NCBI GenBank assembly: GCA_003971905.1 | Contig: RSEE01000091.1 | Location: 186,001 to 250,000, forward strand | Origin: Moniliella sp. 'wahieum' | Lineage: Eukaryota | Reading direction: 5' to 3' | Length of the DNA stretch: 64,000 nucleotides | Part shown: positions 1-64,000 of the stretch, in pieces | Position numbering within the stretch: the first letter of the stretch is position 1 | Layout of the letters: every line of letters begins with the position of its first letter | Notes under the pieces: generated by a model | Told to the model about the DNA's origin: nothing | Database searches by the model: none | What the model saw: only the letters and a program-made list of their open reading frames with translations | Position numbers and translations under genes: made by a program

Positions 1-428
1 CAGCTCAGAAAACCCACGAGCAGAATCGGTTGGGTCTCGCGCCAGAGCTTCCGCCGCGCGCTTCTCGGCCGGGTGAGGATGCTGGAGGGGGGACCGGCCT
101 GCGACGCGGGGGCACGCGGCGCGTTGTTGCTGGCAAGGGTGGGGGCCGGCACGGGGGCAGGCGCAGTGACAGGCGCAGGGGCCGGTACAGGCGCAGATGC
201 GCGTCCTGCCCGCTGGTTCAGCTCGGAGGAGAAGGCGGAAATGACCTTGTCAAAGCCCTTGCGGCGGAGGTAGGAGATGATGGCGCTGTTCGCCTCGTCT
301 TCGCTCATGTCTGGCCGCGCTTGGTGGGGCTGGGGCTGAGGCTGGGAAGGGGGTTGGGAAGAAGAAGGCGGCTGGGCCTTGGGCAGGTGGGAAGCGGCGG
401 CGGCGGGGACGCCATTGCCTTCGCCCAT
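1..428 (-). CDS. TFIID/SAGA subunit TAF5-like protein, N-terminal part (runs off window start)
   Basis: Manual minus-strand translation gives a LisH-like motif MSEDEANSAIISYLRRKGFDKVISAFSSE, a Pro/Ala linker, then LARDPTDSARGFSEL, resembling the start of the fungal TAF5 NTD2 domain. Frameshifted; ATG at 428. Confidence 0.5.
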   Translation of the reverse strand, partial: MGEGNGVPAAAASHLPKAQPPSSSQPPSQPQPQPHQARPDMSEDEANSAIISYLRRKGFDKVISAFSSELNQRAGRASAPVPAPAPVTAPAPVPAPTLASNNAPRAPASQAGPPSSILTRPRSARRKLWRETQPILLVGFLS

Positions 429-1434
429 CGTGCGCGACACGTCGATGGTGGAGGATGGCCAATGGCGGTTATAGCACCACCAGGCGCGAAGGCGGCCGAC
501 TGCCATCTCAGATCTCACTCTTCAAATTCAACCCGCGACGAAGCGGGGGCACCAATTCCGCATCCATTCCGCCCGCGGGATGGAAACTTGAAAATAAGAG
601 AGACCGGCGCCATCCTTTCAAGCTAACTATAAACCGCTGCGCCGACGCACAGACGGACCAATTAGGAGGTTAGGAAAGATGAGCACGATGTGCGTACGGA
701 TAATTGCGGCGTTTGGGGCCCCTTCCATGTTCGGCTGCAATGGATGACCGTATCTTTGAAAATATCCTTGATTCTCACACTAATATATCGTAGTACACTA
801 TATTACTGGGGATAGAGTTGGCATCTGTGCTTCGATGAGAGGGCTGCGAAATGTAGTGCTTTATATTCGGAAATAACCAGATCGCCGCGTTCACAAAGGG
901 GGCGGAGCGACGGGAGAACCTCGAGCTGTGGCGGTGGTTCCTTCTACCCTCTATTTACAGATTGAAGTGATGAGACCTGTAGAATCCCGATGGCCGTCGA
1001 TGGTGATGCGCAATCGCACTGATGGTGGAGGTGGTTAGATTAAATTTCAAAGGCAACCAGCAACGCCTAGAACATCAAGCAGTGAGTCGCCACCAGGGGC
1101 TAAGCTGCGGAACAAGGAAACCAGAGAGAGAAAACAACGGAACTCCTAGGCCTGAGGAGGAACTGAAGCGACGTTGGCCAAAGCACGAGCCACCTGACGG
1201 CTCAAAATGAGGGACACCTGGCTTCAGTATATATCGCAACAGACGTGCGGACTCTCTTATACAATCCACAACTAAATATGAGTTGAAACCCGCGGGAATG
1301 CATATAGCTGTTGTGTGCGCCACACTCGCGGTATATATATCGGGACGGCCGCAGTGTCCTCGATGCTTTGGAGAATCCCCCCAATCCCTGCAAACACACC
1401 TCCGACCCTCTCGGCTATACCACCATCAACTTCG

Positions 1435-3538
1435 ATGCTCGACCGCTTTCCCTTTGAGATCCTTCTGCAAATCGCCACCAGCGGCCACCTTGCACCTCGT
1501 GAACTCATCCACCTGTCGTGGACTTGCCAAGGTACTCATACCTCCCTCCTGCATGTGCAACCCCAAGCATCGCCCTATGCTAGGAACCGGCGTCTGTAGT
1601 CTCCAACAGGCCTCGATGTTGGATCCGCTAACTCGCTGTGCTCATCCCAGGCCTCCATGCTATTTTGCAAGACGAAACGCTGTGGCACCATGTCGCTTTA
1701 CTTCTTCTCCATCTTCCATCCATGGCCACCCTCTCCCTCAGGCCGCCTATCAGTGGGGCGGTTTGAGGTTGCACCGCGCACGTGGCAGGGACTGCTTGTT
1801 GCTTGTGAGATGCTGGAGGAAGAGTTTGGGTGGACCATGACCGGAACCTCTCTGCTCACCAAGCAGACCATCCCCCTCCCCAGCCGAAGACTAGGGATTC
1901 ATTGTTTTGGCGACGACGCCCTCGGGAAACAAACCCCGATCCTTCTCCACCCCCGCATCTTACTACGGTTCTCCCTCATGCCCAGTGCGATACAATGGTT
2001 GGCCTGTGTGGGTGGGCTAACGGCTTGCCCATCATACCCGCGTTTGCCCCCATTGTGCACGACCAGCGCCGGAACATTAAAGAGTTTGACGATCCCCGAT
2101 TTCATCGAAGGGGGAACATGGTTATCATGACGGAGGATGCGGTTGAGTGCTCACAACCCAGCATCCTCTGGTCTTGCCGGGTTCCGGAAGGAGAAAGCTT
2201 TTACGGAGGGATGGTGCTGGAAGAAGGCTGGCTTTTGCTCCAGTGGATCATCGAAATGCCCACGGCCACGGTCATCGAGCAGCGGTGGGGTCCAGGAACG
2301 TGTGGTAGCGTATCGGGCAAAGGCATGCCCCCCTGGAGAGTTTCGATCCCATGAATGCCACGAATGGGACGAAGCCTATGACGTGCTGTACTTCAGGACA
2401 ATTAATGCAGCTGTCGTCCAATACCCTCATTTGTTACCTGTGCGTGATTAATGATTCCTCATCCTAAAAGAGAATCGTGCGCACAATTTGTACCTGACCA
2501 GTGGGTGATTGGGGTGAATCTCATCAGAAGCTACTCACCGAATGACGACGACCAGCTTGACCTCACAACTTACAATCTCCTTACCCAAGAGAGGAGGGAT
2601 GAAGTGGCACTTCTGAAATGCGCCGATATGTTCTCTCGTTGGGAACTTAATTTTGACACCCACCTTAGGATCGATCGGGATTGGGCCTATGTTTGGACCG
2701 AACATACGTGGATCGTTCTGGAACGTGCGACTGGCACATGCATCTTGAATGTTACCCAGCTTATGTCGGCCCAAGCCGGAGTGAAGGCGTCCCGGTCCTA
2801 TTTTACGCTTCAAGGCCCAGCCACCCCTCAAGGTCACTCGTTCCTGAAAACTGCGCCTACATTTCCAGATTTGGACGTAACACATGAACCTCTGTGGGGG
2901 TTTACTGCCTGGCCCTCATCGGATACCTGGGTCTTTATGTTCCACGAGAGCACGACGGACTTGGTGCGTCTAGTGCTGGTCAAACATTACAGCGCCATAT
3001 TAGCCCCGCACTGCCTGAGCCCTGATCCGTGGATGGTGTTCATTGATATCAGCCCACCACAACCCTCCATCATGCGCCTGACCTATTTGGAACGGTGGAC
3101 CACTATAGGCTCCAAATGCGACCTTGTTATCGACGATGGCCGAGCTCTTTTCCCTGTCTTGGTTCCCAACTGGCACGTGAAAGTGACGCAGACTCAAATC
3201 CCCCGCGGCGTGATTGGCCAGTACAATCGTTCAACAGATGGTCTGCAGCCCAAGCGTTTGTTGGATCGATGCGAATGGTTTTGGTGGATTGGAAGCATGC
3301 GTCACGGCCAGACGAGATTCGCGTGACCGACCTCCCCCTGCCTGCCATAATGGTGGACGCGTCGGAGCCTGAACCAATAGTGTTGGGCACGAACTTTTCC
3401 CTTCCAGGCCCATGTGCGGAGGGGACCCAGTGGTTGAGCACCGTGCACTACAGATCTCAATTTCTGCCGTACTCCAGCCTGCTCACACCGGCCGGTGCCA
3501 GCGTCGCATTCACCGCTTTTAGTGCCTCCTACTATTGA
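1435..3538 (+). CDS. F-box domain protein (frameshifted, probably spliced)
   Basis: N-terminal MLDRFPFEILLQIATSGHLAPRELIHLSWTC fits the F-box L-P-E-I-L-x-x-I...L-S-x-x-C pattern. Chained protein-like + strand ORFs 1657-2130, 1830-2354, 2451-3326 and 3095-3538. Confidence 0.5.
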
Positions 3539-4833
3539 ACGAAAGAAATCATATGTTATCGCAAGTACGTACCTTTCCAATTGACAACGCAAGTGTGATT
3601 AACCCCCGGATTCCTGGTGTGGGATGAAGCCTGAGATGCGGTTGAGGCTGAACACCAGCCTCCGAAAGATCAACCCTCAGGACAGCTACCGACGCGGTGG
3701 ACTGGGCAAGGAAGCCAGCCAGCCTTATGTAGTGCACTGGGACTGGGGCACGCGGGCACGCGAGTGGGTGAGGACCCATTGAGTGTGCTTTTCAGTATTA
3801 TACCGTTGCGGTGGCATATTTCTGCCCTCTGGGCTGGAAAAATTGACTTGAAATATGATGGTGCAGTGAGGCCGTATAGGTATAGTACTAGTAGTATATA
3901 GTGAGGGAGGAGAACCAAGAACGTGAACATCAGTCCGTCTCGTTTGCTCCTTCTGCCTATATACTACTAGTAGAGCTCTCCACCTCAGAACGCCAAAATG
4001 GCATTAAGCCACTGTCACGGAGTAGACTTTTGCGAGAGAGTGCCGCTGCGCAGAAGTGTGCGCAGACGAAGAGTTTCGCCAGCATATAAGTCATCGTGGC
4101 GTTTTGGGGGCTGCAGTGTGTACCCGTACGGTCATTATATTATTGCTAGGGTGCGACTTGGCGACACTCGCGTTCCGATGGATCAGCTGCAAAGCATCCT
4201 TCAGACAAGACGCGAAGGCAACGTGGTGAGCCACAACTCTTCAAGCAATAACGTGTCAATAAGGGAAAGAGACAGGGGAAAGAGAGGGGAGATGGAGCGA
4301 GCAGGGCGTGCGCGGCCTGCGAGCGGAACTCTTACGCCCGGCTAAGCGAGGGTCACCGATCCACCGAAGGCACTAAGAATATCATCCGATAGCACTTCCT
4401 CTTATAGTTATAGTCGATCAGATTGTGGGCGCTTGTGTTGTCACACAATGTCACATGTCACGGGCGAAGAGTGCCGCAGCTTTCGGCCTGATTCCCCCCG
4501 CGATGGAAGTCGCGTTCGAGGTTGAATAAGGTACTTTTGGCGGTAAAACTAACTGTAGTGTAGATCTTACTATTTATATATCATCGCGCTTACTATTACT
4601 TTTACTGACAGGCGTGTTGGCAATTAAAGACCCCTAGTATGCTCGACTGGTTCAGGGGGAGGTCAAAGGTCAAGCGGTCAAGCGAAAAAGGTACGGATGG
4701 AAATAGTTATTGACGTATAAGGCATAGCATTCGTAGAGAACAGGCTTTTGCCGACAAGAAAAAACGGGGGTTTCAGAAGTGATGTAAACATGAAGAAATA
4801 GTAGGGAAAAGGTTCCCGACGTTTACGTGTCTG

Positions 4834-7407
4834 TTAAGCGACGGGGAGAGAAAGACGAATGTCGCGGGAGCTTGCACCAATCAGGAGCTTGGTGGCACCC
4901 TTGGGCACAATCCACTTATGCTGCTCGGCACTCCAGACAGACAGATCGTACGTGTTGAGCGTCCAAGTCACCGTCTTGGTCTCGTTTTTCGCCAGGGCAA
5001 AGCGGTCAAACTTGCGCAACACTTTCGGCGGCTCGCCGCTTTCGGGCGGGAAGGAAAGGTATGCCTGCGGGACCTCAAACCCATCGAGGGTACCATTGTT
5101 GGTAACGTCAAAGCTAAAGGAGAATACGTCGTCAAACAGCTCCGGAGGGTACGTTTGCGAGCACGAGGCGGAATCAAACACTTGCTTGCCGGGGAGAAAG
5201 GCGCCCTTGGGTGCAGCATAGTCAAATGTGGTGTAAGACAGGCCGTGTCCAAAGGGGGTAGCGAGGGGTAGGTGCGCCCTCTGAGTCAAACCAGCGGTAG
5301 TCGACATGCAAGCCCTCCCAGTACCTGATCTTGGTGTGCGTCGCATTCGTCGTGTATACCACATCCGCACTGTAATCTTCGCGTCTCTTTGCAATAGTGA
5401 AAGGCAGACGGCCACTGGGGTTGACCCGGCCATACAGAACATCGGCGATGGCGTTCCCGGCTTCGCTTCCAGGCATGCCCGCCCACACCACGCTGTCACG
5501 TTGGGATGCTCGATCCAATCGTCGACATCCACCTGTGCTCCTGAATGGATAACAACAATCGTATTGTTGTTCACCTGGGCCACATTCCTGACCATCTTGT
5601 TGCCGTCGTTCCAGGCAGTAAGGCTGTTCCGATCGCCCTGGTTTCCATCGACATCAAATGCTTCGCCCGAGTCACTGAAGATAAACACAACCGCAGCCTG
5701 CGCCGGAGCAGCGATAGTTTGAGCCTGCGTGTAGTCGGTGTCATTGAAGGTCCAGGCCAAACCGGTACGGTCTTGGTAAACTTGTCTGTAGGATGCGCAA
5801 GAATAAAATACAGTTAGTGTCTTGGCCCTTCATATACGCAACATGGTAATAAATTAGAAACAAGGAGGTAAGAAACATACTGGGCAATGGCTTCATAAGG
5901 GGACACGAGGTAGGCATACGTTCCCGTGCCGCTCCCCCAACCTGTTGCTACGACTCCGTCGACGCCCGCGTTGACAGGGAAGTAGTTAACACCGTTATGG
6001 GCTGGTGCAGCATCGGATCCAATGATCGCCAACTTCTTGGGCCGCTTGAGAGGGAGTCCACCCTTGTTCTTGAGCAACACCGTGCCTGCCGCAGCGACCT
6101 CTCGGGCTACGTTGGAGTGATTTTGAGACATGGCGTTGACAGCCTGCTGGACCGTCCGCGTTAGCCGGTTCGATGGCTGAGAAGTTGGGAGCGGGGTAAT
6201 CGTCGTCTTGACCGAGCATGTACCAGGCCGACAAAATACGCGATACCATATCATCCACCCGTGCCATGGGCACCGATCCGTTCTTGATTTCAACTAGAAG
6301 ATTCTTGCCCCAATACGAAGTGAGATTCCCATTGGGCCCTGGGACGACAGGAAGCGGATTGAAGTCTCCTGCGGCACTAAAACCGTAGGGGGCCGAGTCG
6401 ATTTCGCCTGGCATGGACATGTCGAGTCCTGCATTAGCCGACTTGGCGCCCGAGTGGTGGGCTCCCCAGTCCGTCATCACATAGCCATTGAATCCCATCT
6501 CGTGCTTGAGAATCGTGTTGAGGGTTTCGTCGTTCTCGCACGCGTATGTACCGTTGACTTGGTTGTAACTGCACATAACCGAGGCCACATCCGCCTGCAC
6601 ACTACGGAGGAAAGGATGGAGGTAGATCTCTCTCAGTGGACGCTCTTCTGCGATCGATCTGCAGCACAAAATATATATAATCAGTAAATGCGGGAGACGC
6701 GAAATAGAGCAGTACAGGCCCTGCAGAACGGTGTATGAGGGAGACATACGAGTAGTTCGTGCGAGCATGTTCTTGATCGTTGAGGATATAGTGCTTAGAG
6801 CAGGACTGCACACCCCGTTGACTGAACACCTTGGATGGTGTGATAGGCAGCCTCACCACAGAGGTAAGCGTCTCCACGCACATTTCCCAGCTTCGTCCAT
6901 CTCTGGGGCACGTAACATGTTCATTCCCGGGCCCAGCTGGACATTGGCCCCTTTGGTACGGAACTCCTCCCCCATACCAACGCCGCGGGCACGGGTGAGA
7001 TTCGAGCTGAAGGTGGCAGCAGTGGTGATGCCCGTGGGCCACACCGTAACCAAGTCGGCTCCACGTACACCCAGGGGTGCGTCTTGTAGACACAAGCCCT
7101 TAAACCCGATCTTTTCAAGAGGCCAAATGTTACCGACGCATTGACCGGCTTGCCACCCAGTGCCTGTCACAAGCCAAACCTTTTCTTCGGGGGTGAGCTT
7201 GGCCACCGCCTGCTTGGCCTCGAGATAGCCTCGATCCAACGCCCTGTGCCATTGGTCTGCGGCACGAGTCTGGGGTTGCTTGCACGAGGTAAATTGTGTG
7301 TTTCGACCCCAGTCCAGCCAAGAACTGGGTCGGGCTCAGGGTGGTGAGGATAGGCTTGTACAAGATGGACGGCTGCAAGAGCCAGTAGTAGAACTTGGGC
7401 GTAGCAT
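4834..7407 (-). CDS. Secreted glycoside hydrolase family 3 beta-glucosidase
   Basis: Motifs LCLQDAPLGVR, SVMCSYNQVNG, GYVMTDWGAHHSG (nucleophile Asp), AGLDMSMPG, TVLLKN, PSGRLPFT, PFGHGLSYTTF, EVPQAYL. Signal-peptide-like VLLLALAAVHLVQA. Introns ~6659-6749 and ~5786-5880; several frameshifts. Confidence 0.93.
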
Positions 7408-8183
7408 CGGCAGGAGCAATTCACGTGCCGAAATCGTGGAGGATGAAAGAATATGACCGAGGCTGATGTAGGATTCAATGATGGGGAGACGAAGACAGGT
7501 TTAATATATATTTGTGCAATCCCATATGGCCCGGTCCAAAGGGAAACAATTGTCACGGTGTGGGGGGATCAGATAGTGTTTACAGCATAACCCCTTGCCG
7601 TTATACAAGAAGATGGGGCTACTGCAAAACCTGACAGCATGGCGGGGCACTCCGTCGAGCCGGGCTGGCGGGGGGGCGGACTGTCGCACACAATGCACCG
7701 GCAGAGACTACTAATTTAATAGCGGTTAGCGGTAAGCGATACTCCCTTCTGGAGTCGGAAGCCGAATAGTTAGGCGAATCCAAAGCTGAGTCTTCCTGGT
7801 TTCCACGCCGCGGAGATGCGTTTAATGGTAAAAGAATGGGGAGATTTTTGAAGCTCGATGGATCCTTGTGAGATGCCTACTATACCAAAGGAGTGTGTCG
7901 ATGTAGCAAATTGGCAACCGGCAGCGTTGTGGTAAGCGGTACCTGTACCCCTAGGGCCTGATCTTTCGAAGTGGTCGCCAGACGAAGCGACGTAAAGCTT
8001 AAAGGGTGGTGTGCATTCCCTCTGAGACAAATGTATAAATGGGGCCCCGCCCGTTGCCCAGCTGACATGTCTCATGTCCATGTTAGTACGGCACAGTCTG
8101 TGTGCCTGTGTGATGGTATAGCTGCTTGTACATCATACATGCATCATGTCCTGATGAGCTGTAGTATATAGTAGGTTATTGTG

Positions 8184-8420
8184 TCAGATCATCGATCATC
8201 GATCACTAGTCACTAGTCACTAGTCACTAACGTCTCATTAGTGCATTAGCTCACAGCGCTCACATGTCACAAGATGCTTAAAGCTTAAAGCTTAGCGCGC
8301 GCTTAGCGCTTAGCCTAAGCACTTAAAGCTTAAAGCTTAACTTAGTACTTTAGCCGTGCCCCGCACGTCACATGCCATCATGCATGTCATCGATCACTGA
8401 TCGCTCTTGTCACCATATGT
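8184..8420. repeat. Cluster of 7-bp-periodic TNA-N4 short repeats
   Basis: TCA at 8189, 8196, 8203, 8210, 8217, 8224 (spacers TCGA, TCGA, CTAG, CTAG, CTAG); TTA-AAGC runs at 8278-8294 and 8323-8339; TCA-CATG-TCA at 8260. Confidence 0.85.
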
Positions 8421-9638
8421 CATGCACTGAGGGTGAGAGCCGGGTGGGGCCCCACACTGTAGAGAGATGGACATATCCAGTGCTGGGGTGGTCGCGAATC
8501 GATAATCGATAACCGTCAACGGCCAGAAGATGACCCAAATCCTGTGCGATGATGGCACTAGGCCGATGCTCTGGTGGCGTGCATCATCCTTCCTTTTCTG
8601 CCCCTGTGTCTTCCCCTCCAGCTTTTGTAGGAATTCTCACCACGACCGACACCGCTTGCACTAGATACTTCCTTCACCTGAAGCCCGAACTTCCATCATG
8701 CTCGTGATCAGCTCCCTATTAGCTCTTTCAGTCACTAGTCAGTCGGGTCATCGAGTCATCTTAATGATTAATGATTGTCGATTGCGGCCAGTTTTTGTCA
8801 CGGCGCAACAGTTCCCCAGGGTATCTCGCGTGATACACGTGATGGGATGGCAGAACGGCAACACGGCAACGCGGCAGGTTATACTAGGAGCGGAGTTCAA
8901 CGTTAAGTGAAGCTTGAAGCGTCCCGTGATGGAAATCCCGTTAACACGCTAGCGACGTTAACGTTCACGCCTAACGGAAAGGATCCGCAACCGCGGATGC
9001 AACAGCCAAAACAGATTCTGTGACATGCATGCGGCATATAAGTGATGCTAGTGATGCAGGTTGGGAATAACCGGTAGCCAGTAACCGGTAACTCTTTTTC
9101 TTTTCTTGGCATCCAATATTCAGGCATCAGATCTCAGATCTCAGAGGATCTCAGGTACAGAGCGGAATGTTCGGCCGCCCAGTTACTCATCGAGCATCGA
9201 CATCCACTGTTCTCGCTTTCCTCTTCTCGCGCTGGATGATCGGTGACCTCAACGGTCTGATTCAGTTTCATCTCTACCCCGCACCCCTTTTCTTTAGTCG
9301 GATCCCCTCGCGGGGAGAGCCTGCTCCAAGTATTGTCGGCGACGAACTATACTTAGGGTACTATGTAGCAATCGTTCGTGGGAAAATAAGAAGCAAAAGG
9401 GCACAGAGGACACAGTGCAGATCGAGCGTAAGAACAGAGAAGGAGGGAGACGCTCTGGACGACGAAATTGGAAATGGGAGCGAGATCAGCAAAACGATTG
9501 ACAGCTGTCTCGTGTTTTGTATCGTTTAAATCATCTCTATATGCATGGATGTGGCCGAGATGCCGGCGCGCAGCAAAGCCACCATATTGCAACTGGTCAA
9601 TATATGATAGGGCGATTTCACATCGCTCCCATGTTGCA

Positions 9639-9748
9639 TGATGCATGACCGGTGACCGGTGACCGGCGTTTGGAAGGCTATACTAGGGGTCCCAGGCAGG
9701 ATCTCAGCGCTGAGCTGAGCCCTCCGTACACTCAGTACTCAGTAGTGA
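9639..9748. repeat. 7-bp-periodic TNA-N4 cluster
   Basis: TGA at 9639, 9646, 9653, 9660 (spacers TGCA, CCGG, CCGG), followed by TCA-GCGC-TGA and TCA-GTAC-TCA-GTAG-TGA. Confidence 0.75.
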
Positions 9749-11052
9749 CACTCCAGGAACCAGAAACTCTCCGAGAGACCTGAGGCATGGCAGACAAAAT
9801 GTGGAAATGGCGTGGTCGATGGAGACCGCATAGTGTTACACATTGTGAAGGGCGGTGGCAAATCTAAGTTATGATCATCATGGATGAGTTACTAGTTAGG
9901 GGCGCCAGTGTGGGGCGCTACGTCCGAAACCTTTTTTACACATGTTAATGATGCTACTTCAGCAGTTCAGTACGTTCAGTCCGGCTCGGAGGCGATGGAC
10001 TTAACCTCAGCCCCATGCATGATTGATGCATAATAGTATGAGAGATCTGAAGTCCTGATATAGAGCTTGAGGGTGAAGCTTTGGCACAACCGGCGGTGGT
10101 GGTGGTCTAATCCGCGGCCAACGACATCTTTATATTAGAGGGCATATTTCAAGCACACAGTTAACACCCGGGGCCTCTGACAGAAGTAGGACTGCGGAAC
10201 AAGGGGCACAAGAGCGACAAAAGCGAGGAGTTCCTATAGGTGCGTGGCGCGTAGGGCGCGTGAGGCCTGATGCTCAGGCCTGAGGAGGGACTGAAGAGTT
10301 TGGTCAAACACGCGTGTGGCCGTGTGGAGAAGAACAGAAAATGTAGAACGCACACAACTGCCGTTACGCGTGAAAGCGCAAAAGAAGGGCGTAGGCGCGA
10401 GGACATATGAGTACTTGAGTACACTCAACTGAGTAGTGACTATAATATAGCGAGGACTAGTGAGTAATGAGTACGAGTGGCCTTATACACCGGCGCAGCA
10501 AAGGGTCTATCTAGAAGAGCTATCATATATCCTCTCGATCAGATCGATCATCGATCATCGCCACGGCACAATAACACCGTATAAATTCCCGGAAACTCCT
10601 AGACCCGTTTTTTTGTGTGGGTAATACTCGGTTAATTTGTTTCTCAACGGCTGTAACGCGTAACGCGTAACACGAGAACTTCTGTCGCCCAGTTTTGATA
10701 GCTCGCGCTCATTCGTATCCACATGCGCTACCTCAGGTTCGGTAACGGATGTAGGTTCCTGATCTGTCGCCGTTCCTTTGGTTTCCTAAAAAAAGGGGTT
10801 GGCGCCACAACAAACAACATGCGCCGGATGAGAGGAGGTCGGTTTAGGCGCAGCAGCGTTTCTTTGTCCCACAGCCTTAGCCTTAAGCTTTTTGTCAAAA
10901 TGATATGGTAAGTAGTCTTTATTAACGCCCAGGAGCAGCTCAAAGAGCAGCAAATGGAAATGGTGTGGTCGATGGAGATCAAATTGCGAAGGCGGTGGCG
11001 AATCCAAGTTATGGAGTCGAGAACGCCACGTCAGAAAATCATCACACACCAA

Positions 11053-11220
11053 TCACATGTCACATGTCACGCATGATGGCATTTCAACGGGTGATGGAAG
11101 TGACCTTTTGGCCACAAATGACCATAGGTCAACGGTCAACGTTCAACGTCAACGTCGTCAACAGTCTTTCGGGCAGTATGCTTTGCATGTGGGAGAAAAG
11201 CGCGCGGAAGTAACTAGTAA
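11053..11220. repeat. 7-bp-periodic TNA-N4 cluster
   Basis: TCA-CATG-TCA-CATG-TCA-CGCA-TGA at 11053-11076; TCA-ACGG-TCA-ACGT-TCA at 11129-11145; TAA-CTAG-TAA at 11211. Confidence 0.75.
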
Positions 11221-12384
11221 CTCAAGAATCTCGGCGAGGCTTTGCCGCAATGTGGTTGAGCACAAATCAATGCGTTCATCTACACCTTGCTGTTGTCACG
11301 GACCTGTAGCTATATCGGTGCTGGTGGTATATAGTAGTATTAGGAAATGAAGATACGATGGTATTGCAGACCTAGATCTATATTATGGGCCACAAGTGAT
11401 GAGTTCCGGACCCTGAAGCTAGTGGAAACCGGTACAAGGTCGGGGACGCACTCTCTCCCGTTGCACTGCGTGCCAGTGTCGGGGGCCACGTGCAGCTTAA
11501 GGCCGTTGGGCTCTGGACCCCACAGTGGTGATCAACAGCTTTCCTGATCCAGGTAGCCAACTGTGCCTTGAAGTCACGCTCTGATGCACTGATGCCCAGC
11601 AGCTAGCTTCAGATTGATATGGTCTCTACTCGAGCTCTGCATCCTTTGTCCTTCTGTTCCTTTTTGGTGCAGCATATTGTGGTTATATCGGGCTGCACTC
11701 GCACTCTTCCACCCACAAAAATGTTTGTTGGCTTTGGCACGGAATCATATGCGGAGCCAAACCTCAAGCTTGTGCGCATCACCGTACCCGAGAAGAATTC
11801 CCCCAGGTATTCTAATGAGTCCGTGAGGAGGAGATAGCGCTGTGGGTAACGGGGCCAGACGACGTACTCGGACTTCCAAGTGATAATACTATAGGTCCAG
11901 TGGACTCAGTGCTCAGTGCATGGTCAGGGGGTATGTGGGTGAATCGGGTACAAATGAAGCCCACAGGAGGGGTGTGTACCGAGAGGTGGAACATGCCGGG
12001 ACGGCATAGGCTGTGGACACCAGGAGAAGCTGCGTGGACTATTGCAAAGGTATGGAATCATCGTAGGCAGCGCAGGGACACCATATAGCATTTGTAACGC
12101 TTGTAATGGAGGGAGAGAAACTCAAAAGCAACAATAACTAAAGTGTCCAAAAAGACCAAAGTGGCAGAGGCATGAAAGAGGGGTGTATAGTGGAACGAAC
12201 GAAAGGTCAGACATCCATGGCGAATGGCGTCCACGATGATAAATGTCGCCCCCATTGTGGGTTCCCGTAACAGGGCGGAGAGAGAGCAGACGTAATTGGC
12301 AGGGATCGTGAAAGCGGTATTTGGGCGTGACTGATAAAAGGCAAAAGTATCATGAGAGCATTGATGTAGGCAAGAGAAATCAGA

Positions 12385-12441
12385 GCAAAGAGATCAGAAC
12401 GCAAAGAGATCAGAACGCAAAGAGATCAGAACGCAAAGAGA

Positions 12442-12448
<7 letters not shown>
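12385..12448. repeat. Perfect tandem repeat, 4 x 16 bp (GCAAAGAGATCAGAAC)
   Basis: Four identical adjacent copies starting at 12385, 12401, 12417, 12433; the last contains the GMC gene stop codon. Confidence 0.95.
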
Positions 12449-14654
<2,206 letters not shown>

Positions 14655-16536
14655 TTAGGAGAAGGCAGGGAGTACCGTGTTTTGCTGCCTCTCTGAGCAA
14701 CAGGCTTATATGCTCCATCTCGTCTGATCGCAGCGCGAACCCGAGTCACCTTGCGCGCGTGGAGAGTCAGCATGCGGCCAGTGTCGTTCCTGTCAGCCCA
14801 CAAGACACTTCCTCTGCCCCTGTGCCTCTGTTTCCCCCCGCAATTATATGGCAGGGGGGCAGTGTTTTGTTAAGCCTCTTACCCCTGGGACACGTTGCAG
14901 ACACTGGCCCGCTGCTGGGGATCGCCCATTTTGGATCGCCATGCATGTGATTTTAGTGAGTTTAGTCTTTAACATTACGCGTTACGTTATGAGGAACAAG
15001 CGACGCTCCCTCTATGAGCGCATGAGCCCCAGCTATGAATATTGAATCCGCATGCGAATCTTGAATGTGCGCTGCGACAGCCAACGAAGCTAAAATATAC
15101 ATCCCTCATGGCGACGGCGATGTTGACGCGGGTGATATTGGCGCCGCGCACGCGTGTATGATCCATCCCATTTTGTTGTCCGTGCTGGCGCAAACCATAT
15201 GGTAAATGGCGGAACAGACAGGCGTGGCGTGGTCACATGCAGAGCTGGTGGACGTGGCCACTGGTTCCAACACATTATGATGCCGTCGTAACGATGCACG
15301 TCGTGGTGCCACACATCCGGACTTTGAGACCATTCTCACAGGCAAAACGCGTTCACTATACTATGGTTGTGCGGCCGTAACAGAGCACCACTGCACTGCA
15401 TATCCTGAACATGGACATGATGCATGAGAGGGGAAAGGGCGGACCTTGAGTCTGTTCTAGCAGTGTAGAGGGGACACGCGTACTGCGACCATAGTGACTG
15501 TTGTGGAGAGGTCAACGTTCAACCATCAATATCAATGGGAAACTGGTATTACCCCTAGGAAGTCTCCAGATGGTCCCTACGATTCCTCACGTGCACCGCA
15601 TCGAAACAGTGATGGTCGATGGATCTGCATCAACGACGTTTAACGAAGACAAATATACATATCTTCGCGTGGTCAACTCAGCAGGTGTCACAGTGTTCAC
15701 ACTCAGAACAAATAGAGCGGACCGTTTGATGGTAGAGTTGTGCATAATAGGCTTTGAGGACTGAGTACGTGAGTACTGAGGAGGCGCACTCACGCCTATA
15801 GTCAAAAGAAGGCGAAAGTTGAGCCGCGGGTCTGTTCAACGCATCCAACGGGCGAGAGACCAGTGGGATCATGATGCATGTCTAACGGTCTTTTTGGTTT
15901 ACTTATCCCCAGAAACAACAAAGCGTAGGCGAGGCCAAGCAAAGTTCAACATCGCCATCGCCTACTATACACATCTCGATTGAATATTGACAGAGGGACA
16001 CTCAGTGACCTTCTCGGTGACTCGGGCAGTTCTTCTTTACCGATTGCTGTCGCTGCTGTGAGTTTAGGCGGTGGCCAGGCCGGATAGAGTGACCACTGCC
16101 CCCTGGGGAGGTGTACGCCGATCCGAATGCTGAATAGTGACATGTGACATTTCTCTACAGTGCGAATGATGACACGATACGATATGTCGGTAAACCGACG
16201 ATGCGTGTCCAGCACAACGCTGGAGGACGCCAGTGACAACCAACCAATCGCATGTAAAGCTTAAAGTCGGACGTTCACAACGTTCACGAGGGTGGCACCC
16301 ATTCTGCAGTTTGCAGTTCCTGAGCCCAACCGAAGGTCAGTTCGCCAGTGGATATGGCACACGTCAGAACATGTGAAAGTGGTTGCGGTGAGCCACGATG
16401 CGTCATAATGCGTAACGCGTAACTGAAGCGAGTCACCCCGTGCTCCGAAAGAGCACATCATCTTTGTCACCACGACGCATGTGCTCCGGGACGCAGAGAA
16501 GCAAGTGGGAAATGGAAGCTAAATGCGAGGAGCTAG

Positions 16537-18320
16537 CTAGGCCCTGCTGGCTTCTTCTTGTAAAACGGCTTCTTCTTTGGCTTGTCCTTTTTATCTGGCG
16601 CGGGCACTGAAACGGAAGCCGTAGCAGAGTCGGGGCCAGAGGTTGAAGCAGGCTCTTTGGGGGGAGGGGGAGAGCGTTTGAGGATCGCAATCTTACCCGC
16701 TGGCGAGGGGTTCGAGGGAGCTGTGGAAGGGCCAGAGGGACTTCTTCTTTCCTCCCTTGGGAGGGGGAAGGGGAGGGTCTGCCTTCTCCTTTTCGCTTCC
16801 TTTGACCTTCTTCTCCTTGGGCTTCTCCTTGGGCTTCTCCACGGGCTTCTCTTGGGCTTCTCCTTGAGCTTCTCTTAGCTTTTTCCTTGGCTTTTTCCTT
16901 GGGTTTTCCTTGGGTTTTGCCTTGATGCTCTCCTTCTCTTTCCCCTTGTCCTTTTTCACCTCGGTATCTTTCTCCTTCTTTTTCTTGTCCTTGGCATCCT
17001 CAGGTTTGGCTTTGCTCTGATCCGGCTTCTCTTTACCCTTATCCCGACCCTTCTGCGTTTTCGCGCTGCATCCTCAGATGCTCCAAAAGCGGCGTAGAGC
17101 GGGCCATGGCCTCTTGCGCAAGACGGGCTTCTTGGGCCTTTGCCTCGGTAGCTGCCAGTAGGGACGCGGTGAGCTGCGCATCCGAAAGCGGAGCGGCCTT
17201 CATCTCTTCTTCGGCGGTGGCTTCCTCTTCCTTTCCCTTCAAAAGGTCAAGGAAAGCAATGTACTCCGGATCCTGCTCAATCGTTCCCACCCTGGGCCTC
17301 CAGGCGTTTTCTCTCCGCTCCCCTTGAGGTTCTGGCACTTTCTGATGAGGGGCAAACTCGATCTGGGCAACACTGGTGGTGTTCCTGGTGCTGTCCCTAA
17401 ATGTGTGACCTTGGAATGCACCCACAAACGCACCCAGCGCATCATCCGAGACGAAACTGATGTAAGCTCGAGAGGGGATGGTAGGTTTGGTGCTCCCCCT
17501 GGTAGACATTATTAGCTGCTTGTGAGGCAGAGATATAGATGGGGGGACGTACGTCACGTTGCTTGCCTTGCACATAGCTGATCCACTTGGCCGTACATTC
17601 AAAAGTCAATGTCTGAGTAGGGCTGGGCAGCGGCCTCCCTCACTGCAAGAAGAGAGGGTTCGATCGGTTTCTGTTGAGGCTTGGGAGGTACTGAATTCGC
17701 CTCTTCGACAGAAGGAGGCCAGCCTCAGTATCATTATTAGCGGGAGGAGGGGGAAACTGCAGGCACATCAGTTGCCTCGACAACGTCCCCTGCAAGTACC
17801 TTCTTGGCCGCATCCACTTGGGCAGCGGTACGCACCCAGGTAGGATGCTCGCCCAGAAAATTTTCTCAGGCAATGCTGCTGGCAATGCCGCACGACAACC
17901 TTGAGACGGGGCTTCCGCTCGTGCTTGGTAGCCGGACCCCCCTCCTCCTTCTTTTTCCTCGTCCGCTGTTTTTTCTTGGGCTTGGCTTTGTCCTCTTCCG
18001 CTTCGACCCCTTCTCTGAAGGCTTCAGTTCGGATGAGGGACCCCCCTTCTGTCCCTCAGGCGCATCCTTGGCGCCTTCTTGGCCTTCTTGATTTCTTCTC
18101 TCTTAAGACGCAACTTCTCCTTCTTGGCCGCGGCCTTGGCTTCCTTCCGGGCTTGCGCTGGGGATCCAGCGGCGCCGAGGGTGGTTCGGCGGGTTTCTTA
18201 GGATCCTTGGAGGAGGGTTAGACTTGGTAACCTGTTTCTCCTTACCTTTCCCTTGTCTGTGCTCGCCGGCGGGGTGGACGAAGAGGGTGCGTGACTGGAC
18301 GAGGTCGGGGACGACGACAT
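16537..18320 (-). CDS. UPF3: Nonsense-mediated decay factor UPF3 (Smg4/UPF3 family) with Lys-rich extensions
   Basis: LPEKIFWASI, PSRAYISF...FVGAFQGHTFRD...IEFAPHQKVP...VGTIEQDPEYIAFL...STPLLEHLR are UPF3 RRM-like domain motifs. Intron ~17574-17516 region; frameshifts. Confidence 0.85.
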
Positions 18321-18543
18321 GTTACCAGCGCATCGAGGTGGTGGGCCGCCGTATTGCCGATTACGCCCTCAGGGCTTAGGTCAACCGCGCCGCCCACAAT
18401 AATTTCAAAATGCAACACACAGTGAGCTTACGTACGTCATGCTCCCTTCCTTCTTCCTGGGGGCCTCCTACAGCAAGTCCACTGCCCCCCATCGTCATGT
18501 TGGGACTGTCTGGGCTGCAGATGCTCAACCGCACACCGGTGCC

Positions 18544-18958
18544 ATGGTCGGTGCCGCACTCGGTGCAATTGCCCCCGCGCCCGTATTGGGAGCGCTGCGT
18601 CCTTCCATGCCGGCACTCGGCGGCCTACTGTGGAAGCGCCGCGGCCGTCTCGGACCCGAGCAAAAGCGCAGGCAACGCCAACGCCTGGCCAATGTTGACA
18701 AGGTCATTGCTACTCTCGCTGATAGCGGGGTACAACTGCGTGCACTGCAGCGTTACCACGCTTCTTTCCCCACTGTGGACGAGATGCCCGCCAAGGACAA
18801 GTACCCCACTACTCGCGCAATGCCGGGGCTACCGTAAGCCCCTGAACCATGTACGTAACCTCACCTGTTCTTCTTGACCTTGTGCTGACCCCATTTCTCT
18901 CATCTAGTTCGCCAAGTGGACCAAGGTCGACCGCCGTGTCAACCCAATCGGTTTCTAA
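18544..18958 (+). CDS. MRPL31: Mitochondrial ribosomal protein L31 (mL60)
   Basis: GGLLWKRRGRL...QKRRQRQRLANVDKVI...EMPAKDKY...YRKPLNH|FAKWTKVDRRVNPIGF*. Intron 18851-18907; start codon uncertain. Confidence 0.85.
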
Positions 18959-19158
18959 GTGTATATTGTTCATTCCATCTCGGTTTGTTGCCGTCTTGGA
19001 AGACGCGTGGTTACGGGCGCGGAGCAGAGGTCCAAAAGACGCGATCATAAGCGCCCAGTCCCTTATGGCCCGGAAATATAGGCAGTGTTTGAAGCAGAGT
19101 GAGAAGCAACCGAGAAGTGAATGGCACTTTCAAAGCTCTCCGCGGTCATGAAATGATG

Positions 19159-19447
19159 TCAGTCCATGAGGCGCAGGACGATGCTGGGTGTATACGCCAG
19201 TGTGGCATCGACAACGGGGTGATACGCTAGGTAAAGTCCCACGCCCGTTCCAATCAAGAGGGCGAAAGCGGCAATGCCAAGTAGGACCGGACGTCCAGAG
19301 GTTCTTCTTCCTTTGGAAGGGAGCGGGGTTTCGGCGTGGGCGCACTTCAGCTTGCGTTGGAGACGAGGTTGGTAATCCTGCCCCCACATGCGGTGCGGAT
19401 GGAGAGTCTTCATACTCTTCCCGACGGGGAACGCGTGTGCGGAGCAT
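19159..19447 (-). CDS. Small hypothetical membrane protein (single C-terminal TM helix)
   Basis: ATG at 19447, frameshift into a frame with VLLGIAAFALLIGTGVGLYLAY. No recognised family. Confidence 0.35.
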
Positions 19448-19714
19448 TGTCGTGATTGAAGCTAGAAGCTCGAGTAGGAGTAGTTAACTGGGAGATGGTG
19501 GTGCGACTGGTGGGACAAGAGCGCCTCGGCGGATACGAGACAAAGGGAGTTTCAATATTTCATGGAGTACATGTGGGAGGCCATTCGAGCCAACTAACCT
19601 AATGGATACATGCCGGGCCTATAGCGCGCTATCCATCTCAAAGAAGGCTATCACATCTCTAGGCCAGATATCGTCGGCGAGGATGTGGATGGGAATAATG
19701 CAGTACAAATGGAT

Positions 19715-20811
19715 TTTACTCGTCTTTTCTTGCTTGGGCTTCCGCTCTTTTTTGCTCTCGCTCGAGCGACGCTTCTTAGATTTCTCCTTATCCTTGGAAG
19801 AAGAGGAATGGTGCTTCTTCTCTTTGCTTTCATCAGCCTTGTCCTTGGATGAGTGCTTCGATGAGAGTGGCGGCGTTTTTGTCCTTATCCTTGGACGAAC
19901 GGTGCTTGTCCTTACTTTTATCCGCATCTTCTGGGTGTCACCTGCTCTTGCTTGATCTTCGGCTTAATGTCCACCTCAGGGACGGACGGGTCGTTGGACT
20001 CAAACTGACCACCAGCCGGAGTGGAAATCGCCCCATCATCCATAGTCACATCTTCATGTTGGTCCTCTTGTGCAGCAGCCTCCAGCTGCTCCTCGGCCCC
20101 GTCCACAGGTTGGGTACCGACGGCAGCGACAAACTGGCACGCAAATCGCGTTGCTGCTGACCAGAAAGGAAATGGCGCAATTCCTGCTGCGCCTCGGGAG
20201 CCAGATCAACATTCTGAGTCTTCCCCCATGCCTTGGTCAACTCTTTGTTCCCACCCAGCACGGCCGGATTAAAAAGCCATTGAGCTTATGCGATGGTTGA
20301 GCATGCGGAGTCTTGCGTGCCTTCAGCGCACGCTCCACCTTCTTTGCCTCGTCCTTGGAAATCTGAATGGGTAACACAGCTTCAGCTGGAGGTGCCTGGG
20401 CGGCAGGTGGTGGCGCAAGAGCCACAGTAAGTAATGGCTGGCGGGGAACACGGGCCATAGCCCCACGCTGACCAGGGAGGAAAATGTCAAAGTTGGGCAT
20501 CTCTGCACCGGGGGGAGGTTGAGCCAGACCCTCCTGCAGAGGAACAGGGACAATTTGGTAGTCCACCTTCTCTCCCTTGGGTCCGGCGGAGAAGCGTGCT
20601 ATTGTGGGAACGCGACCCTTCTCCAAAGACGAGGTAAGTGGAAGCTTGAGGCCATCGAGCTCGCTCGCTTTCAGCCCTGCTGGCAGCTTGACCATCCACA
20701 GCGCCTTGTCCTTCGCCTGAAGCGCAGGTCCAAGTGTAGCCGCATCAAATTCGCCCTCATCCTGAAAGTCGGCAAGGCGAAAGCCTGATGGCGCGTGTAG
20801 TCCTCGGACAT
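19715..20811 (-). CDS. RNA polymerase I subunit A34.5/PAF49-like protein
   Basis: LWMVKLPAGLKASELDGLKLP and PHAQPSHKLNGF..P resemble the A34 domain; long Lys/Glu/Ser-rich C-terminus typical of Rpa34. Frameshifted, end approximate. Confidence 0.5.
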
Positions 20812-20978
20812 GGTGGTGGCTGGAGTTTGACAAACAAGGGATGTAGGTGGAAAAAAAGTTCACACTTGATGAACGTCAATCGGTGCAAAATATACTATGA
20901 ACGTTGCAATTTATCTTCGAAGGAGTGAAGTTCACTACATGAGAGGCCCAGGCCACAGCGCAAGCGCCGTGACGTGCG

Positions 20979-21002
20979 TGACGCGTGACGCGTGACCGGT
21001 GA
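20979..21002. repeat. 7-bp-periodic TGA-N4 run in a divergent intergenic region
   Basis: TGA at 20979, 20986, 20993, 21000 with spacers CGCG, CGCG, CCGG. Confidence 0.8.
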
Positions 21003-21491
21003 CAGTGATGTCGTAACAGAGCCCCTACCGCTGCCACACTTCTGCGCAGCTACGGGCTGTTCAAGCATTAGGGGCGTGTGTCCCCTGTCTGTGGGCACAG
21101 GCACTTTGGAGGGGTTCTATATATCTCCACTGTTTTATGACGGTGTGTGTGGCGCAGACACACCAGGCCCGACAAGACCCCACACTCCGCTGCGCCGTCA
21201 TTGCGTCAAAGCGGCGAATGTGGGGTTCCTTCGTTTAAACAATCCCCCTTTCCGTTGCTTATTTTTGTCATGGCAGAAAGAGGCCCCGCCGGGCCAAAAC
21301 ATACGCACACCCCAATCCATCCATCGTCCCGTCCCCACACAACAGAGAAGGCCGGTAAACATTCCTTTGCGTCTCTGTCCGTTTAAGTAGGAGCTGAACC
21401 CACCTATCCCGCCGACGCGCCACCTACTCTCTCCCGCGGCCGCTCCCCACCCCAACTACTACCCTCATCGCTGGCTACACCCGCCGCTACT

Positions 21492-23504
21492 ATGCCAGTA
21501 GATGCATACGCCACCCCAGTCGCTCAGCCTTTGCTTTTAGCTCCGACGATACCCTCTCCACCCTCTCATCCCCACACCCGACCTCGCCCGAACCTTCTTC
21601 CCTTACGCTTCCTCTTCCTCCTCTTCCTCCCTTCACCATCAGCGATACAATGGCGGGGCCCATGTCGGACTCGCTCTTGCCCAGCTCCGGGCGCTCCTCA
21701 CCTCCAATCCTCCCGCTCCTGACATACCCATGTTGTCTGACCAACCCCAGAGCCTAGAGAATCAAGAAGAGGAACATCCCCTGCTGTCACAGTCCGGGAG
21801 CCTCCCACTCTGCCCTTAGCCTCCCCCAAGTCTAACAATACCCCCCGCCTTAGGCACCGACGCCACCCCTGACGACTGGAGCATCGTCTCGCCCCTCTTC
21901 TCCCCTACCACGGATCTGTCGTCCCACCATACCAGCATTACTATGGATTCTTGTGCCTCACCTTCCTGTGATTGGTTACTAGCGTTGCCTCTGCGCCTCT
22001 CGTCGAAGCTTTGCCCCTGTGCAACAGGCGCGACCTGGCCCCTTTCAAAGAGGCTAAGGCAGTCTCCTTTGCTTCTTGTGAGACGAACCATGTGATTTCC
22101 CTGGCTCCACCTACTGCCTCACCCCAACATACAACTCTTCCTCATCTTTTCTTCGTCTCATCCCTTCGCTTCCCCGCTATCGCCACTGTCCGAAGCACAA
22201 GAGGCAAGCCAAGTCCTCGCAACTGCCAGTTGGTCCGATTTGCTGGTGATCCGCTATCTCCTCGCATGGGGAGTAGAAGTGAAGGTAGCCCAATCGTTGC
22301 TTCCTGTGCCTCCGGTTTGAACTAGACGTGGTGGAATCCTGGGCGGCACCCAAACAAGGCTGGCGTGCTTGGTCTGCCTCTCTCCCATCGCACTTATTCC
22401 ATGCAAGCGACAGTGGACTGTCGATTTGCCCACAGGCCCGAAACCAATTGGGTCGGCTTTACCCTTGTTTCTCACTGCCCTTCGAACTGCGTTACCACCG
22501 TCTCCCCCACTCGACTTGCCCCTGGTCACCCGGCCGTACCGAAGCACACCCCAGCCTCGCTGGCCCTGATGAGCTTACATGCGTCCCAAGTCCCTTTAGG
22601 AGAGGGAATGGCCGGGTCAATTGGTACGATGTATGGATGGAAGATCCTTCTTTCACATTGCTTGCGATTTGGTACGTATACCCTCCGAGTCTCACACTCT
22701 CCTTTCTCGACACTGTACTCGTAAGCTATACCTACCTCCTTGGCCTTTTCATATTGGACCGACAGACGTGGTTTGGTGCTCTCTACCTCGGCTTGCATCT
22801 ACACGTTTTTCTTGCCTGGACGATGTACCATGTCGTACACTCGTCGCCCCATCGACAAGCCCCTGAACGGCGGCTACGTGCGCTGGTCGGGCTCGCAGTG
22901 GCCCCAGGACAAAGCCAGGAAGAAGGAGGGGAAGCGTTATTGTGGGCATTGAAATTGGCCCGGATTAGCGAACAAGCAGGCACGTGCTGTCTGGCGTGCA
23001 CCCGGGGCGACCATGCGGTTCCTCTTACTTCTGTATGTGCAGGCTAGTCGGATTGATCATACCACCCGGACTTTGGAGGGCGGGGTCCTGTTCCTTGCGC
23101 CGTTAAGGCGGTGGATGGGCATGGGGGGCAAGAAAGGTCGAACACTCTTCCGGCTCTTGGCCGCGCCCGACGATGCCGAGTTGGCAATGGAGTTGATCCG
23201 CCAACGCGCGGCCGCACAGTGTTTGTCTGGGGTGGCGAGCGAGGCAGTACAGACAATACTGCAGATGCGCGTCCCGCCAGGTCCCAAGGTACCGGACGGA
23301 GTGTATCCTGTCCAAGTGGATGCGGAGCCTACTCGCCTGATCCTGTCTGCCAACCAAATCTGCCTGGTTGGAGACACTGAGGACAAGGGGGTACCATTAA
23401 AAGGTGCAACGGGTCCAAAAGCTTTCCCTACGCGGGTTGGAGATCGTTTTGGTTACGCAGCGGCCTCCACACGAGCAGTGGGTCCTGGAGTTTGCCACTG
23501 TTGA
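21492..23504 (+). CDS. Hypothetical protein, Pro/Ser-rich N-terminus with central hydrophobic segments
   Basis: Chained + strand ORFs; hydrophobic LLGLFILDRQTWFGALYLGLHLHVFLAW; GTACGT donor at ~22672. No family recognised. Confidence 0.3.
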
Positions 23505-24256
23505 GGAGAGGGATCTGTGCTTCAATCATTTGCTGGCGCTCGTGCCAGTAGTTTGGCGAACAGAGTGAACCACTGCTTCTCATTCCACTGTTTTCCTTTT
23601 ATCGGAGAGCCCCATTCGCTCTTGCGTCTCCTTTATATATAAGCGTGTGACCGGGATGATCCGTCCTCTCCCCCTCCTACACCCTCCCTCCTCAAATTCT
23701 TGTACATCTCCATACAGTCTTCGAAGTCCGGCATTCATTGCTCCTGCCGTATTGTTACAGAATCCTCCCGCTCGTTAGGCTCGCAATGACGAGAGAAACA
23801 AAACGATACAGAATGTCAGCATACTATTACGGACAAATTGTTGTTAATTACCCCCCCGGGCCAACTTGTGACTTCCGTCGCGAAAAGGCACAGTATATAG
23901 TAACAGACGTGTGACATGTGTGGCATGGCCGCATATCAGGCCAAAGGCCTCAGGTACGAGAGTAGTTACTTGATGGAAAGGCGCAGTACAAACGAAAAAG
24001 AGAGTGCCACGAAACAAGAGCGACGGCAACAAGACCAAAGAGGGCGTGGATGAGGATGGCGTGAGTCGTAGGGGATGTACACTGCAGTTGGAGTTCACCA
24101 CCAGCCACAGAGACTTGACGATACGTTTTCATCCCGATTTCGAAAGAGTCCATTCATGGTAATTGTTACAGATTGGGGCAACGGCCACAGAGGGTAAAAA
24201 AGGGGATAGATCCTCGGAACTTGAAGAGAAACGCCTGAGGGATACGAAGGAGGAAC

Positions 24257-26100
24257 TTAGCACGTCTCCAGTAGCCGATTTTTCGGCCATCCGTACAAGT
24301 CCCGCGGCCAATTGGTCAGGTTGGGATTGTTGTACGGTTCGGGGTGGGCATCGATGAAGGCTTGGGTGGGATGGTCAGGCGGGTCACATGAAATCCGGGT
24401 CTGTTTCGGGGGCTGGTAAAGCCGTACATAGTACGCTCATGTACGGGGGAAGGTGATCTCGTCCCAATGGATCGCAGTGAATCCCGAGCTAATACCTATT
24501 AGGGCAGGGTTAGATGAAAGGCAGAGGAAACCCCGAGATGAACGCTGGTTGGGGAGGAGGAAGAGGGTGCGTACCTAGATTCATCACGATTGACATGGGC
24601 TCTTGCGGAATCAGGCGTTGGGAGATATTGGCAGCCTCATTTGGGCCGATAGCACCTGCTGTCGCGGTCCATGTGGGAGAGCCGTCCACGTACCAGGTGA
24701 TAAACCCGTTCGTTCCATCTCCATTTAGATCAGGCTCGTATTCAATCGCGAACTCGACATATTCCGAAGCCGGGTCGTCGCGGTACGCTTTATCGGGCAC
24801 CACAGCGACACCAGAAACGGCTTCTTGCCAGACCCCACCCGTATAGGTGTTGAACGTAGTCTCACCATACAGCTTTGCCGACGCGTTGTTCCACCAATAC
24901 GAGGCATCAAATGGCGCGGTTTGCACAGACTGGGACACTCTCCCTCCCGAGCTTGGTTCTGTACCTCGGCAAGGTCGATTTCCGGTGCCGAGCGACCCAC
25001 ACCCACGTTCGGCCCTGGGTGGTCCTCGCCCGGGCATGTACACGCACTCGCTCGTTGGCCTGGGAGGAAGGAGAGCTTGTGGTCGTACATACCAGAGTAT
25101 TGACCATGCGCATTAATCGCTGCTTCGGGCCCAGTTTTCTCTGGGTTGGTCTGATTGGGAAGGGTACCAGTCGCAGGAATCATAGGAGTAGCTGTTCGAG
25201 CATATGAGTCAGTGTGGCGCCCAAACAAGTAAGTGGATGGAAAAAGACATACGGCACATGCCCTCGGTCGAACCCAAATAACCAGGGCGGCCCAAGTTCC
25301 CCATGGTCCAGAGACCGGGCCACACCCCTTTGTGTCGAGGTGCCAGGGAGCTTGACAGCCATGACGAGGTATCCTCCCTGGAAGCAGAGTTTGTTCCAGC
25401 TCTGAAGCATGCCAGATTGAAAGTTGAGGTTGTGCGAATCCTTTTGGATCATGGTGAAGAGCAGTGCGCCATTGGTGGTGTTGACCTGTTCGGGTTAGTA
25501 CCACTCATAGTCACCTGTTGCACCATACCAGATATTAATAGCTTCCCAGAAGGGGTCGTCGCCGGGGTAGAAGGTGCGTCCCTCTTGATTGAACTCGTCT
25601 GAGAAGACCAGTGAGTATTGTTGTTGGATGCTGGGAGGTAAAGTGATAAGCGTTCTGAGGGGTATCAGGATCGATCAGCTGGGGCAAAGACGGCAGGGAT
25701 GCGACCTGGCCAGTCGAGTTGAGATTGACATATTTGTGGGTATGATGAAGGAAATGCCGGGAAGGGGATAGCCGGCAAAAGCATGAGACAGCCGCCAATG
25801 ACGCCAAAGAGGAAATGAGGTTGAAACCCCCCTCCAGTCGATTCCATGCCACCCCGCGTCCTTCTCTCCAGGGCGCATGGCATGCAAGTCATCGTCTGGC
25901 TCGGCTTCGAGGCCCCAGTGATTATCCCAAGCGGGGGCTGTGGCGGCCTTGGCGCCGGTGTGTGGTAGGGGTGGCAACGGAGGCGATCATCATACTTGCG
26001 TGGGAGTGGGGTGGAGCGTGGGCGCCGCGACGGGAGGAATAGTGGGTGTCGGTCCGAAAGCGCTGAGGCGGTGGCGGGGCGGTAGGCGTTGGTACGACAT
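24257..26100 (-). CDS. KRE6/SKN1 family GH16 beta-1,6-glucan synthesis-associated protein
   Basis: [77 protein letters not shown]-terminal SCDPPDHPT...WPKNRL. Introns and frameshifts. Confidence 0.92.
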
Positions 26101-27395
26101 GTTCGCCCAGACTGCCTGCCACCTGCTGGTGGGGGGTGCGGGTGGTCGCAGGTGGGAGGGGGGAAGAAGGGAGGAAGCGGCGCGAGAGAAGAAGCAGCAC
26201 CAGTCGGCGTAATCTATCACGTTTGCAAGCTCCACCAGAAAACCCGATGTGGACGACTGGGCTGCGAAGGAAGCCACATCGTCGCTTCTAGTAACCACTA
26301 TAGCTACTGACCGTAGCCATGGCCTGGGGCGCTGTCAGGGTACCCTAGTACGTACGTCTGAGCTTTGCGCCCTTCTGCGCCCCAACCGTCCCACCATCCT
26401 AGCTCTCCAAGCGCACTGCGCATTTCTTCGCGTCCCACAGGCCCAGACTTCGGAGTAGGAACGACGTTGGACGAGGCCTACGCACGCCGGCACAAGAGAG
26501 GGTTGCCAGGGTCCAACGCCGCGCCGTGCCGTTCCCCGCAATGGGCGACAAAATTTTAACAGTGCGCTGCCCCTCTGTCTCGGCTCGCGACTGGCCGATC
26601 AGACGGCGCGCCCGAGGGATGGCCCGGGATGCGTGGGGTGGCCCAGCGGATAGAAGCCCAGGCCTAGAACCTCCTACGGCGGCTGATGCGCTCTAATCTA
26701 AGATCTAATGGCGCTGATGCCATCGACCATTTGCATCCACCCTCACATACTACGTAGAACCCGGGATGCTGAGCTTCTGTTCCGCCCCACCCATCAATGC
26801 TGTGAAAGAAGGGGCGGTTGGGCAAGATACTTTACTAAGCGATCATGGGTGAGCGCCGCGATGAATCCGCACATCAATGAGGAACGAGGGCTCTGAACGT
26901 GGTTGCCCGTTATAACTGAGAAGTAGCTCTTACGCTACCAAGCTAAGGACGATTGCAAAAGGATGATAGGAAACACGACCTTGTGAGCCACAGAGAGAGA
27001 GAAGGGGGGAATGAGTCGCAACGGATGGATTGATGGCACATGTTCCAGCCCTTATTGGCGCGCGAGCGGGGGAACGATGAGAAGACTTCCGCAGCTTCAA
27101 GCGATACTTCAAGCCACATCCTCTAGTCTGCTGGCGTCTGCCAAAAGAGCGGCATGGCAGCCATGCCGGTCGCGCCCCCCGCACCAGCCCACTCTCACCC
27201 CACTCACCCACACTCACCCACACCCCACGGCTGTCTGACAGGGCACACGCACAGTGTGGGACGCCACCTTCAAGCTTCTGCTCCAAGCTTCATCGATCGA
27301 TCATCGATCATCTCCTCGCGCTCTTTTCTTTTCTCGCTGGATCTGCGCCTCGGCCGATATTGGAGACCCCCTCCCCGCACGCGCTCAAGCAACCG

Positions 27396-27445
27396 TCACA
27401 AGTCACGCATCAGCGTCACTAGTCATAATCACGCGTCACGAGTCA
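27396..27445. repeat. TCA-N4 heptad cluster just upstream of the retroelement ORF
   Basis: TCA at 27396, 27403, 27410 / 27416, 27423 / 27429, 27436, 27443 with spacers CAAG, CGCA, CTAG, CGCG, CGAG. Confidence 0.75.
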
Positions 27446-27569
27446 GGCACACCGAGCGTAGAAGACCACAGGAAGAGGCCGGCCTACTGGGGCGTGCGTG
27501 ATGCATGCGTGACCCTGTCATGCAGTTCGTGACACGCACGCGGGGAGACTTAGTTTTGGCGACTCGCCG

Positions 27570-30500
27570 GTGGCCGACTTGCCGCTCGACCCGTCTACAT
27601 GTTTACCAGTGGTTCGCCTCGTTCACCCCCCGGGGTCGGGCAACTCTTCCGTAGGTCGCGACTGTCACATGTCAGAACATGGCGGTCGCGCACTTCTGGG
27701 TGTGGACGGTCGCCCACTGTGGCACCTATATTTACAGTGTTGTGCGGGTGCAGCGCAGACAGACAGACAGAAGGTGTAAAACGGATGGAGACGAGAGGAA
27801 GCGGAAACCCGCCGGACGGGGAACGGAACCCGGGCGGAATCACCCAGGACCCGTGCCGTCCGCACAAGTGTATCCAGTCTTTTCTTGATGACGATGGAGG
27901 GGAGCCATTATGGAGAACGACACTTGCGACTCCATCGTACTTAATCATCCATTGAAGCTACAATATATACCTAAACTGTGACAGTTTTGGCACAGCCTTT
28001 TTTTGGAGGAACTTATTCCTCCGCCACCACAACAAGGACAATGACCTCATCGGGACGTATCCCAACAAGGCCTGGCAACTCCCTCCGCCCCCCGACTTCT
28101 CAACGCGCGAAGCTCCCGACCCAGTCACCAAAGCCAATCGCCTCATTCGGGAGGGCTGCCTCAGCCGCGCAGCAAGCACCCTCGTCGGCCAATCCACCAT
28201 TGCCCCTCTCACCCCCGAGACCCAGGCAAGCCTGGAAAAGCTCCACCCCGTTGGAGAGGCGAACCCCTTCAACCTCGGTCCGGGCACAGCCTTCGGCAAC
28301 GCCTCCAGCCGCACTCGTCCTACCCACACAGGCCGCGAGGTACCGCCGGGCACCATCCTCACCGACACGACGGACAGTAACCGCATCGTGGTGGACTTGG
28401 ACGAAATCGACTTTGTTGCTCTGATTGCCACGTTCAGAATCGACGTTGGGGCAGGTCTATCCGGGTGGACCCAGCCCCTCCTGAAAACAGCCCTTGGATG
28501 CGAACGCTTCGTCACCTTTCTCACCGCCCTCACCAAGAGTATTTACCACGGCACTGCCCCTGGACGCGAGCTCCTGTTGGCCTCCCGCCTTACCCCCCTG
28601 GAGAAGGCATCGGGAGGTATCCGCCCCATCGCCTGTGGGGAGCTGATCTACCGCCTGTGCGCCAAGGCCATCGCTCGAGCGATCAAACCCAACAGCTGGC
28701 TTCTCCCCACCCAGCTGGGAGTAGCATCGCAAAACGGGGTGGAGCCTATCGTGCGGATGGTCGAGCGCATGACAGCGCCAGGCGGGGAGAACGATGCGGA
28801 AATGGGCGACTTCAGCCACGTCGCCATGCTCGACTTTACCAACGCGTTCAACACTGTGCGCCGTCGCACACTCGCCAAGGCTCCATGCCTACGCCCCCCA
28901 CCTCCTCACCTTGGGCCGGTGGATCTATGGTTCCCCCACCCAGCTTTGGGTTGCGTCGGGCGGAAATGAGACCAGCGTCCTGTCGGCAGAGGGCGTGCGG
29001 CAGGGCGACCCCCTCGCCCCCTTTTTCTTCTCCATCGCAGTGCGGCCCACGCTAGAGAAGTTGAGCATTGCTCTGCCGCCGGGCACCTGGTGATGGCATA
29101 CCTGGACGACATTACCATTTTCGGTCCAGAGCCAGGCATTACCGGCCAAGCTGCCGAGATTTTGGAAGACGACGCGTCAGCCTCAAGCTCAACCTGCGCA
29201 AGTGCGTCGAGCGGGACCGGGACCAGATCCGGGAGGATGGTCTGCAGGTTCTGGGCACTTGTGGGAGGGGTAGACTGTCGTCGATCGTGGCTCCGGGCCC
29301 AACTGGCCAGTCTGAGGGAGAACATGCCTAAGTTTGATGGCATCACCCGCCAGGGACGCCTCTTACTATGGCGGCTCAGCACTCAGACCAAGCTGCGCCA
29401 CCTGCTCCGCACCATGCAGATGGAAGGAGAGCTAGACGAAGTGCTGGCCGAGATCGATGCCTTCATCTGTACGGAGTTCAGACGGATCCGGGGCGACGAG
29501 GATCCCCAAGGTGCCAAGGACGACCACTTCGACATGCTCATGAGCCTGCCTCTCCGGCTAGGAGGATGCGGCAGCCCGCTTTACTCGTATATCGCGCCCC
29601 ACGCCCGTGCCGCGGCCAACGAGGTCAACGACTATCTTATTACCACTTATGTTGACCGTTCGGGACCGCAAACGGCAGAGGCCAACGCATTTACGAAGCA
29701 ACGCCAGCGCTGCCGCGAGATGTGGGAGAAAAGTCGACAGGAGCTGCTCCAGAAGCTGGACGCTGCCGATGGTCGTCACGTGGTTGAGCACAGCAACCCG
29801 AGCCACAACTGGCTCTCCGCCATTCCGTCCGTCCCATACCTCAGGCTCTCCGACCAGCAGGTCCAGGTTGGTCTCCAGCTCCGCACGCTGTGCCGCACCA
29901 CGCGCAGCATGTGCAAGTGCGGTGTCATGTCCTCGCTGGAGCACATCATGTATTGCACTCGCTCCCAGGCCAAGTTTGGAGCGTTGCATGACGCAGTGCG
30001 GGAGCCCATTCTCCAGCTCCTACGCTCCATTCCCGACACCCATGTCCACAACGAACCAATGGTGGAGGACGAGGATGGCCGGAGACAGAGGACACAGCGC
30101 ACTGACTACCGCGTGATGGGACCCGGAGCACTGGGAGGATCAGGAATGGAGGTCGACCACACGCTGCGCGACACGGGATCACTGGCAGCGCAGAGCGCGT
30201 TCCGGAGGGTGTGCACGCGAGCACCGCAACCCCCTTGGAACGCCGGGAGAAGGAGCTGCTTCGGATGCTTGAACAAGCAAATGCGAGAAGAACGCCAAGT
30301 ACCAGGGACGCACTCAAGAGACGTTTTTCCCCCTGGTTTTGACGACGCGAGGATACTACGGCACCAAGACGGCGAGCAAGTTGTTTGCGCATTGGAAGGA
30401 GTTGGCTACTAATCTCAGTGGAAATGGTTCCTCGCTCGGATGTCAACCACGTTCCTCCGTGTCCATACGCGCTTCCTAGGGTACGGGACCGGATGGCATG

Positions 30501-30600
30501 AGCCGGAGGGTCCTGATATCCTGGCGATCCCCCTGGTTCCTTGACCCTGGTGGCGCCCCTAAGTAACCCCGCAAGATGAACGGTTAGGTTTAGACGTAGC
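27570..30600 (+). mobile_element. CRE-clade (Cnl1/MoTeR-like) non-LTR retrotransposon: RT + CCHC + restriction-like endonuclease
   Basis: Frameshifted polyprotein: ANRLIREGCLSRAASTL...LEKLHP, AGLSGW, RLTPLEK..GGIRPIACGE, QLGV, LDFTNAFN, GVRQGDPLAP, AYLDD, LPLRLGGCG, WLSAIP, CKC...H...C, HDAVR, EP...RTDY...EVD, EKNAKY, FFPLVLTTRG. Coding ends ~30544; element ends not defined. Confidence 0.88.
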
Positions 30601-30734
30601 GTTCCCCCTGTCCCAGCCTTCTTAAGTCTGCCAATGAAATGGACGTTCTCTAGGGATACACTTGGCGCAATGACAAAAACGGCCAACACCTGAAAGATCG
30701 GACATGGCAAATCGAAATTGGGGCGATGATAGGG

Positions 30735-32578
30735 CTAGAGTCGCGCTTCAGGCCACTCGCTCTCGTCATCGTCATTGGACAAAGGGGAGAGTAAGGTCTC
30801 CTCTAGCCACTGGCTCACCATGTCTGCACAGAGTTCCGGGTGGACCTGAGGCATCATATGCTGGGCTCCCTCGACGAGTACAGCCTCCCCACGGATAGGA
30901 AGGCACTGCAACAGAGTGGGCCAGTCGACAAAGGGAGGATCACTTGGGTACCGAGCCAGCTGAGCCTGGGTGAGTGTGGTACGCATCTTCTCTCCATTAG
31001 ATAGTTGGAGGGGCTTGGCGGGCTGGGACGCGGCGAGGGGAAAAGTACGGACGCGAGTGAAAAAGGGAAAAGGCGTATCGTGCACAGGAAACTCGGTGGC
31101 CAAAAGAACGTACATTCGGCCCCGAGTGGGGGGATGAAACGCACCAAAACGCCCACTGGTGTTGGCTAGATGGACATAGACACTGGGCCATCCTGCTGCG
31201 TAGACCTCAGCTTCGGCTGTCTTGTTGTTGTTCAAGGCTACACCATCAGGGTGAAAGGACAAGGCGAAGCGAAGATAGATAGCAATTGCCTCATCGGTCC
31301 AATCCGGATAGGCGCGACGGATGGCACTCTCCCTTCTGCTGATTAGGAAACAAATCACGTCGTTTGGACACCAAGTGGGACAGATTGCTGAGCCCTCGTT
31401 CCGTACTCGTCCAGATCGGCAGGCCACGTGGGATCTCTTCCATGTTTTCGGTAAGGAGAGGTGGCATATCCCCACAGCATAAAACGGCGGCATGAAGTAG
31501 GTAGGATCCAAAAGGATACCAGTGTGGAACAGATCCGGGCGAACGTTTAGTGTCATTCCACCTAGCGCACCACCCATACTGTGTCCCACAAAAATAGTGC
31601 GTGGGCGTGAGCGGTCAGACGCAAGCCGGGGAAGAACTTGGGGTGACGATGTATCGGGTGGGGGGAGGTAATGGTCCACAAACTGGATGAAGTCACGACA
31701 CATATCAGGCCAAAAAAAACTGTTTTCAACAAATCTCTGTGTTAGTACTGTACTGACTGTTTCCGCGTGCATATAATACACAGTATTTTAGGTCAGAAAG
31801 AAACAGGACTTACGACCATGCGCGCTACCTTCACGGTTCAGATCGGCAGCCTCACCCGATATGAGGTGTTCCATGATCCAAATGTCGCGAATCCGTACCT
31901 TGCTATTGTGCAAACGATGAACCAGCATGCGAAGAAAAGGCTCCAATATCTGCAAGAAGAGTCAGATACGATGCAACCCCTGAATTATACCCATTCCAAT
32001 GCCAACAATAAACATACCTCTTTGACCATCCCTGCTGCATGCCCAGAACTAGGGTCACATCTTCCCCTTCCTCGTCGTGGGAAGCAGAAAAGGAGGGGAA
32101 GGGTAGATTCGTTCGGCGACACCCCATAGCTGACGTTGCTTGTCACGGATACGTTCTTCCACAATCCGTTTTTTCTCCTCTTTCCCGAAGGGCACTGGGT
32201 GTAGAGTCAAGCGCTGTATATACGATGATGCCAATTCTTCCCACCGTTCTGCTGATTCTTTTCTGCTCAAACCCGGGGGTGGAAATGCTTGACCCTCGGG
32301 CAAAGTTGCTTCCCGTAGCAGGCGCGGCCAGGCGGCAGGGAATGTGTGCGAACGGCTAATCCATGCGACGTCGTCGGGACCGTAGAAAGCCACCCTTTCC
32401 TCCCGTAGGCCGTTTGGTAAACAATGAAAAGGTGGCTCCAACGCGTCACATACGTCAAAAGGGACTTGCAATCCTTCGTACGTCTCCCTGAGTTGGCAGG
32501 GGGAAGGAGGGGTAGAACCACCTCACTAGGGTCGGCCAAGGCCATGCGCAAGGCTTCTTTGTTGACGGGGAGTGCCAT
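30735..32578 (-). CDS. Alpha/beta hydrolase fold protein
   Basis: Nucleophile elbow IFVGHSMGG, following GILLDP, C-terminal VEGAQHMMPQVHP. Upstream exons from ATG 32578 inferred; several introns. Confidence 0.75.
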
Positions 32579-33292
32579 ATATCCAGATCGACTTGTAACG
32601 ATGGCGGGCTGGAATGGTATATGATATGAAAATGAAAACTAGATGTGCGTGCTGGAAGACGCTCTTATATATTAGGTCCCAATACTCTTCTCGTCGGCTT
32701 CCCTTTTGCTGGTCCCTACCGGATGCCTTCTGTTTCCCCCACGAACTCTCTTTGCGTTCCCCCCGTCTCTGACAGGATCTTGGTCTCCCTCGCCTTGCCC
32801 CAATTGCTACAGAGGGGATAACAAAGAGAAGGGGTGGCAGTATGCATTTAGGACGTTATATATAGACGAGGTGGCTTTTTTGTTCCACTGAGAAGGGGTA
32901 CCAGTTACCTGGTACCAGTAGACACTGGATAATGTTCCAGGTTTGCCCGCCGGATATCGTTGTGCTCTGATTGATCTGAGATCTGATTACATCGAGCATC
33001 CCAAATGCATCTTGTAAAGCGGCGGAACAAAGGTCCGAATACGTATTCAAATGATAAGCTGCAAAATGTGTTTTCTCTTTTCGTTCGTGCGCAAAAGACG
33101 ATGCGGATGCCAAAACTATTATTGACTTTAGGTACCGGTGGACCCTTAGCACAAGGAGGGTCGCCCACTCTCGTATATGGGAGAGGACATGGGCGCCACG
33201 AGTGCCCCGAGCGCCGCAGCAGTAAGCGAAACATTGAGTTGAACGTTATCCAGTGTGTGTCTAAAAAGAAGTAAAAGAAGGCGTGACGCCGA

Positions 33293-33360
33293 TGACCGAT
33301 GACCGTTGAACGCTGATTAATGATTGCTTCGATAACACTGAGTACTCAGACTGAGTACTG
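33293..33360. repeat. 7-bp-periodic TGA-N4 run with all-different spacers
   Basis: TGA at 33293, 33300, 33307, 33314, 33321 (CCGA, CCGT, ACGC, TTAA), then TGA-GTAC-TCA. Confidence 0.8.
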
Positions 33361-35180
33361 GTGCTGTCCGCGCTATACCCACCGGGGCACTGTGATAGGC
33401 ACAGAGATTAGATACTCGGCATTACCACGAAAGCTTGACCCTAGCTGTCTATGTAAGAAGACCAGAGAGCTGGCAGTCGGTGATGTATTGCATTGAGCAT
33501 GAGCTGCAGAGAGGCTAATAGAGAATATTCCCCTTAGTTGGAATATTGGGAGGAACCCACCGGAAGGATCCGGTGGGCTTGGTCTACCTGCGGCACTATA
33601 CACCACAGTATGGGAGGAGGGCGCCGCAATCTATGTCTCTCCTTCTCCTTCGAGAGGAGAACCCTCTTTGGGGCTATCCAACAACAAAGAATTTCCTACA
33701 AGCTTGAAGAAAGAGGAGATATTTGAGATGGAGGTATGGCACATGGATGTCATAGTATACCCGCAGTTGTTGCCATGGGCGTGTCACGGGCGTGCCCCGC
33801 CATGGGGTTCACCAGGTTTATGGGATACAATCCCTTAGGAGACGGAAGGACGGCACACGGTACTTCGAGCTTGGGCTAGTCGGTGGGTGCGAGCGAACGA
33901 GGAGGGGCCTTTGGTCGTGAAGCGGAGGTGTCTGCACGGGTGGCAAGGCTACGCATGCACCGGCTGGACGGCAGTAGTACGTGTCTAAAGCCTCCGGTCC
34001 TTGGGGACAGGTCGCTGAATGGGTCCTGGGACTCGGGGTAACGCGTAACGTGGGTTACCTGGTCGTTACCTCACTCGACACGCGTATGTAGTACGGCGGA
34101 ATGAGACTGAGTCCTAATGAAGAGCAAGGGCAACGAGGAAACCGTGGCATGCAAGTGATCGACGTAACTCGTAAATTCTTTTAAAGCGCAAGGGAGGACC
34201 AGTGACTAGGACTAGTGACCAGTGACGACTGTGTGAGAGGGGCGACGCAAGGATAAGAGAGTAATGGAAAGACGGGGGGAAAGACAAGGGTTGGGCGGTG
34301 AGGATCACACTAGCGAGCCTCAGATAGGGCCGCTTATATACCGTACTAGAACAGAGGCATCAACAGAAGGGAATGATTTGACTGTATAATAAGGGGAAAA
34401 GCGTGGCCTGCTCTGTCAGATTGCGATTCGGTGCGCCGCAGCAGATGATTGAAGCTGGTGAAGGGTTCTACCAAGATTGGGGTGCAGCAGTTACGAAGCT
34501 TCGTACTGTAAGGCCGGTTCCCCCTGGCTCTCCACGGAAAGTATCCGCGGCATGTATAAGTTGCCCATACAATGCTGACTTTCACTCACTAGGCTCGCAG
34601 GGCTGACGTGTGCTTCGATGAGATCTGAGATCCTGAGAGGTTTACGAAATGCGGGGCTCGGTGTTCGGAGATGACCGGAGCGCCCCATAACAGTTGTCTT
34701 CACCTGTGTCAAATGTCCAATCGACCCATGTGTGGTTCCAACTTGTGGTCCATTGGCTGCGCAGGTATACCTCTGTTTCTCCCGCCATCTTATGATCATA
34801 TTGCCATTCCCCAACTTCGCCCAAAAATGACACGCAGAGCATTTCCGCTCCTACGGATGCCCATATCTTGGGATACTAAAGCAAACAATACAGGGCTTTT
34901 CCTTCAAGAAAACCTATTGAACCCTGGCCATAGTCCAGGTAAGATGGCTAACAGGAAGCGGATCGATGCGCATAACGCGAGGGGGGTAACGCAGGCCAGA
35001 ACAGGATCCAATGGCCTTGTCCCTCACTGTCAGGAGGGAAAGTGCTCGACGAACATAAGCAAGCAAATGTGCTTAACCACGGGGACCAGTAAGGCTTGGC
35101 TATAGGTGAATGCTAGATGGGCCTCGACTTGACTTGTCTATCCGTAAATCGTCGAGTGAGATGCATTGTTGCCATCCAGG

Positions 35181-36055
35181 CTACACCAGCGTCTCATTCC
35201 GTACAGGCGAATGAGGAGGATCAAATTCCTGGTGCTCCTGAGGGTGCCTCGGTCTTCTTCCATGACGCGACGTGGCCGCGGGGCTTGTCCCAGCTGGGAA
35301 AACGAGGTAATTCCAACAATCGACTCGGTCCCATGGTCGGGGAGTGGGTTTAGTGCACTGGCACTGGTAAGGTAATTGATCTCCTGTAGACATCTGGGTT
35401 GGATTAGCATCAATGCCTAATAATATGGGGTAAGACAGGGTAGAAGGGGAGAACGTACTGCTGCATAAAGTCCCTGCTTCGCGCTTTGGACTTGGGGTCT
35501 TTCTGGGCTAGCAGCACGCTGGAACCAGACGGGGCGGCGCCGAGCGCTGAACCGGGGCGAGACCCGCGTGACGAGAGCGGGCGGGAGGGAAGGATGTTGG
35601 CGATCTGAGCGTGAATCGGGTGAGGCGGGTGGTCCTCCTCCTCGTGCGGTTCATCGGGGTGGCCGTTAGAGTGTCCCTCGGAGGGGGAGACGGGGGAAGC
35701 AGGGCCAGAATCTTGTGTGGCGCCCGCGGCTGCAACGAGGTAGCGTGCCCGTCCTGGCGGAGCGCAAACTCAAGCATCTTAACACGGCGCATGAGATCCG
35801 TCTTGGCATTCTCCATACTCGCTCGCTCCCCCTCGAGCAGGGCGATGCGCGCTCGCATCTCGGCACGTTCAATCTCCCACTCGTTGCGTTCGCGCTCGTA
35901 TTGCCGCCACTCAGATTGAAGGTGGTGGAGCACTCCAGAGAAGGTGTACTGGCTGGTGGTGTCGCTAAGACCCACCAGGCCGGAGCCGCTTCCGGTGCTG
36001 CTGTCCCCAATCCCCCCACTCCCACCTGCACTCCCGTTCCGTACTCGTTGGCCAT
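35181..36055 (-). CDS. Striatin family protein (STRIPAK scaffold), N-terminal domain only visible
   Basis: YTFSGVLHHLQSEWRQYERERNEWEIERAEMRARIALLEGER...DLMRRVKMLEFALRQ, then KDPKSKARSRDFMQQ|intron|CLQEINYLTS..ALNPLP. Confidence 0.85.
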
Positions 36056-36736
36056 CGTCGTTGCCGTCGAGGAGCTCGAACGGCTCGCCACGCCCAGCAA
36101 TCGGAGCCTGAAAGGGACAGGTGCGCTGAGCTAAGCACATGAAATGTTCACAACCCAATTTACTCCACACTTTTGCATCAGGCACCCCGCCATACTCCTA
36201 TTACCCTCATATTACGGAGAACTGGACGGAGTAGTTGGAGAAGTATGTTGGGCAGTGAGTATACGGTCGGGGGGAGGGGGGTATGTGGAGTGGCCAAGAG
36301 CCCATCGGCCTTTAAGCTTCAGTGACATATGTGGCCCGACGTACGCTTCCAGCTTCGAAACTTATATCATCGCAGCTCATCACAGCTCATCACACTCACA
36401 ACAGTTCAAGCGTTGAGGGCGTTTTCGTTGATTATTGGGCGCGGATCCATAGGTGAAGAAAAACGCGGAGGCGAAGACACCAACGACTTGAGGGTTGGAG
36501 GGAGAATGGCTACAAAAATGCATGCTAGCGGGTCGAGGGACCTTTCGAAGGGCCACAGGAGCAGAATGATATTGTGTGTGGAAGCGGGGCCAATGTTCGG
36601 TGCAATTTTGTGGCAACGGAGGCGGAATGCACAACTCTATTCTGCATCCATATCATTGACAGAGCTTAAGGCTGGAACAGGGGAAAACATACTAGCTGGC
36701 CCTCTAACTCAGTAGAGCGCGGTAGCCTGATATCGA

Positions 36737-37023
36737 TGAGTACTGAGTTCAGTACTGAGTCTCAGTACTGAGTACGCCTGAGGCTCTGAAGCTTGAAGCT
36801 TGAAGCTGGAAGCTCTTTATTAGGGCGGATGGGGTAGAAATCCACCCACCTACCCCCGATCGTCAAACCCAAATCACATGCAGGCCCCACCAACAAACGA
36901 AACGTAGGGTTGGCCTGATCCTGATCGGGTAATTTTATCGGTGATCACTGTGTGACCCATGATGTGCATGATGCATGATCGATTAATGACCGGGCCCAGT
37001 GACGCGTGACGCGCGACGCGTGA
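36737..37023. repeat. Dense TNA-N4 heptad cluster between divergent striatin and Tsp2 genes
   Basis: TGA-GTAC-TGA, TCA-GTAC-TGA x2, (TGA-AGCT)x3 at 36787-36807, TGA-TGCA-TGA-TCGA-TTA at 36969, TGA-CGCG-TGA-CGCG-CGA-CGCG-TGA at 37000. Confidence 0.8.
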
Positions 37024-37717
37024 CGCTCAATGGCAGTTGTCCAATGGGTTCATTAATCGGCGCTAAGCGGCTAAGCGCCTAAGGGCTCGGCGTCTCGTGT
37101 GGATGTGTGAAGCTAGTGCAAGTGCTTCGCGACCACCCCCATCGGGCGGCGGCAGCAGCACGGAGCCAGTGTGTTGCGTGGCCTGGATTCAGTGGGTGTG
37201 TGATGGAATGGAATTAATGAACCGGCTCTGGGCTACATTCCCAGTCGCATCATGCATCAATGGGGCGCGGGGGCGCTTCAGGGCGCGGAGGCTGTGCTGC
37301 CGCGTGTCGTTTTCGGCGACACGGGCACCACGCCAGTCTTGTGTGGCCAGCTATGGCGCTGAGCCGCTGTGCCGGGGTCCCTGGTTGCAGATCAGCTGTG
37401 GATCAGCAGAGGGGCAGTCTTGCGGAGAAGGAGGGTGAAACCAGGGGTCTAGTGCGCTGTGCTTCCTCGGGCGTGGCTTGGTGTTCCTTGGGGCTATCCA
37501 ATGCACAATGCCCATGCGCTTGCACCTCGAAGATGGAAGCTTGTGCTTCCAGGCAGAACAGGGGCCAGCGTCTGCGGCGGGAGGAGCACTGGCGGACCAT
37601 CCTCCACCTCACCAGTCGCTGGCTGCCTTCTGGCCCACGCACCTCGTCCCCCACCACCTTCCTCACTGCCACCCTTTCGAGTCACCTCTCATCCACGCTC
37701 TTTGGCCCTTCTTGGGC

Positions 37718-39640
37718 ATGTCCAACCCCTTTGCCCAACCCACGACGCCTCAGGCGGACCATTTCCCCTCTGAAGGCCCCACCTGCCCACCTCTTCCCAA
37801 GATTTTGCCGCACAACCCCTCAGTCCCCCGATTGATGCGGGTTCGCCCGATCCGTACCTGCCCCGAGGATGGTCTAACCCAGCGCTCCTCGTACGGCCGG
37901 GCCTTCCCTCCCTCTCCCTCCGCCAGTCCACTCGCCAGCCCCTTCCTACCCCCAACCAAGGAACCCATGACGGGCCTCTCTCCCTCGCCAGCCACTACCT
38001 CCCCGGCAAGATTGGCCGCATGCACCGTCTTGGCTCCCGCCGCCACCGCGGTTCGTCCCCCTATGTTGACCAGCAGCGGAGGAGCCACTACGAAGCAATC
38101 GGGGAGGAGGAGGAGCTTGGGGCCAGCGCACCTTCCACTCCCCGGCTAAGCACATTTGGTTCGGGTGCCTTCCGTAGAGGTGATCCCAGCCGTTGGTCTA
38201 CCCTCTCAGCCACTTTGGCTGCTTCTAAGAGCGCGTCCAAGCCCACTCTTCAACAACTTGCTGCAGAAGAGGATAGCACCCTTGGTCTCCCGACCTTGGG
38301 CGGGCACCGTTCTCCCACCCCTTCGCTCCGGCCCCTTCGCATCTCAATTCTATCTCATTGCCGAAGGAAGGCGGGGGGAGGGATGCAGGGCCCAAACGGC
38401 GGTGGCCACGCAGCCTTGGGCGCTGGCGGATTTGAAGACGACGATGGAGTCAACCTGGGCTTTGCATCGGGCGCAGTCCCCGCGGCTCAAGAGCCTGGGC
38501 TACGGCAACGGACTGTGTTTAGTGTGACGGCTAAAAAAGTGCTTGACACTTACAAGGACGACCCCGACACGCAAGAGGAGCCCAACTTTGTCCATCGCCT
38601 CATGGATGGCGTCTTTCCCCGCAATTCAGATGGAAAGGGCAAACGCCGTCTGCGCTGGAACAAGTTCAAGTGGGCCCTTTTTGGCGCCAACACGCTGTTG
38701 ACCCTGGTTTCCATTGGTGGGCTGGTAGGCACCATTCTTACCTGGACCAACGTATGGGAGCGCTCGGACATTGTGCGGACCGTCAATCGTACTGAGCTCA
38801 TTCTCGGCACTATCGCCGCATGTTTGATGTTATCACATCAATCGTCGGGTGGGGGATCCTACTCAACAACCGCGCTTTCCTTGCTGTTTGGACATTGCTT
38901 CACTGGATCTGCTTTGCCTTCCTTGTCGCGCCCGGATACATTGCCTACAAGCGGCACACCTTTAACCTCGAAGGGAAAATGAACGAGGCCTGGTCTCGTT
39001 CCCTTGGTGTGGATGGCCGCAGGATGGTTCAGAACACGTTAACCTGCTGTGGCTGGTTCAATCCTACAATCGAGGCCAGCGAGAGCAGTTTGTGCTATGC
39101 CCGTTCTGCTCTTCCCGGGTGCAAAGGGCGGATGACGCGGTTTGAACGGAAGGCCTTGCGGTACATTTACACATGTGCTTTCTCGCTCGTTGGCCCGCAC
39201 CTTGTCCTGATTGTCGTTTCACTCTTGTCATCGAACCACATTACCTATCGTTTCGGAAAGGGTCTCACACCCCCTGCCTACCGCCTCAATGCTACCACGG
39301 TTGCTCGGATCCAGGAGGACTTTATGACCAAGCTCACCGACATGTATGGACCCGAGATCGTGCCGGCGGTACTGGCAACCCAGAAGCGGTTGCAGAAGGA
39401 CCGCCAGAGCCTGCTCGACGATAACCGGAGCGACACACAGCTGATCCCTGCAGTCAGCCGAGCCATTCCGGACTCTCCTTCTGACGCCTATCTCCAGCCG
39501 CCTTCGAGCCACTCTCACCTGGGTGACTTGGGCGATCCTTTGGCTCCCATGGATTCGTCGGAGCAGCCGACTGGATACCCCAGACATACGGAAACGACCT
39601 CTATCCTTTCTCGCCATCCAGGGAACACCTTATGCGTTAG
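37718..39640 (+). CDS. TSP2: Tetraspanin, Tsp2 family (basidiomycete type with long N-terminal tail)
   Basis: WNKFKWALFGANTLLT, GILLNNRAFLA, PGYIAYKRHTFNLEGK, QNTLTCCGWF (CCG motif), CYARSALPGCKG, SNHITYRFGKGLTPPAYRL. End approximate. Confidence 0.85.
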
Positions 39641-40233
39641 CACTCTTCTTTTGGTCATCAGTCACGGAATGTTTTTTCAGGTTACCTCGCATCTCTTCCT
39701 CCTTATGGAGACCCACCTTCGTTTTTGTCCTCGCTGCTTGTTCCTGTCTCTCGTTTTTTTTGCTGCATTCTCGTGTCTCCGCGTTTGTCACCCTACTATA
39801 TCATCTTTCCCAGTGGCCCCAAAGTGCTCTGCAATGCAACAAAACTGCTTCGATCGGTGTCCTAGATGATATATCTACACGCTAACATAATTACGTCCAC
39901 CAAGGAAAGCCCAACCTCGGGCCTGCTCCACAATCGCTGTCATGCATGTCAACAGCGATCGATGTGGCTTGGCTATCGTCGGCGTTGGTTGTCGGCGTTG
40001 GTTGTCGGCGTTGGCTGCACAAGCACCCTTGGCTAAGGACGAAAATGAAACAACCATTTGGGCCGACTGGCCCTGTGCCGGAGACCAGGCCAGGTGCAAC
40101 TTTGAAGCGGTAAGGTTCCGCTGCGCTCCGCATCGGTCCCCATCGGGCGTGGGCTTGTCAGACGTTGGATGTGTCGCGGGGGCTCCAGGGGCGGGGACCA
40201 AGTGCACACCACCACCACCACCCGTTCCGCACG

Positions 40234-41070
40234 ATGGGCCGCCACGGGATCATTTGCTGCTGTGTACGTGGTCGGCTTTGTTCTTCTTGTCCATGCACCG
40301 GGCTAACATGCTACCCACTTACTCTAGGCCCTGCCACTGATCAACAGTGGCAGCTACGGCATCTGCCTTCTCAACTTTCTCATGGGCATCGCCGGGTGTG
40401 CCCTTGCGTTTGGCCCCAAGGAGATTGTGGCTTTGATGGGGGTGTCATTGTCATGGACAAAGTACCTCACCGGTCTCTCGCTCCTGGTTGTGGGTCTGTG
40501 GCAGGTGGTGGGTGTGATTGGGATCGCAACGGAGCGGTACTCGGTCTACCGTCTCTACCTCTTTCTCCACCGGTTAGGCCTGCTGGTCATCTTCATCCCT
40601 GCCATTGTGTTTATCATTGTGGCCGGGGCGCAGCACTCCAAGACGTACAACTCGTGCATGGGTAACTTTGGGTACAACCCGCCCATCACTGCCTCAGGCC
40701 ACGTTAACAATTTTAACTCCAACACCTCCAATGAAGTTGGTCACGACATTTGCAACGCTCTCATTATGCCCAATTGGGCTGCATGTCTGGTCTTTCCTCC
40801 TCCTTGCGGTACTTGAAGTGCGTTTTGTCCCTTCTCTGTTTTATTAGTGTTGGAACTGACGCGTGACCTTACCCCCTTGCCCAGGCCTACTTCGTCACGT
40901 TGCAAACCTCCTACGGGCACCAAATGCGTGACGCTCTCCATGACTTCAAGAGGTAAGTTTTCGAAACCTCTCTTGGACTATTTGTCTCTTTTTCTATTGC
41001 ATATCCTAACTTCCACCCCCTTTTGCGACCATCAAGTGCCGATGAGATCCCTCTCACGTCCCATGCCTAA
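40234..41070 (+). CDS. Small multi-pass (probably 4-TM) membrane protein
   Basis: MGRHGIICCC, intron 40265-40328, three clear hydrophobic helices, loop with two Cys (SCMGNF...DICN), further short 3' exons inferred. Confidence 0.6.
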
Positions 41071-41820
41071 CCGCTGGGTCCTGTTACTCCCGCTTACCTG
41101 CCCTGCCATCTACTTTTCGCTCGCACCCTCCCCACCCCACTCCTCCTCACTGGACCTTTTTTGTCTCCGCCTTTTTTGTATCATGTCCTTGCACCGTCTG
41201 GGATCACCACAATTGAATATACAGCGTGGCGAGTGGCATGGCAGGCTGGGCAATCCTCGATTGCGCCGTCAAGCATCTTGGGTAAATGACGTTCGCTCCC
41301 CTGCCATGTCTGTGCCGGCCCCGCTATGAAGATCAGGTGCATTGCAGAGAAAAGTTCTTATGGTGTAAGTTATGTGACGTTGGGGGAGCATTGCAAAAGT
41401 GAATGGTTGATTGGGGGGTCTCTTGACGACCTACTAAGGACGAAAAGATCACCAGGAACTTGCCTAGGCACTAGTGGCACGGAGGTTGTTGGTCTCCAGA
41501 TCATACGGGTGCCTCACTGCCAACTAATCCTGAATCAAGTGGATCACATTGGTCCGCCCTCAGCCCTCGGGTTCGAGGGGCGAGTTTCAAGTGTCCATCC
41601 CCAATCCAAAAGGGATAGGGGTGCATTTGCATATCTCAACTGAGGCTTCGCTCTATCCCCATATATACGGGCCCTTTTGCACTTCATTTGTATTCATACA
41701 AGATTAGTACCTATGTTACCCCCCACTGCTATCAGATCTTGTCCGAGGAAGAATGGGGCCCTATAGCCGTGCTATGAAGAGTACTGGTAGACCACTGTTG
41801 CAAATGGCAAAATGAATATC

Positions 41821-42795
41821 TTACTTGGCTGCGTCGACCGCTGCTTGGCTCACTGTTTCGATAGTGGCGGTCGGAGTGAACCCGAGCAGCTCGTTGTCGA
41901 GCTTGTCCGTCGCAGCGCGGCCACGGCCATCAGCCTGGGCAGCCTTGAGGAAAGCAGCAAAGCCAGCGGGATCGGGCTGCTGCTCAATCGCCTTGACCTC
42001 CGCCTCAGGTTTGTAGGTAACGTCAAACTTGGACCCATCAGTTTCTCCACCTGCGCAATCCACTGGTTCCACGACGCAGTGATGCCAGCGACAGAGTAGT
42101 TGCGCCCGGCCCCCGGCTGCGGAAGCGGCGCCAGCGTGGCCAATACGGCAGCCCGACCAATGTCCACTAGGGCGGTCGCGTCAAAGGGTTGGTTTCCGTC
42201 ACCGTAGATGGTCGCCTTGCGGTTCTTGATGTCGATGTCGAAGAAAGGGGTGAGGACCCAGTCGGCAAACAGACCATTGGCCAGCGACGCCCAAGGCCCG
42301 CCCAACTGTGGTATGTCAGTATACAACATTTAAAAGAGGGAGAGGGGAGAAAACAAGGGAGAGAAGAGGGGCGTACCTCGTTCAAGGTTGTATGGAATGC
42401 CTTGCGGTCCGCAAGCCAGGGGTGGAGCTGAGCTGGGGAGAGTAGCGGAAGAAGTCGGAGCCAAACTCAGCCGAAACAAAGAGCTTGACGTTCGCCGCCT
42501 TAGCCGCCTTAGCAATCGGCAGCTGAGTTGAACCGTTGGCACCACCGGTGGCAGCGATCAGAGCCTCGATGTTGTGGCTCTTCAGGGCCTCGGCCACTGC
42601 GGCCTCGTCGTCATAGGAGGGGATCTTGACGAGCGTGACCTTGTCCGCATACGGTTGGACGCTCGGGCCAGTAGGGTCGCGGGTGAGGAGAACGATAGGC
42701 TTGGCCAGACCGGGCGTAGCAAGCAGGGCGTTCAGCACGGGCGCGCCCACATGGCCCACGCCAGCGACAGCAATGCGAGTGATTCCGTTGGTCAT
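41821..42795 (-). CDS. NmrA/isoflavone reductase-like NAD(P)-binding protein
   Basis: RIAVAGVGHVGAPVLNALL (Rossmann), AAKAANVKLFVSAEFGSD, IYGDGNQPFDATALVDIGRA. One intron ~42330-42375. Confidence 0.85.
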
Positions 42796-44098
42796 ATTGA
42801 TGAAGAAAAGAAGGGGGATATGTAGAGATGTGGTGGTGGGACGGAGGAGGGAGAGAGGGATAAAGGGAAGGAGGATTCGGTTATATAGCAGATGAAAGTG
42901 CCACAACCATAGCGCGCCCTTAATTCCGGTTCCGCGCGACAGGATAGGGCCGCGTGCGGGCGTATACTACCGTGTGCTTGCTGGAGGGATGACATATCAA
43001 GCTTGCATCAAGCGTCGGCGACATGCTGTACTTGACAGTCAAGAGCTTGATCTGTGAGAAAGCTGTGTGTGTGCATCAGCGACCCATCCTCCAAGAATTC
43101 CATGGCACATATGGGACAGAATCAATCGCGACAGATACTCTGGTACTATAGAGTTGTTATGTCCGGATCGAAGCACTAGTACAACGTCTTATGCCAAGAA
43201 AAGTATTGACCCGGGGACTCAGTACTCACCGGCAGTATTGCAGTGCAGGATCTAGCATGCGGCCAGAGGCCCGGGTGTAACTAAGGGGGCTCACACCGAC
43301 ACCTCTCACGAGAGGTCTCGGATGCATTGGCCAAACGAGGTTGAAGCTCTTGTGGAGCTTGAACTGATAGCGTGCTTGGAGGCGTGGATAATGTACTTCT
43401 CCATGGATGCTATGTCAGCTCGTTGACGTGACCGGCGATACGCATCCAGCTCCTATGCTGTGAAAGGGTCTACGAGGCACAATACATGCAATGCGGCCGG
43501 ACGGTGGTGAGTTCTATCCCCACGTTTAAGACCCAATAACCTGATAGGCCGCGGACGAGGCACTTGCTAGCGTGGAGTACGCACATGGCGGCCACACTGC
43601 TACCGTGCGGCTAGTCAGACAGGTGTCAGACCTAAGCGGCCTAAACTCCGACCCCGCACCCTTTTATTATTGGTTTGTGTGTAGTTACTACAGGTATCTA
43701 GACCACCGGAGATTACCGGTAGCCGGCAATAACAGCGCTGACAACTCGCTAACCCCATCCTACACAATGCGCATTCACCACCACAGCCGGCAAAACCTAC
43801 ATCTGTTTTGGACGTTGATGCGAAGGTTTGTTGAGCCACGCCAAATTGCAAACGTCTGTGTCTTTTGTCCACCGTCACAACTATGGGAGCAAAATGGTCA
43901 GAAGGTTGCCGGCTAGACCTGCTCTCCTGTACAGCCACACAGCCAGGAACATATCACGGTGCAGCCTTCTGTATCAGCAAGCACCTCCAGTCACTAATCG
44001 CAATCTTGTGGTATATCTACCGCTTGCTCCAACGGTAATCTTCAATAAGCTTCACAGAACATACGGTATTCTCTGCTATGCGCCGCCTCTCATGCGGA

Positions 44099-47000
44099 TC
44101 AAGCACAGAACGTCACGCAATTAAGTCTCAACATGATCTCACCCAGCTCGCCATTCATGATCCGTTCGGACACGTAGACAGAGCTTTTATAGTTAGGTCC
44201 GGGGCGAAGGGGAAGGAGCGCGTCCCATGCCCGCAGCGGATGGCGGTACACTAGCGCCTCACACCGGACGCTTGAGCTGGTTGTGCCAAGGGCGATGCTT
44301 TGGCCTGGTAGCGCAGTGGAAACGACCCTGGCGTCGACGGTGCCCGACGTACCGTGGCTATAGTCGGACTGGAAGGTCGAGCCACAGACACTGGCGGAAC
44401 GTCGGGCAGCTTGTTGTTGCCCTGGGTGGGGAGCGCTGCCAGGGCTCGCCTGCGAGGCGACCAAGGGCGATTCGAGACGTTGGCCCTGCGCTGCAGCGAC
44501 CGCGAGGGCGTCCAATGGGGACACCGACATCCTCGACCCATTAGCCAACTGCGGTGGTAAGTGTGGCACTGGATGTCCCACTGGGAACGGGTGTCCCTGA
44601 CCCTGGACTGGAGGCGTACTGGACGTGCCAATGGAAGGGGAGGCCCCTGACCCTGGCCCTGACCTGACCCGGAGAGGCGAGCGTGCCAGGATAACCGAAG
44701 GGCGGCGGATGTGCTCCATTGGCCCCAGGAGGGAACCCCGGGGGACCAGGTGCGAAACCCTGTGGGACCCCGGCAGCGGGAGGGCGTCCCCCGGGAAATG
44801 GTGGCGGGAAAGGAGAGGGTGGAAGTTGGATCCCTGAGGCAGAGGGGGATGGGGGTGGGAGGCGGGGGGAGCAGGTCCAGCTGACTGCGAAGGAGTATGC
44901 GTGTAAGGCGCTGGGGTGACGGTGGTAGGCGTGCTCGATGGAGAGAGAGGGAGGAACCGAAGCGGGAGGAACCGAAGTGGGGGAACCGAGGTGGGAGGAA
45001 CCGAAAACAGTGCCGAACGGGTGGAGACGAGACCCCTCCGTGCCCGGGGCAAGTTGAGGGACTTACGAGACGCTCTACTTCTCTGCCCTAGCGCGTTGGT
45101 CTTCAAGTTTGCGCTGGCGCTCGTCGCTTGGACGTTCGATCGGCTGACCATCGGCACCGAGGATTGGAGAAGGACGATGCAGAGTGCAATAGAATACCGT
45201 CTTGGGATCGGTCCACTTGGGAGCTTGGGCACCATGTCGGTTAACAAACTTGGACCAGCACTGGTGGGTATGTTGCCACACCCCACACGTTTCACAAGCG
45301 ACAGTCCTTCCTTTGGCCAAAGATTGTGCCCATGAATTCCACCGACCTCCCAGGCAAACTCCCATCTGAGGAGCCGAAACTTTGACCTTCTTGAGTGCCG
45401 GAGGCGGAGGGAGGGAAGATGGAGTGGCCGGTGGCGAAGTGCCTTCAGCATGGGGGGTAGATGGTCCCCCTGATGAGGTACGTGCCTCGTCCCGTTTACG
45501 CTTGCGCTCATCCCGAACCCTCTCACGTTCCACTCGGTCCATCTCCTCCTTTTCACGACGAGCCTTTTGTTCCTCAATTCGAGCTCGCAACCGATCTTCC
45601 CGTGCTTGAGCTTTATTCAGCTTATCTCGCTCCGCACGCTCCGCTTCCTCTTCTGCCCGTTGAGCAGCCGAGATGCGTGCTTCGGCTTCGGCCTGCGCTT
45701 CTGCCTCCGCCTCAGCACGATGCTGTTCCTCTTCTCTGGCAACTAGGCGAGAAGACCGTTTGCGCGTGGCCAAAGCCAATTCCATCGCCGCTGCTTTAGC
45801 CTGGGCATCAAGATCGGCCAGAATGCGGTCTAGAACGTCAGAGGCGAGATGGGCGTGAAGCGCAGCCTCGTCCGGGTCTTGGACCAATCCCCGGTTGGCC
45901 CCCTTTCGGTGTGACTTTGCCTTTTCCGGTGGACGAAGGGCAGCAGCAAACGCCTCCCATTGCGCACGGGTCACACATACCACTTCCATCTCAACTGAAC
46001 GTGGAGAGCCTTCGGCATCCACTTCTCCGGGCAGGGCGGCCTCGAGTGCAACTGCATCTCGTTCCACTTGCTCATCCCATTCGGCCCACGTTTGTTCCAA
46101 TTGGGCTTGGGCAGCCTCAGCTTCGCGACGTTGCGCCTCCGCTTTCTCTTGGGCCAGTTGCTCCGCCGTCTTGGGTTCCTTCTCCACTGGGAGCTCGCCG
46201 TTGAGCGCACCATTCGTCTCGGTACTCTTCGGCTCCTGCGACTCGGTTCCGGGCTGGCCCACATCGTCAATTTGCATCTTCTCATCCTGGGTCGAAGTGT
46301 CTGTATGCTGCTCGTGCGGCGCACCATTTTGTTGGGCCGGTTGTGCCTGCTCACTCTCGGAGGCTTCACCATGCCCCTTGTCCTCGGTCACCTCGGACCT
46401 GGGAGCATCCTGCTCCTGAGCCTGGTGACCGTCTTGAGAAGAAGTCTCTTGCTTGTCCTCAGTTGGGAGGGCTTCTGGGTCTTCCTCCTGATTGGCAGGG
46501 GCCGGATGTTCATCTGGGGAGGCCTTCTCCTGCAAAGCGGTCTGGTCAACACTCGTGTCGTTCAGCCATTCCTCAGGAGGGTCTTCCCACTCCTTTCCTC
46601 CGGGCTGGCCCTGCGCCGGCTTCTTTTGCCGCGAGGGGAAGGGTGCGAGCGAGACTGGCGTGCTTGGGCACGCAGTTCCCGTGCGGACAATTTGGGTACC
46701 TCCTGCTCCTCCTGCTCCTCTGCATTTTCTTCCAAATACGTAGAATTGCGCGTCGATCGACGGCCCTTGGCGCGCCCGTTGGCTTGGGACTTGGGTTTGC
46801 CCTTGGCGCGCGGGGGAGGGGGAGTCGGTTCGGGGCTGGGTTCGGGGCTGGGTTCGGGGCTGGGCTCGGGGACGGGGAGGAAGCGGCCGAAACGGGTGCG
46901 GGGGGGTACTGCACCCATAAACGGTTATCATCAAAGAGCCAGTACGCGTTGGCATGGCGGTCCCACCCGATCGGCTCGATTCGGCCCCACTGGACCAGAT

Positions 47001-47520
47001 CCTCGTCCGAGCCCAGCAGCTTACGGAACCGTTCGGGTTGGTGCATAAACCATTCTGTCACATCGTGCAGCACGCCTACCTTGAGTGCCATCGCAAGGGA
47101 AGACCATGCGCGCGGGTGAGCGTCGGAGCCGAGCCAGGCGGTGCGCTCCGGGGTGCGGAGCGCATACTCTTTGCGCAGGATGGAGAGCCAGGTAGCGTGC
47201 GAGACCGGGCGGAGGGTGAGGGCACGCAGGAGCCTGACCAGTACATCGGCGGCGTACGTGCCGCCATGAAGGGCGAGGTCTTGTTCGAGCGTGTGGGTGG
47301 AGAAGTTGGGGAGGGCAAGGGCGTCCTGGAGGGACCAGAGGAACTGGCAGACGGCGGCAAAGCGCCAGTCGCGTCGCAGGCGGCGATGGGGAGCGGGACG
47401 CTGGGCGCTACGGCGAGGGCGGCGGCGAGCGGGTCGGAGGGGGCGGGGAGCGGGGGGGTGGCGGTGGCGGCGGCGGGGGTCGCGGGCTGCCGACACGCGG
47501 CCCGAGCGACGGCGGCTCAT
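44099..47520 (-). CDS. Chromatin protein with DDT/WHIM-like N-terminus, coiled coil and PHD finger
   Basis: WRFAAVCQFL, LKVGVLHDVTEW, RIEPIGWDRHANAYWLFDDNRLW, VVCVTRAQWEAF, RKRSSRL, VACETCGVWQH..C...FYC. Low-complexity C-terminus; end uncertain. Confidence 0.7.
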
Positions 47521-47794
47521 CGGGCGAAGCAGCAGCTGTGGCTGGGAGATGGGCGGGTGGCAGCGGCGGCTGGCACTCCCCGTGCATGGCGCTCGGCATG
47601 TGTGCTAGGGTTGCGCCCTCCGCTTCCGCCCGCCTCTGTTCCGCCGCGCCGTCCAACGCAAAGCAAAGCACTCGGCCGGCTTTTCCAGTTTCAATGTGTG
47701 ATGCCTGGAAACTTCTGGCGACCGGTTGCCCATGGCGCCCAGCCCAGGACCCAGTCAGTACCCCCATCGAGCCACCACCACCACCGCAACCGCC

Positions 47795-48521
47795 ATGTCG
47801 GCTGCCCCCTTCCGCGCCACCGCGCCCGTGCTCGGCGCTGCGTCTGCCCATCTACTCCAAGTCCGGAAACAAGAACTTCTACAAGGGTACGGGCGCCAAG
47901 AATGTGCTGCTGCGCCAACGTATTACGCGCACCACCCGCCGCGGCAAGGTGCTGCTTGACAAGAAGGGCTTCCCCGACGAGTGGACATGGAAGATGGCCC
48001 AGATCGACGAGAGCCGTACCACTGCTTATGTTGTTCCCCCTGGCCTGGGCGAGTGCAAGGTACGCAGCCTTCTTGCTCGCCCGCATTCTCGACCGCCTCG
48101 ACTGACCTTTTCTGCTTACTTGCTTGTCTGTGTGTGTGCCCGCCTGTCTATTTGTCTGTCTGTGTCTGTCTGTCTGTCCGCGTTTCCTCTGTCCCCAGCT
48201 TCGTCCCTTTGTCTTCACAGGCACAGCAAAGGAGGGTGGTCTGCCTCAACGCTCGCAGACGGGTTACCTGGACTCGACGTGGGCCTACCCCGAGCACAAG
48301 GCCGAGGATGCAACGGATGTCAGTCACCCCGCTTGGTTGAGCTGGACGGCGTACCAGCGTTCGAGGGAGGACGGTTTAACCCTCGTTTCTATTCTGTGTT
48401 GGGAGAGACGATCCGGGAGCGGCGTGCGGACCGCGCCACGGCCTCATCCACCAAGTCGGACGGTTCCGAGCCAAAATCCCAGGGCGGCGTGCTCAGCCGC
48501 TTTGGTTTGGGACGCAAGTAA
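47795..48521 (+). CDS. MRPL27: Mitochondrial ribosomal protein L27 (mL41)
   Basis: Presequence-like MSAAPFRATAPVLG, then LPIYSKSGNKNFYKGTGA and TTAYVVPPGL. Intron ~48060-48220. Confidence 0.75.
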
Positions 48522-48734
48522 TCATTTCGCATTTGGCTATGCAACCTGAGCTATGGGGGACGGGAAGCGAAGCGGCAGCACACATGCCCGGCGCCTGGTG
48601 ATCAGCAGGGGACCTCCGTAGTTGCTCAGATCGAGCCGAGACGTTACAAAAGCGTCCTTCATGATAAGGAGAAAAGGAGACACGCATGGAAAGCGGAAGT
48701 GGGGAAGAGGCGGGGGGGCAATATGTCATTTACG

Positions 48735-49528
48735 TTACTCGCCAGTGGAGATGCCAACAATGCTCAGCGCCCGCATTTCGTTTAACACGCCCTCCACCTG
48801 TTCGTCCAATACACCGCCAGCATAGTCTTCGCGCACCCGTTCGTCAAAGTACCTCTGCACGCCACCCAGCTTTTCGTAGCCCATTTCCGATACCTTGGCT
48901 TGCACGCGCACCATGGCTTCGAACGAGGGGTCGAGATAAGGCACTCGGAGCCCACGCAGCTGGGGAAGTTCCTCTTTCAGTTGCTGATCGATCGTCTCAA
49001 ACAAGAGCTTGGTGTCTTCCATCTCCTTTTCTGCACGAGGCAGCTTGGTCGGGTCCTCGTGGTTCTTGTCCAGCACCTTCTTGTACCGCGAACGAGCGGC
49101 ATCGTAGTCAAGCAACTTCTTATTGCGCTTTTCGATGTTCTTGTTGATCTCAGGGAAGTAGGACGCCATCTTACCGATCGGGTCGAGCACGGTGGCGCGG
49201 AAAGTAGCGTCAATGTCCTGAGCCAGCTCCGTATCGTACTCATCAGCCGCGCGGCGGTAGGCGTTGGCGGCGACAGAGGACTCGTTTGTGTCGTTAAAGA
49301 AGAGCTCAACTCCATCTGCAATGCGGGACTGGGCAGCAGCCATGCCCGGACTGCATCGAGGTAGGTCTTGGCTTCTCGCTGGAGCTGCTGGATCTGTTTC
49401 TCCATGCCCTTATTGACCGAGGTGAACTCGTCAAACTCGGGGTCATCGGTGCGCTCGATCTGCCCGGTCTTTTGCATGACCGTGGTGCCGGCGCGGTTGA
49501 TCGCCTTCTGGAAGCCCTTCCAGGACAT
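48735..49528 (-). CDS. RVS161: BAR-domain amphiphysin Rvs161/Hob3
   Basis: MSWKGFQKAINRAGTTVMQKTGQIERTDDPEF, KRNKKLLDYDAARS, LKEELPQL, RVPYLDPSFEAMVRVQ. One frameshift near 49345. Confidence 0.92.
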
Positions 49529-49970
49529 GATGGGCGGGTGGGAGTGCGGGCAAGGAGGTGGGGGTGGGGGGAGAGATGGGGCGGTGACAGCAACGCGAGC
49601 AGTGCCACGCCCACACGGCAAGCGCAGGGCAACCAACGGCAACGCAGCACCGGCACGGCGCCAGTCTCACCCGCCTTGGCTCCTTGGCCGGCGGAATGTC
49701 CTATCGCCCAACTCCCATGACCGCGGAATTGGCTACTGGGGTGCAAGTGTCTCATGTCCAAGGTGCATAATTAACAGCTGTCTACCACCACCACTAAGCA
49801 GATTCTCAACCATGCATCCATATCCATACGAGAGCAACAAACAGTGGGTTGGACAAGGGAATACACGGGACTGGATTCGAAAGAGTGGGTGTGACTGGAC
49901 CGGATGGGGCAAGGTAAGGCGAGAGCAGACCAAACCGAACCAAAGTGGGCCAGCTTCCAATTGGACGTTC

Positions 49971-52543
49971 TTAGTCGGCAAACGCCCAGATGGTGCCCAC
50001 GACCGCGGCGACTGCCGACACAGCGAGAATGAAGAGGTCGAGCATGATGGCACCATAGCTCATCTCGTGCCTAAACAGCTTGAGCTTAGCCAACAACGGT
50101 CCGAGCACACAGGTGGTGATGACCAAGAACGAGCCAAGGAAGGCCATCACCTTCTCAAACCCAGGCAACGCAATGGCCGTGAGGGTAATTAGCACCGACA
50201 CACCCACCTGCACACCAATGCGGGCCAAGCGGGAAGTGCGGTCCTCTTCCGCTGGCGCGTAGCTAGCGCCAGCACTATCAGGCAACGCAGCTGCTTCGCC
50301 ACTGGGACCCAAGCCGAGTGAATCGAGGGTGGGGGCGGTACCGAGCGAGGTGGGGCGCTTGGCGTTGGGATCTGCTGTTCCATTCGGCGCAGCGACCGAA
50401 CGTCTGAAGGAAGTAGTGGATGTGCGCGTCAATTTGCGCGACATACGACGGTTGTCGCCCACGGCTCCATACCCTTCTTCCTCCACCGCGAGAGAAGGAC
50501 GGTGGGAGGCGCGCCGGTGCGGGTGGTGAGGCGGGTGCGAGTGCGGGCGTGCATGTGGTGCCGTAGGCTCTTCCACCCCCAGAGCCGACTCGAAGGTATT
50601 GATTACCGGCCGCGCAGCAAGGGCAAACTTGGAAAGCGGGTTGATCACAATCAGCCAGACGGCCACCTGATTGAGTGTGGGCGGGAACCCAGGGGTGCGG
50701 GCCAAGTCCTTGGTGATCTCATCTGAGACGCTCGTTCCAAACATGGCGTACCCCGCCGCCCCCATGGAAAGGTAGAGCACAGTCGCAGCGAGATAAGCGC
50801 GGTCAAGCATCTTGGGGAACTGAATCGGCTCCCGCATGTCCCGTGCCAAGCTGGGGATGACTGGATGGGAGCTGAAACCAGACATGATCAGACCAAACGC
50901 CAAGGGTACGCGGGCCCAGTCGGGACGAACCGTGCCCGAAGGATCCCATTCCCAAAGACTGCCAGGCGCCGAAGGCTTAATCACCCCGTCGACCAGCACC
51001 ACAGCGACAAGCGTCAATGCCGACAGAATTCCGACGACACTCACAGGGCTCAAGAGTTTGAGCGGGAGGAAGATGGTGGGGAGAACCAAGGCAAGGCAGA
51101 CGAGCTTGTATGCATTCGCGCCAGGGCCGGTGGGGAAGATGGCGTGCAAACTGTCGGCAAAGAGGATCACCAAAGCCACGCACACCGCCCAGAGTTCCAG
51201 GCAGAAGAGGGTACTAACCCACGCGCGCGCACGGGGGCCGAATGCATACGAGCCAATATCAGCGTACGTCTTGAGTCTGCCATTGCGTGCCAGAATGCTA
51301 AAGAGAACCTTGCCAGTATAGTTGGTCAACCACCACAGATCAGAAAGAGCAGTGGACCACCAATCCAGCCAGCATAACTAAACGCCAATGGCGTCGCCAG
51401 AATGCCAACGCCCATCACGGCATTGAGGGTGTTGAACCAAGATTGGAGGAAAGTGCTCGTACCAGCAGGATAAGCGACCCCTGGAGCCGCATGGGGGTGG
51501 ATAAGCGTGCTACGCCGCCGAGCTGCGATTCCCAGCCCAGACGAACGACGCTTAGCCCCATCCAAAAGGGTGGCCTGCTCCCCATTGGCCATCGAGCCAC
51601 GCAGACCCAGCTTGGGATCCCCATTCTCGAGGCCAGCCGAACTGAGAGGACGAGGATGTGGGTGGGAGCGGCGGGTACGAGAGGCGCTGCTGGATTGAGA
51701 GCGGGATTGACGAGTGCCGAGGAGGCGTCTGCCGGAAGTAGTTGAGTCGGTTGTACTGGGCCGACGACCGCTCGAGCCCAAAGGAGCAGGGGGGTGCAGC
51801 AGACCATCCCCTTTGTCCATGTCGGACCGGCTTCGACGCCGGCCGCGCTCACGCCCCTCGTCCTGGGATGGGACATCATCGTCGGCGAGTTTGCGCAGCT
51901 TATCATTACGTGCCTGCAGTGCCGCACGCGAAAGATTGCTCAGGCCCCGGCTGCCCTGGTTCAAACCAAGCCCGTCGTTCAAGTGCGCCGCGTCTGCCTG
52001 CCCTCCCAGAGGAGCACGCGCATTCGAGGGAAGTTGTTCTCCAACCCAGTGGTTAGGTAGATGGACGAAGGTCGACAGTCGTGCCGCCGGCCTCATCGTC
52101 TTCGCCGTGCTCGCTTTCGGACGGGCAAGGCCATCGTCCACAGGGGCTTCAGACGCATCAGGAGTATAGTGGTGGCGTAGTACTGTCCCGAGCCCTCCTC
52201 CTCCTCTTCCTCGTCACCGCTGTACTCTTCGTCCTCATCTTCGTCATAATAGTCCTCGTCATCTTCGAAAGAGTCGGAGGCGTCAAAAGCCTGCTCCTCA
52301 TCCGAGGCGCCAGGGATGTAGTGTTCGACAAAGGAAGGCGAGGTGCCAATGTTTCGCGTAGAAGGCCTGGGAGCGGGAGTAGGACCAAACAAGATCCAAG
52401 CTGCTCTTCCATGTTGGCTGCTGGTGGCCACGAGTCTCGCGATCGCGGCGGCCAGAGGAAGGGCCAGGAGCGGCGCCTCTACCGCTAGGCCCAGGCACGG
52501 GGCGGGCGGGGATGGGCTTGCCACTGGGCGCGGCGGCAGGCAT
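49971..52543 (-). CDS. Vacuolar amino acid transporter, AVT1-like (AAAP/Aa_trans family)
   Basis: STFLQSWFNTLNAVMGVGILATPLAFSYAGWIGG, NYTGKVL, FSSHPVIPSLARDM, INPLSKFAL, FEKVMAFLGS; many TM helices and a long acidic/disordered N-terminus. Confidence 0.88.
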
Positions 52544-52797
52544 CAAGTCGGGTTCGATTGGTGGGCACCTCAAGCGAGGGTGGAGGGCGAGCGGGGGGTG
52601 GTGGTGCGCTGGAAGAAGACGAGAAAGAGCAAAGATAAGCGGAGCAGCCGACGTTCGCTGCAACCAAACCACGCCAGTGTTCTGCGTTTCTCTTGCTTTT
52701 CCTTTCCCTTTTCGGCTATGGCGGCCAAGCACGCCCATTGAAACATTCAGCTGGTGTGATGGTCGGTGGACGCAGATCCTCCGGACCTGGTCTAAGA

Positions 52798-52814
52798 TTA
52801 TCGATTATCGATTA
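52798..52814. repeat. TTA-TCGA heptad run upstream of the transporter gene
   Basis: TTA at 52798, 52805, 52812 with TCGA spacers. Confidence 0.7.
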
Positions 52815-52943
52815 AGTCTACCACACTGCATGTATCGTGACACTGGCGCCAGCAGCCAGCGTCGCCAAGTATACGCGAGTCACGCGCGTCTCGCCATAGC
52901 ATTCATGAGCCAGCAGCAGCGCATCCCAATGGCATCAAATACA

Positions 52944-55900
52944 TCATGCGCCACACCCAAACTCTCCGCCCGGTCCGGGAGCAGGCACACTGCCCTGCAC
53001 CCGCTCCATCTCACCCTTACCACCGCCGTGGACCAGGCCCAGTGAGATACATCTGGTCCAACAGCCCCCGCACCCCCGCCTGGGCGGCCGCCATCTGCGG
53101 CGTCGGCTCTGGCATCGACGACGCGGCCAACGCAGCGGGGTCTTCAAAGCCATCCTCCATCATGGCCGGGTTGTTGGTGCCGGTCCGGGCCCTCCTCCTC
53201 CCCCTGGTTCCACTCCTACCTCGCCACTTGGGCGTCCCGAGCGTGGCAAGCTGCCCTGGCTCTCTTCCACCGCCTGGAGCGGGGCTGACCGCACAGCCAA
53301 AGGCGACGTACTGGCCGCCAAACCTGTGCCCATCCTCCCAGCCAAACCCAGCTGGATCGAGTGGGCAATCTCGTCGTCGGCCCCATAGGCATAGGGATTG
53401 TACCCATTGCTAGGGTAGCCCGGGTTCGGGCCCATGCCCGAACCGGTGCCGGTCCCTGCGGCGCCCAGCATCACCGAATTCATCGGGGTAAAGTGAAGGC
53501 GCCTCCGCTGCACAAGGGGAGACGATGCGGTACGCACCCCGCTTGCCTCTCCTTCGGGCTTGCCTGCCATTCGTGAGAGGTACAGGTTCAGCGAGCGCGA
53601 TGGGGTTGCCAGTCCGGGTGGGCGGCCTTAAAGTTGAGCACTGATTGTTCCATTTTCCCCTCCTTGGAAGCCATCCGCTGATCCGCGGCTGACTCGGGCG
53701 CCCCATACGCATTAGACCCGTTGCGCTCCAGGTTAAAGTCGGCAAAGGCACAAACGTAACCCAATCCTTCGACATATACAGTGTAGGTCCGGAAAAAATC
53801 GATGATCGCCTCCGCACTCTGAGGCAGAGAGCGCCAGAGAATAAATGGGGTCAGGAGCACCGACCACAACTCGGTGACAAACAGACTGATCTTCAACTGG
53901 CACAATCGACCAAACTCTTGGTGCACCTCGGCGCTGTGAAAATGCCCGACCCAGTGCGGAGGGAGGTAATGAATGTAGTCCACCACCTCAGCCAGAGTCT
54001 GTTCCGGGTCAAAGACCAGATGTTCCTCGGGGATCATGCCACGCGCCACGGCGGTAATGGTGGCAAACACGCTGACGTAGAATAGAACACTGCGCTGTCC
54101 GCCGAGATAAAAGTGGAGGAACAAGTCCGAGTCGTACAGAGACGCCAGTAGTAACACCGCCGTGAACGCACCAGCGACAAAGGCGACGAAGCGGGCAACA
54201 ATGGCGACCGATTCCTTAGGAAACTGGTTGATGTACCTTCGGGCAGCAGGGTAGGATGAATTCGTCGCTTGAAGAGGTGTGGCAGCTCGTTAAATTCGCG
54301 AAACTTCCAGCGGGCCCATTCAGTGTACTGCCGCGAACCCAGATTGGAAGGATCCTTGTGATACTCTTCAAAGTAGCGGAGAAACGAGTAGACCAACACA
54401 TAGCACAATGAAGGGAGAGCACAGCGTGTTGACCAACGCCATGAAATAGAAGCGATGGCGTAGACCCCTGATCAACGGCTCGCGGTACCGCTCCGAAAGA
54501 AATTGCTTCCGGAGCACAGAGTGCTCGTCAAACAGAAAGTCCAAGAGACAGTACTTGAGGTTCCACAGTAGGCTGCGCGTCAAAATGGGCTCAGGTGTAA
54601 TGCCAACAAAACGGACCCAATAGGCCATACGCGGCGACAAGGGAGGCCGAAGATCCGGAACGTCCTTGTTGAAGAGGGCAATGAGGAAATTTTCTTGGCG
54701 CATGATCCGATTTGCCACATTGTGTGCATCCATCGTGTTCGCCGAAGGGGGGGAGTCCCCCGGACGGCTGCTACTACCGGCAGCAGCTGGGTTCGTTGGG
54801 TCGGTCAAGGTGAGTGTTACGAGGCTCGAGTGAGACGATAGGATTGGTGGTCCGCAGGTTGGAGAGGCGATTCACAACTTCGTTCCATGAGATGGAGGCC
54901 ACGTCCGCCTAAAGAAAAAGTGTCAGCATAAGCATCTCAGCGTGTAGGAATGATGGAGTTTGGGACATACGTCAGGAATGTCGAGAACATAAGTGTAAAA
55001 GCGGCGCATAGCCCAAAGCTGGGGGATCTGAAATGCGGTGGCCACAACCTGCCAGGCAAAGATCAGAAACAGGAAGAAGTAGAGCAGCTTGGAGGAAAAG
55101 GAAAAACGGGAAAAACATTGGGGAACAATGATGTCGTCCAGCTGGCCATTGTGGCGGATCTTACTGAAGTCGAGGCATCCACCAATAAAGGTGGAGAAGC
55201 TGACCACAAATGCAAACGTTGCCAAGCCGAGAACTTTGGATAGAACGAGGGCGATGAAACCCTTTCCATAGTAGTAACTGTACGCCTCGCGCAGAAACGC
55301 GTCCAGATCGACAATATTGACCCACTGCCATAGCGCACGATCACGCGGGGAGAGCGCAGCTACCGCTCCACGAGTAGCGGATGAACGGGAAGCATAGTGA
55401 GACCGGTACACCGCCGACGTCACGTCGTCTGGTGGTGGTGGGGGAGAGAAGGCAGAGGAGCGGCGGCGGGAGGTATGAGTGCGGGTATGGGGGGATTGTG
55501 TCTCAACATCAGCATCAAACAGGGGATCTCCTCATTCTTGATGGGTCATAGATGCAGAATGGCTCAGTCCGAGGGCCGAGCGCTCCTTCTCAGCGCGTGC
55601 AGCTATCCTGCGGCCAACGCTGGCGATGGAGGCAGCCATGCTCTGAGCGGCCGCAGCAAATGAGGCTTGTCCATATCCATCGTCGTACACATCGTCATCG
55701 TAATCGTCAACATCAGCCTGGTCATCGTGGTGTTGGTTGTCGTAGTATTCAGGGCCACGGGCGACGGGCGCAGGCGCGGGTGCCCCCGCAGATGACGACG
55801 ATGCGGCATCCGCTGCGCCGGGGCTGGGGGCACTGGCGGGATGCTCCTCCTCAAAGGGCGATGCAATGCTGGTGTCGGCCAGGAGGGTGTGGGAGTGGGG

Positions 55901-55963
55901 ATGGGGATGGGTGGAGTGGGGGACAGGAGCTGGCGATTGGTCTGGAAGAAACGGGTCAGCCAT
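52944..55963 (-). CDS. ATG9: Autophagy lipid scramblase Atg9
   Basis: [86 protein letters not shown]. Introns and frameshifts. Confidence 0.95.
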
Positions 55964-56725
55964 GGCGGCGGCGGGAGACAAGGTGGTGGTGGCCGAGCCA
56001 CTGCTAATCGCAATAAGCAGCGGCACACACAGTAGATGGGACAGGAGCCAGCTGACGTCAGCACACCCCGCATTGCGCCTATCAACGTCGACATCAATCT
56101 CAATCTCACTCGCAAGGAGTCGGAGTAGGATTGCATTCAGCTCCACATGTCACAGCAGGCTCGTCGTGCGGGGTTAAATATCTAAGCCAACGCTATTAGC
56201 GCCGAAGAAGTACTCCATACGCGCGGCTCCGCCTTGCTATTAGGGTAGGATACAGGCGTCAAACAGAGAAAACCGGAGGGAACCGGGAAAGCGCACACCC
56301 AACAACCCCTCAGCCGGGGCCCCAGGCGGAAGCCTGGGCCTCAGGCTCCATTGCTATATGCCCTGCTGATTCCAGCCCCCTAGCACCAGCCCCTGGGTGG
56401 TCCGTGCTGTTCCCCGCAAAACAGCCAAGCCACAACAGAGCCGTGCGGAGATGAGAAAACACATGAAAACAAGAATGAGACTAGCCCGTGCAAGTCTTTG
56501 CTCCGCAAAACGGTAGAAAGCTGTGACCACAGAGTGAGAGCACATCATGAGGACCAATATATCGTCCTACTCCTCCTTACTTTTTTCTGCTTCTCCCTCA
56601 CTCTACATATATAACCTGCTGCTCATCTCTTCTTCACCCCCCGCATTCAATTTTCTTTACTGCCAACAAAAGAAAAGCGCTCCCTTTTCCCATTCTCGAT
56701 ATTTCCCCGCCTACCAACCATCAGC

Positions 56726-58030
56726 ATGGATACGACCACGATTGATCCCATTGCCCCGCAGCAGCATCTTGACCACTTCTGGGCCAACGTCCCGCTCACC
56801 CCGCCCGACGCTGTCTTCCGTCTCACGGCCAACTACGAAGCCGACACGAGCGATTGCAAAGTCAACCTTGGTGTAGGTGCCTATCGGGACGAAAGGGCGA
56901 ACCATGGATTCTACCGAGCGTGCAAGCGGCTACAGAAGCATGGATCGCCGATCCTGAGACGACCCACGAGTACCTGCCCATTACAGGGCTAGAGACGTTT
57001 ACCCGAGCAGCAGCTCAGCTGATCTTTGGGTCTGACAGCCCGGTGTTGTCGGCGGGGCAGGTAGCCTCCGTCCAAACCATCTCTGGTACGGGGCAAACCA
57101 TCTGGGGGCCCTCTTTCTCGCACATTTTTACTGCTTCCCTGCAGGGCCCGACGGGACCAAGCAAAAACAGATCTACGTCTCGCGCCCATCGTGACGAAAA
57201 GGGGATCCTTCAGGGCGTCGGGATCACCATGGTAGAGTACCCTTACTACGACCCGCACACCCTCCGCCTCGACTTCACTGCCCTGCTCCATGCCCTGGAC
57301 CAGGCGCCTGATCACAGTATCTTTCTCCTCCACCCGTGTGCCCACAACCCCACCGGTGTCGACCCGACACGAGAACAGTGGCAGGCAATCGCAGCTGCTA
57401 TGGCACGCAAACGTCATTTCGCCTTTTTCGACTGTGCCTACCAAGGCTTTGCCTCGGGCGACCTGGATGCCGACGCATGGGCCATCAGGCACTTTGCTCA
57501 GCGCGGCGACATCCCTTTGCTCGTGTGCCAAAGCTTTTCCAAGAACGCAGGCTTGTACGGCGAGCGAGTTGGCGCACTGCATATCCTTGCGCCTAGTTGC
57601 ATAGCGCAGGTTACTTCCCAACTCAGTACCCTGATTCGGACAGAAGTCAGTACCCCTCCCGCATATGGAGCACAGGTGGTGCGGCGCCTGCTCACGAATG
57701 CAACGTTATCAGCCAGTGGCAAGCGGACGTGAAGACGATGGCATTACGGATCCAGGAGATGCGGCAGGCATTGTTTGCGGCTTTACAGCGCCGTCGTACC
57801 CCCCCGCCGGCCGGCGTGAGTGATTGGTCCCACATACTGGAGCAGATTGGCATGTTTTGTTTTACAGGGCTGAACCCGCTGCAGTGCCAGGTTTTGGTCA
57901 ACAATTATCACATTTACCTAACTGCCAATGGTCGCATTTCCATCGCCGGCCTCACACGGTCCAATGTGGAGTATGTGGCACAGGCCATTGATGACGTGGT
58001 GCGCGCCGCCGACAGAGCGAAGCACTATAG
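56726..58030 (+). CDS. Aspartate aminotransferase (class I PLP enzyme, cytosolic type)
   Basis: KVNLGVGAYRDE, VQTISGTG, LHPCAHNPTGVDPT, FFDCAYQGFASG, QSFSKNAGLYGERVG (PLP Lys), QIGMFCFTGL, GRISIAGL. No mitochondrial presequence seen. Confidence 0.93.
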
Positions 58031-58257
58031 ACACATTTGCTGTTTGTCGCTCCCTCTCCATTTCATGTTTAAACCTCGGCATTTGAATCCCTCTGCTTTC
58101 TTGTCTCTCTACCCGTATCCTCCCGTCATCCCATCAACCTGCTCTCGGCCCATCCAAAGTTTCTAGTTGATCCCAATCTCATGTTTTCCAGGTCACTCCA
58201 ATCCCATAGCTCCACGTCCGCACCTCGTCCACGGCGTCGCCCCAGTGGCCAGGTGGG

Positions 58258-59095
58258 CTACGTGAGCCGGATCAGGATAAAGATCAAGATCCAGGAAACG
58301 ACGACGGTGGCAAGGGAGTAGATGGTGAGCCAGGTCATGGAGCGAGCGCGGTGGCTCACCTCGCCCAAGCGACCTCGTGTCCGCGTCATAAAGTCCAGGT
58401 TGCTCGTCAACTTGGTCTCGGCCGCCTCGACGAGATGACGATCCCGTTCCAGTGCCTGAGCCAAGGCTACTGTTGCCTTTCAGTGTCCCGGCCATCCGCA
58501 CCAACTCGCCCATCAGCCCCGCTTGCATTGCGCGCGACGAAGCGTGTTCCGCATTGGCCTGGTCCTCTTCCTCTTCCTCTTTCGTATCCGTCTCGTTTTC
58601 CCCAGCCACAGCTGGGGAGGGAGCCAGAGGAGACGCACCACCATACTCAGCTTCTAGCTCATCCGCATCCAACGCTGGTTGGCGGCGGCGAAGACCCCCT
58701 GCAAGCCCGAGCGCTGCATAAGACTGGGATGGGGGGGGGGGGACGAGGGAGAAAGAGGGGCGGTGAGAGAGGGGCAGAGCCGATGTCGAAGGGACAGATG
58801 CTGATGTGGGCGCAGACACAGGTGCAGTGTTGGCAGGAACAGACCTTGAAGTGGTAGGAGATGAGGTGCCGGCATCAGGCAAAGGAGCGGGAGAAGTGAG
58901 ATCGACACTACCTCCCAGCTCGGCCAGAAGATCTGCAAAGACGGGCTGGGGATGAGGCGACCTGGACGACAGGCAGAGGAATAGGGGGTGCGGTCAGTAG
59001 TCTGCGCTGGTGTCGGTAGGGAGCAACGTGGACCTATCCCCGTTGCAGATGGGGCGAACTTACTGGGACGTGAGCAGCATTGGTGCGGCGGCCAT
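58258..59095 (-). CDS. USE1: ER SNARE Use1-like tail-anchored protein
   Basis: SNARE-like heptad region (QAGLMGELVRMAGTLKGNS...LERDRHLVEAAETKLTSNLDFM..TRGRL) followed by terminal TM WLTIYSLATVVVSWILIFILIRLT*. Confidence 0.65.
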
Positions 59096-59291
59096 GGCGA
59101 GGGGGTTAGAGGGAGGTGATGGCAGCGCGGCGGAAATGAGCGCCACGTTCCAACTTCACTTGGAGGGTCCACCACTTAATTAATGAACTCAGTGATCTGT
59201 TCAATGTTTCGACGTTGGCCGGTGTTCAGCGGCTCAGTGCCTATTCGAAGCGCAATTCTGTCGCATAACTGCATGGTCCTTGGGGGGCCTA

Positions 59292-59331
59292 CTACCACTG
59301 GGTTACTGAACCTACCACTGGGTTACTGAAC
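59292..59331. repeat. Perfect 20-bp tandem duplication (CTACCACTGGGTTACTGAAC x2)
   Basis: Identical adjacent copies at 59292-59311 and 59312-59331. Confidence 0.9.
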
Positions 59332-59485
59332 CGCTGAGGAAAGTGAAAACACAAACTACCAGCCCACGTAACCTCATCCGCTAAATGTACTCTCCATCTA
59401 TCTTAATCCTCATCCTCATCATCCTCATCATCCTCATTATCTTTGTCTGGAGGACAAACGGTAGTGCAGTCGCTTAGGCCGCGAG

Positions 59486-60730
59486 TTACGCATCCTCCCG
59501 CACCCAATCTCCACTGCGTCCACCGCTTTTGGCCACAACCTTGAGATCGTCAATCACCATCTCGGTACCCGCCAGGGCCTTGGTCATGTCCCAAACGGTG
59601 AGGCAGCAGTCGAAACGCCAGCCAAGGCCTCCATCTCGACACCCGTCGGGCCAGTGGTACGCGCGGTACAACGGACCACGACATACACCCTCCCTCCTCT
59701 GGCTCGTCCCAGGCCAGATCCACCTCCACTTGGCTCAAGGCCAACGGGTGGCACAGCGGTACTAGCTCCGCTGTTTTTTTGGCACCCATGATCCCAGCCA
59801 ACTGAGCAGTGTGGAAGATGGGGCCTTTGGTAAGAGGTCCACGACCCTGTTCTGCCGCCTGAACCGCTTCCACCGTCCCGCTCGGTAGCCAGATCCGGCC
59901 TTGGGCTGTGGCGCTGCGCCGGGTAGCAGCTTTGTGCGATACATCCACCATGTGCACTCCGCCCTCTTTGGGCCCTGGGGGGGCAACGTGGGTTAGGCGT
60001 GGGGCTGCAGGTACCGGGCGCGGCACAGGTGGGGGTGAAGTGTACATTGGTCCTCTCCTGGCCGACTGAGCCGATGCCTCCATTTGAGGCGAGTCCCGTG
60101 CAACCATCTGCGCCACAAGGGCTTTCATGGCCAGCGTTTCGGCGCTGTCCCCGGGCTGAGGGGCCGTGGCCGAGCCCATAGCCAGATCCTGTCCGTCCCA
60201 CCCTTGCGAGGCGAACGGGGAAGAAGTCGGACCGGAAGGCAGGGGCGCAACGACGGTGGAACTATCGGCAAAGGCATCGAGGTTGGACCAGGGATTGTCG
60301 TCGTCCTGGCTGGTGCCCATGTATTCGGACCAAGTCTGTTGCGCTGGGTTGGGGTTGGACGCCATGCTTGGGGAAGTGGGCCGGGGGTGGTGAGCGAATG
60401 TGGTCTGGGCTCGGTCCATGGAAGGGGCAGGGCTGAATGAGGGCGGGAACGCAGACGGAGGCAAGGACGAAGGGGATGAGCCAAGGTACTTGCTTGGGTC
60501 CACGTCTTCCCACCCATCAAAGTGCAGCATATCGTTCCATGCGTTGGCGAGGTCGTCGTTATCGGTACCGTGGTTGGGGGGCGAGCGGGCAGTAACAGTG
60601 GAGGTATGGAGAGTACGAGCAGAGCTGCGCAGTGCAGCTCCGAATGGACGGGCACGCAGGCGCGCGTGGAGCCGCTGGCGGGCCGCGCCCCCGAACGGAC
60701 GGTAAGAGGGCAGGGAAGACGAGGTGGGGG
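59486..60730 (-). CDS. Cyclic pyranopterin monophosphate synthase (MoaC/MOCS1B) portion with long N-terminal linker
   Basis: LTHV...VHMVDVSHK..TRRSATAQG, KGPIFHTAQLAGIMGAKKTAELVPLCHPL, TGVEMEAL, LTVWDMTKA, KSGGRSGDW. Confidence 0.92.
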
Positions 60731-60920
60731 CTGCAAACAAAAGGGAAAATGACGGGATCAGCAGCTACTCGACAACACAACCATCCAAATGTACCTCCAC
60801 TGGGTCCCGAGTGCAGGGGCACCCCCCAAGAGAAAGGAGGAAGGGAATATTAGGAATGGGGGATAATAAGGGGTCGAGCAACGCTGTAGGTACATATGGG
60901 CAGGAAAGTGAGGTTGCCGG

Positions 60921-62455
60921 TTACCCGCCAATGTGGATCATGGGTCGGTTCTTGTGCCGCGCAATATCGCCGGGCGATCGCATCCCGGCATGCTTGGCAT
61001 GTTTCCGCCCCACCGCCGCGGCAATCACCTCCAACAGTTCCTCGTCCGTTGCCCCGCCCTGCCCAGCAGTCGTTGCCTCCCCTGCCCTCTGCCCTGCCTC
61101 GCATCTGGTCGCGGAGGGAGACCTCCGTGTTCCCAAACAAGCACACCTTCAGGTTGCCGTCGGCTGTGATGCGCAATCGATTGCACGTACCGCAAAAATG
61201 GTCGGTCATACTGTATCATCAGTTCCAGTGCGTCAGTACAGCCGAACGCAACGAATTTCTTACTGAGGACAGGACGTACCTTGTGATGAAACCAAGGCTA
61301 CCTTGGTACCCAGGGACACGCCAGTGCTTGCTCGTGTCATTCTTATCGTCTTGGAGGCGTTCCAGTGGCCCATAGATGTTTTGGAGCTGAGCGAGCAATG
61401 TCTGATACGGTACCAACTTGGACGTTTGCCATTGGTTGCCGTCAAAGGGCATGTACTATGAGCCGGCCAAGTGGTTAGGACCACCAAACCAGAACCAGAA
61501 ATAGGCCAGGCCACAAAAGAGGAAGGTGGACGTACCTCAATAAACCGCACGACAACATTATGCTCGCGCGTGTAATCAACAAATGCGCGCAATTCCTCGG
61601 GCGAATCGTTGAGGCCCTTGAGAACGACGACATTGATCTTCACGCTCTGCAAGGGAAGTGACTGGGCCAGTTCAAGCGCGGCTAAAACCTTGTCCAGCGC
61701 ACCGGCAGGGCGACGCGTCATAATCTCAAATTTGAACGGGTCCATCGTGTCGAGAGAAAGGTTGAGGTGGGTAAGTCCAGCGTCAACGAGCGCGGGTAGG
61801 CGGCGGCTAAGTGCCACCCCATTCGACGTCATTCCGATTGATTCCAGACCATCGGCACGTAAGCCGCCGAGTGCGGCTGAAAGGGGAGCGAGTTAGATGT
61901 GGAGAAGAGAGGGAGACAGCGCGAAGAAGGGGGTAGGAATTTGGGGAGGCAGGGGAGGCATGGACACGCACTGAGAATCTCGGGCAAGTCGCGACGAATA
62001 GTAGGCTCGCCCCCTGTGAGGCGGATTTTGGTCACACCGCTGTGCACAAAAAGGCGGGCAAGGCGACTGAGCTCGTCGGCGGTGAGCAACTGAGCAGAAG
62101 GAGTAAGCGGGACGCCGTCGGCGGGCATGCAGTACATGCAGCGCAAGTTGCATCGCTCGGTCAGGGACAGGCGGAGGTAGGTGTGAGCACGGGCATGCCG
62201 GTCAATGAGCGCTGGCGCAACCGCGCGGCGGTCGATATCAGCAATGCGTTTGCGAGCGGTGCTAGCGAGGGCTTCGGCGCTGGCAGACGGAGATGTGAGA
62301 GCGGAGATGGGGGCAGCGGCAAGTGAGCCGAGGCCCCGCCGTCTCGGCAAGGACGAAGACAAGGGAGAGGCCGGAGCAGCAGCCTTAGCCCTGGCTATGA
62401 CCATCGCCATTGGGCCCAGTTGAGGACGCGTGGCTTGCATCGACGGCAGCACCAT
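60921..62455 (-). CDS. GTP 3',8-cyclase (MoaA/MOCS1A radical SAM) portion
   Basis: [19 protein letters not shown] (CX3CX2C), [50 protein letters not shown], terminal [11 protein letters not shown]. About three introns. Confidence 0.95.
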
Positions 62456-63099
62456 GATGGTGGTGAGAGGGGCCGGGCGCGCGTTGAGATGGAAGCAGGC
62501 TAAGAAGGTTTGCTGTGGCGGAGTTTTTTGTTTTCGGGTTGAGATCCGAGATACCAAAATCAATATCACACCCGCACAATCTCGGGACCATGCGTACGCG
62601 TAACAGCGCAACCCGCTCCGGTGAATCACATGCATCATGCATCACCGTCTGCCAACTGCGGTGATGAATATTCAATGGCCTAAACCTCTCCCCATTCGAG
62701 GCCAAGCCCCAGCTGATGGATGCTACCAACTTACAGCAGCCACCGCAGAAAGAAGATATGCGTGTCCGCCACGAGGCTCACAGCGCTGATAGCAGCAGAG
62801 TCCTTGCGCACGCCTGCGGATTTTTATGTGGGAGTGGAACTGTGGTGAAGAAGCAAAAAAGGTAAAATGGAGAAGAGGCTTATAGAAGACAGAATTCATA
62901 TACTGACGCGCAGTAAATGGGGGAAAGAGGGGACAAAAGGGAGCCTGCCCGAAGAAAACCCAGAGAAGGGCAGAATACCAAGCAGAATCCACATGCCCGG
63001 GTAAAATGTGTTTTATGGTGGGGTCATACGATGGCTCCAACCAACGAACAAAGGAGGGGAGAGGAGCCAAAAAGGGGGGAGAGCATAGAAGCGCGATAG

Positions 63100-64000
63100 G
63101 TGAGGAACAGGGGGATCTCCTCCTCGTCGACCTCGATCCGGGGGCGAAGGAGTAAATGTCAGGGTCGCCTTCCTCGGACTTCTCATGGACGACGGTGAGG
63201 CGCTGCAAGTTGGTAAAGAAGTCTTCCAGGACCTCGTTCTTGGTCAACGGACCGGCGGCCCATACGGTTGATCCAGCCAATCTTGTTCAGCACGTAGTAC
63301 ACCACCGTGACGATGATCGTCACACCAATGGAGTACGCCCAAACGCGCACAACAGTAACCACGTCGGTCCAGTTGTGCTTGTTGTGGCGCAAGCGGGGAG
63401 TGAATGTACTCGGCAATTGGCCCGCCGAGCCAACCAAAGAGACAGAAGATCGTAGCCAACGCATCAAACCCAGAATGGCCCCGACCAGCTCCCAGGATGG
63501 GATAGTGTTCTCATCCGCCGAGCCGGAACCAAGACGAGTGACAAAGATGAGCCAGTTCTCAGTGAGCGAGACTTCGAGGAAGAGGATGAGCTGCAGGTTA
63601 CCAAAGTTTTGCACAATCCCACCGTCCGGAAGGAAAAGGGTACCACGAACAATCCACGTGCCGGCCGCAAGCAGGATGCCCAGGATGGTGGAGATGGTCC
63701 AGATCTTGGGCAGTTGCCACTCGACTGGCTCCTTGGCAGCGGGAGCGTTGTCGTAGGCAATGGCGATCGTGGCCAAGTCGGCAAAGAGGGCGATAAAGAC
63801 AATCAGGTCGGCACGGATCACCTCGTCCCGGATGCAGATCGAGAGCAAGAGGTAGATTTCAAGGTGGAGACAGAGCGAGATACGGTACTGGATGTACGCC
63901 TTCATACGGTGGAAGATCTGACGAGCAACCTTGATCGAGGTAATGATGGTCGACAGACCCTCGTCGAGGAACACCACGTCGGCTGCCGAGCGGGCAGCGT
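63100..64000 (-). CDS. PMA1: Plasma membrane P-type H+-ATPase, C-terminal part (runs off window end)
   Basis: AARSAADVVFLDEGLSTII, ARQIFHRMKAYIQYRISLCLHLE, FIALFADLATIAIAYDNA, LFLEVSLTENWLIFVTR. Stop position uncertain because of frameshifts. Confidence 0.93.

What the first reader, a model, noticed from the sequence alone, without database searches (positions are those of the whole stretch)
8184..8420. Recurring intergenic 'TNA-N4' heptad lattice: a phase-defined rather than sequence-defined element
Seen: many intergenic regions carry short runs in which a TNA trinucleotide (TCA, TGA, TAA, TTA) recurs every 7 bp while the 4-nt spacer varies and is usually palindromic (TCGA, CTAG, AGCT, CATG, TGCA, CCGG, CGCG, GTAC, GATC, ACGT, GCGC, GGCC, TTAA). 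Type example: six in-phase TCA at 8189-8226 switching spacer from TCGA to CTAG without losing register. Others lie at ~508, 4451, 8732-8975, 9128, 9639, 10261, 10654, 11053, 11129, 16138, 20979, 27396, 33293, 34039, 36737-37023, 52798. The pattern is strand-symmetric and each unit forms an A-NNNN-T palindrome. Each TNA is a stop codon on one strand and 7 mod 3 = 1, so three same-type units close all three frames on that strand. Inference: different spacer sequences sharing one period are hard to explain by slippage alone and suggest a cis-element read by a protein binding TNA half-sites in tandem (general regulatory or nucleosome-positioning factor, insulator, origin), or a dedicated mutational process. 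From memory, smut fungi have abundant intergenic TCACGA-type heptamer repeats; whether that is related needs checking.
Basis: partly seen in the sequence, partly recalled or inferred. Interest (0 to 1): 0.8.

Follow-up and report, generated by a model that had tools for sequence, protein, structure and literature searches.

The report
Transposon excision scars forming heptamer repeats
The 7-base repeats between the genes of this fungus are real and are best read as healed scars left when a jumping gene that duplicates seven bases around a T-any-A site cut itself out again; copies of such a jumping gene are still in the genome, so the scars record how it cuts DNA and how the cell repairs the break.

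Summary
The pattern is real, but the unit is narrower than described: TNA + 4-nt palindrome + the same TNA (68 in the window against 2.5 shuffled). The palindrome is two flanking bases plus their reverse complement (110 of 134 isolated units; null 18), and 67 of the 134 are not full tandems, so slippage cannot have made them. Junction variants fit a 7-bp duplication nnTNAnn joined through hairpins opened 2 nt from the tip; the geometry is RAG/Transib-like (211 against 33), not Ac-like (0 against 4). Elsewhere in the genome I found a 4.9-kb family with CTCACTG ends and EnSpm-like transposase remnants: 5 of 6 two-ended copies carry identical 7-bp duplications, and 12 of 12 independent flanks are nnTNAnn. 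The arrays are therefore most likely stacked excision footprints, not a protein-binding lattice. Not shown: an intact transposase, or a filled/footprint allele pair; the family's target bias differs from the scars', so sister families may contribute. The scan noted both the scars and single such elements before, on other DNA of this genome.

The parts
8187..8228 (.). Type array: core ga-TCA-ct with two left-type spacers (TCGA, from left flank GA) followed by three right-type spacers (CTAG, from right flank CT); at least two independent scar-forming events at one site, further units by re-hits or slippage
   Evidence: (label LLRRR); present with variation in the C5 haplotype
8236..8250 (.). 8-bp-period junction variant ca-TTA-g-tgca-TTA-gc (one right-flank base plus full left overhang)
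8249..8271 (.). gc-TCA-ca + gc + gc-TCA-ca (whole 7-bp duplication plus 2 P nucleotides), followed by a right-type unit TCA-catg-TCA
8277..8342 (.). Cluster of TAA/TTA scars (agct and gcgc spacers, one junction keeping both 4-nt overhangs at 8292); 37 bp longer than in the C5 haplotype
8366..8420 (.). Further, partly decayed TCA scars (8368, 8378, 8387, 8410)
8730..8990 (.). Single units at 8732 (left type), 8765, 8908; 8-bp variant at 8748; haplotype-specific GATTG-TC-GATTG at 8774-8785 (same geometry on a non-TNA core)
9125..9145 (.). TCA-gatc array; the C5 haplotype has one more unit
9637..9664 (.). Two-spacer array ca-TGA: TGCA (left type) then CCGG x2 (right type); 14 bp longer than in C5
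10652..10672 (.). TAA-cgcg array, shorter in C5
11051..11071 (.). TCA-catg array
11127..11150 (.). gg-TCA-ac plain 7-bp duplication centred on TCA plus an ACGT unit; 14 bp absent from C5
20977..21004 (.). Two-spacer TGA array (CGCG x2, CCGG); right end departs from the rule by one base
36735..36815 (.). TGA-gtac and TGA-agct scars, 43 bp longer than in C5
52796..52816 (.). ga-TTA left-type array (TCGA x2)

Best explanation
The units are excision footprints of a cut-and-paste DNA transposon. (1) The element inserts at x1x2-TNA-y1y2 with a 7-nt stagger and duplicates these 7 bp (shown for the CTCACTG family). (2) On excision the transposase cuts exactly at the element border and seals each flank into a hairpin (inferred from even palindromes). 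(3) A host nuclease opens each hairpin about 2 nt past the tip, giving two 4-nt palindromic overhangs, y1y2y2'y1' on the left and x2'x1'x1x2 on the right (inferred). (4) End joining usually keeps one overhang and loses the other, giving TNA + palindrome + the same TNA, net +7 bp; less often it keeps parts of both (+6, +8, +9, +11). (5) Re-insertion at either TNA adds more units, left-type spacers always left of right-type ones; slippage may lengthen arrays once a unit exists. The likely source is the 4.9-kb EnSpm-like (CMCT-clade) family with CTCACTG ends found here, probably with sister families (about 0.7 that this clade is the main source).
For: Flank rule met by 110 of 134 isolated units, permutation null 17.8 +/- 3.8, left and right types symmetric (19 and 19 with exactly two matching flank bases on one side only); 67 of 134 obey it without being full tandems (322,621 bases, 27 records). 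Junction spectrum explained as prefix of left overhang plus suffix of right overhang: inner length 3: 62 of 258 (null 14.7); 4: 229 of 443 (35.3); 5: 28 of 204 (1.9); 6: 29 of 326 (1.4); 8: 3 of 191 (0.1). Among 45 perfect 7-bp duplications with 2 inverted bases between, TNA sits at the centre in 25 and at the four other offsets in 1, 1, 1, 3. Even geometry 211 against 32.8; Ac-type 0 against 4.1 and 5 against 6.8; plain centred duplication 15 against 1.1. In 32 aligned copies of a dispersed LTR-like repeat, 5 of 10 internal copy-specific insertions of 4 nt or more fit the rule by my reading, e.g. L098 gaTAAgg to gaTAAgg-cc-TAAgg. Of 24 seven-base length differences between haplotypes, 10 add a unit (0 of 43 for four-base, 1 of 24 for five-base differences). 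Element family: 18 ends found; 17 of 18 have T.A at the centre of the adjoining 7 bases; 5 of 6 two-ended copies have identical 7-bp direct repeats; paralogous empty sites of the C20 copy hold the 7-mer once; one end sits on the second TGA of an existing left-type unit (C23:153503 and its homeolog on C8). Four whole copies are 96.7-98.4% identical at different loci and match the C-terminal half of Tnp2-like proteins (tblastn E 8e-13 to P0030, 2e-6 to P0001; P0001 carries PF02992; P0030-P0001 E 1e-40). Hairpin-flank excision with P nucleotides is established for hAT, Transib, RAG and MULE (PMC5499845, PMC5873905; passages); Artemis opens hairpins 1-4 nt 3' of the tip, giving 2-8 nt overhangs (PMC2175297; abstract).
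Against: No allele pair with the element in one haplotype and a footprint in the other was obtained. No intact transposase was found: the four copies read are frameshifted, give no Pfam hit and no hit in the 5.8-billion search; the two PF02992 loci show no inverted ends or duplication. The family's targets have A/T next to the TNA in 20 of 24 strand-symmetrised positions against 43% in scar-derived targets (p 6e-5; 14 of 18, p 0.003 after collapsing a recurrent 7-mer), so it cannot be the only source as sampled. Scars (198 arrays in 0.32 Mb) vastly outnumber the 12 insertion sites found, which demands long or intense turnover. 24 of 134 isolated units do not meet the flank rule, and 5 of 11 two-spacer arrays fit at one end only. 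Several haplotype differences are one substitution away from a slippage product. No end of the family lies in this window.
Confidence: 0.85

Rival explanations
1. Same footprint mechanism, but the main source is another 7-bp-duplicating family (hAT7, Kyakuja or an unsampled lineage), and the CTCACTG family only shares the target.
For: Target bias of the CTCACTG family differs from that of the scars. hAT7 and Kyakuja families with 7-bp duplications are described in basidiomycetes (PMC12730594). The own-genome searches for PF05699 and PF18758 found nothing but their controls rang nowhere, so absence is not shown.
Against: Ac-type junctions, centred on the complement of the border base (PMC5873905), are not enriched (0 against 4.1; 5 against 6.8). 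12 of 12 independent flanks of the CTCACTG family are nnTNAnn at a background TNA frequency of 0.039, and one end lies inside an existing scar.
Confidence: 0.2
2. No mobile element is involved: a TNA-specific host nuclease or topoisomerase makes a staggered break and snap-back (template-switch) repair copies two bases backwards.
For: The commonest product can be written as a 5-bp duplication plus 2 inverted bases (133 and 135 sites with TNA at either end); scars far outnumber elements.
Against: Products that keep both outer dinucleotides (full 7-bp duplication plus 2 P nt, 25 against 0.7; both overhangs, 2 against 0.1) need two filled-in copies of a 7-mer, each ending in a hairpin, which insertion followed by excision gives directly; a family with exactly this duplication exists.
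Confidence: 0.08
3. Ordinary replication slippage of chance 7-mers (microsatellites).
For: 43 of 134 isolated units and the interiors of homogeneous arrays are perfect tandems; some haplotype differences are plain unit gains or losses. Slippage probably does extend arrays.
Against: 67 of 134 units obey the flank rule without being tandems; palindromic spacers (241) outnumber non-palindromic ones (202) although only 1 in 16 four-mers is a palindrome; only the TnA class is enriched.
Confidence: 0.03
4. A selected cis-element: a protein reads TNA half-sites at 7-bp period.
For: Units lie in the more divergent, presumably non-coding DNA (2 of 846 TNA sites in the most conserved bins against 33 of 371 in the most divergent, partly circular); 33 of 68 window units are identical in the other haplotype.
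Against: Binding would not tie the spacer to the flanking bases or fix the middle base per run; units appear in single copies of a dispersed repeat and inside the transposon itself; arrays vary between haplotypes. Non-coding location follows from loss of +7 frameshifts in genes (inference).
Confidence: 0.03

Closest known systems
P nucleotides at RAG/Transib flank hairpins opened by Artemis (PMC2175297 abstract; PMC5499845 passages)
   Same: Even palindromes of the last flank bases, mostly 2 added bases, 4-nt palindromic overhang, joined by end joining.
   Different: Here both ends carry a 7-bp target duplication, no untemplated additions dominate, and one stereotyped +7 product prevails; the host nuclease is not identified.
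Ac/Ds (hAT) excision footprints in plants, budding yeast and Candida albicans (PMC5873905 passages)
   Same: Target duplication retained with short palindromic insertions from flank hairpins.
   Different: Ac palindromes are centred on the complement of the border base and the duplication is 8 bp; that geometry is not enriched here.
EnSpm/CACTA and the CMCT clade, incl. CNIRT6 and CNEST of Cryptococcus neoformans (PMC12730594 section 3.1; PMC12810828 passages)
   Same: Inverted ends containing CACTG, subterminal short repeats, transposase remnants with C(2)C and H(3)H motifs and similarity to Tnp2-like proteins.
   Different: CMCT elements mostly start with CA and duplicate 2-5 bp; this family starts with CT-CACTG and duplicates 7 bp centred on TNA. 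Speculation: two extra bases at each end and two extra on each side of a 3-bp core may reflect a shifted cutting register.
hAT7 and Kyakuja families of basidiomycetes (PMC12730594)
   Same: 7-bp target duplication in basidiomycete DNA transposons.
   Different: Different transposase class; no TNA-centred target or footprint arrays are described in the passages read; Kyakuja lacks inverted repeats.
10-bp repeats of Ustilago maydis proposed as TE footprints (PMC4081816 passages; primary source not seen)
   Same: Abundant short intergenic direct repeats in a smut genome read as scars of past transposition.
   Different: Other length; no palindromic junction rule or source element is given in the passages read.

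Membership tests
Excision footprint of a flank-hairpin transposon | Direct duplication of a fixed-length target on both sides of the junction | tested here: met
   7-bp duplication centred on TNA: 25 of 45 dup7+2P sites, plain duplication 15 against 1.1
Excision footprint of a flank-hairpin transposon | Junction bases are inverted copies of the flank (P nucleotides) | tested here: met
   110 of 134 against 17.8; junction spectrum
Excision footprint of a flank-hairpin transposon | An element with the same target duplication exists in the genome | tested here: met
   5 of 6 two-ended copies with identical 7-bp repeats; 12 of 12 independent flanks nnTNAnn
Excision footprint of a flank-hairpin transposon | A site seen both filled and, in another allele, as a footprint | tested here: inconclusive
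   Flanks matched only paralogous empty sites (C20) and one shared insertion (C23/C8) among the loci held; homeologous sites of the other copies were not fetched
Excision footprint of a flank-hairpin transposon | Hairpin intermediate shown biochemically | not testable with these tools
   Inferred from junction geometry only
hAT (Ac-type) footprint | Palindrome centred on the complement of the border base | tested here: not met
   0 against 4.1 and 5 against 6.8; my formalisation of the rule stated in PMC5873905
hAT (Ac-type) footprint | hAT transposase in the genome (PF05699) | tested here: inconclusive
   No match, but the control rang nowhere
EnSpm/CACTA (CMCT clade), for the source element | Termini 5'-CA..TG-3' (CACTA/CACTG) | tested here: not met
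   All 18 ends begin CTCACTG: CACTG lies two bases inside
EnSpm/CACTA (CMCT clade), for the source element | 2-5 bp target duplication | tested here: not met
   7 bp in 5 of 6 copies
EnSpm/CACTA (CMCT clade), for the source element | C(2)C and H(3-4)H motifs between second D and E | tested here: met
   CRPC segment hits the Tnp2 profile at E 2e-4; HNTLH...PAE segment aligns to P0030 at E 8e-10; they lie in different frames
EnSpm/CACTA (CMCT clade), for the source element | Transposase_21 domain (PF02992) in the element | tested here: not met
   No Pfam hit in 6 frames scanned from the C34 copy; the genome-wide PF02992 search hit two other loci only
EnSpm/CACTA (CMCT clade), for the source element | Subterminal short repeats inside the inverted ends | tested here: met
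   Short tandem units inside both ends
PIF/Harbinger (TNA or TWA 3-bp target; recalled) | 3-bp duplication and DDE_Tnp_4 transposase | tested here: not met
   Duplication extends two bases on each side of TNA; no PF13359 match, control rang in 1 of 14
Microsatellite by slippage | Units are full head-to-tail copies of pre-existing sequence | tested here: not met
   67 of 134 isolated units are not full tandems

The most novel reading that the evidence does not exclude
An undescribed CMCT-related transposon lineage with CT-CACTG ends and a 7-bp TNA-centred target has hit this genome so often that its RAG-like excision scars, tens of thousands if the 0.32 Mb sampled is typical, are the main source of intergenic tandem repeats: a new route to microsatellite birth and a natural in-vivo record of EnSpm-type hairpin chemistry and of where a fungus opens hairpins.
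Probability: 0.6. Interest if true: 0.76.

Novelty: new variant of a known kind. Interest (0 to 1): 0.62.

Why it matters
If true, (1) it extends the EnSpm/CMCT clade to a 7-bp, TNA-centred target and shifted ends; (2) the scars give a large natural data set showing border-exact, RAG-like hairpin excision for an EnSpm-like transposase, a point on which my searches found no paper; (3) they fix the hairpin-opening position of the fungal repair machinery at about 2 nt from the tip; (4) they show transposon footprints seeding and stacking into tandem repeats, about one array per 1.6 kb in the DNA sampled, which reshapes promoter-side DNA and differs between haplotypes; (5) the rule lets one read past transposition in genomes that have lost the element, and suggests a test for the 10-bp repeats of Ustilago maydis.

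Tried and rejected
Own-genome family searches for PF05699 (hAT), PF18758 (KDZ), PF10551 (MULE) and PF13359 (Harbinger) found nothing; the first two have no working control. The two PF02992 loci (L075, L078) showed no inverted ends or 7-bp duplication and L078's protein has no second copy, so they were not taken as the source. Large haplotype-specific insertions in 119 kb + 90 kb of alignment gave no element with a 7-bp duplication. Structure-based scans of the loci then held found a piggyBac-like element, a foldback element and an LTR-like repeat, none with a nnTNAnn duplication. A 3-bp (Harbinger-like) and a Tc1-like model (spacer from element ends) were rejected because the spacer follows the flank and all 16 palindromes occur. 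The only public run listed (X1, share 0.07; no RNA holder listed) covered coding parts only and none of the arrays: no evidence either way. A scan of metagenome contigs for the element end gave 4 matches, none continuing like the element. Protein searches by shared words found no relatives for L075 or the element remnant. Look-ups of earlier findings by sequence returned nothing. PMC8120014 held nothing relevant.

Full report
Setting. The window is G000:C91:186001-250000 of a 69.5-Mb assembly in 223 contigs. Its genes (GH3, GMC oxidoreductase, BAR domain, tetraspanin, aminotransferase) are broken by introns, so I infer a fungus; earlier notes call it smut-related, which I did not test. C91 is colinear with C5 over about 120 kb and C110 with C11 over about 90 kb at roughly 93% identity: two haplotypes or subgenomes, which I used as a natural comparison. 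Single-base indels are frequent (342 clean ones in 119,006 columns), so some frameshifts may be assembly errors.

The observation. The array at 8189-8226 is as described. Period 7 stands out (37 triples against 17 at period 6 and 5 at period 8). The excess is confined to one form: TNA, a palindromic 4-mer, and the same TNA, 68 times against 2.5 +/- 1.4 in 30 shuffles; non-palindromic spacers are near background (46 against 38.6 +/- 7.1) and no other trinucleotide class exceeds 11. The middle base is repeated in 68 pairs and differs in 17. Without full tandems 29 sites remain. The type array also stands in C5.

The rule. Write the site as x1x2-TNA-y1y2. The spacer is either y1y2 plus its reverse complement (right type) or the reverse complement of x1x2 plus x1x2 (left type). 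In a non-overlapping set of 27 records (322,621 bases, not a random sample) there are 241 palindromic units; of 134 isolated ones 110 obey the rule (flank permutation 17.8 +/- 3.8, maximum 32 in 2000), 24 do not, 43 are full tandems and 67 obey without being tandems. Of 198 arrays 11 have two spacers; 6 read left-type then right-type, 5 fit at one end only, none has the reverse order. By hand (1.6% of TNA sites hit), about 3 two-spacer arrays are expected from chance re-hits, more if only non-coding sites count, so the excess of re-hits is modest and long uniform arrays may owe units to slippage.

The junction spectrum. If a 7-bp site is duplicated and both inner ends pass through hairpins opened 2 nt from the tip, junctions should be a prefix of y1y2y2'y1' plus a suffix of x2'x1'x1x2. 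Observed against permutation null: inner length 3, 62 of 258 (14.7); 4, 229 of 443 (35.3); 5, 28 of 204 (1.9); 6, 29 of 326 (1.4); 7, 3 of 145 (0.1); 8, 3 of 191 (0.1). Among 45 perfect 7-bp duplications with two inverted bases between, TNA is central in 25. Even palindromes (cut at the border, as in RAG, Transib and Muta1; PMC5499845, passages) score 211 against 32.8; Ac-type junctions centred on the complement of the border base (PMC5873905, passages) score 0 against 4.1 and 5 against 6.8. Artemis opens such hairpins 1-4 nt 3' of the tip (PMC2175297, abstract); the fungal enzyme is not identified here. The stretch 8184-8420 parses into about ten such cores, including the rarer +8, +9 and +11 classes.

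Polarised events. In 32 aligned copies of a dispersed LTR-like repeat, 13 insertion rows of 4 nt or more were printed; 3 are end overhangs and were dropped; of the 10 internal ones 5 fit the rule by my reading and one in part. L098 (gaTAAgg to gaTAAgg-cc-TAAgg) and L122 are two substitutions away from any slippage product. Between haplotypes, 10 of 24 seven-base differences add a unit, against 0 of 43, 1 of 24, 4 of 17, 3 of 15, 1 of 14 and 2 of 7 for lengths 4, 5, 6, 8, 9 and 10; several of the ten could also be slippage with one substitution.

The source element. Earlier findings reported single 5-kb elements with 7-bp duplications and CTCACTG ends. A motif scan of my loci hit one end on C34; the fetched region showed a 4,945-bp element with 78-bp inverted ends (90% alike) and the same 7-mer on both sides. 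A search with its end gave 18 ends (17 of 17 candidates scored). Seventeen have T.A at the centre of the adjoining seven bases; the exception (C8) is the homeolog of C23:153503 with two extra bases. Of six two-ended copies, C34, C35, C29, C23 and a 378-bp derivative on C20 have identical 7-bp repeats; C11 does not, though each of its flanks is nnTNAnn. Paralogous empty sites of the C20 insertion hold the 7-mer once. The C23/C8 end sits on the second TGA of a left-type unit, an element caught inside an earlier scar. Four whole copies are 96.7-98.4% identical. They carry frameshifted remnants matching the C-terminal half of Tnp2-like proteins, with a C(2)C and an H(3)H motif, but no Pfam hit of their own. 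CMCT elements mostly have CA..TG ends and 2-5 bp duplications (PMC12730594, section 3.1; PMC12810828, passages), so this family works like EnSpm but fails two membership features; I do not file it as a canonical CACTA element.

Against the reading. No filled/footprint allele pair and no intact transposase were obtained. The family's targets are richer in A/T beside the TNA than the scars (20 of 24 against 43%), so sister or unrelated 7-bp families may contribute; hAT7 and Kyakuja are known 7-bp families of basidiomycetes and my searches cannot exclude them. Scars outnumber the 12 insertion sites found by orders of magnitude. The hairpin step is inferred, not shown. No independent reads cover the arrays.

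Novelty. Flank-hairpin footprints are known; 7-bp duplications are known in other fungal superfamilies; smut 10-bp repeats were proposed as footprints (PMC4081816, passages; the primary paper was not seen). Searches listed no paper describing TNA-palindrome heptamer scars, a 7-bp EnSpm-like family, or footprints building tandem arrays; the library lacks most subscription papers and I did not open supplements. Within this scan the scars and single elements were noted many times on other pieces of the same genome; I had formed the footprint reading before the first look-up. Verdict: real, mutational, a new variant of a known kind; interest 0.62.

Noticed in passing
window 1-64000 against C5 (L009-L015); C110 against C11: The assembly holds two colinear haplotypes or subgenomes at about 93% identity: hybrid or dikaryon.
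   Followed up: partly
window 28019-30647: Non-LTR retroelement-like insertion absent from C5, with over 30 copies truncated at one end; ORF 29093-30412 starts with a YLDD-like motif but has no Pfam hit.
   Followed up: no
window 30539-30657 and 36632-36686; L039:894-1895: Ends of a 1-kb element with 104-bp inverted repeats whose right end reads GGG then TTAA, piggyBac-like (label recalled).
   Followed up: partly
window 4144-4371: Short dispersed repeat with at least 40 copies, nested in several other elements.
   Followed up: no
window 9364-9504; L052:2149-2450: Half of a 302-bp foldback element with TGTCA..TGACA ends and a 5-bp flanking repeat.
   Followed up: no
window 9802-9873 and 10955-11013: Two decayed copies of one sequence 1.15 kb apart in the long intergenic region.
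   Followed up: no
L075:4098-7237 (C17) and L078:3259-6872 (C34): Two Transposase_21 loci with long open frames but no recognisable ends; the C17 one is shared by both haplotypes (L096), the C34 one lies about 8 kb from a CTCACTG copy. Candidates for a trans-acting or domesticated transposase.
   Followed up: partly
C11:228241-233089 (L148): Element copy whose two flanks are both nnTNAnn but differ, as expected from recombination between copies or an adjacent deletion.
   Followed up: no
C23:153503-159519 (L140, L143, L132): A young copy lies about 1 kb inside an older end of the same family.
   Followed up: no
window 8774-8785 and C5 opposite C91:129618: Haplotype-specific 7-bp insertions with the same geometry on non-TNA cores (TTG, GTA), suggesting occasional relaxed targets.
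   Followed up: partly

Follow-up and report, generated by a model that had tools for sequence, protein, structure and literature searches.

Probable switching between MoaA and a MoaA-MoaC fusion at a fungal locus whose MoaA stop codon lies in a splice donor

How can one locus supply two enzymes of a single pathway if the upstream reading frame closes with its own stop codon and the downstream frame has no early start codon? In humans, failure of the MOCS1 locus to yield both MoaA and MoaC causes molybdenum cofactor deficiency type A. The question was raised here by a fungal locus on the minus strand of the window (the whole 64,000-nt stretch of DNA that was analysed), in which MoaA, a linker and MoaC follow one another. 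The Pfam domains Radical_SAM, Mob_synth_C and MoaC were found in that order, and fused relatives covered both halves in tblastn searches. Judged by these similarities the gene is of the nit-7/MOCS1 kind, with MoaA, linker and MoaC in one locus, and its two parts are of the GTP 3',8-cyclase (MOCS1A, NIT-7A) and cPMP synthase (MOCS1B, NIT-7B) types. The nearest named relatives of the locus were Tilletiaria and Tilletia, and by this comparison the source fungus is kin of these Ustilaginomycotina.

The best explanation, to which we assign a probability of roughly 0.75, is a single nit-7/cnxABC/MOCS1-type gene whose stop-retaining mRNA yields MoaA and whose stop-removing mRNA yields a MoaA-MoaC fusion. 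Its basis is the domain order, the Gly-Gly-stop end of MoaA, the GT donor on the stop codon, the good acceptor at 60731 and the lack of an early ATG in the linker. From these we infer the two mRNA forms, the import and the cleavage. Three ordinary introns in the MoaA part would always be removed. If the spacer after ..IHIGG were kept in the mRNA, TAA would terminate translation, giving active MoaA with a free C-terminal Gly-Gly; if the stop were spliced out, MoaA would be fused in frame to an Arg-rich, presequence-like linker and MoaC. The fusion would carry MoaC into mitochondria and MoaC would be cut free there, as the MoaC part is after import of N. crassa NIT-7AB and human MOCS1AB (PMC7232280; bioRxiv 10.1101/429183).

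The MoaA part starts with an ATG at 62455 and comprises four exons (coordinates refer to the minus strand throughout, and slashes mark splice or junction points). Exon 1 (61972..62455) encodes an N-terminal extension and the start of the radical-SAM domain (PF04055, 8.3e-12, and tblastn of relatives). It is followed by a 95-nt intron (61877..61971, TCA/GTGCGT ... CTAAC ... TTTCAG) whose flanking exons align to relatives. Exon 2 (61536..61876) carries the remaining radical-SAM domain (Radical_SAM, 3e-11) and is 66% identical to Tilletiaria anomala MoaA across 120 aa. Two further introns follow, intron 2 (61456..61535, 80 nt, GAG/GTACGT ... CTAAC ... CATAG) and intron 3 (61211..61279, 69 nt, AAG/GTACGT ... 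CTGAC ... ATACAG). Exon 3 between them (61280..61455) encodes the first part of Mob_synth_C, assigned by Pfam and tblastn (PF06463, 1.7e-6, which for the single exon is under the curated cut-off). Exon 4 (60921..61210) runs up to ..RPMIHIGG and TAA. The spliced coding sequence is 1291 nt long, leaving a remainder of 1 on division by three, hence one net +1 frameshift, which was located within 61105-61049. The spliced translation contains the CxxxCxxC motif as ..CNLRCMYC.. and, further on, ..FCGTCN..VC... The 3' end of MoaA reads ATT GGC GGG TAA (stop at 60923-60921), with the two glycines directly before the stop. The 19-residue tail matches Tilletiaria ..NRPMIHIGG, and the Gly-Gly end is also found in Tilletia MoaA.

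MoaC is carried by a 404-codon ORF (59550..60764) that begins in the linker. The preliminary description had remarked that no ATG opens this frame at its 5' end; the first one is in fact codon 79 (60530), 3' of the conserved Arg-rich ..LHTS part, and the spliced fusion is therefore the natural route to importable MoaC. The first 40 linker codons after the acceptor (60612..60730, ending ..RTLHTS) are Arg-rich in translation and contain no acidic residue. In composition they resemble a mitochondrial presequence with a cleavage site, and LHTS and several Arg residues are invariant in an alignment of the window with its two closest relatives. In the rest of the linker and the MoaC domain (59486..60611, stop at 59488-59486) the frame shifts twice by a net -1, near 59695 and again near 59606. 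Pfam PF01967 matched in three frames (1.2e-23, 7.4e-7 and 5.1e-5) at positions 1-80, 82-109 and 109-136 of 136; these amount to a full-length domain in three abutting frames, and the tblastn frames -3/-2/-1 likewise abut, leaving no space for introns.

Five frameshifts were well supported, one in MoaA, two in MoaC and two in a neighbouring H+-ATPase gene, and both signs occurred. With a sixth, probable one they all fall within about 3.1 kb of checkable coding sequence, a rate of about 1.6-1.9 indels per kb. The frameshifts in MoaA-MoaC were attributed to assembly errors in view of the like breaks in the H+-ATPase gene; a plasma-membrane H+-ATPase gene is normally essential. The short out-of-frame pieces of this gene gave only chance matches when compared with the PDB. 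The preliminary description had mentioned neither the frameshifts in these three coding regions nor the other in-frame splice pairs of the locus. Since one-base assembly errors are so many, single-base frame arguments are unreliable here and should be avoided on this assembly. A C5 run (60730-60726) and a G5 run lie directly 3' of the 60731 acceptor. All three frames stay open through the first 40 linker codons, and none was significantly similar to six relatives in local alignments evaluated by shuffling (the highest z values were 1.6, for the linker frame with relative P0007, and 2.7, for another frame with relative P0015). Because no frame stood out, homology does not fix the reading frame of this segment. 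When the three frames 3' of the acceptor were scored by codon usage the outcome was likewise uninformative; two of the training segments were also out of frame, and the scores were discarded.

The MoaA stop codon overlaps a phase-2 splice donor, GG/GTAACC (60919..60924, GT at 60924-60923). The preliminary description had placed downstream of it a 5-nt exon, TGGAG, and a 64-nt intron, and all these elements are indeed present on the minus strand. The first candidate intron (60800..60924, 125 nt, GTAACC ... CTAAT ... CCCAG) has CTAAT at 60853-60849 and then 20 unbroken pyrimidines (60847-60828), after which CCCAG is the first AG. The candidate micro-exon (60795..60799) stands in the context CCCAG/TGGAG/GTACAT. 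In the second candidate intron (60731..60794, 64 nt, GTACAT ... GCTGAT ... TTTGCAG), GCTGAT at 60762-60757 precedes a pyrimidine-rich run and TTTGCAG (60737-60731). Each candidate intron thus has a donor, a branch-like motif and an acceptor, and both donors lack G at +5. Whichever splice model is taken, the 3' part of the second one probably supplies the acceptor. In relative P0007 the ORF opens with MCFFFAAV.. and matches the window's ..LLFAAP.. across this point (..FFFAA/V..), and from this reading-across the phase-1 acceptor at 60731 seems real. Translation of the joins bore out the frame relations that had been described. With 60925 joined to TGGAG and then to 60730 the sequence becomes ..IHIGGGAPTSSS.. 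and enters the 404-codon ORF in frame, whereas the direct join of GG/GT to 60731, which skips the micro-exon, is out of frame. As the donor is in phase 2 and the acceptor in phase 1, every splice path needs an extra assumption.

To place the locus among known gene models, 123 sequences were sorted; 98 were MoaA-MoaC fusions and 16 were MoaA-only models ending in ..IGG, all gene models being predictions. The ..IGG end was kept in 51 of the 98 fusions, and the junction fell inside the second Gly codon in 17; at least seven models from Rhodotorula, in which the tail has diverged to ..MVGIG, belong to this type as well. Two Logan contigs (P0202 and P0211, 527 aa in 1.9-2.0 kb) encode fusions keeping ..ILIGG and a third (P0174, 412 aa in 2.4 kb) encodes MoaA only; to judge from their sizes, such short contigs with uninterrupted ORFs are probably cDNA. 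The switch idea is already known in fungi, and many gene models from basidiomycetes have their donor at the Gly-Gly codons. The window and the 98 fused models have the same layout across Basidiomycota, with the stop codon usually in a splice donor. All seven fused models from Ustilaginomycotina drop the MoaA tail, at six different sites, and because of this disagreement the true junction of the subphylum is not fixed by the models. None of them has a direct ..IGG/ junction, and in five the junction directly follows a Gly, as G/GT donors or a subphylum-wide phase-1 acceptor would give. The junction models of smut-like fungi are mutually inconsistent, and RNA evidence is needed. A degenerate linker pattern, WSEYMG..PW..LD.F, matched once in the window and nowhere in metagenome contigs, and a profile search of metagenome contigs with the three-sequence linker alignment matched 341 stretches, none of which was confirmed. 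None of 247 candidate matches between an antisense ORF (60706-61266) and the relatives' ORFs was significant. A literature search found no work on this junction in basidiomycetes.

How, then, could the stop codon be removed? Inclusion of TGGAG between introns 60924-60800 and 60794-60731 comes first among the splice paths, if tentatively and with odds well below even. It would keep the whole of MoaA in the fusion (..IHIGG-G-APTS..) and is in frame as the sequence stands. Either intron contains a branch-like motif and a pyrimidine run of its own, with no other AG between these and the acceptor, and the lengths of 125 and 64 nt are like those of the gene's other introns (69-95 nt). Donors without G at +5 are what one expects of an intron that is often retained. 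The donor at the Gly-Gly codons has its counterpart in the 51 fused models, the acceptor phase agrees with P0007, and the Gly-following junctions in Ustilaginomycotina would fit too. The chance of such a layout was estimated from 5000 dinucleotide-preserving shuffles of the spacer interior. Under the loose rule (AG, then 2, 5, 8, 11 or 14 nt, then GT) the frame was rescued in 46% of the shuffled spacers, and in 22% when a GTR donor was required. The figure fell to 2.9% when a CTRAY motif and no intervening AG were also demanded, and to 2.1% with YAG in addition. A layout as good as the observed one thus arose in just 2-3%, by strict criteria that were set after the case had been seen. Against this path, the branch-to-AG distance in the 125-nt intron is about 49 nt, as compared with 18-24 nt in the three constitutive introns. 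Exons so small are rare, and according to PMC11121469 no functional micro-exon was reported from filamentous fungi until 2024. Moreover, a canonical donor at 61190 is equally in frame, and everything hinges on one base in an error-prone assembly. The preliminary description had proposed intron retention versus micro-exon splicing as the switch. Its framework, a single locus with Gly-Gly-stop in a GT donor that matches nit-7 and MOCS1, was upheld; its micro-exon turns on a 1-nt frame argument and competes with the 61190 donor. That the 5-nt exon is real, reconciles the phase-2 stop donor with the phase-1 acceptor and may extend across Ustilaginomycotina is a doubtful proposition.

The donor at 61190, GCG/GTACGT (61185..61190, phase 1), lies in the FCGTC codons. 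Joined to the acceptor at 60731/60730 it would excise a 460-nt intron, in frame as the sequence stands, with loss of the last ~95 MoaA codons and the stop (..DHFC-A-PTSS..), and the unspliced mRNA would give MoaA. Introns 2 and 3 begin with this very hexamer, and in a model from Kalmanozyma brasiliensis the junction falls on the same residue (..NFCG/ASKQ..), although that junction is the product of software and not a transcript. Where the switch has been proven, moreover, the fused MoaA part has no activity or is degraded (PMC7232280; 10.1101/429183). However, at 460 nt the intron would be five times as long as the others in the gene, a perfect donor is ill-suited to an intron that must often stay in, and GGT ACG may simply encode the Gly-Thr of the conserved FCGTCN motif (Tilletiaria has FCNSCN). 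The array of CTAAT, 20 pyrimidines, CAG and GTACAT would also be left unexplained. We consider this path unlikely, and rank it below inclusion of the micro-exon.

Lower still stands an ordinary single intron whose frame mismatch is an assembly error. In one form GG/GTAACC would be spliced to 60731 as a 194-nt intron, and 60730-60612 would contain a surplus base; in the other the donor would be GAG/GTGATT (61023..61028, phase 0), which fits the 60731 acceptor (298 nt) only if one base is missing in 60730-60612. The five sure and one probable frameshifts of both signs in ~3.1 kb make such an error conceivable, the C5 and G5 runs lie directly 3' of the acceptor, and the three open frames, none of them significantly like the six relatives, leave room for it. 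Direct GG/ junctions are, in addition, the rule in Agaricomycotina models. On the other side, the ..FFFAA.. of P0007 spans the acceptor in the phase of the window, the Ustilaginomycotina models offer 0/7 direct ..IGG/ junctions and 5/7 directly after Gly, and at ~1.6-1.9 errors per kb the prior for each form, which needs one error of the required sign within the 120 nt, is roughly 0.1.

Some other route was rated just as improbable as a single intron with an error. The present sequence offers further in-frame donor/acceptor pairs, including some with weaker acceptors. Several candidates were rejected. Stop-codon readthrough combined with the 64-nt intron is open from TAA to GAG/GTACAT, but its phase in the present sequence is wrong. 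GC-AG donors, for example TTG/GCGGGT, are in frame but match poorly. The acceptors TAG/ 60764, CAG/ 60674 and GCAG/ 60624 lack a pyrimidine tract or would excise the conserved Arg-rich segment. As the acceptor contains a single AG, a NAGNAG shift was ruled out.

Production of MoaC with no fusion at all, from its own mRNA starting in the spacer or by internal initiation, is more improbable than these. The 20-nt CT run would then be a promoter element and the 64-nt stretch a 5'-UTR intron, and CT-rich runs do occur near fungal start sites. Ustilaginales relatives have an in-frame Met 7-24 residues before the presequence-like R-x-F-x-S-S motif, some annotations split MoaA and MoaC into two genes (CDI51016.1 and CDI51015.1 in Melanopsichium), and P0007 has an ATG at the acceptor. 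That ATG, however, is missing from two of the six members of its cluster, which start MLHFDGW, and the window's linker frame reaches its first ATG at codon 79, after the Arg-rich ..LHTS. The frame feeding the GTACAT donor contains a stop (60852-60850) and no ATG. N. crassa NIT-7B made from its own Met, furthermore, failed to reach mitochondria (PMC7232280). Finally, a decaying pseudogene with three real frameshifts in MoaA-MoaC is hardly credible: breaks of the same kind occur in the neighbouring, normally essential plasma-membrane H+-ATPase gene, the conserved parts have no in-frame stops or large deletions, and the MoaC pieces are 65-74% identical to relatives (tblastn, last two pieces).

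Should the micro-exon path be true, a hidden micro-exon would explain why all seven fused Ustilaginomycotina models skip the MoaA tail inconsistently. A functional micro-exon would then gate two enzymes of one pathway in a fungus and, if confirmed, would count among the rare cases in fungi of an exon only a few nucleotides long that has a clear function.

The one-gene reading with a stop-retaining and a stop-removing mRNA can be compared with several known systems. Agaricomycotina and Pucciniomycotina models share the domain order of the window and a donor on or next to the stop; there, however, the direct splice is in frame, which it is not in the window. The Aspergillus nidulans cnxABC gene was reportedly described by Unkles et al. 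in 1997 as one locus with MoaA-like and MoaC-like domains, a layout like that of the window. It has been discussed as bicistronic (PMC7232280). In Neurospora crassa nit-7, where the switch between a retained intron (MoaA ending Gly-Gly-stop) and a spliced fusion has been proven, MoaA, linker and MoaC likewise follow one another in one locus; the unspliced mRNA gives MoaA with its Gly-Gly end and the spliced mRNA gives the fusion, which is imported into mitochondria (PMC7232280). The nit-7 gene as described there has a single 237-nt intron with its donor upstream of the Gly-Gly codons, and its fusion is devoid of Gly-Gly. The window differs in its three extra constitutive introns, in a GT donor exactly on the stop codon and in the phase mismatch, in the present sequence, between that donor and the acceptor. 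The same switch has been proven for human MOCS1 (type I versus type II/III), where MoaA-type and MoaC-type frames share a locus, the stop and Gly-Gly are removed by alternative splicing, and a ~95-residue linker with an internal targeting signal and a cleavage site precedes the MoaC part (bioRxiv 10.1101/429183). Unlike in the window, the alternative sites of MOCS1 are in a separate exon 9, there are four alternative first exons, Gly-Gly is always lost from the fusion and, in the account given there, no micro-exon takes part. The counterpart for the candidate exon itself is Trichoderma virens Xlr2, in which inclusion or omission of a very small exon changes the protein (PMC11121469); it is a different gene with a different logic, and the micro-exon of the window is a candidate.

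The MoaA-MoaC gene starts with the ATG at 62455 on the minus strand. Its MoaA part contains three ordinary introns of 95, 80 and 69 nt (donors GTGCGT, GTACGT and GTACGT, respectively), and in each of them a branch motif, CTAAC or CTGAC, precedes the AG by 18-24 nt. Pfam placed Radical_SAM in exons 1 and 2, Mob_synth_C in exon 3, and the MoaC domain in the long ORF 59550..60764 plus two further downstream frames. The MoaA tail is directly followed by the TAA stop codon (60923-60921, minus strand). In homology searches Tilletiaria anomala, with 66% identity over 120 aa, and Tilletia horrida supplied the closest named relatives of the MoaA part. The nearest relatives of the linker plus MoaC were two Logan ORFs, P0007 (59%) and P0008 (55%). 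Judged by these nearest relatives, the organism is a basidiomycete near Exobasidiomycetes. An antisense ORF of 186 codons (60706-61266, plus strand) runs over the end of MoaA and the entire spacer; since the homology search found no relatives of it, it most probably arose as a side effect of G+C-rich coding sequence. Past the MoaC stop, a GATGAG/GATGAT-type short tandem repeat (59405-59445) and, further on, two direct copies of GGTTCAGTAACCCAGTGGTAG (59300-59345) were read from the minus-strand sequence.

It is probable (about 0.75) that the locus acts as a switch, in which transcripts keeping the stop stretch yield MoaA and those from which it is spliced out yield a MoaA-MoaC fusion, whatever the exact splice path. 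The junction was surveyed in 123 sequences (115 matches of one homology search and 8 from other searches), which comprised 98 fusions, 16 MoaA-only models ending in ..IGG and 9 members of other classes. In 51 fusions ..IGG was kept immediately before the linker; the junction fell within the second Gly codon in 17 and one residue earlier in 2. The searched tail motif was absent from 28 fusions, at least 7 of which were Rhodotorula models of the same type with a divergent ..MVGIG tail. Uninterrupted fusion ORFs were found in three Logan contigs of just 1.9-2.2 kb (P0202, P0211, P0255) and MoaA-only ORFs in two of 2.4-2.7 kb (P0174, P0170); the sizes of these five suggest cDNA copies of the spliced and the retained mRNA forms. 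Judging from this survey of fused and MoaA-only sequences, a donor on or adjoining the MoaA stop is the common basidiomycete layout, which the window shares.

The preliminary description had proposed that intron retention gives MoaA with its Gly-Gly end, and splicing through a 5-nt micro-exon gives the fusion. The elements it named are present on the minus strand: the donor GG^GTAACC at 60924 (^, splice boundary), CCCAG^TGGAG^GTACAT with TGGAG at 60799-60795, and a stretch of 64 nt that contains GCTGAT and a pyrimidine run and closes with TTTGCAG at 60731. When TGGAG is included, the spliced product reads ..IHIGGGAPTSSS.. and is in frame with the MoaC ORF, direct joining without the micro-exon is out of frame, and the linker frame has no ATG at its 5' end, the first ATG of that ORF being codon 79. 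The general switch is probable, as known biology whose layout is present, but the micro-exon could not be upheld as established, given 1-nt assembly errors and an alternative in-frame route.

Within the general switch the micro-exon path is doubtful. It would use two normal-sized introns, each with its own signals; the upstream one (60924-60800) has CTAAT (60853-60849) followed by 20 uninterrupted pyrimidines, beyond which CCCAG supplies the first AG. Its donors are weak, which suits frequent retention, and the first lies where most basidiomycetes appear to splice. However, exons of such size are rare, the upstream branch site is about 49 nt from the AG, and the path is not the sole in-frame route in the sequence as it stands. 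In 5000 dinucleotide-preserving shuffles of the spacer interior, a frame-restoring AG-(2,5,8,11,14 nt)-GT occurred in 46% of shuffled spacers, or 22% if GTR was demanded. The fractions also having a CTRAY motif and no intervening AG (2.9%), plus YAG (2.1%), overstate the surprise, because these strict criteria were chosen after the case had been seen.

The micro-exon path is also weakened by the assembly, which is unreliable at the single-base level. The MoaC domain is split over three abutting frames, with no space for introns, by two net -1 frameshifts near 59695 and 59606 (minus strand; segments 59584-59700 and 59489-59608). A comparison by eye with P0007 suggests that each reflects one base dropped from a short run, and that the long homopolymers close by, A7 and C7, are read correctly. 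MoaA exon 4 requires one frame change. The 3' part of a neighbouring plasma-membrane H+-ATPase (PMA1-type) gene occupies 63100-64000 on the minus strand (8.8e-68 against the solved yeast and Neurospora enzymes). Its alignment to these enzymes is broken for about 28 residues, the matching ..DALATIFCLFGW.. being found in another frame, and there are two compensating frameshifts near 63470-63380. A further one near 63240 is probable, judged by the usual tails of H+-ATPases. Altogether, the checkable coding sequence, about 3.1 kb, contains 5 well-supported frameshifts and 1 probable one, and both signs occur; those in the H+-ATPase gene show an assembly with many indel errors.

Nor is the frame after the acceptor set by homology: in no frame did the first 40 linker codons significantly resemble six relatives, and all three frames are open. 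The P0007 ORF starts with MCFFFAAV.., and across TTTGCAG^CC the window has ..LLFAAP..; these three residues would fit a shared phase-1 acceptor, P0007 coming from a separate assembly. None of the seven fused models from Ustilaginomycotina uses the direct ..IGG junction. They join after FCG, RTG, IIG (twice), HAG, LIGAA or LIGTA, in five of the seven after Gly, as expected of G^GT phase-1 donors. This suggests that the acceptor is phase 1 across the whole Ustilaginomycotina, and that gene-prediction software is unable to place a consistent donor there. In the window, GT is missing both at the site matching IIG, where the protein reads VIAAAV, and at HAG^M, where the codons are GGG ATG, so its only phase-1 routes would be a donor at 61190 or the micro-exon. 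Within the linker, the motif AW(N/D)DMLHFDGWEDVDP.KYL (60485-60545, minus strand) is invariant in the window, P0007 and P0008 and absent from Ustilaginales linkers; a second, QTWSEYMG..D.PW..LDAFAD, is more widely shared and has two copies in P0007.

The 61190 route, a 460-nt intron from GCG^GTACGT to the same acceptor, is unlikely within the general switch. The donor lies in FCGTC codons, in phase 1 and in frame with the acceptor as the sequence stands, its perfect hexamer is that of introns 2 and 3, and a Kalmanozyma brasiliensis model joins at exactly the same residue (..NFCG^ASKQ..); yet the intron is long, and a perfect donor ill suits frequent retention. The fused models of Melanopsichium (P0162) and Tilletia horrida (P0175) in addition skip the ..SMTxxFCGTCN.. 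segment, which suggests mis-predicted acceptors at the intron corresponding to intron 3 of the window. A single intron, its frame masked by a 1-nt assembly error, is decidedly unlikely: the many frameshifts and the unfixed linker frame would allow it, but P0007 fits the phase-1 acceptor and the Ustilaginomycotina junctions point to phase 1. The remaining share of the general switch falls to some further route; other in-frame donor/acceptor pairs were rejected for poor acceptors or removal of a conserved Arg-rich segment.

Expression of MoaC independently of MoaA is improbable: in Ustilaginales an in-frame Met precedes a presequence-like motif, but the window lacks the corresponding ATG. That the locus is a real pseudogene is hardly credible.

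A literature search found no paper on the basidiomycete MoaA-MoaC junction. Given that, as stated in the accessible text of PMC11121469, no functional micro-exon was described in filamentous fungi before 2024, a 5-nt exon here, if confirmed, would be a notable variant. The general reading, a retained or spliced stop, is already known biology. According to the available portions of PMC7232280, unspliced N. crassa nit-7 mRNA yields NIT-7A, whose Gly-Gly end and stop are both encoded in a 237-nt intron, and spliced mRNA yields NIT-7AB, which is imported into mitochondria, where NIT-7B is released; NIT-7B translated from its own Met failed to reach mitochondria. Human MOCS1, as described in the accessible part of bioRxiv 10.1101/429183, makes the same switch through exon 9 choices, and its 95-residue linker carries an internal targeting signal and a cleavage site.
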